A stretch of 64,000 nucleotides of DNA from Entomortierella parvispora E1425 (taxonomy: Eukaryota; Fungi; Mortierellomycota): contig BQFW01000013.1 in NCBI GenBank assembly GCA_020891255.1, forward strand, positions 248,001 to 312,000, in the 5' to 3' direction. Every line of letters starts with the position of its first letter. Within the stretch, counting starts at the first letter, position 1. Below are positions 1-64,000 of the stretch, piece after piece. Position numbers and translations under genes: made by a program. The notes below the pieces were generated by a model, which did not search any database, was not told the origin of the DNA, and was given only the letters and a program-made list of their open reading frames with translations.

Positions 1-517
1 CGGGCATCATAGGCGCTTCGCCAATGATCGCCCCATCGAAATCCAAATTCAGCTGAGCAAGACATCTGCAGTATGAAAAAAGGCCCAAAGTCGCCGTCCA
101 ATCGTATGGTCCACGAAGGGCTACATGGGCCAGAAATGGGCTTCCCAAAGTCACATCAAACACAAGTCCAAGTGCTCTACTTGAAGAGCATCTGGATTGC
201 CGTTGGAAGCGAAGATCAAGGTAGCGCAATCTCGAGCATCTGGCTGCACTTAGCAAGTCACCATGTTCCAGTGCCTGATTGGTCGCGAAGGAGCGCGTTA
301 ACTGACTGTTGGCTACGAAGAGCCTCCTCACCGAATCTAAATCAAGCAAACCGACTTGTCGCTCACTGGTCAAGTCGACTTCGCAAAACAGATAGGGGGC
401 CCAGATGCGACGTAGCCCTCGGCTGACTCTTGTACATGCTGCGATATCAGATTCGGATAGATAGTCTGCCACAAGGCCGACTAGTTCAAGTGGAAGCAGG
501 CTGAAAAGGACAGACAT
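1..517 (-). CDS. F-box / RNI-like protein, N-terminal part; runs off the left edge of the window
   Basis: Not in the ORF track because it has no stop in the window. ATG at 517 gives MSVLFSLLPLELVGLVADYLSESDIAACTRVSRGLRRIWAPYLF (F-box consensus LP-E-hh--h--YL----h--C-RV-R-W), followed by LRR-like segments (RLRYLDL, LAQLNLDF). Frame is open to position 1. Confidence 0.85.
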   Translation of the reverse strand, partial: MSVLFSLLPLELVGLVADYLSESDIAACTRVSRGLRRIWAPYLFCEVDLTSERQVGLLDLDSVRRLFVANSQLTRSFATNQALEHGDLLSAARCSRLRYLDLRFQRQSRCSSSRALGLVFDVTLGSPFLAHVALRGPYDWTATLGLFSYCRCLAQLNLDFDGAIIGEAPMMP

Positions 518-3500
518 CGTGGAATCTAATTAGGAATGCTGAAGAGAGGATGAGTGCTTGTTAATAAGGCACACACAGCGAAGGTAAGAGACATCAAATC
601 TTTCGAGATTAGAGCCATATAAACTGAGAGATGACTACCTTACAGTAGGTGGGAAACGAGTGTTAATCAAGGCAGAGGTTCCAAGGACAGGAAGGACAGA
701 GAAGAGCTGAACGGCGGGCTGGCCTCTCGATGAGAGTGGGGAGAGAAGGGGAAGAGGGGGGATCTTATGTGAGTACTTGAGTGCTGGCATGGAGAGGCTT
801 TGAAGAGGTCGTGCCTTGTGAGGATGAGCAGATTGTGACAGGGAAACAACATACCTGTTTGGAAGAGAGGGTGCGTGTGCGTGTGCGTGCTTGAGACAAT
901 GCGCGAGGAGGTCGAGGTCTGGCAAGCGTCTGGCTGAAGCGATGGCGTGTTTGAAGGCCGAGAAGGTGGGCGCAGAGGCGGGGGTAGAGGGAAAAGGGTG
1001 TGTCGCAGTAGCTTCGGGAAAGAGCTGAAGAGAGGCCGAATGTGCAAGGGAAAGCTGAAAAGTGAGCAAGAGTGTGATGAGGATGTTCTCTGGAAAGAAG
1101 GGGAAAGAGCAAGCAGAAGAGAGAATGAAGAATACCAAAAACACAGAGAGAGAGGGCCAAATATATGGCCGATGTCGACGTCAATCCACCATGGCAACAA
1201 ATGTTGCATGAAAAAAAAAATATTGAATAGAAAATAATATTAAAAAAAATGGTTCTTCGACGGAGCTGACAGGCAAGGACCATGTGAAAATAATCAGAGT
1301 GCCATCGAAAGGAAGCTCTATTCTAACGAGGCTGCTTGTATCTTGGCTTGGCCATGTCCTGGATCTGCATTTTATTCTTTTTTTTTTGTCTCTATTGGTT
1401 CAGACCGGCGACCAGGGTCTTGACCGTCCTTGTAAATGTCAGAGGTGCTCTGCCCCAAAGAGACATCAATGTGGTCATGAAGAGGGATCAATAGAAGAGG
1501 TTGTGAGGGGGATGAGTGTATCGCGATGGGCTGTGATGCCCGTGTTCTTGTATAGCTTCATGAACGAGAGTAGAGGCCTCTTCGAAGATCCGGCTGCATT
1601 TCTTCCTCGCTGTACATTATTGTATCTGTTTCATTTCAAAATGGTAGTGGAGGTTGATCCATCTTCTGATTCTCGTTATACCCTGTTGTTCCGAAGTAGC
1701 TTCGGTGGTGGGCAGAAGCACTCCAGATGATGACAGCTCGCCATGCTTTGACATGGACTCAGCAACAAAGAAAGGCTCACGACCATAGCCTCGCCTCACT
1801 CAGAATGGCTGCAAATGAGGGATCAGAAATCAGACATTGGTGAAAGAGAAGCGTCAGCTCGACCTCATTCATTCAGTCAGTGGGATGCATTCGAGTTTCT
1901 ACTGCAACATTTTTACTGTAGACAAAGGCCTCTTTTGATGGCCCGTGGCTGGCAGGTGTCCCCCTTGCCTGTTCAATATCTGCAATAAAGAGAAGAGGGG
2001 GAAGAAGAGAGAGAGAGATGGATGGTCAAGAGCGAGAGGCAGAGAGAAGGAAAGAGAGAAAGAGAAGAGATGGAGGAGGACCATGGTCAGATTGACTGTC
2101 CGTGACAGGCTTCTTCAGAATAAACTCTCTTTTAACTGACACCCCCTCTCCTCCGTCCATTTTTCAAGCTTTGCTGTTCATGCATGGTGTCAGTTCTCTC
2201 CAGCTGGCAGAGGTGTTTATAGCCTCGCGGCCAGAATTCATCTTGATGCAGAGCCTTGATGCAGAGGAATGCAACGTCGAGCACAGATCAGCCTGTCGTT
2301 GCTCCCATAGGGCTGTTGGTGTTATGAAATCCTTTCTCGTCCCTCCCTCTGGACCACGGCGAGGAAGAGAGGCTGACAGGGTGCCAAGGAAAAGGAGCCC
2401 ACCACAGGGAGAGAATACCGAGCACATGGTTTCATTGTTGCATCGGTCTCTCTTGACGGAGAAGCGGACACAAACAGAAGGGCCTGTGCATCGATTGAAG
2501 TACGGACGGACCCTCTTTTTTTGTTGCTGTTGTGAGGGAGTGGCGAGGGAGGGAGTGGCAGTGCATTGATTAGAGCGTGAGAAAGGACGCAAAAAGGCGC
2601 GGCACTTTTTGACTCTTTTCTTTTCCTCTCTTCTTTCCTCTCTTCTTCACACACACTGAACCGTTCCCGCCCCTCACCTGCCTTTGATCGCCACACTACC
2701 TCCGTCAGTTCGAATCCTTTGGATGCTGCATCTTTCATGGCTCGATCAAGAAAACAACAGCTTGGGTCCTGTTCTGTTTGATTGTTGCATTGTTCCTTGT
2801 TGCTGTTGTTTGTTGCTTTTGTCATGGGCCCAAGTCCGTTGCACCCCTCTTGTCAGACACTGCACCCCCTTGTCCCCCCTTCCCCAGTGCGCCTTGATGC
2901 TCTATGGTACGCCTCCTCGACTTGCAGCCACTGAGCTCACATGGGGCAAAGCTTTAGCCGGGAGGCTGAGGAGGTCTATTAACACGGCCAACTTGGAGTA
3001 CTGCGGGTGTATACCGCTGCCTGAGGGTCACCAGGTAAAGTATAAGGTAGGTGGGGCGCGATGGCCTGCCGCCTGCTCGTTGGCGCGCCCTGCACAGCTC
3101 TGTTTTTCTTTTCTGGAGAACAAGCTGACTGAGAGCAGGCCCTAGATAGCGCTTGTCAAAATAAATGGATCGTGCTCTGTTTGAAAACCATACACACCAA
3201 CAGTGCCAGCGGAGAGAGGCTGGTGAATCAAACAGGTTTGACGTTGAAAGATAGGTGTGGATGGTATCGAAGAGATCCAGAGTGAGAAGTCTATGCCTCC
3301 TGGTTCGTGCGTCCATGGTGCATGGCAAGCTGAATCGGCCCCTGCACCTTCAAGTTCCAACACACGTCGACCGACAAGTTTTGAGCACACAAGGAACCAT
3401 TCCATTGAACGAACCACACACATTCCTCATCTTCCTCATTCACCCATGTAATGCGATGCATCCATTTTTTTTCTCGGCAGTGGCAGTACCAGCCAAAGGA

Positions 3501-5164
3501 GGCTTGAGATTCTACCGGAAGAAAGCGAGGCCAATCAGTCTCTAGCTGCAGACAGACGCGCCTCTCGTCGCTTGACCCAGCAGCTTTCGGCATATTGGTC
3601 GTGATGCTGTTCGCACAACAGACATCCACCTCTCTCCCTCTCTCCATTTCTCTCCCTCTCTCTCTTCCCTCGACAACAAGGGGAAAAGTGTGCTGCGTGC
3701 TGATCTCGAGCAGGAACAGGGTGGTGATGGGCAGGAGACACACAGGCGCAGCTCTTTCTTCCCTCTTTCTCGCCCTTTGCACTTGCACTCTTGGCCGTGT
3801 TTGCCAGTAAAAGAGGCTTACGGCCGTTGCTGTTATATTTCAACGATTACCCCTCAATAAGCTATCTGGGTGGACGTCTTGATCTGACGCTGACGGCTGT
3901 CAAATATCTTGTATCTAGATAACAGAGTTTCAACAGCACGGAGCTCCACTGTCCACTTCGTGCTATGGACAAAACTTTTCGGTGGACGAGCTTATCTAGA
4001 AAAACAACAGCGACGCTAGCCAAGTTGTGGTTAACAGTAACCATGCCCCTGAAGTAAGGGTGACTGGTGGCAACGTGAGAAGTCCTACACCAACAACATG
4101 ACCGTCCTAGGGAACAGTGGCAGGTTGACTTGGAGGTCAGATCGGATAACAGCTATGTGAATAGAGACAATGACAGACAGCTGGATACTACCTCACCCTC
4201 AGTAGTCTAGCGAACGTTAGGCATCGAAAGAAGGGGACACAAGAGCCAATCTGCCTTCCTCATCTGGCAGCACAAGATGATGGTGTGCCTGGACAAGTTG
4301 TTTGGATGTCGTGCCTTGGTGGAGTGACTTGCAGCAGGGGTCCAGGTAGTTGGCCCTTTGTTGCCACAATGCAATCTGTTATTGGTGTCGACTGGGCACA
4401 AGAGAGCGTGCGCACGAGCAAAGAGTCCAGATACCACTTGTTCTTGCCTTTCTTTTCTCGTCTGTGCACAGGACAACAACTTGTGCCTGGTAGATCTTGT
4501 TTTTTTCTCGTTTTCTACTCATCCATCATTTCTTCGACATCGCCCTTTCTTCTTTCCTTCCTAGCTATGTCCTTGAGGACCAATCTCATCGATCAAGAAT
4601 TGGCGACCGTGTAGACAACTGGGAGGGTTGTTGTCCTTGATCGCAGCACGTCCAAAAGAACGCGTGCATTTGACCATTTCTGCAGTTGTTTGAGGCACAC
4701 TCCACAAGAATCCGAAAAAAAAAACCCCCCCCCGAAATCTCGATTTTGATCAATTGTTGTTCGCTTGCAAAGTTTCCCTTCTTTATGTATTTCTGGTTGT
4801 ACTGTCGTATAACCGAGAGTATCGTTCTATTCTTGCGATGGAAACCTTGGTTACGATTGAAACAAATCCTTAAGCCACGATAGAGGGAGCTGCGATCACA
4901 GGATTTCGTCTTGGGGAGGTTGCTAACAAGCCATCTTTAACAGATATAAAATGGAAAGAGCTCAGTGAACTCGGTACAACTGAATTGGCATCACAACCTG
5001 CATTCAATACAAATCCCCCCTCCAAAAAAAAGAACATGACATAGAAAAAAGCGAAAACCTACAGTCCAGACGCCAACTCGGCCGGTAGACAAGCCCAGGG
5101 AGTGACCAACCTATTTTTTGCTGGAAAATTGATTGATCAGAAAGGAAAAGAGGAATAAGGTCAT

Positions 5165-5768
5165 CATGTTAGTTACAATGTTGCAATTGCAATTGTCATG
5201 TCTTAGTAGTTATGAGCAATTAGAAGGCTTGTCTTACAGGCTGAATGAGAAGAACAGAAACTCCAAGGAAAAATACAGGTGGCCATGTTAGTTCCAATGT
5301 TCCGATTGTCATGTCTTCGTCGTTATGAGCAACTAGCAAACTTGACGTACGAGCTCATTAAGAAGAACACAAACACCAAGGAGAAATCCAGGCGGCCATG
5401 TTAGTTCCAATGTTGCAGTTGTCATGTCTTCTTCGTTACGAGCAGTTAGTGGGCTTGTCTTACAGGCTGATTGAGAAGAACAGATACGCCAAGGAGAAAT
5501 ACAGGTGGCCATGTTAGTTCCAATGTTGTGATTGTCATGTCTTCGTCGTTATGAGCAACTAGCAAAGTGGACATACCCGCTGATTGAGAACAACAGAAAA
5601 GCCAAGGAGAAATACAGGTGGCCAGGTTAGTTCCAATGTTGCATTTATCATGTCTTCGTCGTTACGAGCAATTAGTGGGCTTGTCTTACGGGCTGATTGA
5701 GAACAACAGGAACGACGAGGAGAAATACAGGTGGCCATGTTAATTCCAATGTTGCCATTGTTATGTTT
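5165..5768. repeat. Tandem repeat with a 113-bp period, about 5.3 copies, alternating A/B subtypes
   Basis: The GGCCA(T/G)GTTA anchor recurs at 5281, 5394, 5507, 5620 and 5733 (exact 113-bp spacing). Odd copies carry TTAG(T/A)(G/A)GGCTTGTCTTAC; even copies carry CTAGCAAA(C/G)T(T/G)GAC. Confidence 0.95.
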
Positions 5769-5956
5769 CTAATCGACAACCGGTGTTCATCAAGAGGCGC
5801 CTGTTGTCTTGCGCTTTTCTATTCTATTCAAGTAGATGGAGGGAAAGATGTGGATTAAACGACGGCCGTGGCACAAAGAAAACGGTGGTATTTAAAGGAG
5901 TATGAGAAGATCAAAACTGGAATTGTTTTTCAGTGGATGATTAAAGGGACACCACC

Positions 5957-6082
5957 CTCCTTGTCCTTACTTTCTGGAAGGAGCACTCAAAAGGGGTACT
6001 ATTCTCCTTGCCCTTGCTTTCTGTGAGGGAGCACTCAAAAGGGGCACTACTCTCCTTGAGCTTACTTCCTGGGAGGAGCACA
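5957..6082. repeat. Tandem repeat with a 47-48-bp period, about 2.7 copies
   Basis: Unit CTCCTTG..CTT(A/G)CTT(T/C)CTG..(A)GGAGCACTCAAAAGGGG(T/C)ACTA repeated. Confidence 0.9.
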
Positions 6083-6730
6083 CAGGGTCAGACCACAGTC
6101 GTGCAATTTTACTCAGTTGCGAATGTCAGATCGCGGCAGAAAGTTGTTATACCTTTTTGTCAGAGAATGTTGACATCAACTGCTGGCTGTGGAGAGCATG
6201 AAGAACTCGATGTTGGAGCGTTGGAGTGTGCATCTGAATCACCAGAGATGGCTGGCGACAGCGCGTGTTGTGTGTCTCTGTGAGTCTTCATTTCTCCTTG
6301 CCAAGTTCTGACCGTCATCCACCCAATGCAAAACTTGCCCCTGGCATCTCTCCTCAATAAAAAAAATGAGGAGGGAGAAGAGGGACGATAGGAAGACCTG
6401 CATCTCTTTTCATCTTCATCATGTGCATGTATACAATGCGCACCAAGACACGTCTTGTACGCTGCTCACTACTGACTAAAAGAGAGAGCACCAAGAAAAA
6501 AAAAAAAATAGATGGCGCCACCCGTCGCCGATGGTTTTGAGAGTTGTCCTCCTTCACCACCCCCATTTTCTTTCTCTGCTCCCGCTCATGCTCCGCTTCA
6601 ATGGTTGACATCGCTGACTCGTACTTCTGTCCTTTTATCTTTAACGGTCTCTCTTCGCTTTGTAAATTCTACTCTTGATGATGCGGGTTGCAAAAAAGAG
6701 AGAGGTGAGGTACTGTAGATCAGCTCTGGG

Positions 6731-7411
6731 TTGCAGTCTCACACGCCTCGCGTTTCCAAACCAATGGATAAATACATGGATGACCTGCCTTGGGAGCTAG
6801 ACCTCTCTGACTATACCCTACTCTCGACAATGAAAGAGAATTGTGAAGAGGCTCTTCCTACGCAACAGCCTGACTACGCGTGCCTGCATATCTATCAGGG
6901 TGCAGAAGGGAGTTGATGGAGCTCGCAAAGAATGCAGAGAGCTTGACCTGGGAGACTTGGAAGATTGATGGACAGGAGTTGGGCGATCTGGATTCAGATT
7001 CCAAGAGGTGACCATTTCGAAGCCAAACGTCTCTTTGTGAACTCGACTTTTTCAGTCAGAATCAAATCCAGTTATTTGATTTGGATTTCGCGATGAAGAG
7101 ATTCCGATCAACTAACAGGACCTCCGTGCTTTCGAGGGTTGGCCTGGAGGTAGCCACTGTGAGATGGAGGGTTATTGGTCAGTGCCGTCTATCAGCGGCC
7201 TGGCTATTGGTCAAACTTCAGTATCCGCTTCATAAAACGGATCGGCGAGCCTGAGCTAGAGTGGCTGAGCAAGCTTTGGCCAGATCTCTATACCCTGTTT
7301 GGCCTAACAGACCTACTCCAGGTGCTGGCCCCGCTCCGTATCCTTAGTTCTGACCGTGCTGCTGATTGGGTCTTTCCTCCATCCACGCAAGGTTGGACGC
7401 AGTCACTATAG
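6731..7411 (+). pseudogene. Degenerate F-box/RNI-like gene remnant
   Basis: Fragments lie in different frames with stops. MDDLPWEL is a weak F-box-like start, and RIGEPELEWLSKLWPDLYTLFGL resembles the C-terminal motif I recall from Mortierella F-box/RNI-like proteins (RIG.PE..W....WP.L..I.GL). Confidence 0.55.
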
Positions 7412-8309
7412 CTCTGCCTAAGTGGTCTCAGTCGAAAGACAAGGCACCTTTCAAAGCATTGAAAGGAATAAAGCGTGAGCGACGTAGCTCGAGGAAACAT
7501 GACGCAAGTCAAGAGGATGAAGGCAATGTTCACGGAGGGATGAAAAATGAAAAAAAAAAATAATTAATGAGTTCAAACGCGTATTCAACGCGTCCGCTGG
7601 CTGCGTCTATCTTTATGGGGTGTGTTGGACCATTGTATGCACGCACCCCCCCGCATTCTCAGTGCAAATAAAAAGATCCTTCGAAGGTTCCACTTGCCTC
7701 TTCCCCCAGAAATTTACTTGGATCTATCAAAGATTGAAGGGTGCCTCATTCCCACCTAACACGCATGTGGGTACTCTTTAGGAAAGTCGTTCCGGGTTCC
7801 GCACAAGGTGATGACGAGTGGGCCCATTACTAATACTCTGAAAGGAGAAGAAAGAGAGGCCGGGAAGAGTATTTTTCCATTGTGCCTCGCGGCGCTTTTT
7901 TGCAGTGGCAGGATGATAATTACGTAGGCTGAGGCTGCAGTGGAGCAATTTGGGAAATTTTTCAACAAAGTCTTGCGCCCCCCTGTGCATTCATGTTGAT
8001 GTTGACCAAAGGGCTCAATTGCACCAAGGTCCAGCCTGCTTCGTTTTCCTTTTTCAGCCACACTGTCCTTTATCTGCGATAACGTTTGCAGTGGGAAAAA
8101 GTGTCTCCGGCCACGTTTCTGTCCCGCGCAGACGTTCAATCCACCCTCAGGTCCGGCTTCCGAGGTTCCGCCCTGAGCAAGCAGTATAAAAGGGTCGCGT
8201 CGACTCGAACTCATCGATTCATAAACCAGACAAACTCACCCACTCTTATCACCCACACTTCCTCACACCCTCTCCCTTTCACACACTTACTTACCCACCC
8301 CAAGCCGTC

Positions 8310-10541
8310 ATGCTCGCCACTGGTCACAGCACCCCAAGGACGACCGAGACTCCAGTCTTGATCTCTGGAGCAGGGCCCACCGGTCTCTATGCCGCCGCTC
8401 TTCTGGCCAAGATGAATATCCCATGCAGGATCATTGAGCGCGACTTTGAAATCTCGCCCCTCTCCAAGGCCCTGGCTATCCACGCCCGATCTCAAGAAAT
8501 CCTTGCGATGACCAGCCCAGAGTTGATCAAGCGCTTCGAAGAGCAAGGTAGTCTACAGGGCTCCTTCCGTATCTACTACGACGGCAAGCTCTCCAGCGAT
8601 ATCGAGCCGATCCTTTCCAAGGAATCCATTTTCTCTCGGATGTTGCTGTTGCCCCAAAGCAAGACTGTCAAGATCCTGACTGACACACTGGAGGAGTACG
8701 GAGTGACTGTCCAGCGAGGATGGGAATTGGTCGATACCAAGGTTGTCTTTGACCATGAGGACTCGTGGGTCGAGACAAAGATCCGAAGGGCCATTGCTGG
8801 CTCGAACAAGCGTGCAGGAGAGAGCCAGCAGGTCTTGGGGACGCTTGAGATGGCGCCTGAGGAAGAGGACAAGCAGTACGAGTACGAGGTGGTCAAGTCC
8901 AGGTATCTCATTGCAGCCGACGGAGGTCGCTCAGCCGTTCGTCACAAGATCAACATGCCGTTCCCTGGAAGAACCCGCGACTTCAACTTGATTCTCTTTG
9001 ACGGTCTCATGGACAGTGATGTTGTTTCGACTGACCATCTCAAGTAAGTGAAAAGATACAAGCATGTTCATTATTGTTACGCCCATTGTTGTGAGTTGCA
9101 CAGTCGGATAATCTGACGTTTGGTGTCGTTTTCTTCCCTCTCCCCAACCTGTGTTTAGCTTGATTAACGGAAAAAACAATCGCACCGTGGCCATGTTCCC
9201 TCTTGGTGAACCCAAGCGAGTTCGTATCATGTTTGACAATGGCACGCTCACACCCGAAGGGTTTGATATCCAAAAGGAGAAGCCTCTGACAACTGAGCAC
9301 TTCCAGAAACTCTTGGACGACACCATCAGTCCACTCAAATTGACCATTACCAAAGTCAATTGGCTGACCTACTATCGTGTGAACGAACGCCGTGCTGAGG
9401 AGTACTCTTATAAGGGCCGCATCTTCTTGGCTGGTGACGCCGCTCACGTCCATTCTCCCGCCGGAGGTCAGGGTATGAACACTGGTCTTCAGGATGCCTA
9501 CAACTTGGCGTGGAAGATCGCCATGGTCGTCAATGGTACCGCCCCTCCTTCGCTCTTGAACTCTTATAACGAAGAGCGACCCCTCATCGGAGACGAGATC
9601 ATCAAGCTGTCGGCCAAGACTCTTGAAGATACTCTCGGTCAAGACTTTATGCATCGCATCCTCAAGCGTGCCGCTATCGCTTTGGCACCCGTTCTTATGC
9701 CCATCATGGCCAACAGGTTGCCAACCATTTCTATGGTAAGCCCATGACCATCTTTGCAGCACGAAAATGACACGCCAGAAAAACTTTATAGCTAACTTTT
9801 TTTTTTTTTTTTTTTTTTTTTCATTCTTTTCCTTTCTTTTTGCGCTTCTAGCTAGGTCTCCGATACCATGCAAACTCTTTGAACAAGAACCACAAGTCCC
9901 AAGCCGTCCATGTAGGACCAGGAGAGGTTGGTTGCCGGGCTGGAGACAATGCTCTTGTCGCGTTTGTCTCCCGTCCCAGTGACACCACAAGCGAGTCAGG
10001 CAGCAGTGATTCCGACCATGAGGATTCCCTTGCCACTGCCGTAGCTGCCGCGGGCTTGGCCGGCGAGGAGACGATCCGTTTGCACCAGCTTATGGCCCAC
10101 CCAGGCGTCTTCCAGATCTTGGTCTTTACCGGCAACCAATGGAAGGCCATGCACCAGCCCGCCACTGCAGTCGCATTGAACGCCTCGATTGAGACCCATC
10201 TCTCAAAGTGGCGCGCAAACTGGCCTTCGAACCGAGAAAACAAGGCGTCAGTTCAGCGACCGCAATTCATGGTCCACACTTTGACAACCCTCACTCCCGA
10301 AAAGGCTCCGATTGCGGTGGAGTCCTTGTCGGCTAGAGCCGTGGGCGAGGGCAAGCCATACAGGGACCTCGGAAAGGAACTGCACCGTCGCTATGGAGTT
10401 GACCCTGCGGTCAAGAAGAACCCAGAGGGAGGCGCAATTATCGTGGTCCGACCTGACTCTCACATTTCATACCGAGTTCAAGGCACTGGACCCAACTCAT
10501 GGAAGGATGTGAACGAGTACTTTGAGTCGATCCTGGTCTAA
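8310..10541 (+). CDS. FAD-dependent aromatic monooxygenase (FAD_binding_3, PheA/TfdB-type), 3 exons
   Basis: Motifs ISGAGPTG (GxGxxG), ADGGRSAVR (DG) and LAGDAAHVHSPAGGQGMNTGLQDAYNLAWK (GD). Exons 8310-9043, 9159-9735 and 9852-10541 join in frame across GT-AG introns. Confidence 0.95.
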
Positions 10542-11328
10542 ACAAATACCTGGCTTCATTGGACGAGTACTTTTCAAGTCAATCCGGTCTAGACAAATAC
10601 CCAGCTTCATTCTGTGCAATAAAATCTCCACTCACGGCGTGTACCAATGTTTACAATGTTCAAAAACTGTTGGGGATCGGTACGCTCCAGCGTGATAACG
10701 TCGCACAGTTTGTAGGCTGCAAGTCTTTGTAATAACTCTTCCGAATCCCAAATATCGCCTGCACAAAGAAAACAACCTAGTGCTGAAATAAAAATGCATC
10801 CACGAGAAAAGACATATTATCCATGCTCTCGAAACTGACAACACTGGAGCCTGTAGATGTGAAATCAGGAACCGCACCTCTGAGAAGATTGCAGTTCGCC
10901 CCATGTGTTGTTACGCCCCGAGATACCAGCCACCCTCAAGAGAGTGCAATAAGCCCTCTGTGCCTGATCCAAAGCCCGCCGAATGAAGAAACACCCCCAA
11001 TTTCAACACAACTGAACCGTCTGCACGGGTACCGATCATTCGTAAAACGGTCGCCGATCCACGTCTTTGGATCGCCTTTCCTAATCTAATAGCAGCCGAT
11101 AAAACTGCTATTATCCTGAAAGATCGCCCCACATGTCCTCCTTTGGGTCTTCAAAATAGTCAACACTGCTGTTGTTTTATAATACGTTGAGGAGGTTGAG
11201 CTGTGCGACTAATCTGCAAGTTGATTCCTGTCCCTTCTTTCTTTTTTTCTTTTTTTGGGTAATTTGATTTCTTGGCATATCGTAACGAGACCGTGGCGAG
11301 GAATGGTCGATAAAACAAAAAAAAAAAA

Positions 11329-12134
11329 TTAATCTCTTCCTCTGCCACGACCGCCACGGTCGCCACCACGTCCACGTCCACCGAATCCACCTCTTCCACC
11401 TCCACGGGCTATGAGTTTAAAGGAATAAAAAGAGACGAAAAAAAGCGGTTAACAGTCTGATCCTCAATGCCTTTGTCCCTTGATGCCTGTGTTCCTGGAT
11501 ACCGATTCCATCGTTTCCATGAATCTTAGGGTCGCCCAGTATATGTATCTCCCAAAGTGTGGGATCCTGTGATCCATAGATCGATCCATGATCTGCCTTT
11601 TCGTAAACATGATCGAAAAAAGACGCGAAAACAACGATGGGTATGACAAGGAGACAAAAAAAAAAAAAGAGTTGGAAAAATCGCAGGACTTGCCTTGTGC
11701 TCTTGCTACTGTTGCTTTGCCTCTTCCAAGACCAATACCCTTGCCCTTCATGGCTGATGCGCCCTGGACCTTGAACATGGGTGCATTCTTCAACATGTCT
11801 GGTACAATGAAGAACTTGATATGAGAACCTCGGACATAGACCTGATCCAGTTGTGTCACACGACCATCCCTTGCTGTCATTTGAATGTCCTTGAGTTGAA
11901 TGTTCATGTTATCCTCGGCTAATTCAATCGAGAGTTCAACGATGAAGCGTTAATGTCTGGAGAGTCTCTTTCTGATGCATTCCATAGCCAGGGAGACGGA
12001 GCAAAATAGAATGGCCTGAAAGGTTCCTCACCCTCAAAAAGGACGCCGCGGTAGACAGATCCGGTCTTGAGCTCGATCGTGATGGTGTGGCCCTGGGCCT
12101 CATGCAACAGCTTTATGGGTACTCCGATCGACAT
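11329..12134 (-). CDS. SMD3: Small nuclear ribonucleoprotein Sm D3, 3 exons
   Basis: [16 protein letters not shown]...AEDNMNIQL...[23 protein letters not shown], plus an RG-rich tail in exon 11329-11408. Confidence 0.97.
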
Positions 12135-12525
12135 GGTGAATGTGTAGTTTGAATAGAGATGGAGACAGGAATGACAAAGGCAACGTTGTGTTGAGCATCG
12201 CCTTCAATGCAGAGATCTAAAGGTCGTCGAGACCGCCTTTTAGGCGCGAATAATACGTCACCGGATCTGACTTGAGCGTGATTTTAATTTGCCACCAAAC
12301 TCAGATGACCACCTCTGTTTTATGCTCCCCCCAGTCGTTGAGGAATGGATATGAGTAAAGCCTACAAGTTGAGATAATAATATATAATGTATTTTACAAG
12401 AGAGAGTAGGTAATGATAACAAAGAGCACATGTTGCTCTGATCTACGCCTAGAGGGGGGAATACGTCCCTCGACGCTGAATGCTATGGGTAATAAAGGGG
12501 CGCGGAAGACTGCCGCGACTGGCTC

Positions 12526-14453
12526 CTAGTCCGCAAAAACGATCTCGAGCTCTGGCTCATACTTGGGGTGGTCTCCTCCAGTCGACGACAGTGGGGAAAG
12601 TTCATCGTCCAAATGTACAGACTCGGCCTCAGAGTCGCAGTCAGACTCCTCGCCAGATCCATGACCAGATGAGGCAGACTGTATTGACAGTTTCCTTGCA
12701 TTCAAGGAGAGCGCGGCAGTCGCAGCAAGAACAGCTGCTGCCGCCGACTCTGTATCCTGAGCAGCCTGCTTGGCAGTCTCCTCCAGACAATTCACAGCCT
12801 GCTCAAAGTCGTGGTCATTCACCATGATATAGTCTGAACTGAAGGTACTCAGATAGAACAGAGCGATCCCATCCTCGCTCAAGGGTCTTGAAAATTCGCT
12901 TACAATTCCGCATTCGTCGAATCCGAGGGGTCCATCGCCAATGGCTATCAGCCGCCAGTCGCCAGCCTGAGTGTTGAGTGAGTGTTCAGGGAATACACTC
13001 AAAGTCTTGTCATCCATAATCATGCTGAGCGTCATCTCCGTTTGGGTGAAAGAAAAGAAACGGTCCTGTCTAGAGTGTACCAAATGTGATAGAAGACAGA
13101 GTCAGTCTTTTGCAAGTTGTCAGCAGGCCGCACCAGCCCACGGCTTGATCAGATGTGTTACCTGTTATCGAAAAAAATGGACTCCAGTAGCCGAGTCGCA
13201 AGCACGTCCATTAGGGTTGGCTCCATGCTGGTAATATGAAGTCGGTGAGGGTAGTTGGCTTTGAAAGGATGGCGAACTTTGACGGTCCTAGGTTCTTCGT
13301 TATCGGTATCGTCAGCGGAATGACCAGCAGTCCCAGCTGTGAGATTCGATTCATCGGCACGCTCCGTACTTGTACTTGCTTGGCGTTCTCGAAGTGCTCC
13401 CTGAAGCGAGTTGACGCCCACAGGACTCAGTGGGTATGATTTATCCCATGACTGGAGATCACTCGCCTGCAAGCCAACATCCTCGAGCGGGTTATTGCTG
13501 ATATTGAAGATCTTGGACAGGCATTCCAGTGCCCGTTGGAGATCACACTCCGGTACCAACGTAAAATCCGCATCATAAGTAGAGATTTGCCTACCAAAAT
13601 CGAGCAAAGTGGGAATGTCAGCTCTTGTGAGGATAAACGAAAAAGATCCTGGGCACAACTCTCCAGCACTCTTTACAGCAGCTTCTCTCCATTCATCCCA
13701 ACGTCAACAGATCTCTCAGTTATATCGTAAACAGAAACCAAGCAAATCTTGTTGACGGGTGCCCACATGAACGTCTATTGGCTGTCTTCTGATAAGTTGT
13801 ACATGGGATACCCGGGCCAAGATTGAAATTAAGTGCCATCAAAGTCCAGACTCCGGCGTCCTGGCCCCATGTTCCTAGATCCCATCTCTCACGTGCACGT
13901 ACATTATCGAGACATTGATGTCCGCCAGGGGCCTTGAGACCTGCGAGACCACTTCCACGGTTCCTAGAAAGGAAAACGAATGAATCAATTGACGTTTCTC
14001 ATCCGATGACAGCACGATGACAGCAACAATCCAAAGTTGGTTGCAAGTTCATGGGACCAAGTTCATTGATTCTTACCAAGACCACACTCGCCAGGTTCGA
14101 TTTGAACAGCTCTCCAAATCACATCGCAGACGTTCAGTGCGCCTGCTGGAAAGCCAGCGACATTGTCCTCGTTCAAAATGAGCGAGACCTCCTTGTCTGT
14201 TTCCGTGTATGAAAAAAAATGTTGAGGTCTAGTGAAGGTTGAAAGAAGTTAAAAGAGTGTAGAGCGCCTGGTCGACACTGGAGTCCACTGATCGGATGAG
14301 ATCTTGAATGTGAGATTGTCGCCTGAGCGATGAATGGCATTCTTACCCGGAAGGAAAGAGAACAAGCTTCATAAGCTGATGCGTGCATCGAGGAATGTCT
14401 TTCTTCTGCAGAGATGCCAGCTGCAGCTTGAACGGCAGAATGTCGACAATCAT
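12526..14453 (-). CDS. CASTOR1: CASTOR/GATS-family ACT-domain protein (arginine-sensor homolog), 5 exons
   Basis: Repeated ACT halves: FFSYTETDKEVSLIL...WRAVQI, ISTYDADFTLVPE, RFFSFTQTEMTLSMIMD, and GPLGFDECGIVSEFSRPLSEDGIALFYLSTFSSDYIMV, which is close to the CASTOR1 PLGFDECGIVAQI...YYISTF motif. Exons join in frame. Confidence 0.88.
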
Positions 14454-15888
14454 TCCCTGAGTGTGAATCTGACAGAGAGGAGATGAATTTAGGTCTGAAG
14501 GATGTAAGGTCAAAGAGAAAGAAGGATGGAAGAATGGAAGCAAGAGACGAATGAGATCAGACAAGAGAGCAAAGGAAGGAAGGAAGAAAGAGAGTCTTCG
14601 TTTGGGCACGCTGTTATTTTATTTTTTTTTATTTTTTTTTTTTCTCCTCTCTGCTTTTTCTTCTCCATCTCGACCCCACTTCAAAACAAACAAACATCGA
14701 GAGCACATTGAAAAACATGTGCCGTTTTGCATCTTGAGCACGTCATGAGCACGAGCTCCATCCTTTGCATGGCATTCCTCGCGGTGCCATTCCATAGTCC
14801 GTGAATCATCCACTTCGCGTAGAAGCAGCAAGGGGTAAGCTATGGAGGCAGTGAGTCAGCCTAGTGCGGTTCCTTGAGCAGTAGCGCCGCCAGAGTTCCC
14901 TGGCCTTCTTTGAAGGCACGGTCCACCCTGTTCGGGCCTATGACGCTTTAAGGGCAGATGTGATAGAGCGGAGGTTAAGTGCGGGGTTGGAGGGAGATCC
15001 AAAAACATGGTTCCATCGTGAGCGTATCCGAGGGATGGTCTGAAGTCGCTTCTTGGCGCAGACACACAGCACCGCTGAATTCCAGGGTGTCTTTGACTGA
15101 GAGACATGTCCAACGAGGGATCAGACAGAGAGAAAGAAGGAGAGAGCGAGAAGGAAGAAAGGAAGCAGCGTGGGAGAGTTGCCCCAAGAGGAGATTGACC
15201 CAAGGGGAAGGGGATTTCACCATTTAGGCTCTTTCTGGACCACAGAAGCAGAGAGCAGGAAATACGTTTTGCCTCTTGGGGACACATGCATGCATGCATG
15301 TAGCATGGCATGGGCGTGCACAGGTAGACTGGACATGCACTGCTGGCCAGCAGCCACAAACAATGATCCGCATGGGCGCAGCACCCTGTCCTGTCGCTCA
15401 CTCTGTCCCCTATCCGCCCTTTTCGTTCTTGCTGTCCTGTCCTCTCTTGCGTGCTCTGTGATCAAAGACAGAGAGACAGAGAGACAGAGAGAAACAATAT
15501 AAAAAGAATGAGAGAAAGAGAGGTTCTGTTCTACTGCTGTGTGGGTATTGATCGTCTCTTCTCTTCCTCACTGTCTCCTTGCCTGCAAATCCAAACATAA
15601 ATCGCGCACTGCAACCATTCAACCATGGCGCAATGGCGTACCCCCTCCTCGTCCTCCTCCTTCTCTCTCTTCTTCTTTTTTCTTTGCCTCATTTCTTTTT
15701 TTCTCCGCCTCTCTCTTTCTTTCTGTCTCTTTCATTCTCTCTGTTTGTCTTCCTCGCCGTCCTCTGATCCCTTCTTCTGACCCTGCTAGTCTGCTAGTCG
15801 TCATTCCCCACTCATTTTGTTGGGTTCTTGCCATCTCTTCGTCGCTCCTCCCAACCCTCCCGTCCCTTGAGACCTCACATTCATCATC

Positions 15889-18800
15889 ATGGATCCGTCT
15901 CTGCAAGAGTTTTACTCCCTGTCGCGGTCGACCTCGATCCAGCAGCGCCCCCTCAGCCAGGCTGATGCCCTGAATTCCCGTAGCTCTTCTCGTCAGCAAG
16001 TTCGCAGGCCTCGATCCCAACAATATCAAAGGCCCACAAGTAGTATCTATGCCTGGCCCTCAAGTTATCATCCGTTCTCCGTCCCCTCGATCGCGCAAAT
16101 CTCCATCCCGCAGCCCTACAGAAACAGCTACCAAGATAACTATGCTCCTGAAGATGGACAGTCGTCTCATCGGCGTCATCATACGGCCACTGCTGGGTAT
16201 TCTGGTTCTGGAGCCTCCGTTCCTCGACCGCAGTCTCGAGGAGATCCAGAGGACATGATCCTGAACGACCCTTTGGGGGCATCACCAACTCCAATGGCTG
16301 TGGAGTCCAGCCGATACCCCTTCCCCGAAGACGTAGAGGCCCCAGGGATGGGGCATCTGGAGGATCTGGATTACTGCGCTGACTACATTCCTGGTGTGGA
16401 AGGAGAGGGACCAAGGTTCTCGAATGATTACGATCCAAACTTCCATGCACAAAGAAGGGGGAGTGGGGATCCAAGGGGAGATCAAGGAGACGAAGAGCAC
16501 ACGTTCGAGCAAGACCACTATTCTCTGCAAGAGGAAGATTTGAATCGGCGAGATGTGGACGAATCCCCTCCAGAAATTACACCGTTGCCAAAGATCCCCC
16601 TCTTTGTCCTCAGCGTTGTCATCTTTTCAGAACCGCTGACTTCAACCATTCTGTTTCCCTTTGTGTATTTCATGGTAAGTGTGATCTCTACCAACTTTGT
16701 CTGTGCACGGTGCAAGAAACGTATGACTGATGTTGACTCTTGCCCCGAAATGGATGAGAACAAGCGTGGGTCGTGCCCGTTGCATTTGTTTTGTTTGGCT
16801 CTTTTTTTTTAAAAAAAAAAGGGTGGTGTGGAGTTGAACATGGATGACTGATCGCCATTGGTATTGGTCAAATCTTCTCTGGCATTGGGCGCTGACCCCT
16901 TCCTTTCGTCTTCCCCTTTAATATCTTAGGTTCGGTAAGAACGTGAGGTTTGGTGGTGTTTTTGAGCATGTCCTCCACCTGGACGCGTTTTTTTTACCAA
17001 AAACACTAGACGACAACCACACTCATACACGCCATCTGCGCCATTTATTTCTAGGGACTTCCACATAACAGAGAATGAAGAGGAAATCGGCTTCTTTTGT
17101 GGCCTGATCGGTAAGAACGAGGGCCAGGAGACTTGTGACGATGGAACCAATCTCCGTCTTGACATTTTTCTTTTTTTTTTTCCCTTTCTTCGTAGCCTCA
17201 TCGTTCTTTTTTGCGCAGTTCTGCACTTCCATCTTTTGGGGATACATGTCGGATCGTTATGGAAGGCGGCCTATTCTTCTCCTAGGCCTCATTGGATCAA
17301 CAATCGCTTGTCTCTTCTTCGGGCTGAGTAAAAGCTTGGTGTGGGCGATTACCAGTCGCTCCATGTGTGGATTACTGAACGGTAAGCCCAATCGTGCGCA
17401 TCATTATGAAAGTCTACAGTTGGCTAATCTCTCTCTCTTGCACTGTATAGGCAATGTTGGAGTCGCAAAATCTATGCTGGGAGAAATAGCAGATTCCACG
17501 AATCAGTCGCAGGCTTTCAGTATCTTTGGCTTCGCCTGGGGAATTGGCATGGTGAGTACCTTGGTCAACTATGATAAGGTGCGGATGAGATACGATAGAT
17601 ATACTAACTTCTCTTGCGCTGTTATAACTTTAGATCATTGGTACGAGCATTGACTTGACATCGCACAAAGTACAGAGGGCATCAATAGGAAATGCTGACG
17701 TTGTTTTCGTGACTAATAGGGCCGGTTCTTGGAGGATACCTCGCCAATCCCGCTCAAAACTTTCCAGACACTTTCGGTCAGTGGCCCTTCTTTATCAAGT
17801 ACCCCTACTTTCTTCCTTGCTTTGTAGCAGCGACAGGAAGTGTCGCTGGATTTACAGTTGGCTACTTCTTTTTGGAGGAGACTAAAGGTCGGAAAAACCT
17901 TGTGCAAAAGGAGCACTACGGACCCGGTCAGTTTTCAGGGCAGAATGATGACCAAGATTTCATTCCAAACGGTCATCAACTTCAAGATCAACAACGGCAT
18001 GATGAACGTGATCACATTATTGCACCGTTCAAGACTGCTGGTCAAGCCTCTGACGCCATGGAAGCTGGTGACCTTGAGCGGCAGCCACTCAATCTACCAC
18101 CAAATGCCACGCAGCCACAACAAGTCATGTTTGCGAACCGAAGATTCATGGGTGCCTCTAACCAGTACGGCTCTATGTCGACATTGGCACACGAGGCAGG
18201 GGCTATTTCGCCAACTGGTTCACCTTACAGAGGCTTCTCTCAAACGGACTATTCCTCGGTGTCTGCCCGATCAACGCTCTCTCGTCGACCCTGTCATACT
18301 CGACCAAGTCTATTCCATCAACAAACCTCGGGGTCTGGCTCGACTTCGGGAGGTATAGGACCTACCTTCCCGAGCAGTTACAATGACCGGCACTCTGTAC
18401 CTTTTTACTCGTACTCGCGTCCGTTGTCCACTGGAGGGTTATTCTCTTTGGCCGACTCTTCATCTCTTGGACCCCGGGGTCCCGAAAGGGGAATCGATAT
18501 TCCCGCTGACGCAACATTGTTGACTTTTGGCGGATATTCCAACGATCCATTCTTGGATGCCCGTGGAGGGTATGAAGGAGTCAATGTGGCAGCAGACTCT
18601 AACAGGTTCGGTCGTATGTCGGTCGCACCCTCTCAAGTCTTTCTCTTGCCACCTGATCCAAACAATAAGGATCCCAACCAGCCTATTCAACTCGTGGTCA
18701 TTCAAGGGCCTGAAGCAGGGCTATCTCCTTTGTCGATCACAACAATCGTGGCCTACGCCATGCTGGCACTCCACTCTATTGTTTTCGAGGAAGTGTATAC

Positions 18801-19485
18801 CCTTTACGCTGTCACCCCGCTGATGTCACACGGACTTGGATGGACTGCGATGCAACTGTCTACCAGCTTGGCAACTATGGGGCTGGCACAACTGGTGTTG
18901 CAGTTTATTGTGTATCCGAGACTGGAGCGGCGGTTCTCTGCTGTTTGGTTGTTCAGAGTGGCCCAGCTATTGTATTGCTGTGTTTACCTGACATTCCCCT
19001 TGATTCGACAGTTCGCTGTGGATGAGGATGATGAGGAGACTGGAGGTCAGTCTAGAAGAGTTCGAACTTTGGTCTTGATCGGACTGGTCCTCAAGTACGT
19101 ATGCAGTGTCTTTTCTTATACGTCGGTCATGGTCATGGTAAGTTCTTTTTTTTTTTTTTTTTTTTTTTTTCGTCAACCTGCTCCCTGAATTTTGTAAACT
19201 CGATCTTGTGGTGTTTACTAAGCATTGAATTCCCTGCGATAGATTACCAACTCGGCCCCATCGCATCTACTGGGCACGGTGAACGGCATTGGACAGACTT
19301 CCGCTTCTTTCATGCGAGCCTTTGGTCCTGCTCTAGGAGGTATCCTCTGGGCTTGGTCATTGTCCAATAAGCTCGAGTTTCCTTTCAATTTCTTTTTCGT
19401 GTTTTTCCTCATGGGCACCATTGCGCTTTTGGGCTTTATTCATAGCTTGTCCATTCCCAAGGAGCTTGGCCGTCGTCGAATGTAG
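15889..19485 (+). CDS. MFS transporter (ZIFL/YCR023C-like) with a long disordered N-terminus and central loop, multi-exon
   Basis: PLTSTILFPFVYFM|VR|DFHI...GLI|ASSFFFAQF...WGYMSDRYGRRPILLLGL (MFS motif A), and C-terminal TM helices ending at TAG 19485. Confidence 0.92.
16930..16934 (+). other. 5-nt microexon (GTTCG) of the MFS gene
   Basis: Context tcttag|GTTCG|gtaaga. It is needed to join ...YFM to (R)DFHITENE in frame; skipping it hits TGA within 8 codons. Confidence 0.85.
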
Positions 19486-19592
19486 TACCAAGTTGCTCTA
19501 GCTGTGTCTTGGCTATTTTACTTTCATAGTCTGTCCTTTTTTTTTTATCAATTGTACTCGTTTTTATTACAGAATTAAAGGGATGTTTGATG

Positions 19593-20114
19593 TCAAGGCG
19601 AGATGAGGATGGCTGTGGATTTTTCATCAGGGTAGGTCTGTCGTTCTTCGACCATTTCTCCGTTGGCCGCGACCGCCGCTGCGACTGAAGGCACTTCACC
19701 CGACCCCTCGACAGACTCTGTGTACGCGGGAGCAGCGGTAGGGAGGGCTAGGAAGACGTCTGAGAAAAAGTTCATGATGGCTTTCAAGCCCTCGAGTTTG
19801 GATTTTGTCTTTGGGTCGGAGCGGATATAGGGTTCGGATTCCATGATCAGATCCATTTCTTGCTGGACGGCCCGCATATGGGTCCGGTGCATCTCATCTC
19901 TGGCATGCTGTTTCGCCAGCTTGTACTCTTGCTCAAGCTGCTTCAAATGAGCTTTGTAGGTTTCCTCGAGCGAGACCAATTGAGCCTTGTAGAGACGGTC
20001 GGTTTCCTCGCCTTGAGTCTTGAGTCGGCAACCGTGCTCCTGGAGGGTGGCACGCAGGGCGGTGGCGTTCTCCTTTTCGCTCGAGGTAAAGAAGTTGTAG
20101 ATAAAAGAGGTCAT
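19593..20114 (-). CDS. Hypothetical coiled-coil protein (173 aa, single exon)
   Basis: ATG-initiated ORF with heptad-like E/K/Q/L-rich helices and coding-like composition; convergent with the MFS gene. Confidence 0.65.
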   Translation of the reverse strand: MTSFIYNFFTSSEKENATALRATLQEHGCRLKTQGEETDRLYKAQLVSLEETYKAHLKQLEQEYKLAKQHARDEMHRTHMRAVQQEMDLIMESEPYIRSDPKTKSKLEGLKAIMNFFSDVFLALPTAAPAYTESVEGSGEVPSVAAAVAANGEMVEERQTYPDEKSTAILISP

Positions 20115-21573
20115 TGTAGTGGTATGGTTTCGATTGATATCGAGATGTAATGGTAATTGAGGTTGTTGTAGAGTATGGTCTTGCTGATGGCGATGATGAA
20201 TAATAAATGAAAAAAAAGGAATGGAAGCGCGTTTCGTCCTTCATTATATTCCTTCTTGACGAGCAAACTTAAAAAACGTGGAGAAAGAATGGATTTTCGG
20301 ACTTGGCAAAGAGGAGCACTGGCAGCGGTGGAGAGCCAAAGTCGACAAAATGGCCATGGATCTGCCAAGCCAAACAATTCCCATTTCCAGAAGATCCAGA
20401 CCCTAGGATGTAAAGCCACACCTCAAACGCGTGGACTTGCTGTCTCCTGTTTAGGAAGAGAGAGAGTGGGAGCTTGTCCATCTAGGCGCTTGTCCTACTT
20501 TACTTATCAAAAGTCGACCTGCCTTCTTCCTTGGGATTGCAGTTACATTGTTTTTTTGTCTCCTCGTTTTTTTTTGTTCACAGTGCGAGTTGTCAGAGTA
20601 TTTGCTCGATCCATTGCAAATTTGGCAGCTGGAATGAGCTACAACAGTGCCTATCATTCAATGTTTCCCTGTCACCTTGAGGTACCTTGCCACCTCTGGC
20701 CACGTTTTGTTGCAATGAGTCCATGGGCTATCTGTGATACCACCTTGTCAGCAAATTCGCTGAAGACTGACAAGACTGAAGATGTGATAACTTTAATTGT
20801 CTTAGGTCCCGCAGACGGATGGTCGATCTTTTTTTTTTGTCTTTTGTTTTTACATCTCCTCCATCCTATGCTCAAAGAAGAGAGATGCTCAAACAGCATG
20901 TTTGTTCTATTTAATTAGCTGTCGCGTGAGTTCCAATCACTGTATCCATGTATCTCCACGCGCGGTCTAGCAAAAAAAAAGTCGCGTTTCTTCTCCTCCA
21001 CACCAGAGGCGAAGAAGGGATCTCCAGCCGCATGGAAATTTACAAACGGATCAGCAACTGCTGGACAGTCCGATGGGTGTTGCGCGACTCCACTCGAGTA
21101 CAGCGACTGCTCCCAATGGGAGCAGTCGGAGAACAAGGCAAGGCCGGCTGCGTTAGGGTTGAGCACACTACCTCCCACAAGTCCTTCATTTCTTGCTCAC
21201 AAAAAAAAAAGAAGAGAGAATCAGTCTTTTGTGAGCATCTGTGAAGCCATCCCCTGCTGACAGGCCGACGACGAGAAGATAGACAGAGACTAATGCAGAG
21301 AGCAAGAGAACAGGGCAACAGTAGAGCAGCCGGCGTGACGGATGATTATGGCCTCCAACGGCCACCCGCAGGCGGGCATGCGCCCCTGGATGGCGGTTGG
21401 CCCCTGCCAGTCAGCACAAAAAAAACAAACACTTTAACACGCTATTATGGCGAGCGTCTATATATGAACGCCCTTTGCTCATCTTGTTGCATCTCTTTAT
21501 TCTCTTCATTCGCAAAACGGTCATCTCGCTCCCCTTCTCCGTTCCCATTCCACCTCAACGCACCCCTTCCAGA

Positions 21574-22407
21574 ATGAAGTCGACATTCCTTTCCTCGACC
21601 GTGGCTTTCTTTTTGCTCGGTACGGCCACCACCTTTCTCTCCACGACCACAGAAGCGGCCCTGGACCAATGCACGCTCTCCCTCGCCGGCCTGCTCGCAG
21701 ACCCTGGGCTGAACCAATGCCTGCCTCTCCAACAACTCTCCCTCCTCTTGACCGAAAACATCACCACCACCCTTGTCAACACCACGGCGACCCAATTTTG
21801 TGCCTACCCAGTCTGCTCCCAAGCAACTGTCACTTTGGTCGAGAACACCATCACGCAAAACTGTGTCAACGCCACAGATCCTGCCACCTCGGATCTCGTC
21901 TATGGGGCCGCGCAGCTGTACCAACCCTTCAAGGACGGTCTTTGCACCCGAGATGTCTTGAACCCTCCCCCCAGCGGCAATGGCACGTTCTGCATCACGG
22001 AACTGGCAGGGTCATTGACGGCTTATATGGCCCTCCACCCAAGTCCGCTGGGCATCGAAATCTTTGCCAACGCCACGGTCTTGCAACAATATGTGGCCGG
22101 CATGCCCACGGATCTTTTGTGCACACCGTGCAACAAGGCCATTATCAACCCCTTGGACAACTACATTGCTCAGAACAAGGCCTCGTTGAACGCCGAGGTC
22201 CTGAGGTGGGCCGATGTCATCCAGACTGAAGTCCAGATCAAGTGTGGGCCCGATTTCACCAACGGCGTCGCCCCCACCAACAACAACACGAGCGGATCGA
22301 AAAGTGCTGCCCTGTCGGCCTTCTCCGTCTCCTCCTCGAGCTCCTTGATCGTGGCAGCCACGGCGGCCGTGAGCATGGTCATGTCGGCCGGTGCATTGTT
22401 CATTTAA
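21574..22407 (+). CDS. Secreted Cys-rich, probably GPI-anchored cell-surface protein
   Basis: Signal peptide MKSTFLSSTVAFFLLG..., multiple spaced Cys, many N-x-S/T sites, and a Ser-rich spacer plus hydrophobic C-terminus typical of a GPI signal. Confidence 0.85.
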   Translation: MKSTFLSSTVAFFLLGTATTFLSTTTEAALDQCTLSLAGLLADPGLNQCLPLQQLSLLLTENITTTLVNTTATQFCAYPVCSQATVTLVENTITQNCVNATDPATSDLVYGAAQLYQPFKDGLCTRDVLNPPPSGNGTFCITELAGSLTAYMALHPSPLGIEIFANATVLQQYVAGMPTDLLCTPCNKAIINPLDNYIAQNKASLNAEVLRWADVIQTEVQIKCGPDFTNGVAPTNNNTSGSKSAALSAFSVSSSSSLIVAATAAVSMVMSAGALFI

Positions 22408-22794
22408 AAAACAAAACAACAACAAAGGCAACTTTTTTCCGTGGTGTGTGATGAACGCATTTCGTCATGGACGTTCGGTTGTTGTTCCCTTTTCTCTTAT
22501 TCGCCCGGATTCGTGGCACGCGAGTTGCACAATGGCCACCAAAAAAAAAAAAAAAAAAAAAAAAAAACTTCTTGCCACCTCTACCTCACTCATATCTCCC
22601 ATGTGTAATGTACTTTCCCTTGCCTAAAATAAAAAGAAAGGGCCCATACTCCATATCTCATCCTTCTCCAAAAGACAGCAAGCTCCCAAGGTGTAAGAGA
22701 TGAATGATGATCGTTTTTTTTTAATCTTCTATTAGAGTCATGCTTGTTTCTCGAATGAGATGAAATCGAGGTTTCTCGTGTTGCGTCCCCTCCT

Positions 22795-25700
22795 TCATGG
22801 CCGCATCATCTCTTCCTCCACAATCTTGTAAATCTTGACCGTCTCCTTCTTTCCAGAGGTCTTTTTAGCAGAAGAAGCCGTCGCGCTCATCGTGGCTGAA
22901 ACCACCGATCCTCCCGCACCTCCGACGCCGGCTCCAGACAAGGCGGAGGAGGGCCCTCCTGAAGAGGCAAGCCCAGCAGGAACAGTCATGTCCTGAGATC
23001 CATAGCCAGCACCTGCGGCAGGCACAATGCTGTGATGAGTCGGCGCAGAAAAGATTTGCTGCTGTTGACGAACGGCCTCGTCCCGTTGAGCCTTGCGTCC
23101 ATTCATCCATTCCCCGATCCAGCGGGAAACCAGAGGGAAGACAAGGGCCTCACAGACCAAAGACAAGGCCAGGTTCATGGCTGCCATCACAATGATCATG
23201 ACTCGGAAACTGAATGGGATCTTGACGAATTGCATCAGATCAAAGAGCCATTGCGTGGGGAACAACACCATGATGGAAGATGTCAATACAAGTACGGCTG
23301 TGATCAGAACAAAAGGACCTACAAGAGCAAAGAAAGAAAGAAAAGAGGTCAACATTACATTTCTCAACAATAAAAATTATATCAAGAAAAAAAAAAAGAA
23401 CCAAAAAGAAACTTACGGTTGGAGGACATGGGTTTTCTGTAAGGTCGTCCGACACTAAAGACAATGGCGACCAACAAATACTGGAAACAACTCAACAAGA
23501 ACAAGACCGTGTTCTCATAACACTCAATGTTCTTTTCCTCGCTGTTATAGTCTGGAGGCGTGTACCAAGGCTGATGACGCACGATTCCGAACAATGCACC
23601 CTGGAATATGGATTGGATCAAGATCTGTCCGATCAAGGAAGTCAACACTTTCTTGGAGACCAAGTTGGCAGTCGGCCGCTTAGGAGAGAGCACTGGGTAG
23701 GCTTCGGTACGACCCATGAAAACAGCAATGGGCAAGATCAAGACAAGATCGATGTACAGGAACTGGAAATCGCCCAAGTTGGATGCGAACGCATAGAGGA
23801 ACGAGACGGTCGTGAACTGGATGATACTGTAAAGAGCCATGTACTTGAAACAACTGAAGCTGGTCACCAACGCAGCACGACCCTCCCTGAGATTTGCGAG
23901 AATAAACGGGCAAAAACATGATTAGAAAATCGTGTCTTCCTGGACAATGACACAATGACCCATTCAAAACCCAGACAGCGAGCAAACAAACAAACAAAGA
24001 ACTTACTGGATCACTTTAACCACACAGGCAATGTCGTTCGATCGGCTTGTGAACGGTGCCGCCACTGAGGCTTCGGCCTCACTCAAACTGATACCCACAT
24101 CCGCCGCCTTGAGCGCTCCACAGTCGTTCGCACCATCACCACAGAATCCAACACAGTAGCCAATGGCTTGCAGGTGCTCCACGAGTTCATGCTTCTCATC
24201 GGGAGACATGCGCGCGAAAATCTGGCCCCTGACCAGCATTCTGTTCAAGGTCGAGGTAGGGGCGTAATCCACCATCCACCGGAAACAGTCTCCTGTCACC
24301 GCCAGCACATATTCGTTCATCAAATGGCTGTATCGAGGGAAATCCGGCCCACTGCTAGAGTCATCAGTCCATGAGTTTGAGGGCTAGAGGATGAAGCAAA
24401 AGTTGAAAAAAAGTTAATGACCCATGCGTCATAGAGAGCTGTGTAACAAACACAGAGAATATCAAAAGGTTACCTTGAGAGTAAGAGGATCCAAGGTGAG
24501 TTTCTCATTATCAGTGTTCTCCCAGGCAATCTCGGAGGTCTCCGTGGTCGAGTCTCCAGTCACGAACCGTGGCGTGTACACTTCGCGTACCTTGTTGATC
24601 AGTCCACATTCTCTCGAGACAGAGATGGCGGTCAGGACATTATCACCAGTACACATGACCTGTCGAATCCTGGCATTTCCGAGAGTGGCCACCACAGGAG
24701 CAGTGGTGGGCTTGAGCTTGTTCTCAAAGACAATGAATCCCAAGAAGGTCAGGTCACTTTCGACCTGCTCCCGCTTCACCCTCTGGGCGCGGACGAAATT
24801 CAGGGTCGGTACAGACTTGTAAGCACAGGCAATGACACGGTATCCGTGGTGCGTGTAGTACGAGAGACGCTCTGTGTAATCCAAAGGCAACGATTCCTTG
24901 ATGCAGATCTCTGTCATGACCTCAGGAGCTCCTTTGACAAAAATTTCCATTCCAGGCTTATGAAGACGCTTGACAACCACACTCATACGGCGGAGCTGCG
25001 ACACGAATTCAAAGCAGCGGATAATACCCAACTCCAGGAAGGAAGACTATACAAAAAAACAAAAGGTCAGAAAAGATGTTTTGCCAAGCTTACCGTATTG
25101 AAGCTCAAAAAGAAGAGGAACTTACAGAGTCATGGCCATTCTCAGAACCTTGGTTGGCGATCATGTCCTCCAAATTAAACTGCTTCCCGCCAGGAGGACG
25201 GACGACTGTCGAGACCACACTTCCGCCGACACCCTTGCCATGGCTGCTGTTATTGGCGCTCTCAGAGACCGTTGCGGTCCTAGCACCCAATCCGCCTTCT
25301 TCCAGAATCCACTGCGTGAACTCGAACATCTTCAAATCCAATGGATCTCCGATCAACTCTCCGTTCAAAGACTTTACAGAGTGACAGGTCGTCATGGCAA
25401 ACAGCAACGGCATGCTCTTTTCCAGGATCGTGCTTGGTGCCGACTGCATTTCCCCCACGTGCTTGAGCATCTCTCCAAACTTGCCTGTCTCACTATCAGC
25501 GCACTGGACGCCCAAGACATCGAGACCATCCTCGGTCAAAGTGCCCGTCTTGTCAAAGCACATGCAGTTGATCTTGCCTCCGATGTTGACACGGGTCGGA
25601 CTGATACAGAAGATGTTGGATCTCTTTAGTCGTGCGATCGCAAAGCTGGTGCCAATAGACATGGTGGCGGGCAAGGCTGGTGGGACCACAATCGTGATCA

Positions 25701-28287
25701 AATCCAGCGCCTTCACAATCATCATCCTGAAGGGTACACCCATGTTCACAAAGTTGACGCACGAGATCAAGAATCCTACGCCGGCAATGATGGCCAGAAT
25801 ACCGATGAACCGGAAAGAGTCCCGATAGAATTGGAAATCGTTTGGCTTTGGGAACAACATGGATCGGATCAGCGTTCCTTTGGTGGTGTTGAAGCCGATA
25901 CGAACAACCATAGCCAATCCGCGCAAAGGAGGGTGGATTCCATATTCATCCTCCTCAACAGGTGCATCAGTGGTAGAAGAGGCTGCTCCTGGTCGAGCAC
26001 GGACAATTTTGGTGCCCGAGAAGAGGAAGTGGCGGGCCAACTCGCTGGGTATATTCGCCAATGATAAATCCATGTGCTGCAGTGCTGCACTCGTGACGGG
26101 GACCTTGGAGACAGGAACAGATTCTCCAGTCAGTATGCTCTCGTTCACGATACAGTCGCCCGAAAGAAGGACTGCGTCGCAAGGAAAGACGGCGAGATCA
26201 GAGTCGGTGACTTCAAAGACATCGCCAGGGACAAGCTCCTCTGAGCCAATGTAGCGCCCTGCATTCGAAATGAAAAAAAAAAATGAGAAAACTCTATCAG
26301 TATGTGATCTCATAAATCATTGTCATTCCGAAAATGTAGAAACAAGTCCAAACTTACATCTCCCAGAGCGAAACACTTTCGTGTTGCAAGTGAAGCGGGA
26401 CATTTGGCGCATTCTCCGCATCGTCTTCTTGGTCTCAATCAGCTCGGTAACCACAGATACGGTCGAAATGACAAAGATACACGCGGCGTAATAGTAGTAA
26501 TCGTCCGCGAACCATAGGATCATGGAGAACACTTGGAAGACATAGAACGGATGGAGCACCTCCTGCACTAAAAGTTGACCGATCGTTTTTTCCTGCACGT
26601 CAATGATGTTTTGTCCAAACACCATGGATCGCTCCTGGTGGGTCTCCCGCCCGATGCCTCGCTCGCAATTGGGGATGTTGGACCAGTCGGGGTCCTTCCA
26701 CTGCGAGTTCTGCATAAAGACCTGCGCCGAGGGGTTGTAGATGAAGCGGATATACTGGTAATCGAAATACCTCATGTCATGCAGCATTCCCGTGGTCTAA
26801 ATTGGCATCGGCATTCAGAAGGGGTCAGATATCAAAATGCGCCGCCAAATTTGTGGCAAGAACCACAGCTTGCACAAAAGATCAACAAAAAAGTACTGCT
26901 TTACGGCACTTACAACTGTTTCATCGATACTGTCATCGTCAGCTGCCTTCTCCAACTGCTCTGGACTGAAGACAGAGTCGATAGGCCCTCCATAGTATTT
27001 GGTAAAGATGGGCTCGATGGCGATTTGGCCCCATTCATTCTAAGAAGGGCGAAAAGGAACATGGTGAGAATGTGGCAGATTGTGTTATCTTTGTGAGCTT
27101 GGCGTAAAATGATCCGCAGTACAGGCGCAGACCTGGACATTAATTTCTTTACCTGGACCACCACGCATTCAGCCCTGCCCATCTCACATGGCTCTGCGAC
27201 AAACGAGATAAACCGCTGTGGCATCCATCGACCGAGTAGGAACACAATGCCAAAGGAAAGAACGCTGAAGAGGTAGTACAGATACACTCGGTACTGGCGA
27301 TAGCGATATCCTGTAATAATCAATTCGACATCCTCTTCTTCGAGATAGACACGCTGCTTGCTCCGATCATGCTTGTGATCTACAAGGGGTAGCAGAGAGT
27401 GTCTGTTAGGTAAGAGTCAAAGGTCAAGGAGAGCATCTGCAGCTCTCTTGCCCCAGGGAACAAAATATGCCCATTCCTCGAAGGATTATGTTTTGAGTGT
27501 CTGACTTTCGGGCTCCTAAAATCAGAAGTCCACTTCCCAACAGCAACTTTTGGAAACGCAGGGACAAACAAGGCAAGGTCCAGTGGGTCCAGATACATTC
27601 ACTGCTCCGTTTTTAATCCCCTCTCCCGGTGTGTGATTTTCGAGAGCCGCTCTAACGGTGCCCGGATCAGCTAGTGCTGGCCCATGACCTCATTGCACCT
27701 CCCAAGTCGACATGGATTCCTTCATTCCCAAACGGTCGGTGATTTTTTTCTTTGTGGTTTGTCAGTCTATCCCAACGAATTCCACCCACGCAAGAGACAG
27801 AGAGATTTATAGGAGTTGGTTTGGTGTTGGCAAACCAGGTCAACTCACCAAACATGGACGTGCGTTTGGCGACAAGTTTGGGTCGAGCGATGGCCTTTGG
27901 GATGGAATGGCGCATTTCTCCCTCGGTCCGATCGCTGTCGTCCTCTGAATCATGCTCATGCTCGCTCTCAGAGTCATTGTTGAACCGCAACGAGAGCAGG
28001 TTGGGTGGTGAGTAAGGAGAGAACGGCAGGTTGGGTGAGGAATAGTTGGGGTCCATGCGGTCTTGCCCAGCAGCGGCGGCACCGGACCCTCCAGCAGAGG
28101 CTATGGACGAAGCTCTGGCGTGGACAGAGGGGGCCTGCGAGAGCCGTCTCTGGTTGGAAAGGGAGAGGGCGTCAGAGGAGGCATTGTTCAGCTGCTCGAT
28201 AGAGAGGCTGCTGGTTTGGGTATCAGTTTGAGGGAGGTGGACTGAGCGTTCATTGCTGGGAGAATGGTGAGGAAGAGTGTTTTTCAT
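22795..28287 (-). CDS. YPK9: P5B-type ATPase (Ypk9/ATP13A2-like polyamine transporter), multi-exon
   Basis: PPALP (P5B-specific TM4), DKTGTLT phosphorylation site, LTGES, KGAPE, TGDN and GDGAND. Exon 1 (...RTSMF) splices over intron 27380-27848 to [17 protein letters not shown]. Confidence 0.95.
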
Positions 28288-28806
28288 TAATTGATCTCCA
28301 GGGGGAGAGAGAGTGAATGCTTCTTTCAGGAGGAAGTGCACGGGGGAGAGAGAGAGAGAGAGAGGGAGAGAGAGGGCTGATCAGCAAAGAGGAGCAAGTC
28401 GCAGACAGACGAGGTTCGATGGGGTCGATGTCAGGTCGTGTGTGTGATGAAAGAGAAAAGAAGAAAGAAGAAAGTAATGAGCCAAAGGGACAGATCAGCA
28501 CGCAGAAAGAAAGAAAAAAAGGAAAGAAAAAAAAAATGTTCTGTTCTGTCACTTTGCACCAAAGTCAGAACTGTGCCCAGGTCAGTTCACGTACGTCACG
28601 TGAGTGCTTTTTTTCCTTGACAACTGGCCTGGCCTGGTCCTGGTCCTGGTCTGCCCTCCTTGGCTGGGTGCTCAACATTCCTTCTCCTCACTTCCCCACT
28701 CCATAAACAGACAGCTCATGCCATCCAGCTAGTCGTACATTGGCACCACCCACCCAAACCGGACTAACTCCAATAACGACTGCAGCCTTTTTTCCGTCTG
28801 CTCTCC

Positions 28807-31800
28807 ATGGCCCCCTTTCTCTTCACAAAGCTGCATCGACCCACCGCGTCTCATTGGCGTCTTGGTCGGAATCGGACAAAGTTCGCTCTCTTGGCTCCCC
28901 ACTCCGGACCCTGGCGCCCACTGCTCCTCCCTGTCGCGAAAGAATATCAGCGTCACAGTCCGTTCTCTTCTTCTACCTCAAGAGGCAACGGCAGTAATGG
29001 TCAAGGGGGCAGCAGCAAGGGCAACAACGAAAATCAACCTCAACCAAACGGTAATTTCCACGATCCGATCCACGTCTCTGCAGCAAACGCTTGGACGCAC
29101 CGTTTTCGCATTTTTCCATCCCGTTTGTTTACCTGATCGGAAGCTTTGGACTTACCAACAATGGCCTCTCCTTTTACACTGTAGAGACGCGATGGGATGA
29201 CCTGAAATCCTCCGCAGTTGTCTTGCTCGGTGTTTGCTCTGCCATTCTGATGCCAAGCAACTCCAAAACCGCCGCCTGTGAAGACCCCAAGCACCCAAAG
29301 GCGCCAGTGTTGGGGATGAAGACAGATCCGACACTCAAGCAGGAGGACAGCAAGGATCAAAAGAGTAAAGACGCAGGAAAGGACACCCCAACCGAAGATG
29401 GAGACAAGATTAAGCTTCCGGGACCACTCCCTTCGATCCCCATACCCAAAATGCCAACCCTTTCGATGGACGATATCATGGACAAGTTCCACAGCCTGGG
29501 TGAAAAGATTGGCGATGAGATCAAGGACCGTGTGCCTACCTTGGCCGATTACTTTATGGCGGTTGATACCATCCGCAAGGAACTACAGCTTGGAGATGGA
29601 TCGCTCTACCAGTCCATTGTCGCCAACATGTCCGATAGCAACAAAAACCCAGAGATTCAGCTCGATGCAACAGTCAGGTTGGTTCTCTTGATGTTTTGAA
29701 CGTGCCTGGATATGCCGATTGATATCTATGAATATCACCTCTAATTGCATCACCGACATTGACCCGCCATTTCCAAACCATTTAGAACCGGGAACAGTCT
29801 GTGCCCTCAGGAGGCTGCATTCCAGGTGACGCGCAAGAAAAAGATGAAGAAGGCGTTTGCAAAGTTTATCGGCGTCAAGGAATCTGAAGTGCACGAGAGT
29901 GATATTCCTATTGTAGCTCTTGCTGGAAGGTACACAAACATCTTGACATTATTGCAATCTGAAAAAAATGCTGAAGGCCGCTAACAGTCGTTTTCTTGCT
30001 TCTTGGGTCAAATATTCAGCGGTGGCGGTTACCGAGCCATGATCTCTTCCCTAGGCTACATGACTGCTGCAAAGAAATCAGGACTCTTTGAATGTACCAT
30101 GTATATGGCAGGTGTCTCGGGTAGCTGCTGGATGATTGCTCAATACTTGACTCTGGGTCAAAGATCCTTCACAAAGACTATGGAGCACTTTAAGCAGTCG
30201 CTGAACACCCCTATCGCCCATTACCCTTCCTTTATCGACACCATGTTGACCAACCCAGGAGCGGCTCAATTGATTCTGGAGGGTGTTGTTCAAAAGTATA
30301 GCAAAAACCGTGTGTTAACGCTGGTGGATGCTTTTGGCACAGTCTTGGCATCAAGACTTTTAATCCACCGTGAGAGAGATGGCGACAATGGAGAGTGGGT
30401 CGATCCTCTCGACTTCAAGCTCTCTCAACAGAGTCGATGGACCAATTATGGTGATCAGCCTCTGCCGATTTACACTGCGGTATCTCATGTTCTTCCAGGA
30501 TCTTCTGTGGAGGCTAAACTGGAAGGAGAAGTCGTTGTTGAGGACGATGTTGCAAGCGAGGACGACGACGGGACCCATTACTATCAATGGTTTGAAATGA
30601 CACCCTATGAGTTTGGAAGCGAGGAGACGTCTGGTATGTACAGCGTGCAGAATGGCATGCTTTTTAGATCGTTTTTGATTTGTTAGACCAACAACTGATA
30701 TCATGTTAATTGCTTCTAGCTTGGATTCCTACCTGGGCTTTCGGACGGCGTTTTGTCGAAGGCAAGAGTGTAGAGAGATTGCCAGAGACGAACTTGGCCA
30801 TCCTGCTGGGAACTTTTGGCTCGGCCTTCACTGCAACATTGGCGGATTACTACAAGGAAGTCCGACCTCTTCTCAACAAAGCCATGTCCGATTCGATGGA
30901 CTCTTATATCAAAGCGGTAATGTTTGATCTAGGTGCTAAAGTATACGTACTGGGTCCGACATTTTGAACCTTTGCTTACTGACTTTTTCCAATATCTGCA
31001 GTACCTGGATGGAATGAAGCTGATCCACCCGCTTTCGCCCTCATGTTTCCCTAATCCGATTTACAAGTTGCCCAACCCAGAACCAGAGGCAGAGCTCTTC
31101 TCACAGCGAAAGAACATTTATTTGAATGATGCAGGCATGGACAACAATCTCCCTCTCTATCCCTTGCTCCGACCAGGTCGTAAAATTGATGTCATTCTAG
31201 CGTTCGATAGCAGCGCTGACATTGAGAGTGTGCCCTGGTTTGAAAAGACTGGTATGTTACCAACTCTCAAACATGGATATATTGACTCGATCAAATGGTG
31301 TGATGGAGCAAGGTTACTAATGGCTGATATGGAATAGATGAATACGTCAAACGTCGAGGCATTAAAAGGTGGCCTCCTATTTCGAAAACAAGGGCTGAGC
31401 AATTGGAGAAGCAAGAAGGAGGTCCCCCTCGCAAGATGACCCATGTTGAGATCTTTCATGGTATCGTTGCTGATGACCGAGAAGCTGATCATGTCGATTT
31501 ACCAGACAAAACTGCCACTGAACCCAATGCCCAGCCCGCCACCCAACCCACACAACTCGAGGCCAATGCCTCCAGCACAGATGCAGATGCGCATCCCATC
31601 ACCTTGATCTATTTTCCTCTGATCCCCAATCCCGAGTACAAGGAAGATTTCAATCCGGGAACCGATCCGTTTTGTTCGACTTTTAACTTTGAGATCAAAG
31701 AAGATCAGGTCGAGCTGCTGGCCGGACTTGGTGAAAGGAATTTCAGCAAGGGATTGGAAGATGTCCGGAGGGTCCTGAAGGAAACCTGGCTTCGGAAAAA

Positions 31801-31888
31801 ACATGCCCGTTTGGAGCGGGAGAAACGAGAACGAAGAAGCCGCAAGCACGCCCCAGAGGCTCCCACATCGCCACCCTCAAAAAAATAG
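28807..31888 (+). CDS. Cytosolic phospholipase A2 / lysophospholipase (PLA2_B) family protein, multi-exon
   Basis: IALAG|SGGGYRAM (oxyanion Arg), MAGVSGSCW (nucleophile Ser) and LNDAGMDNNLP (catalytic Asp). Splice joins restore the frame. Confidence 0.9.
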
Positions 31889-32190
31889 AAAACGACACCC
31901 TCCCTCTTCATAATAATGCCAGCTACACATACACAATGTACCCATAAAACTTGAAATGACTTTTGACTCCAACTGTATCCTCCTCGTACTTGCTTGATCA
32001 TGCCATGACCACTGTCCACTTGGTTGCATTGATTTGAAGCGATGGTGTACAATTGTTTTAATATATATGCGTTCGATCCGATGCGTTTTGGCGTCCCTCG
32101 TCCCGTTTTCTATTAGATCCTTCGATCCGACTGGTTTTGTGCATTTGGTTCCTGATTTTGATGGGTTGCTAACAAACAGACAAAATCCAA

Positions 32191-32643
32191 TCATGCCTTG
32201 GGCGTGGCAACGGCAGCTTCCCGATAGTTCCAGATCTGCTTTGGTGGGGTATCGGTCAAAGTCCTGAGCTGTCTAGGGAAAACGGCGTGCCTCTCCTTTG
32301 TCTGGGAGTGCTTGAAAAGCTGGGGACTCGTGGCTTCGAGCTCGGCGTTGGCCTTGCGCATCATCTCGAACTTTCTGTGGAGGGCGTCGGTCTGCTCCTG
32401 CTTGCGTTGTTGACGGACCAACTTCCAGGCTCTCTCAATGGTCTCATGGCGGGCCATATCCTCGGGGGTCATGCGAACAGGGGGGCGAGGGGGGGCGTCA
32501 AAGAGGACCTTCTTGATGAGGTCGTTACGGGCATCGCCGTTGAGGGAGGTGCCTCCTTTCTTCATGCCACCAGGACGGCCAGCAGCACGCATCAATGTAC
32601 GGCTAGCAGCAACGGCGGTTGTGCGGAGGAATGGACTGGACAT
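32191..32643 (-). CDS. MRPL28: Mitochondrial ribosomal protein mL40 (yeast MrpL28-like)
   Basis: Presequence-like N-terminus and RHETIERAWKL...KFEMMRKANAEL...FPRQLRTLTDTPP, matching the fungal MRP-L28 pattern. Confidence 0.85.
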   Translation of the reverse strand: MSSPFLRTTAVAASRTLMRAAGRPGGMKKGGTSLNGDARNDLIKKVLFDAPPRPPVRMTPEDMARHETIERAWKLVRQQRKQEQTDALHRKFEMMRKANAELEATSPQLFKHSQTKERHAVFPRQLRTLTDTPPKQIWNYREAAVATPKA

Positions 32644-33057
32644 TGTGATGATGGCGACGGACGGACTGACGGACGGAATGAATGAATGAATGAATGCGAG
32701 AGCTAGGGGAGTAAGGGTCAAAGTGTTTACCAAGAGGGCGATTTCCTGTGACTGTGGATGCGAATTAAGGGGCCAATAGAAGGACATGTGCTCACGTGAG
32801 TATTTTTTTTTTTTCGCTTTGCCTCCATCTGTGCTGCACACACACTGCAACACTGCACACTGCACAACACTGCACACCACACACGCAGAACACACCCCTT
32901 TCACCTCCTTTTTTTTCTTTCTGTGTTTGAAAGATCCTTCACAGCCATTCGCTCTCTTTTCTGTTTTTTGCATCTTTGTTTCCTCGAACTTCTCTCTTTC
33001 TCTCTCTCTTTCTCTTTCTTTCCACCTTCCCCCCCTTCTTCCTCCCTAATCCCAACC

Positions 33058-34802
33058 ATGAGCGAGCAGGACTACAGCGCCACAAAGTCGGAGCACCGCC
33101 GTGCCAAGAGCCCTTCCACCTCTAGATCGCGCTCTCCTCGCCCAAGAAGCCGCTCGCCTGCCCGTGCCAGGTATGTCCACTGTGCCTTTCCTCCGCTTCG
33201 GGCATCCACCACATTGCCCCCTTTGCCTCAATGACGTGTCTCCGAACCCGCGCCGCTATTGTTCCATCCGGACAGTGCTTGACATCAAAGCAAATACAGA
33301 GATGACACCTTCTTGACGATGACGACCCCCCCGTCTGCTGGCAGATGAACAGCCGCTGGATGCAGCATGGACGCATGGTCACCGCCTGATCCGATCAATC
33401 TGGATCCAAGAGCTTATCTCATTCCTGACGCCAATCAACTCTTTTTATTATCTTCAACCTTCAACAGCAACCCCACCAACGAGACCGATGAGAGTGTCAA
33501 CCCCGGCAACAACCTTTTTGTCAACGGCCTCTCCATGAAGACCGACGTTGGCGACCTTGAAGATCTCTTTGGCAAATACGGCAAGGTGAGCATCCAGAAC
33601 AGCCGAGCCGCAAAATAAGGCGCCTCTTCAGCAACGAGTCCCCACTTCCCGGACTCTCCGCGCCTTTGCTCAACCCCGATTTTAAGATGCTTGCAGGCGC
33701 CACACTGGCCCAAGCTCTCCTGTCCTATGACCACCAGACGACACCGTGTTCGTCCTGACTAAAAAGAAACCTCCTCGGAGTTGCTCGTTTCCTTGTTACT
33801 GACCTCCCCGCTGCGCTCTGCATTCCTGCCTACTTTAGGTCGAGAAAGTCCAGATCATGTACGACCCCCACACCCGCGAGTCTCGTGGTTTCGCTTTCGT
33901 GACCATGGTTCGCCCCGAAGATGCCGATGCTGCCATGTCTGTTTTGAGCGGATTCGAGCTCCACGGACGTGCCATGTCTGTCAGCATGGTATGAAGCTTT
34001 GCCCTCACTGCCTATGTGCTTTTGCTTTGCCATATCACAAGACAGGGACTAACCTCATCTTTCGCCATGCTATTGTATATTAGGCCAGACGCGGTCGTGC
34101 CAGAACCCCTACTCCCGGTCAATACCGCGGCCCACCTAAGCGTGAGCGGGGCATGGGTATGCCTTATTACCCTTATGGTATCGGGATGAATGCACGTTGG
34201 CGAAACCCATTGTTCTCGCCTTATTGAACACACGATACTAACATGAACTCATTACCGGCTTCGCACGATAAAGGAGATCGTCGCGCCGATAGATTCGAGC
34301 CTCGCTACGACCCCCGTGGACCTGATCCCAGAGACTACAGAGGCGCACCTCCCATGCGTGGAGGTGACTACGGTCGCCCTGCTCCCTACGACAGGTATGA
34401 TCGAGACTATGAGTACGATAGGTAGGACTCCAAACAATTTGTCAATGGCAATCGAGCAATAGCACACCTGTCATCCATTGAAACGATGCCATGGTTGCGG
34501 CATGCTCTTTTGCACTTGGTACCTTGCCAGGGCTCTTTATCTCTTGTCAGGCGCACTTGACTGTTTTCATGTTTTGTTGCCGTTGCATCCATGGCAGTTT
34601 GTTTAATACTGGGATTTTTCTCGACAATAGATGGATGGGAGGCGCCAGACCCAGATATGACGACCGCCCCCCTCGTGATTACAGACCCGCTCCCTTTGAG
34701 ATGGGTGGCCGTGGAGGATATGAAGAGAGGCCAGTTTACGACCGTGGTGGTTACGACCGTCGCCCACCATCGCGTTACGATGAGAGATATGACCGTTACT
34801 AG
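33058..34802 (+). CDS. TRA2: Transformer-2-like SR/RRM splicing regulator, multi-exon
   Basis: RS repeats, RRM (NNLFVNGL; RESRGFAFVTM), the Tra2 linker ARRGRARTPTPGQYRG, and an RD/RG/Y-rich tail. Confidence 0.85.
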
Positions 34803-36364
34803 ATGCGGAGAGGGTCATGACGGCCATGATTTCTCTGGCGAAACTACCGATCTCGTCCTGCAGCTCTACGTGGAACCCCAACCAGATCACGACCTCATGT
34901 GCTTCAACTGTAATATTCAACCCAATTGCTACACAACTTGTTCAACTACAACAACCTCAGCCAACTCGCTACAATGCCACAATAAAACCAACCCGGATGA
35001 TATTCGATATCAAAGCGAACCCTTTTCGACCTTCCTTTGGCACTTGAGCCCTTCAACTTCAATTCACAGATCAACTTGACAATCCTACGATGCCTCGCAA
35101 AGAGTAGACAAGTCAGCTTATTCAACAAGACTTCGAACAACACTCGCTTCTGATTTCTTGTCGGCCATTTCATAGCCAACATTCAGACATGATGCATGCG
35201 CCGAGACAGAAACAAAGAGACGACTTGACTCCCTTCTGGAAGCGTGGACTTTCACAAACATGAATCGATGACGACCATTTTATTTTATTTTTTTTCACTT
35301 TGACAAAGTCAGTCGAAGGTATCAAGGTGAGTGATGTTTGAAACTATATGACAAACCTGATGAGTGAAATTCTTTGACAACCTCCGTGCTGGCACCTCTG
35401 AGCCAAAGGCGACTCGCATGCAAATCAAGATAGGCGGCATCTTCTACGCTTTGCCATTCTCCATATAGCTCTAATAAAGAGGGAAAAATGTGGGGATCAG
35501 TCAATCTTTTTTTTTCTTGGCCTGAATATCCGAGACAAGAATTCAAGTCCCGGTGTTGGCGTGAACTTTTTGCGCTTACTTGATTCAAGAGCGAGGTCAT
35601 TGTGCATTGTCGTAGACTAACTATGAGGAGATTACAAGGCCATGATGGGTGGCGTTGACAACCGTGCAACCGGGTGGTGAACACAAGAAAATAAAAATAA
35701 CCTCGAGGAAGGGTGTCGGTGGACAAGATGTCCTTCAGGCTCTTTTGGACTGCATGATGGACGACCCTACACCAGATACAGCTGGCCCTGCCCTGCTCCC
35801 AGCTTATCCGCTAAAAATACATACGTGAGGCGTCTGGCAGGGGGAAGAGAGAGAGAGAGAGAGAGAGACAGAGTACATACATATCCATTCTGGAGGGAGG
35901 AAATGAATGTGAAAATGGCCGAATGGCGGAGCACCGGAGAATGTCTTGGAGACATTTGTATGGGCAAAAACAAAATAAAGCCGCAAAGAAAGGGGAACGG
36001 TGCGATTGTGCAGGCTGCATTGGAGGGGATGGATGGATGTCTTTGTCTCTTTCCCCTCTTTCTTTCTCTCTCTTTCTCCATCGCATCGCATCTCAATCAC
36101 TCATTCATTTTTTTTTTGTTTTGTTTTTTGTTCTCTCCACTCTTCCATCTACTCTCGCATCCATCCTCATTCATTCATTCATTGCTCACCTGTCCTGTGC
36201 GTAAACCCAACGACTGAGAGCACTTGTTTCTTTCTTTCTTTCTTTCTTCCAGTTTCGTTTCTCATTCAGTCGCGATTCGCGCCATTCACTACCCCCACTC
36301 GACAGACAGCAACCCTCTTTTTCCCCCCACCTCCCGACTCTCTTGACGGAGGCAAACGAAAGAG

Positions 36365-39036
36365 ATGAAGTCATTTTCAACTTTGCTCCCAGCTTTTGTC
36401 CTTGCTCTCCTCGCCCTCTCGTCCAACCACAGCACCTGCAACGGTCAACGACAGATTCAGGGCGGCGCCAGGATCCATCAGCGCGAGGAAGCAGTGGGAG
36501 CAACGGCCTCTACTGCTGAGGAGAACAGTGCTGATCTCTTTATTCCCCGGTCGTACCTTCGCCAAACACACCCTCGACGATTGAACCTGTTCGACAACCG
36601 TGCAACTGTCCTCCAAAGGCGTGGTTTGCTCGGTGGTCTGATCCCATCCTCACCACAAGCTGCAGGTAACGATACCCACTCTCATTTTTTTTTTTTTCAG
36701 TTGTGTTTTTATTTATTTTTTCTTTTGGGTACCCGCCTGTGCCTATTGCAATCGTCCAACGATCTGGAAACCCCCCGCCCAAACTTGTTCCCGTTTTTTT
36801 TTTTTTCGTAATGGCTGCATGCACTTGCCTGCAGGCAATCCCTTTCTTCAATTGTGTGACACACCCATTTTGGCCGTTGTATTACGGCCATGGGGGGGGG
36901 GGGGGAACCGCCAGCAGCTGCATCTCCTTTTTGAAAACCAACCCTGGCTCCTGGCGATGTTTAATCTATGTATTCAAACAAGGGGAATCCATATCGCCCC
37001 TCTCTGTGTCTATCTCTCGTTTTGCTGTGTATCTATCCACACACAAACGTGCTCCTCTCTTTTCCCTTCTCTCTGTCTCTTTCTCTTACTCTTATCTCGA
37101 TCTCTCGATGGATTGAGGTCCTCCTTCCTCCCTCTGACTCTGGCTCAGTTTCAGTGTGTCTCCATCTAATCGAGGGATCTTACCCGTTCCTATGATGCTG
37201 GTGGACAGGTGTGGTGAGAGCACACCAAAGAGGGACAGACATTGTTGAGAGCAATTGTTGCAATGGGAGGACAACTTGTGCGCACAGCACTTTGTCTTGT
37301 TGGACAAGAACTGATCGACTCTTGTTCTCTTTCTTTTTTCACGTCTCCAATCCACATTCCCTGGGGGATACGACAAACAAACCAAAACAACAAAACAACA
37401 AAAACAAATCAACAAACACAGACACGTCAACAGCGACCCCACCAGAAAACTCTCCGTCGCTGCCTCCAGTCACGACGGATGAAGTCGCAACAACAGCAAG
37501 TGCGCCTGTCACCCATCCTTCGCCTGAAGGTGTCTCCTCTTCCTCCTCGCCTGAAACCACCCGTAAATGATCCTTCTTCCCTTCACTATCTTTTGTTATC
37601 TTTTTTTTTTTTTTTTTTTTTTTTTTTGGCTTGCTTTGCTCATCAGTTATCCGTTTCTGCGACATCTTGCCTCTGGACTGCTAGACCTGACATCCTCTGA
37701 ACCTCCTTCTCCTTCTCCTCTCATTACTCCGACTACTTCTCATGCAGGTGAAACGACGCCTGAAGTCCTCCCTCCAACGACTCAATCCCCTGAGCCACCC
37801 GTGACAACGGATCCTCCAACGCCACCACCCGTTACAACGGACCCAGTTCCCCCCACCACAGAACCCGTTCCTCCCACGACGGCCGCGACAACTGAAGTGC
37901 CTGTGTCTACCCCCACTGTCACCACCGAGCAACCTACTGTGGCACCCACCACTGCCTCACCCCCTCCTGTGACCTCAGAGCCAACTGTCCCGCCAGTTAA
38001 GACAACGACAACGACCGTGCCTCCTGTGGTGGTTCCTACATCTACAAAGTCGCGTGGACCTGCATCTCCACCAGCAACAACCAATGGCGGAGGCCACGGT
38101 ATTCCTACTGGCTCTGGACGTGATGATCCTTCTTCCACGATGAGCTCTGCAGGTGCAGGTGTTACCCGGCCTGCTGACGCGTCGACCTCTGGTACCAGTT
38201 CTAGCAACAAGACGGCGATCACGATTGGAGTCGTGATTGGTGCCATTGTCGTCTGCGCAGGTATCGGTGTATGGGTCTTTAGAAAGTGGAAGCTGTCGGT
38301 ACGTACTCCTTGTTTAATCCTTCTACTTTTGTTGACTTTGCTACCAAAACACGGTGTCCTGGTTTCTGATATTTTCCTTTTCTTTTTTTTTCCCTTCTAC
38401 TGCTCCTTCTCTCAGCCCTCGAGACAGTTCAAGAGCAAGATTCGAAACTCTTCAAACAATGGGAGCGTTGGCGGACTGGGATCTGGTCGCAGCCTGGAAG
38501 ATGACGATGTCGAATATGCCAATTACACAGATATCTTCCGCCCAACTGCACACGATTCCGCTCTCCCTGTTACGGCTTCGTCCATGACCACGGCCAGCGC
38601 CTCTGCTGCCGCTGTCGGTTCGGGTCAGGGCGCAAATCTTGCCAGAGGAGGATCGGGCTCTGGACCTTCTTCGACCGTTTCTGGATCCTCGCCTCCAATG
38701 CAGCATGCTCAACAGCAAGTCTATTACGATGACCCTTATGGACAGCAAGTCCCTACACAAGCATCCCAGCATCAGCCGCACATGAGTCTTTCCAGCACGG
38801 GCACGGTTCCAGACTATTCTCAGTACCGCTACCCAGGAACACAGCAACCTCTGATGATGAGCGGAGGTCATGGTTATGATTCAGGTGTGACGGGCTCGAT
38901 CCTTGGAGGGGGTGGGGGAGGCCCCGCCGCCTTTACATCGCTGAATGGCTCTCAGGGTCACCAGGCGCACACTTCGTACGCGTCCAGTGACTATCCTGTT
39001 GCAAATGACCACTTTTTGCGCGAGTTGCGCGAATAA
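36365..39036 (+). CDS. Single-pass mucin-like membrane protein (Mid2/Msb2-like architecture)
   Basis: Signal peptide, P/T/S-rich ectodomain, TM AITIGVVIGAIVVCAGIGVWVF followed by RKWK, and a Ser/Gly/Tyr-rich cytosolic tail. Exons join in frame at 36665/37421. Confidence 0.85.
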
Positions 39037-39861
39037 GAGGATCGAGCCCCTGATAGGTGCAAAAGGATGATGGTGGAAGAGGAAGAGGACGAGGACTGGG
39101 GCACACTCGGCTCCCTTTGACACGTACATGGTACGTGAAGGGGGGAATTGTATAGTTTCGAATACGTATAGTGACACCCTCCCAAAAAAAAACAAATATG
39201 TGAAAAACACCATGTAGACAATTATTAAAAAAATGCATCCAATTTGAACTATGGCCCGAAACCACTATTTCATCATGATGACGGCGACCACTTTGGGAGA
39301 GACTAGACCATATCAGTCATAGCGTGAAAGATCTGAGCATCCCCCGATCTGCAATATCTGTTGTTTGCCAGAAAGAAAAAAAAAAGACAAAAGACGCTTC
39401 GTCACTTCCTTGCTGTGGGATCAGTGCGCCGGCATGCGCGTCATCATTTCCACCTGTCCTGTTGGCATGCGGGGGTTCACTCGAGTCGAACCTCCTGGTT
39501 CTCAACTGGGGACGCGTCCTCTTTCCACGGATTTTTTTTTTTTTTTAGGTTTCAGAGTCGCGGATCATTTGCGCGTCATAATGAGAAGTAATTTTTGCAG
39601 AAGGTGGCAACGGCTCTGTGGCCCTCCGGGGGACTCTTGACCTTGTCGTCACTTCTACATCAGTGTTTCCTCCTCCTTCACAAAGCAAAGTTTTTGGTTG
39701 GAGGTGGGTGGCAAATACCCCTTCTCTTCATTTTTCTTTCTTTTTTTTTTTTTTCGTATAAATACCCCTCCTCTCGTCCAGAAAATCCTACTCATCTTCA
39801 ACTCACTCTACAACACACTTTCTTCCCAACTCAAACTCCAACAAACCAATTTCTCCCTAAA

Positions 39862-40146
39862 ATGACTGATCGCCTTTCCAACACCTACAACTCCACCATG
39901 GGCGGTGCCAAGGAAACTGTCGGCCGCGCCGTCGGTAACGAATCCCTGGCCGGATCCGGAGCCGCCCAGAAGGCCGAGGCCCAATCCAAGCAGAGCGCCC
40001 AGGACGCCGAGACCCATGCCAAGGGTCTCGGTCACAACATTCAGGGCGCTGCCCAAAAGGCCGTCGGAGGTGCTACCAACGACCGCTCCATGGAGGCGCG
40101 TGGACATGGCAACGCTGCCCTCGGAGATGTTGAACGCAACGTCTAA
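39862..40146 (+). CDS. CsbD/LEA-like small stress protein (94 aa)
   Basis: Two G-x-x-K-E/Q-x-x-G-x-A-x-G-N-x-x-L/M repeats (GGAKETVGRAVGNESL; GAAQKAVGGATNDRSM), preceded by TATAAATA at about 39757. Confidence 0.85.
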   Translation: MTDRLSNTYNSTMGGAKETVGRAVGNESLAGSGAAQKAEAQSKQSAQDAETHAKGLGHNIQGAAQKAVGGATNDRSMEARGHGNAALGDVERNV

Positions 40147-40314
40147 AGAAAAAAAATCACCCTGATTTCCTTCCTACCTTCCTATCAACAACCACTCCCC
40201 CTTCCTGGTAACTGTCTGCGATAGATATGGAAAGATGATCGTTTTTCTCTTGCCCACCCAAGTGTCACAGTACGACTGTAAATAAATAACTTTACCAAAA
40301 CAGCAATAAAAAAC

Positions 40315-40397
40315 GGGTCACACGATTTTACTGTTGATTTCTGTATAGAGTTATGAACCTTACGTCTGAGAATGAACGTTGCGTCTGAAAATAGAAT
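40315..40397 (+). repeat. Left terminal inverted repeat (83 bp); TSD ATAAAAAAC at 40306-40314
   Basis: 76/83 identical to the reverse complement of 49586-49668 by manual alignment: 5 mismatches at positions 5-9 and 2 internal. Confidence 0.93.
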
Positions 40398-42104
40398 TGA
40401 CCATTGCTCAAAAAAAAAAAAACTCTGAAAATAGAATCAACCTCTTTGTCTGCTGGATTGGTCTGTGCTGTGGTTTCCCAAGAGGCACTGGCAGCCACTC
40501 GTTGTCAGTGTTCTACTCAAGAAAGAAAAAAACTTACTGTCCTTCGAATGGTCATGGACGTCAAACTGACGTTCTGTTGCTCCTCTTGTCTCTACAAAAT
40601 GGGGCCTGTGCTCGAGCTCACTGAAATGGCACCTTGAATCCCGATCGACTTCTGCCCCCGCCAATCCCTGCCATTCTGACCATTACTACTTCAGCCACAC
40701 TGTTGTCTGCTCACCCATAGGTTCATTTCATCGCCAGGCCAGATCGTAGTTACACCGCTTCCCATCCAGTTCTATTAGGTTCATCATCCACGCTCATACC
40801 CACTACAGGATCTCGTCTACCTTGTAGTATAAACCCCCTTGCCCTTCCTCAGCCTGTAGCTCTCACATACCACATTAATCCTCGTAGTGATTATATGACC
40901 CTTTCCCTTCCACCATCTCTCCTCTGCGTATCCGACTGTGACAGTGAGGCTGATACATGCAGAACCTGTACCTCTTCATCATGCCACTCGATCACATCAA
41001 CCCGTTATTGCGATTACAGGATGCCAACCAAACAACCCACTGCAGGCCACAATAGAAAAATAGAAGAGAGAATGAGATGAAAAGGAGGGGAGAATCATTG
41101 GCAACAGCGAGAAGACTTCGATGCTACGGCTATTTGCGCAATGTGACGGGTTGCAAGCAGCAGCCAGTGTATCCTCGAAATAGAGGCGCCATGAGGGCTA
41201 GAAACCAGATCTACAGTAAGCCTACGGAAGGAGGCTCGCCAAAATCACTGGGGAGCCGACTGCTGCCCTCATTCATTGTGTAGTGTCTTTGGGAAGTTTG
41301 TGCGAGAGTAAAAGCGCGAATATCAGGATATCAGGATACCATGACAAAAAAAAAAAACATTGCCATGCATAGTCTTCCTCCTCTGCCGCTTGACTCCTTC
41401 CTCGATTCCAGACCTACTGGCGCCATAACCCAGGGCGTATACCACAGGCACAACCCCTGCACGGCGTGGGACTATATCTTCCTCCGCCTGTCTTTGGCTA
41501 ACTAAGGTCAACTGTTGTCGCCCCCCTTTCGGTCCTGATCGAGAATCGACACATCAGTATTGCCTGGGGAAGACTTTTTTGACAGTAAAACAAAAAAATC
41601 TATCGTCCTTCCTGTCTTTCCGTTGCAGAATGCTACACCAGTGGCATCTGCCCTGGGCAGACTCGTTAGTCTGCAAAAAAAAAAAAAAAAGATATAGGCC
41701 AATCTGTGCGTTGATCCTAGGATCTCGTGGAAAAAAATGTGCTGCTGCATCCACAAGAGCAAAACCAACTTTGGACACAAATGAATAATTTCTTATTATG
41801 AATTATACCACCAATCACGTGCACACACTACACATCACACGTGACATATAGTGGCTTATCCTCTATTGTTTCATCACAAGCTTCGCCCAAATTGCCATTC
41901 CATCCTCAATTCCCCCGTCCACATCACATTAATTCATGAAGAATTCCAGCACTCACCTCCAGGATTACAGGGATCTCTTTAACTTTTTCAGGGACCCTCC
42001 CAATGCAGCCGATCTAGTTGAAGGAAAAAGAGGTACATAGCTGGTTCTTTTATTTGTCCGAGTTGTATGAGAAACTAGACACCTTCTTAACATATGAGGT
42101 TGTT

Positions 42105-42947
42105 ATGTTGTGGCAGGGGTCTTTCTATGGCAAGGGGATAACGTAGGGAAAGTCAATCCCAAGCACAGTTCCCCAAGATTCCGTCTTCTGCGACCGAAAT
42201 GTAACGGCCAGAACCAGGCATACATTCTGGTCGCTGTAGTGTTCCTTGTCAGGAGATTCCGGGAACTTTTGGACAACCTACCCGGGAAAGATAAAAAAGA
42301 ATTATTCCGGCCTTCTCGAGATGGGTACCTGTTCAGAGATTGGGCCCACGACCTAGGGCATCAAGAGCCAGTTTTTCAGGGAGTGACAGGACAAGCTTAT
42401 TGGTCCATGTACGACCTACTTTTGAAGAAGTATGCCGATTACCAATATATCAGCAGGAACATCGGGAGGGAATACGCGTTCGAGCCAACTATCCTCTTCA
42501 ATTGGGTCAAGGAGCTTTCTGAGCTGAGTGCAACCTATTTCCGTCGTGCTTTTCCGACGTACAAACGCAGTGGCGAAATGTACAGAGCAGGGGGAAATGA
42601 ACAGCAAGAGGATAGAGCGGAAGACGAAGAGAAAAAACGCTCAATCACGGTCACGGTCACGGTCACTATCACGGTCAAGGTCAAGGTCAAGGTCACGGTC
42701 AGTAGAATATGGTGCCATATCAACCACCCTCGCGGATAGGTCGGCCAAACGGATAAAGCTAGATCTCGTCTCTCAGCAATCTGGTAGTTCACGGCCGGCC
42801 TTAGCGGGGTTGGGAAGCGAAACGGATAGAAGTCAACTTCGTTTAGATAGTCTGTCGCCATACATCGGAGAGCAACTTACAGCCATGTCTGACGCGATAT
42901 ACGACCTTTCCCAGAAGGTTATCCAGTTATCACAGCTTTTGCAGTAA
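42105..42947 (+). pseudogene. Second transposon gene: Myb/SANT(trihelix)-like domain, RS tract and C-terminal coiled coil; one frameshift; true start uncertain
   Basis: A splice ataac|gtaggg...gtcag|gagatt gives an in-frame RFRELLDNL...FRDWAHDLG...TGQAYWSMYDLLLKKY. A +1 shift at the A6 run 42632-42637 leads into SRSRSRS...SDAIYDLSQKVIQLSQLLQ. Confidence 0.55.
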
Positions 42948-43525
42948 GTGCTTCAACGTACAACCTAGAGAGTACTCTAGAGAGATATGACTCATGCCCA
43001 TGCCGTCCTGTGATTTGCCTACTAACTGGCATTTCTTCCCATGCCAGCACGGAAGTTCAAACGAGGCCCCCTTTACGGCACGTGCCAATGGCTCCCGTTC
43101 GTTTGCAACCCTGTGAAAAATCCTAATGAGCGATTTCTAGACTGGACGCGGTGAGCACAGGTGGGGTCCCGGAACTGCTCCTTTTGGTATCCTTTCAGTC
43201 TACAGTCATGCCATTGGTCATTGGGTTGGTTCCCGGATGGACGGAGTAACGCGAAATAAAGCCCCGCCTTTCAGCTACTACTGTACTGTACGTATACACT
43301 TTAGTGCTGCTCACTTTCTGGCCTTTGATTTGTTCTCAAGTGATGCTCACATCAAACAGTACCGGAATTAAGCTCCGGCCGGACGACTGCTGCTGCCTCG
43401 CCGCCAGGAAGAACTGCCCAAATTGAAGAAGGCGCCAACTTGCTGATATCTTTTTTCTTCTCTCATTTCTTCATCACCCTTCAACTCTACCCTCATTAGC
43501 TCATTCCAATACACCTTCCTTCACA

Positions 43526-46500
43526 ATGAGCAGAAACCCCCTCTACTCCATCGAAGATATGGATCTCGCGTTGCGAGTCGCTTCAATGGTGAAGGACGCC
43601 AAAATCAATCCCGATAAACTTAGAGAACTTCTCCCTCTAATCAACCGTATTGCTGATCAAGGTGGGGATCGAGAGAGCAAGAGGGCACCCTCCCCATCGC
43701 CTCTGGGAAGAAGCCCCCAGAAGCCTCGAACCGCGAAGAGGGCGAGACGCCTTCTCGCCCTTCCTCCGTCAATTTCTACTTCAGAAGAAGAGTTCCTGAG
43801 CTGGGCAAATCCAAATCGCCGTCTCTCCACCCCTTCTTCCTCTTCTTCTTCGGAGGGTTTTCCCGAGTTTGCGTCGAAAGAAGAGTAAGTAAACATCAGC
43901 TGAACTTTTGAAGCCATTCCTCCTTGTGGCAGTCTACTGAGATTCTTCCTATTCAAAACGTAGAACGCGCGTCAAGCATCAAGATGTCATCACCATCGAG
44001 AGCGACGATGAGTCTCCGTATGTTTCTACTTGTCTTGTTACTGATTTGTACGATCATCATATTAACGTCTAGCCTGTCTTTTTTTTTTTTTTTTTTTTTT
44101 TTTTGCGTAAACGGTTAATAGTGACTCTAAGGTCTGTCGCGAAAAGGACGGTTCGCGACTAAGGTACCAACTAGTGACCGACCTTTGTTCTTTTCATATC
44201 AAGCTCAACTTTCGATATCAAACTGACCATCTGTTTCACCCACTTGTCTATTATTTGCCATTTTCAACGAAGCTACCGCGAAGCAGCCGCTTTTCGTAAG
44301 ACTGACGCTGTTACCCTCCTCGCAGACAGAGAAATTTCAAACACGAGCACTAAACTTACCTTGACGACAACCAGATCTGGGCATGGGTATGTTCAGTTCT
44401 AAAATCTCGAAATGAACGCTTTCCTTGCTAATTTACTCATTATTTCGCCTTTGATCCCGCTTTTCTTTTCTGTCTAGACTTGTGGCAAAGTTTTCGAAAA
44501 GGCTCTCCCCCTCCCCAGTTGCTGCACCTGCTACACTTGCCAAGACCGGAGCTTGTGTGTCTGCCCCGTCAATTGCGCGGTCTATTTCCCCAGTTGCCAG
44601 GTCTGTTTCCCCAGTTGCCAGGTCTGTTTCCCCGTTTAGCACACCTTCAGCGCTCGATAAGACCGTAAATACCGCGCCTGTGGTGCCCACCCCCCCGATT
44701 GCTGCGCCTGTGGTGCCTACCCCCCCAATTGCCGCACCTGTGGTGCCCACCCCCCTGATTGCCGCGCCTGTGGCGCCTGCCCTCCCAGTCGTCGCATCTG
44801 TCAAACCTGCTACTTGCACCAAGTTCGCAATTGACACGGCATCCACTCCTGCGGCCAAACCTATGACCTTACATCCTAATGGATTAAGAAGATCATATTC
44901 TGGGTAAGGGCTTTCATCCCATAAGCACTGTCATCCTTCCTTCATATATCTGAAAGCTGACGTATTCTACTGTGTATAGCCCGCTTCCTGTTTCTCGTCC
45001 TGTTTCTGGCCCTTTTATTGGTCCGATTGCCAAGCTTCCTGTTGCTGGTCCACTTGATGGTCGTCGATTTGCTGGTCATCCATTTGCTGGTCCATATGTT
45101 GGACACCCTGATGCTGGTCCATATGCAGGTCTTGCAGGCCCATTTGCTGGTCATCTTGCTGGCGTCTCTTTTGCTGGTCATCCAGTTGCTGATCCGTTTG
45201 TCTGTTATTACCCCGGCTCTCGTCATGAAGTGAGAAAACCCTGCTCCAGGTATGATGATCAGAAGTTCAATTGACTTTGGTGTGTTCCTTTTTTCTTTCG
45301 ATCTAATCTCTCTTTCTTTTATAGCTCAAATAACCCTATCGTTATTCCAGATGACCTGTAAGTTTTTTTTTTTTTTTTTTTTTGAACGTCGACGACAGTT
45401 CCTTGATCCCAAGCCATGGTGAGGATCGATTGCTAGTGGTCCTAACCGCCATACTCCTATGTTTTATATGCTAGACCTACAATTTCTGTCAGGTATTCGT
45501 TCAAAGATACCCCCGGCGCTTCCTTCCTCGCTAAAAGTGATGGGGTCGGTGCTGAGGACTCACCAAGCGTGGCGCCTGCTCCTACTACAAGAGATACTTC
45601 CGGTACTTCTCATACTTCTGATACTCCTGATGATGTATTTGCGAATGTGGTTAAGTCTCCCTCAACTGGGTATGTTCGCCACTTGATGACGTTTTATGTT
45701 GATCCCTGTCGTCTTTTTTCTGTGTCGTTCTCGTACGTTCCCTGGTATTTATTCAGATTCTTGTCTTTTTTTAGGCTGCATGTCGGTGCTACGCCTGCTG
45801 ACGAGCAGAAACTAAAGTCCTCGAGAGAGGCAGCTTCCTCAGAAAATAGCAGAGGGTATGGATACTACTGCATCTCATCTCGTTCCTCTCGGGGCTATAG
45901 TCTGTCTGCTAACTTTTTTTTTTTAAAAAAACGAATTGTAGAAGCCTCGAGTCAAGCGACGAGTTCCCAAATGGAAACATCAAGTTTAAGCGCAATGTCC
46001 AGGACTATGACACCATTTTACTCGCTCGGAGTGTAGGCTGGGCGACTCAAGTTTACCGGCGCAATATCAAATCTGATGGGTCAATGATCAAAATCCACAA
46101 AAAGTGCCTTGGTATTCTGCGATGCCCAGCTCCTGACTGTCGGTGGGTGCGGCGACCAAAAGTTAATGGACCTGTTGATTACGTCACAGGCGAAACGCGT
46201 ATCGACATGTCGGACACACCCGAGAGCCAATTTTGCGCTATCCACGAGAGAGCTTGAACATCTGCCATGTACAGCTGTCCTGGATTTGGTCGAGGAAGGG
46301 GGATGCATCAAGTTCACCCATCGCGGTTACCATACACATCAGGCACCAATCCCGAAGCGCGCGTCGCAGGATGCGTTGAATTACCTGGAGACGATTGTTT
46401 CTACGGCTCCTGAAAGCAGACCCAAGCACCTTCTCCACAAGACGGAGTTGCGAGACCCCATCAGCCGGAAGTATATGGTATATCGCAATCTCAGCTATGT

Positions 46501-49243
46501 GAGACACCTCCGGAACAAGATCATACACAAGAATCGAAGCGCCAACGACCTTGGTTCGCTAGCGGCTTTGGAGGAAGTGGTCGGGTCCTGCTTCGTAGTG
46601 TCCTCAAGTATTTCATCGTTTGATGGACACATATCAATTGTCATTGACTTTATCCGAGAGCACGCTCAGACACTGGATTCTTCGTTGTCGACGGATTCGA
46701 TTCATGATATTGTAACGGACGACCACTACGCCGATATCTGCGTTACGGTCACCTCGGCCTTCAGTGATTTTTGTTGACCGGACAGTACCGATAACAATGA
46801 CGATCCACCTTGGCAAGACCTCCGAACACTACAAGAAGCATTTCCTGGCCGTATTCGACGTCCTTAATTATCGAGACTGGGACGACTTCGACGAAAACTT
46901 TCCTGGGATGACCTGTGACTTTGCAGATGCAGAGCGAATTGGATTCAAAGACGCTGTTCTTGAGCGTTTTGACATCGCTCCTGAAGACTTCGTTCTCGAG
47001 CGATACTTTGGCTACTGCATTGTCCATTACGAGCGATCGGTAGTCCGGATTCGCAAAAATGGCGCCATTATTCCACCGGGAAAGGAGATGGACTTCTACG
47101 TTGACGCCATGATGCTTGCATCCAGCTCTGTGACCCGCTTCGAGTTCGATAATATGGTAGCCGGATTATTAGAGAGGTTTCCCAAGATCCGCCGTTGGCT
47201 TGACTTCTACCTTCATCAAGATCGTTCCAAGATTATTTTCCCTGCACTTCGGGATGTTGCAGCGAAGGAAACAATCAGTAAAGACACCAACGCCCAGGAG
47301 AGTCTGGGAGGAGACTTCAAGTTATTCGTCAAGCGTACGCACCCAACTTGCTCGATCATCCAGGGGGTCTCAGCGATCGTCAGATACCAGGAGAGCTTCA
47401 TGGAGGACTTCGAATTCGTGTGTCAGGGTGGTGTTCTTCGCTACAAGGACAGCAGGAAGGAAAATCCTACACAGAGGTCTCGATCATCCAGAGAAGGTGC
47501 AAAAAATCGAAGGAAGACTGCTGGGATGAAGTTGCGGGCACAGCACGACAGCTTCGTGCCAAGAAAAGCCACTGGTAAATGTCAAGTACACCAATGACGG
47601 TCGAGCACCGGACACCACCAAGGCCCTTCTTGACGAAGAAACCAACACCAAAGCAAAGGGTGCCAAAAGAAAGCGTGTCATCGAACCCAGGGACACAGGA
47701 AGGGACACCGAAGGCAGAGGTGCAGGACGGCCAAGAGGAAGTCGTAATGTATTGCCCTCCATCAGATCTGTCGGAGATATCGACTGGGATACCTTTGGGA
47801 TCCCATGGAGGAGACAAGAGCCTGTTGCGAATCGATTCACATTCGAGAACAGTTGCCCTGTCGACACAACTTTGATGGCCTGGTTCCTGCTATCAAAATA
47901 TTCTGGGGCGACTCTCCCATCAGCCGTCGCAAGATCAAATGCGGGTCAAACGTTGTTACGAGTTATGGAGGAGATCCGGGCCACACGGTACGACTACGCG
48001 CGAGAGCTGTGGTGCACTGAGGCGATGGAGCTAGCTGGAGATCAGCACCATGACCTCTTCAAGAGTTTGGAGGAGGTATTTCTTGATATTCTACCTGGTT
48101 TGACGCGTTTCGAGACAGTAAGAACGACGGAGTGCACCCGATTGGAATGTCCACAGCGGATCGAAATGTTCACCCCAAGAGCAGTTGTGATGTCGGCCTG
48201 CGCGAGGATTACCCAGAGTTCTTTTGACCAATCATGGACTCGTCAGACTGAGTTTACTTGTTCAACCAAGGTCGACATATCATCTGGGGGTGATTCCGAG
48301 ATGATCGGAGAGGACACAAGAGTGGAGTCGCTGATCAATGTCGATGGAGGGCTTGAGTTTTGGCACGCCTGCGCAGGAGAGAGAAAATCAACAGGGCCGA
48401 TAACTTTGACAACCCATCCCTATATGTTGGTTCTCGACTTCCTTCAATCCGCTTATGAAGTCAATGGAGAAGCAGGACCATGTATACCTCCGGCGTTTCT
48501 GACCATGAACCTCAAGGATTACAAGCGAGCAGCCATAATGTACAGTAACGGGACGCACTTCTGTTGCACGGTCTTTGCTGGTACGGTTGCATTTGTGTAT
48601 GATGGAGCGAGAAGAGGAAGACTCATCCGCAATGTACCAATCAAGTCGGTCACTCATCCCCCCTGGCTACCGAATCATTCATGTTTGGTATATTATTGAG
48701 CGCCCAGACCCGGAGGAGGACTTGTCGCTGATCGCAAAAGATGTCGTTTCGATGGGCTCAAGCAATGGCAGCCCAACTGCAGATGCCGAATCACATAGCA
48801 CCAGTACTGTTGACAGGAGTGATACCAATCCGTGCAAGGAGTCTGCCAAGCCTCAGAAGGGCTCTCCGTCTGTCAGTGCTAATGGCAAGGCCAAGAGTAC
48901 TGCCAGTAGCGAAACCAAGGTGATTGGCACTCGCCGAAGCCAAAGAGGAGAGGTCACTTTGCCACCCTTTCAAGACACTCTCAAGACCCGCCGTAGTAAG
49001 AAGACCTACTACCCTGCTGGTCTTAGTGTTTGTTCTGTCAGCAAGAAAGGGAAGCGGCCTGTTTGCGGTGCTTGCAAGGAAGAGCTCGAGCGCGATAGTC
49101 GCAGGTTTGTTTTTACAACTATCTCGGGGGATGATATTAAGAGAGTAGACAATGTCTCTTACCACTTCAACCACAGCTGCATGGCAGCGCTTCCTGTGGG
49201 CCATCATGCCGAGGCTCAGAATGCGCTAGATAGTGAACTTTGA
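43526..49243 (+). pseudogene. Multidomain transposase gene (low-complexity N-terminus, GCM, MULE DDE, USP-like protease, PARP-type Zn finger); about 10 introns; 4 frameshifts in the last exon
   Basis: The last exon starts at 45942. It contains GCM motifs EFPNGNIKF, GWA, KKCLGILRCPAPDCRWVRRP and FTHRGYHTHQAP; catalytic candidates STDS, TCDF, GYCIVH and TNAQES; NDGRAPDT; NSCPVD with GTHF...YDG; and CGAC...YHFNHSC. Confidence 0.85.
44581..44780 (+). repeat. Coding minisatellites in the transposase N-terminus (21-bp x about 3; 30-bp x about 3.5)
   Basis: TCTGTTTCCCCAGTTGCCAGG repeats encode SVSPVAR; GCGCCTGTGGTGCCCACCCCCCCGATTGCC-type repeats encode APVVPTPPIA. Confidence 0.9.
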
Positions 49244-49585
49244 GCAAAGGAGAGAAGGAAAGAAAGAAGAGAAAGAAGAGAATAAAGCTGGTGATTTTTT
49301 GAACGTCTTTTTGTCTTTTCTGTGAGGCGAGTTTTATTGAGCAAAGTGCGTAAAGTGAAGTTCGAGCCCAACTGTTTACAGCTTGAACAAGTCCAGTCGA
49401 CTATCAAGATGGCTACAAAGCTATATCCCTCTGTCTGTTTTTTCGGTGTCAACAGGCAGCACACACAGGCCAGCTGCTAGTCCTTCGTCGCTGGATTGAG
49501 CCAGGGTTTGGAAGTGGTCTGTGAGTAACGCTGGCATCCCACCCATTCTATTTTCGGCAAACGTTCATTCTCTGGCATCCCACCC

Positions 49586-49668
49586 ATTCTATTTTCAGAC
49601 ACAACGTTCATTCTCAGACGTAAGGTTCATAACTCTATACAGGAATCAACAGTAAAATCTATACACCC
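49586..49668 (-). repeat. Right terminal inverted repeat (83 bp); TSD ATAAAAAAC at 49669-49677
   Basis: Reverse complement reads GGGTGTATAGATTTTACTGTTGATTCCTGTATAGAGTTATGAACCTTACGTCTGAGAATGAACGTTGTGTCTGAAAATAGAAT. Confidence 0.93.
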
Positions 49669-49948
49669 ATAAAAAACCAATGGGAAGTGTCTATAATTCT
49701 TTGGTGTAGATGAAGGAAGACCGTGAGATCAAACTCTCAAGGCCAAAGCGCTGTTGATGTCTCATATTATCATAATCCATCGGCGATTCATTCTTCAGTC
49801 GCCTATTGAGGTTTTTGGTGACAGACGGTGTATTGAATATGAGGAGGGAGAAAGAACCAATGACTATCGATAAAACATGTTGGAAAGAAAAAGAGATGGA
49901 AGTGGAAAGAAAGAAGGGGACGGTAGCGAAGGAATGAGGCAGAGGAGC

Positions 49949-52006
49949 CTAGAGCTCGTCCAAAAGTTTTTCATAATCGTCAATCTTGCTCTGGAGTTGA
50001 ATGCGCTGATCTTTGATTGCACTAGGCTCGACCATGCATTCCAGGTCATCTTCCGTCACCTTTTGCACCATTTCAAAGTAGTCGCCAATCTTTCGGACCA
50101 TATGGCGCTCAATGGTCTGCATGACGACCTTGTCAATGATACGCTCGAGTGCCGTTGTGTTGTATGCAATCAGGCAGGGAACCAGGGCCTTTCTTGTCAA
50201 CAAGTCATTCCAATCGCTCGTTGTCTGTGGAGACTCAAAGTCTCCGTCTGGGATCAGAGACTGTAAAGAAGGGGGTGAAGAACCTGCAACGTCCTTTCCA
50301 GATCCCGAGCTTGAGCTGGCCGCAGAATTGGTTTGCTCGGAGGGAAGAGGGGGGATCTGGTAGTTTTTAGAGCGTTCTCGATGGATGGCCTCCATGTAAT
50401 GTCGGTTCAACGTGAAAGGCGTCTGCTCGTCCTCGAAAATATTGTTAACTTCCAGCTTGATCGCCGTCTCTTGGAGTCGAGAGAACTGACTAAAGATGCG
50501 GGTGAAGACCCTACCAGTAGCACCGTCCGCTGAATGCTTGATGAGGCCACGAAGACCATCCGAGAAAAGACTGTGCATCCTCCCCACGTAGGCATCTGTG
50601 ACTTTTCTCCATTCAGGGAGATAGTGTCCATTGTAGATGTTCTTGAAGATGTAGAAGGAGACAAACCCGGAGGGCTCGTTTCCTTTGTAAAGCGAGATCT
50701 GGTGCTCCAGCATGGCACTGGACACTTTTCGGAGGGCTGGGTCCATCATGCTTGCACGGTACTGATGATAAAGTCTATGCAGGGCCGCTCGAACAAAATG
50801 GGTATCCTCAAGACCTTTCAGGACGACAGTGTTTCCATTCGCGTCCATTTCCTCATGAGAGGTCGGCACAGGCTTTTCCCAGTAGGCGGCAATGTAGGCA
50901 GGGTCATAGTCGGCCACCAAGTAACGGTCAACCTTTCTCAGAATCGACAGGTTGGCACGAGCGACGGCCTCACGCGCAGTATCCTTGTCAGCAATAGCCG
51001 TTCCAAGAGCTTCGAGGTCCCTTTTAAAGTCCTTGACTACCTCGCGTACATCGGCTTTGAAGGAAGGCATTTCGTTCGAGATGTGATGGAAGAGCAATTG
51101 GCTCAAGAAGGCCGTGACGGCCCGACGGCCCTTGCGGTTATCGTCAATGTTGCTCCATTTGCCAGGTCGGAAGAACAGGTCATGTTCTCTCTGACTAGAA
51201 GTCTCCCACGAGTAAGTCTCGCCGGGCAGCTCAGGCTGGTTACTCATCACCAAGTAACCGTGAGCCATCTTCTTGCTCTGGTTACGAATCACACTCATCC
51301 ACTTGTCAAAGCTGACCATCTTGTCTACTTTGGTGATAATGGGGACTGTGCGCTGCCCCAGAGGGTCGTGCGTCTTTGCCACACCCAAGATCTTTGAGTT
51401 TTCGAATTCGACGCTGGCCTGCATGACAGCCAGGATGATGGTGCGAGGGTCGGCAATGTAGCGACTATTGATTTCTTCAATAACCTTGGGGAGGTTCGGA
51501 TCTTCATCATCGCTGACTGTATGGACATAGCCCGGGAGATCGATCAAGGTGAGAGGCGATTGATTGGGACCTGACAACGTAATTTCCAATACTCTCTTCG
51601 AAACAGGCATCTTGCCATCCAAGAGAACCTTGTTGGCACTCTCGATCACGTCTGGAAAGGTCGAAAGACTTGCGCCGGTCGCGTGCAAAAGGTTGAACTT
51701 GTCCTCGCCGTCAATCCGAGCGTACAACACGTCACTTTCCAGGTCTGGATTGTACCGCATGTTCACTTGAATCGCGTACCGGGTGCACATCCCTTCACTG
51801 CGGGGGAAGGGGACCTTTGTGATAGCTTCGAGGACGCTTGACTTGCCGGCGGATTGATCACCTACGATCGCCAGGGAGGGAATGCTGAGCTTGTTGCCCA
51901 AACCACTATGGACCCTGTAGATTCTGTCCATGGTGACTTGATAGCGTGTGTCTCTAAAGACTGCCACTGCTCTGGTGGGGAGGAGGGTGGGATCTGGAGT
52001 AGTCAT
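49949..52006 (-). CDS. Intronless Mx-like dynamin-family GTPase (685 aa)
   Basis: G1 GDQSAGKSS, G2 CTR, G3 DLPG and G4 TKVD, followed by a middle domain and C-terminal GED (QTIERHMV). No PH or PRD domain. Confidence 0.93.
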   Translation of the reverse strand: MTTPDPTLLPTRAVAVFRDTRYQVTMDRIYRVHSGLGNKLSIPSLAIVGDQSAGKSSVLEAITKVPFPRSEGMCTRYAIQVNMRYNPDLESDVLYARIDGEDKFNLLHATGASLSTFPDVIESANKVLLDGKMPVSKRVLEITLSGPNQSPLTLIDLPGYVHTVSDDEDPNLPKVIEEINSRYIADPRTIILAVMQASVEFENSKILGVAKTHDPLGQRTVPIITKVDKMVSFDKWMSVIRNQSKKMAHGYLVMSNQPELPGETYSWETSSQREHDLFFRPGKWSNIDDNRKGRRAVTAFLSQLLFHHISNEMPSFKADVREVVKDFKRDLEALGTAIADKDTAREAVARANLSILRKVDRYLVADYDPAYIAAYWEKPVPTSHEEMDANGNTVVLKGLEDTHFVRAALHRLYHQYRASMMDPALRKVSSAMLEHQISLYKGNEPSGFVSFYIFKNIYNGHYLPEWRKVTDAYVGRMHSLFSDGLRGLIKHSADGATGRVFTRIFSQFSRLQETAIKLEVNNIFEDEQTPFTLNRHYMEAIHRERSKNYQIPPLPSEQTNSAASSSSGSGKDVAGSSPPSLQSLIPDGDFESPQTTSDWNDLLTRKALVPCLIAYNTTALERIIDKVVMQTIERHMVRKIGDYFEMVQKVTEDDLECMVEPSAIKDQRIQLQSKIDDYEKLLDEL

Positions 52007-53393
52007 AATGCGACCGATTTGTTGAATGAGATTTGTAGGAGAAGGAAAAAAGAAGAGGTGTGAGGGAGATGCTGTCCATACGAATACTGGGTCAATGCTT
52101 TTATACCTTTTATTTGTTGCTCCTCACTTCGTTGCTTCTTCCTTCGTTGACCATGTCGCGGGCCTTTGACATTCTATAGTTTGGACTTTGCCATATATCT
52201 CTCATTGTCGACTCTTCCTCCTGTGGTCCCCTCCCCAAGCGTAGCTGTCCAACAATCATATCAATCATATGTTAGTTCAAATATGAGGGTCCAATTCTAA
52301 CCCGCAAATATAGACGCATGAAAGAGTGAACAGGAAACAAGACAAGCTTTAAGGGTAAGCAGTTCCTCCGGTATTTGTTTTTTGTTTTTTGTTTTTTTGT
52401 TTTTTTTTTGTTGTTGTTGCTGTACACCGCCTCAAGATATTGAGAAGCGGTATCAGAAAGGAGTGTCCAGTCAGGGTCAGGGTCAGCTTTGCCACTTTTT
52501 GACGCGTTGTTGATGTACTGTACCTGGCCATTTATTTTGAGAACGAAGAATAAGAAAAATGGGGGGGGGGGGGGGGAAGAAGGAAAAGTCTCCTGTTTTT
52601 TTTGTTGTTCGTTGTCCAAGCTCTCTTTTTTCTTTTCTTTTCTTCGAACCTCAAAAAAGAGGACACTTCGCCTTCCCGTCCTTACACTACTTACAATGCA
52701 AGGCGAAGCATGCATAAAAAAGGGCGGAAGGGGCAGTCGCGAGAGGGACAGCTGACGGGCCTATATATCTGCAAAAGAGGGGGAGGAGCTTTTTTATTCA
52801 GCCTGCAATTGAAAGTGGACACCCGACTTTTTCAAGACCAGCATGCACCGCGAATGCATGAGGAGAGAAAAAGACACCAAAGCTCGCGTCAGCAAAGCCT
52901 CCTTGACCTTTTGCATTGCAGGACTGGATGATAAATAAGACCTGTTTTTATTTCAAGACTCTTCGGGGGGAGAGGCGAAGGAAAGGGGGGGAAAAACATG
53001 AGGCAAAATGGACAAGAGTAGGGAGTATTGTGCATACGGTAGGTGGATTGATGTGTGTGGACAAGCAGAAACGTAGAAATACACGACTGATAGAAAAGGA
53101 TGGAAGGAAGCAAGAGGACATGTTGACAAGATGATATCGACCGAGAGAGAGAGTGAAAAAAGGGGTGTGATTACAGGAACGGAACAAAGAAAGAAAAGAA
53201 ACAAGCAAAGACCAAAAACTACTATTGACAACATTTAACCATAACGCCTCTGTACAACAATCTCTAACGTCCGTGTGGCCAACGAGTTGTCCAGAGTTCT
53301 GCCAATTATCCTCGAACGAGAAAGACTCTGAAGAAAAAAAAGAGAGACAGGGGGGCACTCGGGCGGACTAACAAGAAACCTAGAGCGAGCTGT

Positions 53394-55378
53394 CTACTTG
53401 GGGCCAGTGTAGTTGACCTGAACGTCATCAGTCAGTGTCGAGGTCGAATCTGTTGATCCAGGGCGGGGCTTGCCACGTCCATTGGGGCGTGCGCCATCCT
53501 TCTTGTCCTTGCGAGGTGGACGTGGGATCAAGTCCTTGGGATGAATAAAGTTGCATCGGTCTCCGAATGAGCAGTTGTCGGGATCACGGCAAGGAAGCGA
53601 GGGATGAGTAAACTTGCAGGACTTGTTGGTGCAGTTAGGCCAGAATCGACATCTAGCCTTGATCTTCACGGCCTGTCCTGATGACTGTTGTTGCTGCTGC
53701 TGCAACTGAGAGTGCTGCTGGTACTGCTGCTGAGTGGTCTGCTGGAGGTTCTGGCGAGACAGGTCGACGCTGAGGCGAGCTGGAGTGGAGTACGCCTGTG
53801 CAGGTGCAGATGTGCCGTTCTGCATCATCCAGGTGGGTTGGAAAACTGGCGCCTTGGCATTCAGCTCTGTGTGCTGAGCCTCACGGGAGACCTCCTGGAG
53901 GGTCTGGGCCTTGTCAGCCACTGCGGATGTCAAGGACTTTGCCTTGTCAGAGACAGGCTTATCTTCCTGGACAATGGTCTCCTGGGCGTGGGAGGTGGTA
54001 TCGTTATGGGTATGTGCAAGGTCGGATTCGTCGCCAACAAGGGTAGTGGGAGTCTCTGCTCCCACATCCGTGTCCTGGACATGCTGCTCAAGCTCTTCGA
54101 GCTCCTCGACGGATTCTACTTGTTCAATGTCTTCTACGACCTCCGTGGCCTCGACCTCCTGTTCATCCAAGACAATTTCCTCCAAGACAATTTCCTCCTT
54201 GGGGAGGACTGAGGCCTGCAAGTTCTCGACCACCATCTCCAACTGGGCATCGGTATGGGCAACAGAGATCTCCTTCTCCAGCACCTGCACGACCTCCTCA
54301 GCATCAGTAACATGCATGGCCACTGTGTCATCCTTTTCCGTTGTATGATCAGCAGCCTCCGCGAGTGGAACCTTGAGACAAGAAAAGCAAAAAAGAGCCT
54401 ATCGGGTTAGTGTGCGTTCAATTGTGGACACCAGCAAAGGCACCCTATGGTCTTCTCCTTTCCCGCTGGTATCCGCGAGCAGACGATTCCTCCCCCCACA
54501 CAAATCCAAATAGGGAACAAACAACAAAACAAGGGGGGACCAAGGCAATGCCGACAGGCGAGGGGACAAGAAAATCAAAGGGCACGAAAGGCGAAAGGAA
54601 AACAAAAACACAGACACACAAGGGGATCAGGGACAGTCGGGAACTAGTATACTATTTTCGACAAAGACGAGGAAGCGCTGTGCGAGTTATCTTTGTCCTC
54701 TCTGCACGAAGCACGAAACACAGGGGAGACGGGCAAGACGGGAGACACAGACGGCCCCAGGAAAGGTGTTGTGGACTTTGTTGATCAAACTTACTGATGA
54801 CGACGATTCTGGAATGTCAGCAATCACGCTCGCGTCCTTGCTGGAGGCTTTTGAGTCTACACGAGTCCAAAGGGAAGGATGCACACTGGTTGGTTAGCAC
54901 GTTGAATCAATCATCCTCGCCATCCCATGGGAGTCCCTTTCCAGCGCATGGTCCTGTCCTGCTGCAAAAAAAAGTATTTTTTCCTGGTGCTCTTGTTATT
55001 TTTCTTTTTTGGCCAATGTGTGACATGGGTGGACAGATCCCGAATGCGGATCAGGCAACTCGCTCCGATTCTCGGATCACTGCCTGTGGGGTTGTCCGTG
55101 TCTATGGCTCGGGAGGGCTTACCAAGGGAGGGCTCGGGGATCTTTTCGGGGGCGGAGGAGGAGCTTGAGGTGGTCGTAGTTTCAGTGGTGACAGTGGTGG
55201 TAGTGCTCGACTTTGAGGACTTTTTCTTCTTGCTCTTGCCAGAGGCACCTTCAGGCGCAGAGGGCTCGGACGAGGACTGGGTCGAGGCCCAGATCCAGTA
55301 GATCAAGACGCCACTCAGCAAGGCCGCGGCACCGAGACGGACCGCGGTGTTGTTGGCGATGGAGTTGGATGAGGCCAT
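53394..55378 (-). CDS. Signal-anchored protein with a PAM2 motif and two CCCH zinc fingers, 3 exons
   Basis: Exon 1 (55123-55378) encodes TM AVRLGAAALLSGVLIYWIW plus KSKKKK and ends at ctt g|gtaagc. It joins in frame via DSKASSK... to the acidic exon containing ELNAKAPVFQP and CRFWPNCTNKSCKFTH / CRDPDNCSFGDRCNFIH. Confidence 0.85.
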
Positions 55379-55714
55379 GGAATAATTGGATTAGAGGATT
55401 GGAGTGCAAGAGATCAATGCGTCTTGAGAGTTGGCGCGTGGGTGGGAGGAAGAGAGAGAGAGAGCGAGACAGCAAAGGAAGGATAGAAAGAGATAAAGAA
55501 AGAAAGAAAGGAAGGGAATGGGGATGGGGATGGGACAAGATGAATGAGGATGAGAGACTGAAAGGGAGTCGATGGAAAGAAAAAAAGAAAAGACAAGGGG
55601 AGGGAAAAGTTTTTTATCGGTTTCCCATCCCGTGGGTCGGTGGTCCCTTGGACCTTGGCTCATTACATATTCTCTTTGCACCCACCCACACGGCCAAGAA
55701 GGGAGATCCCGACT

Positions 55715-55715
<1 letters not shown>

Positions 55716-55757
<42 letters not shown>

Positions 55758-55780
55758 ACACACATACACACACATACACA
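55716..55780. repeat. (CA)n microsatellite with CATA interruptions
   Basis: Read directly from the sequence. Confidence 0.97.
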
Positions 55781-56532
55781 ATAACGAAGGCCAATTTGCA
55801 CTTTGCCTCGCCCTCCTTCCTCTTCTGCACGATCACTCACTACATCCAATCCATTCAATTCGGCCCTACTGCCTGCTTGCTGCACCTGCGGTTTCTCTTC
55901 TCTTCTCTCTTTTTTTTTCACTGTGGCGTGTGTGTTCGGGGGATCAAGCTGGGATCCAACCCGTCGAGCCTGTTCTGTTTGCTTCTCGATCTGCATGTGA
56001 TCTCTTCCGGAGATGGAACCTCCGACCACCGTTGCATCCTTCTGGCTCCCTTTGGTCGCGTTTTGTGTAAAAGTCGGATCATTGGGCTCGCCCGCATAGC
56101 CCTCCCCAATAGCACGCACAACAGCAGAAAAACAACAGGAAAAAAAACATCATCAACAACAACACCAACTGCGGTTGGGTTGGGTTGCACAAAGACCTGC
56201 TTTCACACACACAGCCTGTTCCTTCTGTTTCGCAACACGGACCTTGGCGCGTTTACCTGTTCACCTGCCTGTTGGAATGCTTGCTCACTCAAGTATGCGA
56301 GTGCCAGCCAATTGTTTGGTCAGGGCATCATCACCTCAATCAATGCGGACCCTTACATCTCTCGTCACTGGACGTGATTCATAGCCTCGGAAAAAAATGT
56401 AGATCTTTGTTTTTGAATCACTTTCTCCACCCTTTCCTTTCTCCACTTCACTTCTCTGACATTCATACCCCCGTCCCTCCTCTTTCTACTAGGAGTGGTG
56501 AAATTCCCGTCCAAGGAGAACGTGACGCAAGA

Positions 56533-57975
56533 ATGGATCTGAGGGCTCATCGCAAAGACTATATCCACGACGGTCTGCCCCCTGATACCAATCAAGATCA
56601 GTCTGCAGACAACATTTTTGGTGGCGTGGACCAAATTCAACATGGGCGAGACCGCACCAGGAGCGGAAGAAGTGATGCTCAGCACTCCTGCAATGCCGCG
56701 AGTCCATCTTGGCTGTCATTAGAGCATTCAGCAGTGATTTCTCCCGAGACTCCTGTTCCTTCTTTGTTATCGATATCTCATGAGATGCTCTTGTCGATTC
56801 TTGCACAGCTTTCGATAGACGATCTTCGACGATGCCAAACGGTGTGTAAACGTCTTCGAACTCTATGCCGGACAGTTCTGCTGGATATTCTGTCGACAAC
56901 CGCTCAACAAGCAACAACGACTAAAGCACCAAACGTGGCTCCAACCATGTTCTTTGCCGAGTTCACGCCTAATGATGGACACACTGTTCACTTTCGATGC
57001 GCTTCTGTGGATCGAATCAATGAAGAGCTGGTATACAAGCCTGTCTCCACGGACAACTTTCTGACCATCACTCTGGATATGAGACCACAGAGACCCTGGA
57101 CAAGACCTATTAGCGCTGGCAGCACAATAACGTCCTTGAGCGCCTCATTCCCAAGACTTTTATCTCGTCCTGCGGGACCTTCTGTTGGATTGAATCTGTT
57201 TGATTATCAGACTGGACTGAGAAGAGAGACTGAGCACCCCTCCAATGAGCCTCTATCCGGTAGTGTATCGTCCCTACTCTCACATTCTCGACGTCCAGCA
57301 AATGAGAACCAGGAAGACACATTCACAGTTTTGAGCATTCGCCATGGAATGTGGCAAAAGGAAGCCATTATGCAATCAAGATGGGACCAGTCTTGGGGGA
57401 TGAGCGACCAGGATAGTAACGATTGGGCCAACTCAGAGTCAATGGTGTGCTTGACGTCTGATTTACATTTCTCGGGCGACTACAGCTCATCGACCTGGAA
57501 AAGAGGCGTGCTTATTGAAGGATCTGGAGAACCACCTAGCAAGATCCATAGACATCTTGTTGACCATGGCGCCAATGTCAGTTGGTCTCATAATGGCAAT
57601 GATGTCCCAGCTATGAGGTGCCGGTGTTGTCTCCATCATAAACCGCTTAGGATATTCGCGGCTGGACCAGTGACGAAAAGGATCCCTGCAAAGTTGGCGG
57701 GAACAAGCGGCTGGTGCTTGGAGTACTCTCTCGAAAGTTTAGCGTGTTGCCCATGCCCAGTCTGTCTGTCAAGAGGAGCGAATGCAGGGCATCCCACAGG
57801 CCAAGAGCAAGAGGAGGAAGACGACGGCAGACGCGAGGTGCGAGTCGTGATGGGTCAGCTCCGGGTGTCGTTGGACTGGGTGCTTTCAGGAATGGAGCAG
57901 CAGTGGTTCAAGCCGTTGTCACGTCCCATAGACGCGTGTCACCCACACAAAGCAGGAGCGCGTGATTCTGACTGA
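56533..57975 (+). CDS. F-box protein (start uncertain)
   Basis: LLSISHEMLLSILAQLSIDDLRRCQTVCKRLRTLC matches the F-box consensus within a long open frame. Confidence 0.85.
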   Translation: MDLRAHRKDYIHDGLPPDTNQDQSADNIFGGVDQIQHGRDRTRSGRSDAQHSCNAASPSWLSLEHSAVISPETPVPSLLSISHEMLLSILAQLSIDDLRRCQTVCKRLRTLCRTVLLDILSTTAQQATTTKAPNVAPTMFFAEFTPNDGHTVHFRCASVDRINEELVYKPVSTDNFLTITLDMRPQRPWTRPISAGSTITSLSASFPRLLSRPAGPSVGLNLFDYQTGLRRETEHPSNEPLSGSVSSLLSHSRRPANENQEDTFTVLSIRHGMWQKEAIMQSRWDQSWGMSDQDSNDWANSESMVCLTSDLHFSGDYSSSTWKRGVLIEGSGEPPSKIHRHLVDHGANVSWSHNGNDVPAMRCRCCLHHKPLRIFAAGPVTKRIPAKLAGTSGWCLEYSLESLACCPCPVCLSRGANAGHPTGQEQEEEDDGRREVRVVMGQLRVSLDWVLSGMEQQWFKPLSRPIDACHPHKAGARDSD

Positions 57976-58207
57976 GTGCATCCATGCTTGTCCCCCCCTT
58001 CTCCTGCACCGTGACAATGCAATGAAGCAGTAGCCCCCTTTCGCTGCTCTCGTCAATTGGGTTGCCACACGGAAATGAAAGCCATTTTCTATTTCCTCTT
58101 TCTCCTGCTTCTCTTCTTCACTCCACTCCTCACTTTGCCTCTCCTCTCCTTTCGTCTCAACTTCTCCTCCCCTCCCATTTCATCTCTCCACTCTCCCATC
58201 CGCCGCA

Positions 58208-61200
58208 ATGGATCCCGAAGACTCGCCCGTATGTGCTCATCAGGCAATGCATCTCCTCCGCTAGATCGAACCTTTCATTCACGCGTCTCCTGACGTCTCA
58301 TTATGTCCCATTAGGAACTGCCTCCATTGAAGCGCGGTACTTACGATCTTGATGCCATTCTCGCCGCGGCTGAAAACGCTGAGGTATGCAACTCGACTCT
58401 TTTGTTCAAATGGGCATGACTTCCTTCAACTATGCAGCCCAACCTCAACACAGCATCATTCCTGTTGATTTTATTCGTTAATGCTGACTGGATTACCATA
58501 CTTTTTTTTATTAGTTTGCCATTCCACCACCTCCTTCAAAGTCTTCATTCAACGCAAATCCGTTCGCCTCCTCAGTGCCGTCTGCATTTAGATCTTCATT
58601 CAACACGTCCAATGCATCCACCATCAACATTTCGCCTTACCCTTCCAGCTCCAATGAAAACGAGTCGCCTCCAGCTCCCCCGACAAAGAGGGCGCCAGTG
58701 GCGCCTAGAAAGTCGACTCCCCCTACAAGCGCTGGTTCGCGAACCAGGGTCTCGACCTTGAAGAGCACTCTGAGTCGATTTTCAGCGCCGAGGAAGACGG
58801 ACCTGGAGTCTTCAGCCATGGAGAATAGTGCTGACGAGACGGATTTCCACAGGGACAGTACTCAGGCGCATGACAGGACACTGTCCGGAGATCAGGCGGG
58901 AGCTTCAGATACAGAATATGCACCTCCAAGTGCCTTTAGTGGCGCCTCCCCAACACCCTCGAACGCCAGCGCACGGTCGAGGACCATGGCGCGGTCTTCG
59001 CCTTTCATTCGAGGCGTTTCACCGGCCCTGAGTAGCTCGCACCTGGATCCACTGGCACACTCACCTTCAAGGACAACCAGCCCCGTCAATGGGTCACTAA
59101 TGGCGAACGACACGGGCTACTCCACGCCGTCTACTTCGAGACCCACCTCAAGACCACCTTCACGCCCAACCTCTAGACCGACTTCCAGACCAAGCTCACG
59201 AGTCAGCAATGGGAGGTATCACTCACGGCAGCTTTCCTCCGAAAGCCTGGTGTCCTTCAATGCTATGGTGGACAAGGAGGACTTGGAAGACGAGCAACGG
59301 AATCATTCGTCAGGGCAACTGTCATTTGTTGTCTCTGACCCAGAGCATTTGCGGATTCTGGAGGGCGAAATCGAAGACCCATTCAGTCCAAGCCTGAGCT
59401 CAATTGACCCAGACACGGATGCTTACTTGAGCAGTCTCATGCAACAGTCGTCCCCATTGGGCTCTCGCAAGGTCACCTCCAGAGGCCATTCTCCCGCCTT
59501 CAAGACCCGGAGACAACGTACAGCGGAAGGGGACGATTCATTTATAGACTCGACAGACGACGGCTTCTCTGACAAGGAGCTTGGCTCGAAATTCAGAACC
59601 TCGCGGACTAGCACTCGCACGCCCTCCAGTCCCCTTGCCAGAGCTGTGACCAGGGGCTCTCCACGGGACCAAGATAACATGGTCGTAGCTGCCCTCACCA
59701 ATGCATCTACCCATCTCTCCTTGGATCAGGTGCTCAGGGACAGCCGGGCTGTGGATGTTGAACCTGAGCCTTTTATGTCTGGACAAGATTCCAACCTCCA
59801 CGATGCCGACTCCTATGACAAACATTTCCAGGATCAGGACCACGATCCCCTTCCGACCTCGCGGGGGTCCACCGGGTTTAGCAGTCCGTTCAATGGTGGC
59901 GAACGTCCAAAAATCGACGAGGCAGTCAAAGTCGTACTGCACTCTCCTGTATCACAACCTGGCTCTCCAAGTGTGGAGGATCAAGATGACTTTCACGACG
60001 CTGAGGAAGCTCATTACCAAACCGACACAAGGCGAGGTGAAGGATATGACTATGGCAAGCAGGAGCCTGCAGACGTGGAGGTCGACTTTGTCGTTCAAAA
60101 TGTCCGTGTGAACGACCACCCGGGAGCCAACAACTACCCATCGACTACCATTCACTACTCTGACGATTCCGATTATGATGGCGACGATCTCGATGTGAGG
60201 TCCAATCTGTCTGCGACAGATGTCCTTGTAAATGAAGAAATACATCTGCACGAATCCATGGACTTTCATGAAAGTCATGCCCAGTCGTTTGCGGAGTGGA
60301 TGTCGAGCAGCGCGGAGATATCAAAGCTGGATATTAGTCCCCCTCTTTCCAACGCGCAGGGTTTCCAGTCCTTGGAACGGACACTGGCAATGGCCCATGC
60401 TTCAGATTTGCCAACAGCGAATGGTACATCAATGCTGTCGAGCGATCTCGGCGAAGCCAATGTCCTCACGTCGTCCTTTACGCCGGCTGTTTCCTCACCA
60501 GAATCCGCCTTTGGCTCTACCCAGAGTCTCTCGCCCACTGCATCAAAACACTCGACCTTGTTAGAGAAGCGCTCCAATCTGATGAACGGCCTCATCTCTA
60601 AAGCAAAGGAACGAACACTGAGGGGATTGGAGCAGGACCGTTCACTTGCAGACAATGACCCTTCACAGTTGGACAAAGGTTCTTCACTTACTGAAACCGA
60701 TCCTCCCCAGCCAGTCGCGGATACAAAGGGAAATGAAGTAGGCGAAACATTAGCTCCGTCCGTATCCTTTGCAGGATTAGACCATGTTGATAACGGAGAG
60801 GGCAGCCAGGAAGAGTCCCAGGGGGGAGAGGATGGGTCTTCGCTGACTGTGACAGGGACGAAATTGGGAGGCGACAAGAAAGAGGGGGGCTTGGTCCGCC
60901 GTCCAAGCGGCATCATGTTGTCCTCTAGGATTCGGGACTCGACCAACCTGGACGCTCCAAGATACAGCATCCGTGAAATGGAGGTGAGTGCGACCTGATA
61001 TTTATAGGAAGAATCCTCTTTTTTTTTTTTTTTTTGAAAAGAAAGAAATGGCTGGAAACTGACGGTGCTTTATCTTTGGTCATTAGGATATGAAAAAGAA
61101 CGTGCGAATGGACCTTCGTATTGAAATTACAAATGAAATTCGCGAGGAGTATGAGCGATCGGTAAGAAAGTGAAATGCTGTTGACTAGAGCATGACGGGC

Positions 61201-61971
61201 ACTTCCCATTGATATTGATCATCGCTTCTCATTCCATCTTTTCTAGGCCGAACAAGAGGCTGCCATATACCAGTACGAGATTGAGGAGCTCAAAAACTCT
61301 CTGGAAATGGAAAAGAATGAGAAGCAGCAGCTCAAGAGTGTCCTGGACGAGTTTGAGTCCAGCTTGGCTGATATTGCCGGTATGTTGGTACGAGATGTTT
61401 TGTCAGATCTCAGTGAACAATGAATGTTAATATCAACTTTTTTTTTAATAGTGAGCACGTCAGCTGAAATTCAGGGTATGAAGGACGAGAACAAAAAGTT
61501 GACAGAGAGCAAGCAGGAGACTGAGGAGGCATTTATCCTTCTGAAGGTCCGCTATGACGAGCTCAGAGATCTCAACGTCAAGCATGTTGAGGTAAGGATG
61601 GGTTACATATAACTGCTTTAGTGGTCACTGATGATAATTCTTGATGTTAACAAAACATGCGTTCACTGTTTGCTTGAAAACAGAATGAGAATATTCTTCG
61701 CAAGGCCGTGGAGACGTTGAAGCAGGACTTTGAGACAAGTGAGGCTCGCTACGAGGGCGTCAAAGCGCACGCAGATACCAGGCTGGTTCACGCAAGCCAG
61801 GAGATGGAGCAGGCCAGGATGATGTTTGAGAATGAGCTAGCCCAGGTTCGGGCACAAATGCGGCAACAGGAGATGCACATGCGAAGTCTGGAGCAAGCGT
61901 TGGAGAGCAAGACCAAGGAGAACGAAGACCTGATCATGTTTTCGGAGGAGCTGATCTCCAAGCTGGGTTGA
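58208..61971 (+). CDS. TACC-domain (transforming acidic coiled-coil, Alp7-like) microtubule/spindle protein, multi-exon
   Basis: Long S/P/D-rich disordered region. The C-terminal YEGVKAHADTRL...SLEQALESKTKENEDLIMFSEELISKLG matches the TACC end motif (LKAHAEEKL...KTKENEEL..ICDDLISK). Confidence 0.88.
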
Positions 61972-62676
61972 TGGGTGAACTGGAGTTGAGTCTTTTTTTC
62001 TTTTTTTTCTTTTTTTCTTTTTTCGATATACATATATAAAGACGTCTTGACGGCATGGTTTGTTCTTGAGCGACGGAATGCCGTCTTTCCATGGATAGGG
62101 ATAAGAAGGTGAACTTGATGGAGGCATGCTTTGCAAAAGAGAGCATCGAGACTGGGGGTGTTGACCCCCTTTGATGAAGCACATCTTCCTACGCACGCAC
62201 ACACCTGTTCTACCGCTGTGCAACCATGGAAGGGAGGGAATGAAATAGGAAGCAGGCGACGCCTTGTCCCCTTTGCTTGCGTTGTGCACGCAAACATCCC
62301 TCTTGCTCATCTGCATCATCCCTTCTCACCATTCTTCCTTTGTTCCTTTGCTCCCATCAAGTGCACCCCTCCATCGCTCCTTCCTCTGCCAGCGCCCTGG
62401 CATGTTCATACCAGAAACCCTGCTTGCCTGCCCCCAGCCAACATTCTAAAAAAAGGACAAGTACTTGTCCTCCTTTCCTCTCACGCATCGCAATCGCCTT
62501 CTCTCATTTACCTTTGTTCTATTTGTTACTCTTACTCTTCCCTTTTACCCTGTCCTCTTTTTTCAACAAGTCAATCTCCTTTCTCTTCCCTCCCCCTTTT
62601 TTTTGTTGCCGACCCCATCCTTCCCGCGCGAGCGCAGAAAGAGTCTCGTCGGTTTTAACTTTGTTTTTTTTCGGTC

Positions 62677-63702
62677 ATGAACTCTCAATCGCACTTTGAG
62701 CCATTGCCGACCGCATTGTCGGGACCGTCGACTTTGCCACTGGTGGGCGATAACGGTCTCTATGATCCGGCTCAATACGCGACTGCATCGTTGCCAGCGT
62801 TGGCTGCTGTGGCCCAACAGCGTCAGCAACAGCAGCATCAGCAACAACAACAGCAACAGCAGCAGTCTGGAACGTTTACATCGTCGTCTCCGGTGTCAAA
62901 CTCGAAACTGAGCCTGAACAGACCGTCCAGCCAGGACCCTCAGCCTGCACAGCCACCACTGCCACCGCAACAAGTCCAGCAGTTCTCGCTGTCGCAGATC
63001 GACACTCTTCAACAGCAACCGTCGCAGCAGCCATCGCAGCAGCAGCCATTGCAACAGCAGCTTTTTAATCAGCAGCAACAGCAAGATCCAGTGCGGATGG
63101 AGCAGCAACGTCTCCTTCTTCTACAGAGGCAGCATCAGGCTCAGCTTCAGGTTCAACAGTTGCAGCTCAAGCAGCGCCAGAGGCAGATCGAGAATCAGCA
63201 GCAGCAGCAGCAGAAGCAGCAGCAACAACTGCAGCAGCAGCAGCACCTATCGTCCCAAAAGCAGTTCTCCCATCTGGTCGCTTCGCGCGATTCGCCGATC
63301 GCAGAAAGCCCTTTCTTGCCTGCTTCCTCCTCCTCTCCATCGCCGTCGCCTTCATCTGCGCTCTTACTGGCATCTTCCTCTTCTTCCTCTTCCTTCTCAC
63401 TAAACACCTCTCCGTCGCCTTTCTTTCCTCTTCCAAACAACCATAACCACTTTGTGGACACTAGCTATTCGTCCGCCTCCAATCAATCTTCAACCGTCTT
63501 TTCTTCTTCCTCGGGGCTAAACCCATTGCAGTCCTTGCACCCTCTTCATCCTCTTCTTGTCCCTACACTTTCTACAGGTCAAGCTCCTACCTCGGAGCCA
63601 GCTTCCTCGATGGGTATCTTGACTCTTCCTCAAACATCTTTCCACACCCACAACTCGTTCCTGGCCCACTCCCTCTCTCAACCACTCCAACAGATGCAAC
63701 AA

Positions 63703-63734
<32 letters not shown>

Positions 63735-64000
63735 GCAGCAACAGGTTCAGCAGCAGCAACAACAACAACAACAGCAGGTTCAGCAGCAGCTACATCAACA
63801 TCAACGGCAGCAGCTTCAGCAGCAGGCACATCATTTGCATCAACAGTCTCTTCAGCTTCAACTTCAATTGCAGCAGCAGCAACAAGAGCTGTCCCTGTCG
63901 AATGCTGGCCAGACACTGGATCAACTTAGCTTGCAGCAGTGGCAACAGCAACAGCAACAGCAACAGGATACTTTATCCCCACTCTTTCTCGGGATTGAAC
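62677..64000 (+). CDS. PolyQ/Ser-rich protein (probable transcription regulator), 3' end outside the window
   Basis: ATG at 62677 (MNSQSHFEPLPTAL...), open to the window end with several CAG/CAA polyQ tracts. Absent from the ORF track because it has no stop. Confidence 0.8.

What the first reader, a model, noticed from the sequence alone, without database searches (positions are those of the whole stretch)
40306..49677. Complete giant Mutator-type transposon with exact boundaries
The termini are GGGT.../...ACCC with 83-bp TIRs, and the flanking 9-bp TSD ATAAAAAAC is perfect, which are Mutator hallmarks. At 9.35 kb it carries two genes and a decayed left arm, and sits between a CsbD gene and an Mx-like GTPase. 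The intact TSD and near-identical inner TIR (72/74) imply a recent insertion, yet TIR positions 5-9 differ completely (CACAC vs GTATA). It appears to be a full-length representative of a poorly described GCM-MULE family in an early-diverging fungus.
Basis: partly seen in the sequence, partly recalled or inferred. Interest (0 to 1): 0.85.

Follow-up and report, generated by a model that had tools for sequence, protein, structure and literature searches.

The report
Young GCM-type Mutator (MuDRF) transposon copy
This is a real, very recently inserted 9.35-kb cut-and-paste transposon of the already described MuDRF (GCM-domain) branch of the Mutator superfamily in the soil fungus Entomortierella parvispora. 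It is ordinary as an insertion, but its transposase carries a deubiquitinase-like domain and a DNA-break-type zinc finger, and the element has a conserved accessory gene and conserved unequal ends.

Summary
Window 40315-49668 (9,354 bp) begins GGGT and ends ACCC. It has 83-bp inverted ends (76/83 matched; only positions 5-9 differ completely) and a perfect 9-bp duplication, ATAAAAAAC. The genome (E. parvispora E1425) holds at least three more copies with the same ends. Two of them are 99.9% identical and have their own perfect 9-bp duplications; one splits a Sel1 gene. In a related taxon the flanking CsbD and dynamin genes lie 349 bp apart with no element.

The element belongs to MuDRF (Cantu 2011): a GCM DNA-binding domain, a Mutator/IS256-type DDE domain and a 9-bp duplication. 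The scan has already reported this family on other pieces of this genome (s1-185078, s1-176298).

New here:
- The CACAC/GTATA end mismatch is conserved in a relative whose transposase is only 52% identical, so it is a built-in asymmetry, not decay.
- A 239-aa accessory gene and an N-terminal module are conserved in that relative.
- The transposase continues into a USP-fold domain with an invariant Cys/His/Asp and a PARP-like zinc finger.

As assembled, this copy's transposase frame is broken four times at short simple runs. These are probably residual Nanopore errors, but that was not tested. Only the older copy (L004) reads through.

The parts
40306..40314 (.). Left copy of the 9-bp target-site duplication ATAAAAAAC
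   Evidence: identical 9-mer on both sides of the element.
40315..40397 (+). Left terminal inverted repeat (starts GGGTCACAC)
   Evidence: 76/83 match to the right arm; identical terminus in all four genomic copies; the first 15 nt are identical in the relative L002.
40385..40437 (+). Two copies of the subterminal motif CTGAAAATAGAAT (40385-40397 and 40425-40437); candidate transposase binding sites
   Evidence: four good copies in the window, all in the two arms, about 40 bp apart and in inverted orientation between the arms. A binding role is inferred.
41936..42739 (+). Accessory gene A (239 aa, P0193 = EMPS_09313, one intron); function unknown
   Evidence: Conserved in the relative L002 (BLASTP E 1e-28). 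No Pfam or Atlas match.
43487..43885 (+). Conserved N-terminal module: first large exon of the 1582-aa gene model, or possibly a separate gene
   Evidence: exon map of P0164; 51% identity over 75 aa to L002:7681-8253, E 2e-16.
44482..45274 (+). Pro/Ala/Gly-rich low-complexity coding repeats (21-, 30- and 15-bp tandem units) inside the predicted N-terminal part
   Evidence: Not conserved in L002.
45943..49243 (+). Last large exon of the transposase gene (residues 484-1582 of the intact homologue P0164); an uninterrupted 1,099 codons in copy L004
45991..46366 (+). GCM-type zinc DNA-binding domain
   Evidence: family profile against mouse GCM1 (1odh), E 9.8e-12; 1odh, TM 0.55 by target; human GCMb.
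46440..47580 (+). DDE catalytic domain of Mutator/IS256 type: D at 46694, D at 46917, C..H at 47016-47027, E at 47298
   Evidence: D, C and H invariant, and the first D and the E at least 90%, in 86 relatives; model pLDDT 92; matches to FAR1/FHY3, ALPHA3, NOF, IS256-family, ISCth4 and Atlas MULE clusters.
47745..48725 (+). USP-fold (ubiquitin-specific-protease-like) domain: Cys 47854, His 48556, Asp 48601
   Evidence: USP18/USP1/USP7/USP14, E about 1e-9, probability 1.0. Cys 21/21, His 18/18, Asp/Asn 18/18 among aligned relatives.
49040..49225 (+). C-terminal C-x2-C...H-x4-C zinc finger, PARP-type-like (Cys 49064 and 49073, His 49163, Cys 49178)
   Evidence: a source labels it 'PARP-type domain'. 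PARP1 fingers are the best PDB hits, E 0.002. Pfam zf-PARP in 7 of 23 relatives, best E 0.008. Ligands invariant.
46246..46252 (+). Frame break 1: a GA-repeat 2 nt shorter than in copies L004 and L005
46768..46772 (+). Frame break 2: T5 here, T4 in the intact copy L004
47564..47567 (+). Frame break 3: A4 here and in L005, A3 in L001 and L004
48658..48663 (+). Frame break 4: C6 here, C5 in L004. The annotators' model for the L001 copy (P0001) skips the equivalent site with an artificial intron, which corresponds to window 48581-48707
49545..49598 (-). Two copies of the subterminal 13-nt motif in the right arm, inside a 41-bp tandem duplication (49531-49615)
49586..49668 (-). Right terminal inverted repeat (reverse complement starts GGGTGTATA)
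49669..49677 (.). Right copy of the 9-bp target-site duplication ATAAAAAAC

Best explanation
Window 40315-49668 is one of at least four copies of a MuDRF-type (GCM-domain) Mutator-superfamily DNA transposon in Entomortierella parvispora E1425. It was cut and pasted very recently into the AT-rich spacer between the 3' ends of a CsbD gene and a dynamin-family gene, and it duplicated 9 bp on insertion.

Shown here:
- The ends, the TSD and the copy set.
- The domain order of the transposase: GCM DNA-binding domain, then a Mutator/IS256-type DDE nuclease (D-D-E plus CxxH), then a USP-fold domain with an invariant Cys/His/Asp, then a PARP-like zinc finger.
- A conserved upstream accessory gene.
- A conserved difference between the left end (GGGT-CACAC) and the right end (GGGT-GTATA).

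Inferred:
- The GCM domain binds the repeated 13-nt motifs in both arms.
- The DDE domain excises and reinserts the element as in characterised MULEs.
- The unequal terminal 9-mers let the transposase tell left from right.
- The zinc finger and the USP-like domain act on the broken DNA or on ubiquitin-type marks around it.

As assembled, this copy's transposase frame is broken four times at short simple runs. I consider residual Nanopore consensus errors the more likely cause (about 0.6-0.65). Otherwise this copy is non-autonomous and was moved by an intact copy such as L004.
For: - Ends and TSD.
- Further copies in the same genome: L001, L004 and L005 have identical termini. L001 has TSD ATATTAAAC and L005 has ATAAACTGT. 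The three young copies differ by one substitution in 9.35 kb.
- The L001 copy splits a Sel1-repeat gene.
- In a related taxon (L007, dynamin 82% identical) CsbD and dynamin lie tail to tail, 349 bp apart. In the window the distance is 439 bp once the element and one TSD are removed.
- Another sample of the species holds only 6% of the words of 44001-50000, which equals the share of the 332-bp flank.
- GCM domain: 1odh, E 9.8e-12.
- DDE domain: invariant D, C and H, and near-invariant D and E. The model has pLDDT 92. Matches include FAR1/FHY3/FRS, K. lactis ALPHA3, Drosophila NOF, ZSWIM and ten IS256-family transposases. ISCth4 is the best PDB hit. Atlas clusters carrying PF10551 MULE give TM 0.59-0.72 over 400-480 residues.
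- USP fold and triad.
- Zinc finger.
- Relatives P0002, P0151 and P0152 (the last a continuous 1175-aa ORF) and P0164 (L004) read through all four break sites.
- Conserved accessory gene and N-terminal module in L002.
- Conserved end asymmetry in L002.
- MuDRF definition (GCM + DDE, 9-bp TSD): PMC3164196.
- Assembly method (Nanopore, SMARTdenovo, Nanopolish, Pilon): PMC8759367.
Against: - No Pfam model, including PF10551 MULE, PF03615 GCM and UCH, reaches E 0.01-1 on this protein or on nine relatives. Membership therefore rests on a profile-to-PDB hit and on fold comparison.
- In the PDB, ISCth4 (Z 11.9) is only slightly ahead of Hermes and retroviral integrase cores (Z 10-11).
- The older copy L004 has no matching TSD.
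- I got no read-level or RNA evidence. The frame breaks, the splicing of the N-terminal part and transcription are all untested.
- No same-species empty site was seen at nucleotide level. In L007 the spacer does not align at the insertion point.
- Two of the four breaks are shared by all three young copies. That fits real mutations as well as systematic errors.
Confidence: 0.9

Rival explanations
1. The four frame breaks are real. This copy, like L001 and L005, would be a dead, non-autonomous element that was mobilised in trans by an intact copy such as L004.
For: T5 and C6 are shared by all three young copies. The GA deletion and A4 are each shared by two. L004 alone is intact. Trans-mobilisation of defective copies is common in Mutator systems (established knowledge).
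Against: Among the three young copies there is 1 substitution against about 13 indels, all in homopolymer or dinucleotide runs. These indels group the copies in all three mutually incompatible ways: win+L001, win+L005 and L001+L005. No single history explains that. The assembly is Nanopore-based and polished with Pilon. By inference, Pilon cannot correct near-identical repeats, whereas the 1-1.5% diverged L004 can be corrected. Earlier notes on other repeats of this genome also report one-base frameshifts 'as assembled'.
Confidence: 0.33
2. It is a TIR transposon of another superfamily (hAT, P, Transib and so on), or a new one, that merely shares a 9-bp TSD and an RNase-H-like core with Mutator.
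For: There is no Pfam MULE hit. PDB Z-scores to Hermes and integrases are close to that for ISCth4.
Against: The top 30 Swiss-Prot fold matches are almost all MULE-derived or IS256-family proteins, aligned over 300-550 residues. Atlas neighbours carry PF10551, PF00872, SWIM or FAR1 with TM up to 0.72. The CxxH motif after the second D is invariant. The TSD is 9 bp in four elements. A GCM/WRKY-type N-terminal domain is typical of MULEs (PMC1702500; PMC3164196).
Confidence: 0.04
3. The 9.35 kb is a composite: a Pack-MULE-like capture or a nested insertion. On this reading the left half (gene A and the N-terminal module) is host DNA or another element rather than part of this transposon.
For: The left 5.6 kb has no recognisable domains and contains low-complexity repeats.
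Against: The same order (gene A, N-terminal module, transposase) between the same kind of ends is kept in L002, whose transposase is only 52% identical. Gene A has no homologue outside the element copies. There is no internal TIR pair or internal TSD.
Confidence: 0.03

Closest known systems
MuDRF elements (Repbase MuDRF-1..3_PSt and others; Cantu et al. 2011, PMC3164196)
   Same: GCM-type DNA-binding domain N-terminal to a distant Mutator-type DDE domain; 9-bp TSD; TIRs; found in fungi. There are weak but significant sequence hits to Melampsora larici-populina proteins (E 4e-11 to 2e-7), and MuDRF is reported in that species.
   Different: MuDRF was described from Basidiomycota and Naegleria as encoding one protein. 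Here the host is a Mortierellomycota fungus and the element is 9.35 kb. It has a conserved 239-aa accessory gene and a long N-terminal extension. The transposase is shown to continue into a USP-fold domain and a PARP-like zinc finger. I could not establish whether basidiomycete MuDRFs also have these two domains (hhalign probability 1.2%; HMM E 1.6-3.2). Repbase itself could not be searched.
Maize MuDR, mosquito Muta1 and classical MULEs
   Same: Long TIRs, 9-bp TSD, a DDE transposase with the CxxH signature, a WRKY/GCM-class zinc DNA-binding domain, and in MuDR a second gene. The likely chemistry is cut-and-paste as shown for Muta1 (PMC5499845).
   Different: There is no sequence-level Pfam MULE match and no SWIM domain was detected. 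The accessory gene is unrelated to mudrB as far as can be told. The termini are deliberately unequal at positions 5-9.
Protease-carrying MULEs: KI-MULE/VANDAL (Ulp1) and Medicago OTU-fused MULEs (PMC1702500)
   Same: A papain-like cysteine protease of the ubiquitin/ubiquitin-like system is attached to, or carried with, a Mutator transposase.
   Different: Here the protease is of the USP (C19) fold, not Ulp1 (C48) or OTU. It lies C-terminal in the same ORF and is followed by a PARP-like finger.
Drosophila FB-NOF 120.7 kDa protein (P16320)
   Same: In the fold search its residues 109-678 match the GCM+DDE model and its residues 765-1056 match the USP-like domain. The order is the same: DDE, then USP-like.
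   Different: Identity is very low (9-10%). It sits within Foldback arms, not simple TIRs. The match is between predicted structures only.
IS256-family bacterial transposases (ISCth4, 6xgx/6xg8)
   Same: Best solved-structure match of the catalytic domain (Foldseek E 2e-6; VIA Z 11.9 over 235 residues).
   Different: Prokaryotic, about 400 aa, with no GCM, USP or zinc-finger modules.

Membership tests
Mutator (MuDR/MULE) superfamily | Target-site duplication of 8-10 bp, typically 9 | tested here: met
   Perfect 9-bp TSDs in the window, L001 and L005 and in the distant relative L003. L004 has none.
Mutator (MuDR/MULE) superfamily | Terminal inverted repeats of tens to hundreds of bp | tested here: met
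   83-bp arms, 76/83 matched, plus repeated subterminal motifs.
Mutator (MuDR/MULE) superfamily | DDE catalytic domain homologous to MULE/IS256 transposases, with the C/DxxH signature after the second D | tested here: met
   Invariant D, C and H and near-invariant D and E in 86 relatives. Fold matches to FAR1/FHY3, ALPHA3, NOF, ZSWIM, IS256-family proteins, ISCth4 and Atlas PF10551 clusters. The Pfam HMM PF10551 does not detect it. The original MuDRF description likewise needed four PSI-BLAST rounds.
MuDRF branch | GCM (glial cells missing) type DNA-binding domain in the transposase | tested here: met
   Profile of 86 relatives against mouse GCM1 (1odh), E 9.8e-12. Foldseek: 1odh, TM 0.55 by target. 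Human GCMb.
MuDRF branch | Direct sequence relationship to the deposited MuDRF consensus sequences | tested here: inconclusive
   Repbase is not available. Indirect evidence only: E 4e-11 to 2e-7 to three Melampsora larici-populina proteins, and the best Atlas fold neighbour is a Basidiomycota cluster (TM 0.72).
USP (C19) deubiquitinase fold (domain level) | USP palm/thumb/fingers fold with a Cys-His-Asp/Asn triad | tested here: met
   Domain pLDDT above 90. USP18/1/7/14 at E about 1e-9, TM about 0.5 by target. Cys 21/21, His 18/18, Asp/Asn 18/18; four conserved Cys fit a fingers zinc site. No Pfam UCH hit. Enzyme activity is not testable here.
PARP-type zinc finger (domain level) | C-x2-C-x(28-30)-H-x2-C finger matching zf-PARP | tested here: inconclusive
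   The ligands are invariant but the spacing is H-x4-C. PARP1 fingers are the best PDB hits at E 0.002. Pfam zf-PARP matches 7 of 23 relatives, best E 0.008, below the curated cut-off. A source labels the 203-aa fragment 'PARP-type domain'.
Pack-MULE or other non-autonomous cargo carrier | Internal region made of captured host gene fragments, with no transposase | tested here: not met
   A full transposase gene is present. Gene A has no homologue outside the element copies and is conserved in position in L002.

The most novel reading that the evidence does not exclude
This Mortierellaceae MuDRF lineage may be a multi-enzyme transposon. On this reading the transposase combines a DDE nuclease with a catalytically active USP-type isopeptidase and a PARP-like DNA-break-sensing finger. 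These would act at the transposition-induced break, for example by removing ubiquitin-type marks from chromatin or repair factors. The lineage also keeps a dedicated accessory gene and functionally distinct left and right ends. The DDE-then-USP-like order also appears in Drosophila FB-NOF. The closest structural relative of the USP-like domain is mammalian DRIP1 (Swiss-Prot Q4KL13/Q4W4Y0). The architecture would then be ancient and would have been domesticated at least once.
Probability: 0.3. Interest if true: 0.7.

Novelty: new variant of a known kind. Interest (0 to 1): 0.45.

Why it matters
As an insertion it is ordinary: a young Mutator-type element in a 3' intergenic spacer. Its value is as a clean, multi-copy and apparently still mobile reference for MuDRF. 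That branch is invisible to Pfam and is described only briefly, in one 2011 paper and in Repbase.

The data define several things that are directly testable:
- exact ends and candidate binding motifs;
- an evolutionarily conserved left/right end asymmetry;
- a conserved accessory gene;
- a transposase that carries a probably active USP-type protease and a PARP-like finger.

These bear on how eukaryotic transposases deal with chromatin and DNA-damage signalling. I found no paper that describes this domain combination.

There is also a practical point. In this Nanopore-based assembly, near-identical repeats carry homopolymer indels. 'Frameshifted' transposon genes elsewhere in this genome should therefore not be taken at face value.

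Tried and rejected
There is therefore no read-level check of the junctions or the frame breaks.
- No RNA run was listed for the transposase gene.
- Pfam gave nothing on the window ORFs, the full-length homologues or the Melampsora proteins.
- The Atlas feature search of gene A returned noise only (best score 0.40). The homologue search for gene A found only the element's own copies.
- Exact look-ups of the flanking proteins found only this genome. The 685-aa dynamin ORF was not on record, and CsbD was found only in BQFW01000013.1. The dynamin cluster has no second isolate. A same-species empty site could therefore not be fetched.
- The metagenome scan with the shared 15-nt left terminus returned 120 loci. 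None encodes the transposase or gene A and none extends the TIR, so all are chance matches.
- Profile comparisons of the USP-like domain with Melampsora MuDRF-like proteins were not significant.
- I first thought the TSDs shared an AT...C pattern (ATAAAAAAC, ATATTAAAC, ATTTTTTTC). The third genomic copy (ATAAACTGT) and the L002 left flank (TTTGTTTAA) do not support the final C. Only AT-richness holds, with a leading ATA in three of three E. parvispora copies.
- The genome-contig collection was not used because it holds only bacteria and archaea.
Full report
**Observation**

- ATAAAAAAC lies at 40306-40314 and at 49669-49677.
- Between the two copies, a 9,354-bp segment starts GGGTCACACGATTTT and ends with the reverse complement of GGGTGTATAGATTTT.
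- The two 83-nt arms match at 76 of 83 positions. Positions 1-4 are identical, positions 5-9 all differ, and 10-83 match at 72/74.
- A 36-nt inner-arm pattern occurs only at these two places in the 64-kb window; none was expected by chance.
- There is no tRNA gene nearby.
- The neighbours are a CsbD gene (PF05532) and a dynamin-family GTPase (PF00350/PF01031), arranged tail to tail.

**Where it comes from and other copies**

A 277-aa ORF from the element found an identical 772-aa protein of Entomortierella parvispora (EMPS_07363). The window is BQFW01000013.1 of assembly GCA_020891255.1. Cluster members and exact look-ups gave three more copies in the same genome.

All four copies start and end at the same bases and carry the same CACAC/GTATA difference.
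- L001:3520-12871 has the TSD ATATTAAAC and splits a Sel1-repeat gene. Sel1 repeats lie on both sides on the minus strand.
- L005:1685-11037 has the TSD ATAAACTGT.
- L004:6963-16171 is older: 98.5-99.4% identical, with a 172-bp deletion. It has no matching TSD, so its flanks were probably rearranged. It lies within 35 kb of a contig end, next to another GCM-like fragment.

The window, L001 and L005 differ from each other by a single substitution (49220) in 9.35 kb. The boundaries and the 9-bp TSD are thus confirmed by independent insertions, and the insertions are very young.

**Empty site**

No second isolate could be fetched. Two indirect results agree with an insertion.
- Another sample of the same species label (run X3) holds 6% of the sampled words of 44001-50000. 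That is the share of the 332-bp flank.
- A metagenome contig from a related taxon (L007; dynamin 82% identical) has CsbD and dynamin tail to tail with 349 bp between the stop codons. In the window the distance is 439 bp once the element and one TSD are removed. The spacer itself does not align at the insertion point.

**What it encodes**

Intact relatives show that one reading frame runs through four domains. These relatives are P0002 (1070 aa), P0151 (1062 aa), P0152 (a continuous 1175-aa ORF on L002) and P0164 (1582 aa, the model for copy L004). No Pfam model detects any part of it. More sensitive tests are clear.

1. *GCM domain.* A profile of 86 relatives hits the mouse GCM1 DNA-binding domain (1odh) at E 9.8e-12. 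The predicted structure matches 1odh (TM 0.55 by target) and human GCMb.
2. *DDE domain.* D735, D809 and E936 plus C842-x2-H845 (P0164 numbering) are invariant or nearly so. The model has mean pLDDT 92. Its closest Swiss-Prot fold matches are almost all Mutator-derived or IS256-family proteins: FAR1/FHY3/FRS, K. lactis ALPHA3, Drosophila NOF, ZSWIM proteins, IS256, IS1081, IS406 and ISRM3. The best solved structure is the IS256-family ISCth4 transposase. Atlas clusters whose members carry PF10551 MULE align over 400-480 residues at TM 0.59-0.72.
3. *USP-like domain.* Residues about 1085-1410 fold as a USP (USP18/1/7/14, E about 1e-9, probability 1.0). The Cys, His and Asp/Asn that correspond to the catalytic triad are present in every aligned relative.
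4. *Zinc finger.* The last 80 residues form a C-x2-C...H-x4-C finger with invariant ligands. The best PDB matches are the PARP1 fingers (E 0.002). Pfam zf-PARP is reached weakly in 7 of 23 relatives, and one source labels the fragment 'PARP-type'. I regard this assignment as likely but not established.

GCM + DDE + a 9-bp TSD is the published definition of MuDRF, a distant Mutator branch named by Cantu et al. 2011 from rust fungi, other Basidiomycota and Naegleria (PMC3164196). The weak but significant hits to Melampsora larici-populina proteins fit this.

**The left half**

The left 5.6 kb is not decayed filler. A 239-aa gene (P0193, window 41936-42739) and a module at 43487-43885 are conserved, in the same order, in L002 (E 1e-28 and 2e-16). 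That relative's transposase is only 52% identical. Gene A has no homologue outside the element copies and no recognisable domain, so its function is unknown.

AUGUSTUS joins the N-terminal module and a Pro-rich repeat region to the transposase exon, giving 1582 aa. Without RNA data I cannot say whether this is one gene or two.

**The ends**

L002 contains a nearly complete 10.67-kb relative.
- Its left end starts with the same 15 nt as the window's element (GGGTCACACGATTTT).
- Its right end, cut one base short by the contig end, reads (G)GGTGTATTGAAAAG in reverse complement.
- The inner arms have diverged, yet the left CACAC versus right GTAT(A/T) difference is kept.

Other relatives fit the pattern.
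- A third relative (L008) ends GGGTATAAT..., followed by an AT-rich flank.
- A 31%-identical one-gene relative (L003:3858-8531, 4.67 kb) has the TSD ATTTTTTTC. It has GGGT/GAGT termini with its own mismatch patch at positions 10-15.

Each arm of the window's element also carries two copies of CTGAAAATAGAAT about 40 bp apart. These are candidate binding sites for the GCM domain (inference). All observed target 9-mers are AT-rich.

**State of this copy**

Relative to the intact relatives, the window copy changes frame four times:
- a GA-repeat 2 nt short at 46246-46252;
- T5 instead of T4 at 46768;
- A4 instead of A3 at 47564;
- C6 instead of C5 at 48658.

The annotated fragments (656, 266 and 203 aa) and the artificial intron in P0001 are consequences of these breaks.

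Among the three young copies there is 1 substitution against about 13 indels. All the indels are in homopolymer or dinucleotide runs. They group the copies in all three mutually incompatible pairings.

The assembly was made from Nanopore reads (SMARTdenovo, Nanopolish) and polished with Pilon (PMC8759367). By inference, short-read polishing fails in near-identical repeats but works on the diverged L004, and L004 is the only copy with an intact 1,099-codon exon.

I therefore think that most or all of the breaks are assembly artefacts (about 0.6-0.65).

**Comparison and verdict**

The element meets every testable defining feature of the Mutator superfamily and of MuDRF. The scan had already reported sister copies of this element:
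- s1-185078, the Sel1 insertion, which I re-derived as L001;
- s1-176298 and s1-182033, the USP/PARP fusion.

The lineage differs from the published description of MuDRF in four ways:
- its host phylum;
- its size;
- a conserved accessory gene with an N-terminal module;
- the demonstrated USP-fold and PARP-like domains.

Protease-carrying MULEs are known with Ulp1 or OTU domains (PMC1702500). I found no paper on a USP-type fusion. Whether basidiomycete MuDRFs also have these domains remains open.

The insertion itself is ordinary. The family architecture is moderately interesting.

Noticed in passing
window 47745-48725 (USP-like domain); fold-search: The USP-like domain is structurally closest to mammalian 'Dopamine receptor-interacting protein 1' (Q4KL13/Q4W4Y0, 310 aa; E 1e-14, TM 0.58-0.61 by hit). 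It also matches the C-terminus (765-1056) of the Drosophila FB-NOF protein P16320, whose residues 109-678 match the DDE part. This hints at an old DDE+USP-like Mutator architecture and a possible domesticated relic in vertebrates.
   Followed up: no
L004:6963-16171 and flanks: The only copy with an intact transposase frame has no matching 9-bp duplication (left flank CTAAAATAA, right flank GTTATCAAA). It lies within 35 kb of a contig end. A separate GCM-like fragment sits at L004:1386-1598. This suggests a rearranged, repeat-rich region.
   Followed up: partly
L003:3858-8531 (JGI metagenome contig Ga0495653_0002762): A complete 4.67-kb one-gene relative (transposase P0158, 31% identical). It has the perfect TSD ATTTTTTTC, termini GGGT.../...ACTC, and a mismatch patch at positions 10-15 of otherwise well-matched arms. 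It lies next to a tubulin gene.
   Followed up: partly
L002:3278-13946 (ENA contig_106176): A nearly complete 10.67-kb relative with the same gene order and the same first 15 nt at the left end. Its transposase is one uninterrupted 1175-aa ORF that even reads through an in-frame intron.
   Followed up: partly
window, L001 and L005 copies: Near-identical repeat copies in this Nanopore/Pilon assembly differ almost only by homopolymer and dinucleotide-run indels. Frameshifts reported in other repeated genes of this genome may have the same cause.
   Followed up: partly
window 49243-49285: An AG-rich simple repeat (AAAGAAGAG units) right after the transposase stop made read laying refuse the whole stretch.
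   Followed up: no
window 37567-39036 (+): A long ORF upstream of CsbD encodes a Pro/Thr/Ser-rich protein with a hydrophobic segment, which looks like a mucin-type membrane protein. P0164's Pro-rich part gives a weak tblastn hit to it (E 0.001), most likely from composition alone.
   Followed up: no

What the first reader, a model, noticed from the sequence alone, without database searches (positions are those of the whole stretch)
47752..48690. Ubiquitin-specific-protease-like domain fused to the transposase
Downstream of the DDE core and the NDGRAPDT motif lies a papain-fold-like domain. It has a Cys box FENSCPVDTTL (Cys at 47854), paired Cys knuckles (ECTRLEC, TCS...HAC) like the USP fingers subdomain, and a His box YSNGTHFCCTV...FVYDG (His at 48556, Asp at 48601). 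Plant Mutators are known to carry Ulp1 SUMO proteases, but this looks like a USP/C19-type deubiquitinase in the same polypeptide as the transposase. Inference: the element may remove ubiquitin from histones or from itself to open target chromatin or escape host degradation, which would be a transposon anti-defence module.
Basis: partly seen in the sequence, partly recalled or inferred. Interest (0 to 1): 0.85.

Follow-up and report, generated by a model that had tools for sequence, protein, structure and literature searches.

The report
USP-fold protease module inside Mutator transposase
A jumping gene of the soil fungus Entomortierella parvispora carries, in the same protein as its cut-and-paste enzyme, a well-conserved domain with the fold and catalytic residues of ubiquitin-removing enzymes; Pfam's USP models do not detect this domain family, and its nearest look-alike by shape is the uncharacterised human protein C14orf28/DRIP1.

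Summary
ORF 47752-48699 holds a Cys box (Cys 47854), four knuckle cysteines, and a His box (His 48556, Asp 48601).

An AlphaFold2 model of a 51%-identical uninterrupted relative (pLDDT 86.9) matches only USP deubiquitinases in the PDB (Foldseek E to 3e-12; VIA Z 14-16 over the whole domain). The triad is kept in 62/64, 52/53 and 51/51 relatives.

The domain belongs to a Mutator/IS256-type transposase. Its order is GCM-type DNA-binding domain, D-D-CxxH-E core, NDGRAPDT motif, AT-hook-like stretch, USP fold, PARP-type zinc finger. The element is 9.35 kb with 74-nt TIRs and a 9-bp TSD.

The window's copy is broken by four frameshifts; the one at 48658 cuts the last strand of the fold. A 99%-identical sister copy is annotated as one spliced 1582-aa gene model, and two diverged metagenomic elements have uninterrupted 1070- and 1092-aa ORFs; all three keep every module in one frame.

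No Pfam USP model detects the domain. Its closest structural relatives are other long GCM/SWIM-labelled proteins, mammalian C14orf28/DRIP1 and the Drosophila FB-NOF protein. I found no paper describing it.

Enzymatic activity and the proposed anti-defence role remain untested. Verdict: real, a new variant of a known kind (transposon-borne ubiquitin/Ubl proteases).

The parts
40306..40314 (.). 9-bp target site duplication ATAAAAAAC (left)
   Evidence: Same 9 bases directly outside both element ends
40315..40397 (.). left terminal inverted repeat (starts GGGTCACACG)
   Evidence: 74-nt arms 40324-40397 / 49586-49659, 97% complementary; homology with sister copy L001 starts at 40307
42110..42739 (+). 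second, upstream ORF of the element (209 aa), function unknown
   Evidence: Same 209-aa ORF translation listed at L001:4765-5394; gene called there at 4593-5394; no Pfam hit
43526..43888 (+). likely first coding exon of the transposase gene (N-terminal, low-complexity region follows)
   Evidence: Residues 15 onward of the sister copy's gene model P0065 match this ORF almost exactly, with a few substitutions and one missing Ser
45952..46354 (+). GCM-type (WRKY-GCM1) zinc DNA-binding domain, broken by a 2-nt deletion at 46245
   Evidence: Family profile A2 hits mouse GCM1 1odh at E 1.3e-8; Foldseek hit to 1odh; Pfam GCM in 3 of 9 relatives; indel
46685..47312 (+). Mutator/IS256-type DDE core: D 46694, D 46917, CxxH 47016/47025, E 47298 (TNAQE); extra T at 46768
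   Evidence: Invariant D, D, C..H, TNAQE columns; model's best PDB matches are the ISCth4 transposase chains (best E 1.4e-5); weak Pfam Transposase_mut
47564..47564 (+). extra A in an A run: frameshift between the DDE-core frame and the USP-domain frame
   Evidence: Pairwise alignment with intact sister copy L001; the window's own annotated protein P0068 stops just after it
47593..47616 (+). NDGRAPDT motif (N, D, G, P, D invariant in the family)
47725..47748 (+). GRPRGSRN, AT-hook-like basic GRP motif just before the domain
   Evidence: Conserved GRPxGSxN in the family consensus; AT-hook identity is my reading of the motif, not tested
47797..48694 (+). USP-fold cysteine isopeptidase domain (GIPW ... 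WYI). Catalytic Cys 47854, His 48556, Asp 48601; knuckle Cys 48133, 48148, 48259, 48370. An extra C at 48658 shifts the last strand (48665-48694) into the next frame
49052..49180 (+). C-terminal PARP-type zinc finger (CX2C...H...C)
   Evidence: Profile A4 hits PARP1 zinc fingers at E 6e-4; Pfam zf-PARP weak in P0009/P0082; UniRef names the sister fragment 'PARP-type domain-containing protein'
49586..49668 (.). right terminal inverted repeat (ends ...ATACACCC)
49669..49677 (.). 9-bp target site duplication ATAAAAAAC (right)

Best explanation
Window 47797-48694 encodes a compact USP-fold (clan CA, ubiquitin-specific-protease-like) cysteine isopeptidase domain. It has a Cys-His-Asp triad, an aromatic residue after the catalytic His, and a four-cysteine, presumably zinc-binding, 'fingers' insert.

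It is not a captured host gene. It is an integral module of a Mutator/IS256-type transposase with this order: GCM-type zinc DNA-binding domain, DDE core with CxxH, NDGRAPDT motif, AT-hook-like GRP motif, USP fold, PARP-type zinc finger. The element is 9.35 kb with 74-nt TIRs and a 9-bp TSD.

Shown: the fold, residue conservation, domain order, the single reading frame in relatives, and the element boundaries.

Inferred: in intact copies the module is an active ubiquitin or ubiquitin-like (for example SUMO) isopeptidase. The transposase's DNA-binding parts would bring it to transposon ends and to the DNA breaks made during transposition. There it would strip Ub/Ubl marks from the transposase itself or from nearby chromatin or repair proteins, stabilising the transposase or steering repair or silencing in the element's favour.

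The copy in this window is a recent pseudogene (four frameshifts, 98.5-99.4% identical to the sister copy) and cannot make the fused protein.
For: Fold:
- AlphaFold2 of P0002:550-880 with alignment A1 gives pLDDT 86.9 and pTM 0.84.
- Foldseek against the PDB gives 368 matches at E<=1e-3; all 50 listed rows are USP-family enzymes (USP18, USP7, USP14, USPL1, USP28).
- VIA-align gives Z 14-16 over 215-249 residues spanning model residues about 12-320, to CYLD, USP35, USP30, USP1, USPL1, USP46 and USP7.
- Profile A1 against PDB sequences gives USP46 as the top hit (E 0.008), aligned at the Cys box and at the C..lP.lL fingers/palm motif.

Catalytic layout:
- The Cys is the first residue of the long helix 41-57. 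The His sits just before strand 270-276 and the Asp just after strand 279-283.

Conservation among sequences covering each column:
- Cys 62/64; His 52/53; Asp/Asn 51/51; Phe after His 51/53.
- Knuckle cysteines 61/62, 62/62, 56/59 and 55/56.

One polypeptide:
- The sister copy GJJ75407.1 (P0065, 1582 aa) is annotated as one spliced gene model (5746-nt gene for 1582 aa) that reads through all modules. Downstream of about 46084 the window's ORF pieces abut, so the GCM-to-zinc-finger part looks like one exon.
- Uninterrupted ORFs are confirmed at the DNA level in L004 (1070 aa) and in L002/L003 (1092 aa).
- L002 is a roughly 4.5-kb element flanked by TIR-like arms around this ORF.

Transposase type:
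- ISCth4 (IS256 family) and GCM1 are the best PDB matches of the N-terminal model.
- GCM1 profile hit at E 1.3e-8; invariant D, D, CxxH, E; 9-bp TSD and TIRs.

Precedent for active transposon-borne deubiquitinases: Helitron VTD domains (PMC9741609).
Against: - No enzymatic test has been done.
- No Pfam USP model (UCH, UCH_1, Peptidase_C98) detects any of 21 members even at E<=1, so this is a distant branch whose chemistry could differ.
- The canonical USP oxyanion Asn five residues before the Cys is not conserved here. This is my reading of alignment A1 against established knowledge of the USP Cys box.
- The second zinc-knuckle pair is not a CxxC.
- No RNA data could be obtained, so a single transcript is inferred from reading frames only.
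- The window copy itself is broken.
- The target, the Ub/Ubl specificity and the benefit to the element are all inference.
Confidence: 0.65

Rival explanations
1. The domain is a self-processing protease. It would cut the long transposase precursor in cis, as coronavirus PLpro (also a USP fold) cuts its polyprotein and as was proposed for OTU-MULE fusions. This would release the DDE part from the C-terminal parts.
For: Babu et al. 2006 proposed polyprotein processing for a papain-like (OTU) domain fused to Medicago MULE transposases (PMC1702500). The triad is conserved. Long poorly conserved linkers flank the domain.
Against: I saw no conserved Gly-Gly or LxGG-type site in the linkers. The only near-invariant LGG lies inside the catalytic TNAQESLGG motif of the DDE core, an unlikely cleavage site. 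All folds that match are isopeptidases acting on Ub/Ubl.
Confidence: 0.12
2. The domain is a non-catalytic ubiquitin/SUMO-binding or structural module (a pseudo-protease). It would recruit the transposase to modified chromatin or support oligomerisation.
For: The mammalian protein closest by shape, DRIP1/C14orf28, has no known enzymatic activity (PMC10318531). The family is missed by the USP sequence models. The canonical oxyanion Asn is not conserved (my reading).
Against: Near-invariance of exactly the Cys, His, Asp/Asn and the aromatic residue after His, across proteins only 19-51% identical in this domain, is what purifying selection on catalysis predicts. Binding-only domains usually lose these residues.
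Confidence: 0.12
3. The domain is a host USP gene fragment captured by this one element (as Pack-MULEs do), or a separate neighbouring gene, and not part of the transposase.
For: MULEs are known to capture host gene fragments (established knowledge). In this window the reading frame is interrupted on both sides of the domain.
Against: The same domain sits at the same position in diverged relatives (21-53% identity) as one uninterrupted ORF. The interruptions here are 1-nt indels absent from a 99% identical sister copy. The best fold matches are other long GCM- or SWIM-labelled proteins with the domain at the same relative place.
Confidence: 0.03

Closest known systems
Canonical USP/UBP deubiquitinases (MEROPS C19, Pfam UCH PF00443; e.g. 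USP7, USP46, USP18, CYLD)
   Same: Same fingers-palm-thumb fold over the whole domain (Z 14-16). NTC Cys box at a helix N-terminus. H-aromatic His box followed by D/N 15 residues later. C..lP.lL motif aligned to USP46. C-terminal aromatic strand.
   Different: Not detected by PF00443, PF13423 or PF15499 even at E<=1. Only 8-17% identity to solved USPs. The oxyanion Asn at -5 is not conserved. The cysteine knuckles are arranged Cx4C ... C ... C instead of two CxxC pairs. It is embedded in a transposase.
C14orf28 / DRIP1 (dopamine receptor-interacting protein 1), vertebrate orphan protein
   Same: Best match of the model in AlphaFold DB Swiss-Prot (mouse E 2.7e-16, human 1.9e-14, TM 0.56/0.59) and in the ESM Atlas by shape (TM 0.64/0.64). 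It is also the first hit by language-model features for both the window's domain and the most divergent relative tested (0.97 and 0.96). Ozhelvaci and Steczkiewicz 2023 already classed it as a papain-like deubiquitinase-type domain (PMC10318531).
   Different: It is a stand-alone protein of about 310 aa with no transposase. No significant sequence match was obtained. I could not test common descent because no tool gave me its sequence.
120.7 kDa protein of the Drosophila FB-NOF transposable element (P16320)
   Same: Its C-terminal residues 770-1056 match the model (E 3e-10, TM by query 0.50, above most canonical USPs). It is a transposon protein of similar length with the domain at the C-terminal end.
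   Different: The similarity is structural only. Its N-terminal and core parts were not examined here. That NOF belongs to the Mutator superfamily is from my memory of the literature and was not tested.
Plant KI-MULEs (Kaonashi) with Ulp1/C48 domains, and Medicago MULEs with OTU domains
   Same: A Mutator-superfamily transposase carries a papain-like Ub/Ubl protease domain C-terminal to the core. The OTU case is from PMC1702500. The Ulp1 case is established knowledge.
   Different: The fold family differs: this is USP, not Ulp1/adenain or OTU. The host kingdom differs. The accessory domains also differ (GCM-type finger, PARP-type finger).
Helitron/Helentron-encoded VTD and OTU deubiquitinase domains
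   Same: A transposon-encoded deubiquitinase sits in the main ORF. Some were shown to be active in vitro, some were later domesticated, and they were proposed to protect proteins needed for transposition (PMC9741609).
   Different: They belong to rolling-circle elements, not DDE elements. VTD has a D-x-H active site and lacks the aromatic gatekeeper. The present domain has the canonical order and His-Phe.
USPL1 (Pfam Peptidase_C98), SUMO-specific isopeptidase with a USP fold
   Same: A compact USP fold among the top structural matches (Z 15.6). It shows that this fold can act on SUMO instead of ubiquitin.
   Different: No sequence-model match. Specificity determinants were not compared.

Membership tests
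USP fold superfamily (clan CA, C19-like) | Fingers-palm-thumb USP fold | tested here: met
   Foldseek PDB: every row shown is a USP-family enzyme, E down to 2.6e-12. VIA-align Z 14-16 over about 12-320 of 331 residues. Model pLDDT 86.9.
USP fold superfamily (clan CA, C19-like) | Catalytic Cys at the N-terminus of the core helix (Cys box) | tested here: met
   NTC/NSC motif; the Cys is residue 41, the first residue of helix 41-57; Cys in 62 of 64 relatives.
USP fold superfamily (clan CA, C19-like) | His box: catalytic His followed by an aromatic residue, and Asp/Asn after the next strand | tested here: met
   His 52/53, Phe 51/53, Asp 48 plus Asn 3 of 51.
USP fold superfamily (clan CA, C19-like) | Four-cysteine zinc site in the fingers | tested here: inconclusive
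   Four near-invariant Cys, but the spacing Cx4C...C...C differs from 2x CxxC. Metal binding and geometry were not testable.
Pfam UCH (PF00443) / UCH_1 (PF13423) / Peptidase_C98 (PF15499) | Score above the family's gathering threshold | tested here: not met
   No hit at E<=1 for the window ORF or any of 21 aligned members. Only a weak profile-to-sequence hit to USP46, E 0.008.
USP fold superfamily (clan CA, C19-like) | Hydrolysis of ubiquitin or Ubl isopeptide/peptide bonds | not testable with these tools
   Needs probe and substrate assays.
Mutator (MULE) / IS256 transposase superfamily | RNase H-like DDE core related to IS256-family transposases | tested here: met
   Five of the model's six PDB matches at E<=1e-3 are ISCth4 transposase chains (E 1.4e-5 to 3e-4, prob 1.00); the sixth is GCM1. 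Hermes follows. The core region of the model has pLDDT 80-94. Pfam Transposase_mut scores only E 0.03-0.1, below threshold.
Mutator (MULE) / IS256 transposase superfamily | D, D, CxxH, E signature | tested here: met
   Invariant D, D, C-x2-H and TNAQE columns. Window coordinates 46694, 46917, 47016/47025 and 47298.
Mutator (MULE) / IS256 transposase superfamily | Long TIRs and 9-11 bp TSD | tested here: met
   74-nt TIRs, 97% complementary. 9-bp ATAAAAAAC on both sides. No matching TSD was seen at the sister copy L001.
Mutator (MULE) / IS256 transposase superfamily | N-terminal WRKY-GCM1-type zinc finger | tested here: met
   Profile A2 against mouse GCM1 1odh, E 1.3e-8. Foldseek 1odh E 1.6e-5.
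KI-MULE type Ulp1 (C48) protease | Ulp1/SENP (adenain-like) fold | tested here: not met
   No SENP/Ulp1 structure among the listed matches; all are USP-family.
C14orf28/DRIP1 family | Significant sequence or profile match to C14orf28 orthologues | not tested
   Only structure and language-model similarity are available. No tool returned the C14orf28 sequence, and the sequence searches did not report it.

The most novel reading that the evidence does not exclude
The domain founds an unrecognised, transposon-borne branch of the USP fold. This branch travels with GCM-MULE transposases across eukaryotes (fungi, and by structure also the Drosophila FB-NOF protein and other long GCM/SWIM-labelled proteins). 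Vertebrate C14orf28/DRIP1 would be a domesticated copy of it. In the element, a PARP-type break-sensing finger and the deubiquitinase would act together at transposon-induced DNA breaks to erase ubiquitin/SUMO damage or silencing marks.
Probability: 0.3. Interest if true: 0.8.

Novelty: new variant of a known kind. Interest (0 to 1): 0.62.

Why it matters
Transposons that carry ubiquitin or ubiquitin-like proteases are known: Ulp1 and OTU domains in plant MULEs, and VTD and OTU domains in Helitrons. The Helitron VTD domains are active enzymes that were repeatedly domesticated.

In the literature I could search, a USP-fold module inside a DDE transposase is not described, and Pfam's USP models do not detect it. 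If it is active, three things follow:
- It adds a new deubiquitinase family.
- It gives a tractable system for asking why mobile elements need to edit ubiquitin marks. The single ORF of about 1100 aa sits in elements as small as about 4.5 kb and could be tested in yeast.
- It offers a concrete origin and a testable biochemical function for the human orphan protein C14orf28/DRIP1.

The same protein also shows a true GCM-type DNA-binding domain outside animals.

Tried and rejected
- **Pfam on all window ORF pieces and on 21 domain members:** nothing relevant.
- **phmmer of the window ORF against PDB sequences:** only chance hits.
- **Word-indexed homology search with profiles A1 and A3:** only a few close Mortierellaceae or metagenome relatives and no named distant ones, so taxonomic range by sequence could not be widened.
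- **Organism names in the AlphaFold DB cluster hits:** masked, so I make no claim about their taxa.
- **Reads:**
  - No RNA run was listed.
  - Nothing was laid, so the four frameshifts could not be checked against reads and transcription could not be assessed.
  - No letters of 49243-49285 were sent to any search tool afterwards; I worked beside them.
- **Zisupton/KDZ hypothesis (my first guess):** rejected. The core matches IS256/Mutator and has CxxH and a 9-bp TSD.
- **Ulp1-type protease:** rejected by fold.
- **Self-cleavage site search:** no conserved GG site in the linkers (my reading).
- **Programmed frameshifting as an explanation for the broken frame:** rejected. There are four indels (-2, +1, +1, +1), all absent from the sister copy.
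- **Literature:** ten searches found no description of a USP fold in MULE/NOF transposases. Marquez and Pritham 2010 (Phantom) is not held.
Full report
**1. What is in the sequence**

ORF 47752-48699 (+, 315 aa) is present as described.
- Cys of FENSCPVD at 47854.
- His of NGTHFCC at 48556.
- Asp of FVYDG at 48601.
- Four further cysteines at 48133, 48148, 48259 and 48370.

The same frame is open upstream to 47530. It contains NDGRAPDT (47593-47616) and a GRPRGSRN motif (47725-47748). Pfam finds nothing in this ORF or in the neighbouring ORF pieces. A plain sequence search of the PDB gives only chance hits.

**2. It is a conserved family, and the motif residues are its invariant columns**

An exhaustive HMMER search of 1.84 billion representatives found 64 relatives at E<=1e-3, of which 40 are at E<=1e-10. 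A 21-sequence alignment (A1) shows these shared features:
- an NTC Cys box;
- a Cx4C knuckle and two further cysteines;
- a Y.LAA..Y.N..HF His box;
- YDG;
- a terminal WY strand.

Over all retrieved sequences that cover each column, conservation is as follows:

| Residue | Conserved |
|---|---|
| Catalytic Cys | 62/64 |
| Catalytic His | 52/53 |
| Phe after His | 51/53 |
| Asp or Asn | 51/51 |
| Knuckle cysteines | 61/62, 62/62, 56/59, 55/56 |

Pairwise identity within the domain is only 19-51%, mean 28%. That is close to the GCM domain (32%) and the zinc finger (34%), and well above the downstream linker (18%). This pattern indicates selection on the catalytic residues.

**3. The fold is USP**

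AlphaFold2 of P0002:550-880, an uninterrupted relative 51% identical to the window, was run with A1. It gave mean pLDDT 86.9 and pTM 0.84.
- Foldseek against the PDB returned 368 matches at E<=1e-3. All 50 listed rows are USP-family enzymes (USP18, USP7, USP14, USPL1, USP28).
- VIA-align gave Z 14-16 over 215-249 residues spanning nearly the whole model. The matches were CYLD, USP35, USP30, USP1, USPL1, USP46, USP7 and USP18.

The catalytic Cys is the first residue of the long helix. The His precedes a strand and the Asp follows the next strand, 15 residues later. This is the USP arrangement (established knowledge).

At the sequence level, the A1 profile's best PDB hit is USP46 (E 0.008). It aligns at the Cys box and at the C..lP.lL motif of the fingers/palm junction.

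No member reaches any Pfam USP model even at E<=1. The family is therefore a distant, unannotated branch of the fold.

An aromatic residue after the catalytic His is the 'gatekeeper' typical of deubiquitinases. The VTD paper mentions the motif (PMC9741609); where it sits and what it means are established knowledge. Its presence favours Gly-Gly-directed Ub/Ubl cleavage over general proteolysis. This is inference.

**4. It is part of a Mutator-type transposase**

Cluster look-up identifies the organism as Entomortierella parvispora. It also finds a sister copy annotated as one 1582-aa protein, P0065 = GJJ75407.1. That protein reads without interruption through GCM-like domain, core, KYTNDGRAPDTT, the USP fold (...FVYDGARRGRLIRNVPIKSVTHPPGYRIIHVWYIIERPD...) and a C-terminal zinc finger. 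It is a spliced gene model (5746 nt for 1582 aa). Downstream of about 46084 the window's ORF pieces abut, so that part looks like one exon.

Two diverged elements from metagenomes were confirmed at the DNA level as uninterrupted ORFs with the same order:
- L004, 1070 aa.
- L002/L003, 1092 aa.

L002 is a roughly 4.5-kb unit in which TIR-like arms flank this ORF.

The N-terminal family profile (A2) hits the mouse GCM1 DNA-binding domain at E 1.3e-8. An AlphaFold2 model of the N-terminal two thirds has pLDDT 80-94 in the core. Its best PDB matches are the IS256-family ISCth4 transposase (E 1.4e-5) and GCM1 bound to DNA, followed by Hermes.

Invariant D, D, C-x2-H and TNAQE columns give the MULE signature. 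They map to 46694, 46917, 47016/47025 and 47298. The C-terminal CX2C...H...C finger matches PARP1 zinc fingers (E 6e-4).

The element has 74-nt TIRs and a 9-bp TSD, ATAAAAAAC, at 40306-40314 and 49669-49677. These agree with the boundaries noted earlier in this scan (s1-201074). The GCM reading agrees with s1-201126.

**5. State of this copy**

The window's element aligns with the sister copy (L001) at 98.5-99.4% identity. In the coding part it differs by 14 substitutions and four frame-breaking indels:

| Position | Change | Context |
|---|---|---|
| 46245 | -2 | GA repeat |
| 46768 | +1 T | T run |
| 47564 | +1 A | A run |
| 48658 | +1 C | C run |

The 47564 indel separates the DDE frame from the domain's frame. 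The 48658 indel moves the last strand of the USP fold into another frame. The window's own annotated proteins are accordingly fragments of 266 and 203 aa.

All four indels lie in simple runs, so assembly error cannot be excluded. The neighbouring 685-aa host ORF is intact, which mildly favours real mutations. I could not check reads. No RNA run was listed.

**6. Nearest relatives and the literature**

In AlphaFold DB clusters the best matches are long proteins with the domain in the same relative position:
- a 1082-aa 'GCM domain-containing protein', residues 641-966, E 2e-24, TM 0.69;
- a 1150-aa protein;
- an 861-aa 'SWIM-type domain-containing protein';
- a 1232-aa 'GCM domain-containing protein'.

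Ordinary USPs come only after these. In Swiss-Prot models the top two matches are mouse and human DRIP1/C14orf28 (E 2.7e-16 and 1.9e-14). Rank 9 is the C-terminus of the Drosophila FB-NOF 120.7-kDa protein. The ESM Atlas puts the C14orf28 cluster first by shape. It also puts it first by language-model features, for both the window's domain and the most divergent relative tested.

C14orf28 was classed as a papain-like deubiquitinase-type protein in 2023, without any transposon link in the text I searched (PMC10318531).

Known transposon-protease combinations are:
- OTU-MULE in Medicago (PMC1702500);
- Ulp1 in plant MULEs (established knowledge);
- active VTD and OTU domains in Helitrons (PMC9741609).

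Ten full-text searches found no description of a USP fold in a MULE or NOF transposase. A survey of Mutator diversity does not mention any protease (PMC6446971).

**7. How it most likely works**

Shown: a transposase that carries a USP-fold domain with an intact triad, between DNA-binding modules.

Inferred: the domain is an active Ub or Ubl isopeptidase, brought to transposon ends and breaks by the GCM domain, the AT-hook-like motif and the PARP-type finger. It would remove Ub/Ubl from the transposase or from nearby chromatin or repair factors. The compact USPs it resembles act on ISG15 (USP18), SUMO (USPL1) or ubiquitin (CYLD, USP7), so specificity cannot be read from the fold.

My estimates:

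| Claim | Probability |
|---|---|
| USP fold | about 0.97 |
| Same polypeptide in intact copies | about 0.93 |
| Catalytically active | about 0.7 |
| Serves the element by editing host or self ubiquitin/Ubl marks | about 0.5 |
| Specifically an anti-defence function | about 0.25 |

The rivals are self-processing, a pseudo-protease, and a captured gene. They are weighed in their own sections.

**8. Verdict**

This is a new variant of a known kind (transposon-borne Ub/Ubl proteases). It is of moderate to high interest, mainly because of its breadth and its possible link to C14orf28/DRIP1.

Noticed in passing
window 45952-46354: The transposase's N-terminal DNA-binding domain is a true GCM-type domain (profile hit to mouse GCM1 1odh at E 1.3e-8, plus a fold hit). 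Babu et al. 2006 describe the GCM1 family as exclusive to animals. The scan noted this separately as s1-201126.
   Followed up: partly
window 49052-49180: C-terminal CX2C...H...C finger conserved across the family. The profile hits PARP1 zinc fingers (E 6e-4). A DNA-break-sensing type of finger next to a deubiquitinase-like domain is suggestive, but it was not tested.
   Followed up: partly
window 42110-42739: A second ORF (209 aa) lies inside the element upstream of the transposase gene. The same translation is listed in the sister copy (L001:4765-5394), where a gene is called. It has no Pfam hit and its function is unknown.
   Followed up: partly
window 45494-45665: A 172-nt block is present in this copy but absent from the otherwise 98.5-99.4% identical sister copy L001. 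It lies upstream of the GCM domain, probably in an intron or linker region.
   Followed up: no
window 46245, 46768, 47564, 48658: All four frame-breaking indels relative to the sister copy lie in homopolymer or dinucleotide runs. 13 of the 14 substitutions in 45666-49668 are transitions. Real slippage mutations and residual assembly errors could not be told apart.
   Followed up: partly
L002:6883-6960 and 11304-11383: The compact relative's TIR-like arms are built of sub-repeats containing CACAGTG followed by an A run. This is reminiscent of the V(D)J recombination signal heptamer and A-rich nonamer, and may be coincidence.
   Followed up: no
Nothing was laid, and no letters of these places were sent to search tools afterwards.
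   Followed up: no
L001:2946-2954 and 12172-12180: The sister copy shows no matching 9-bp duplication at its ends (CTAAAATAA versus GTTATCAAA), unlike the window copy. Possible causes are recombination between copies or decay of the flanks.
   Followed up: no
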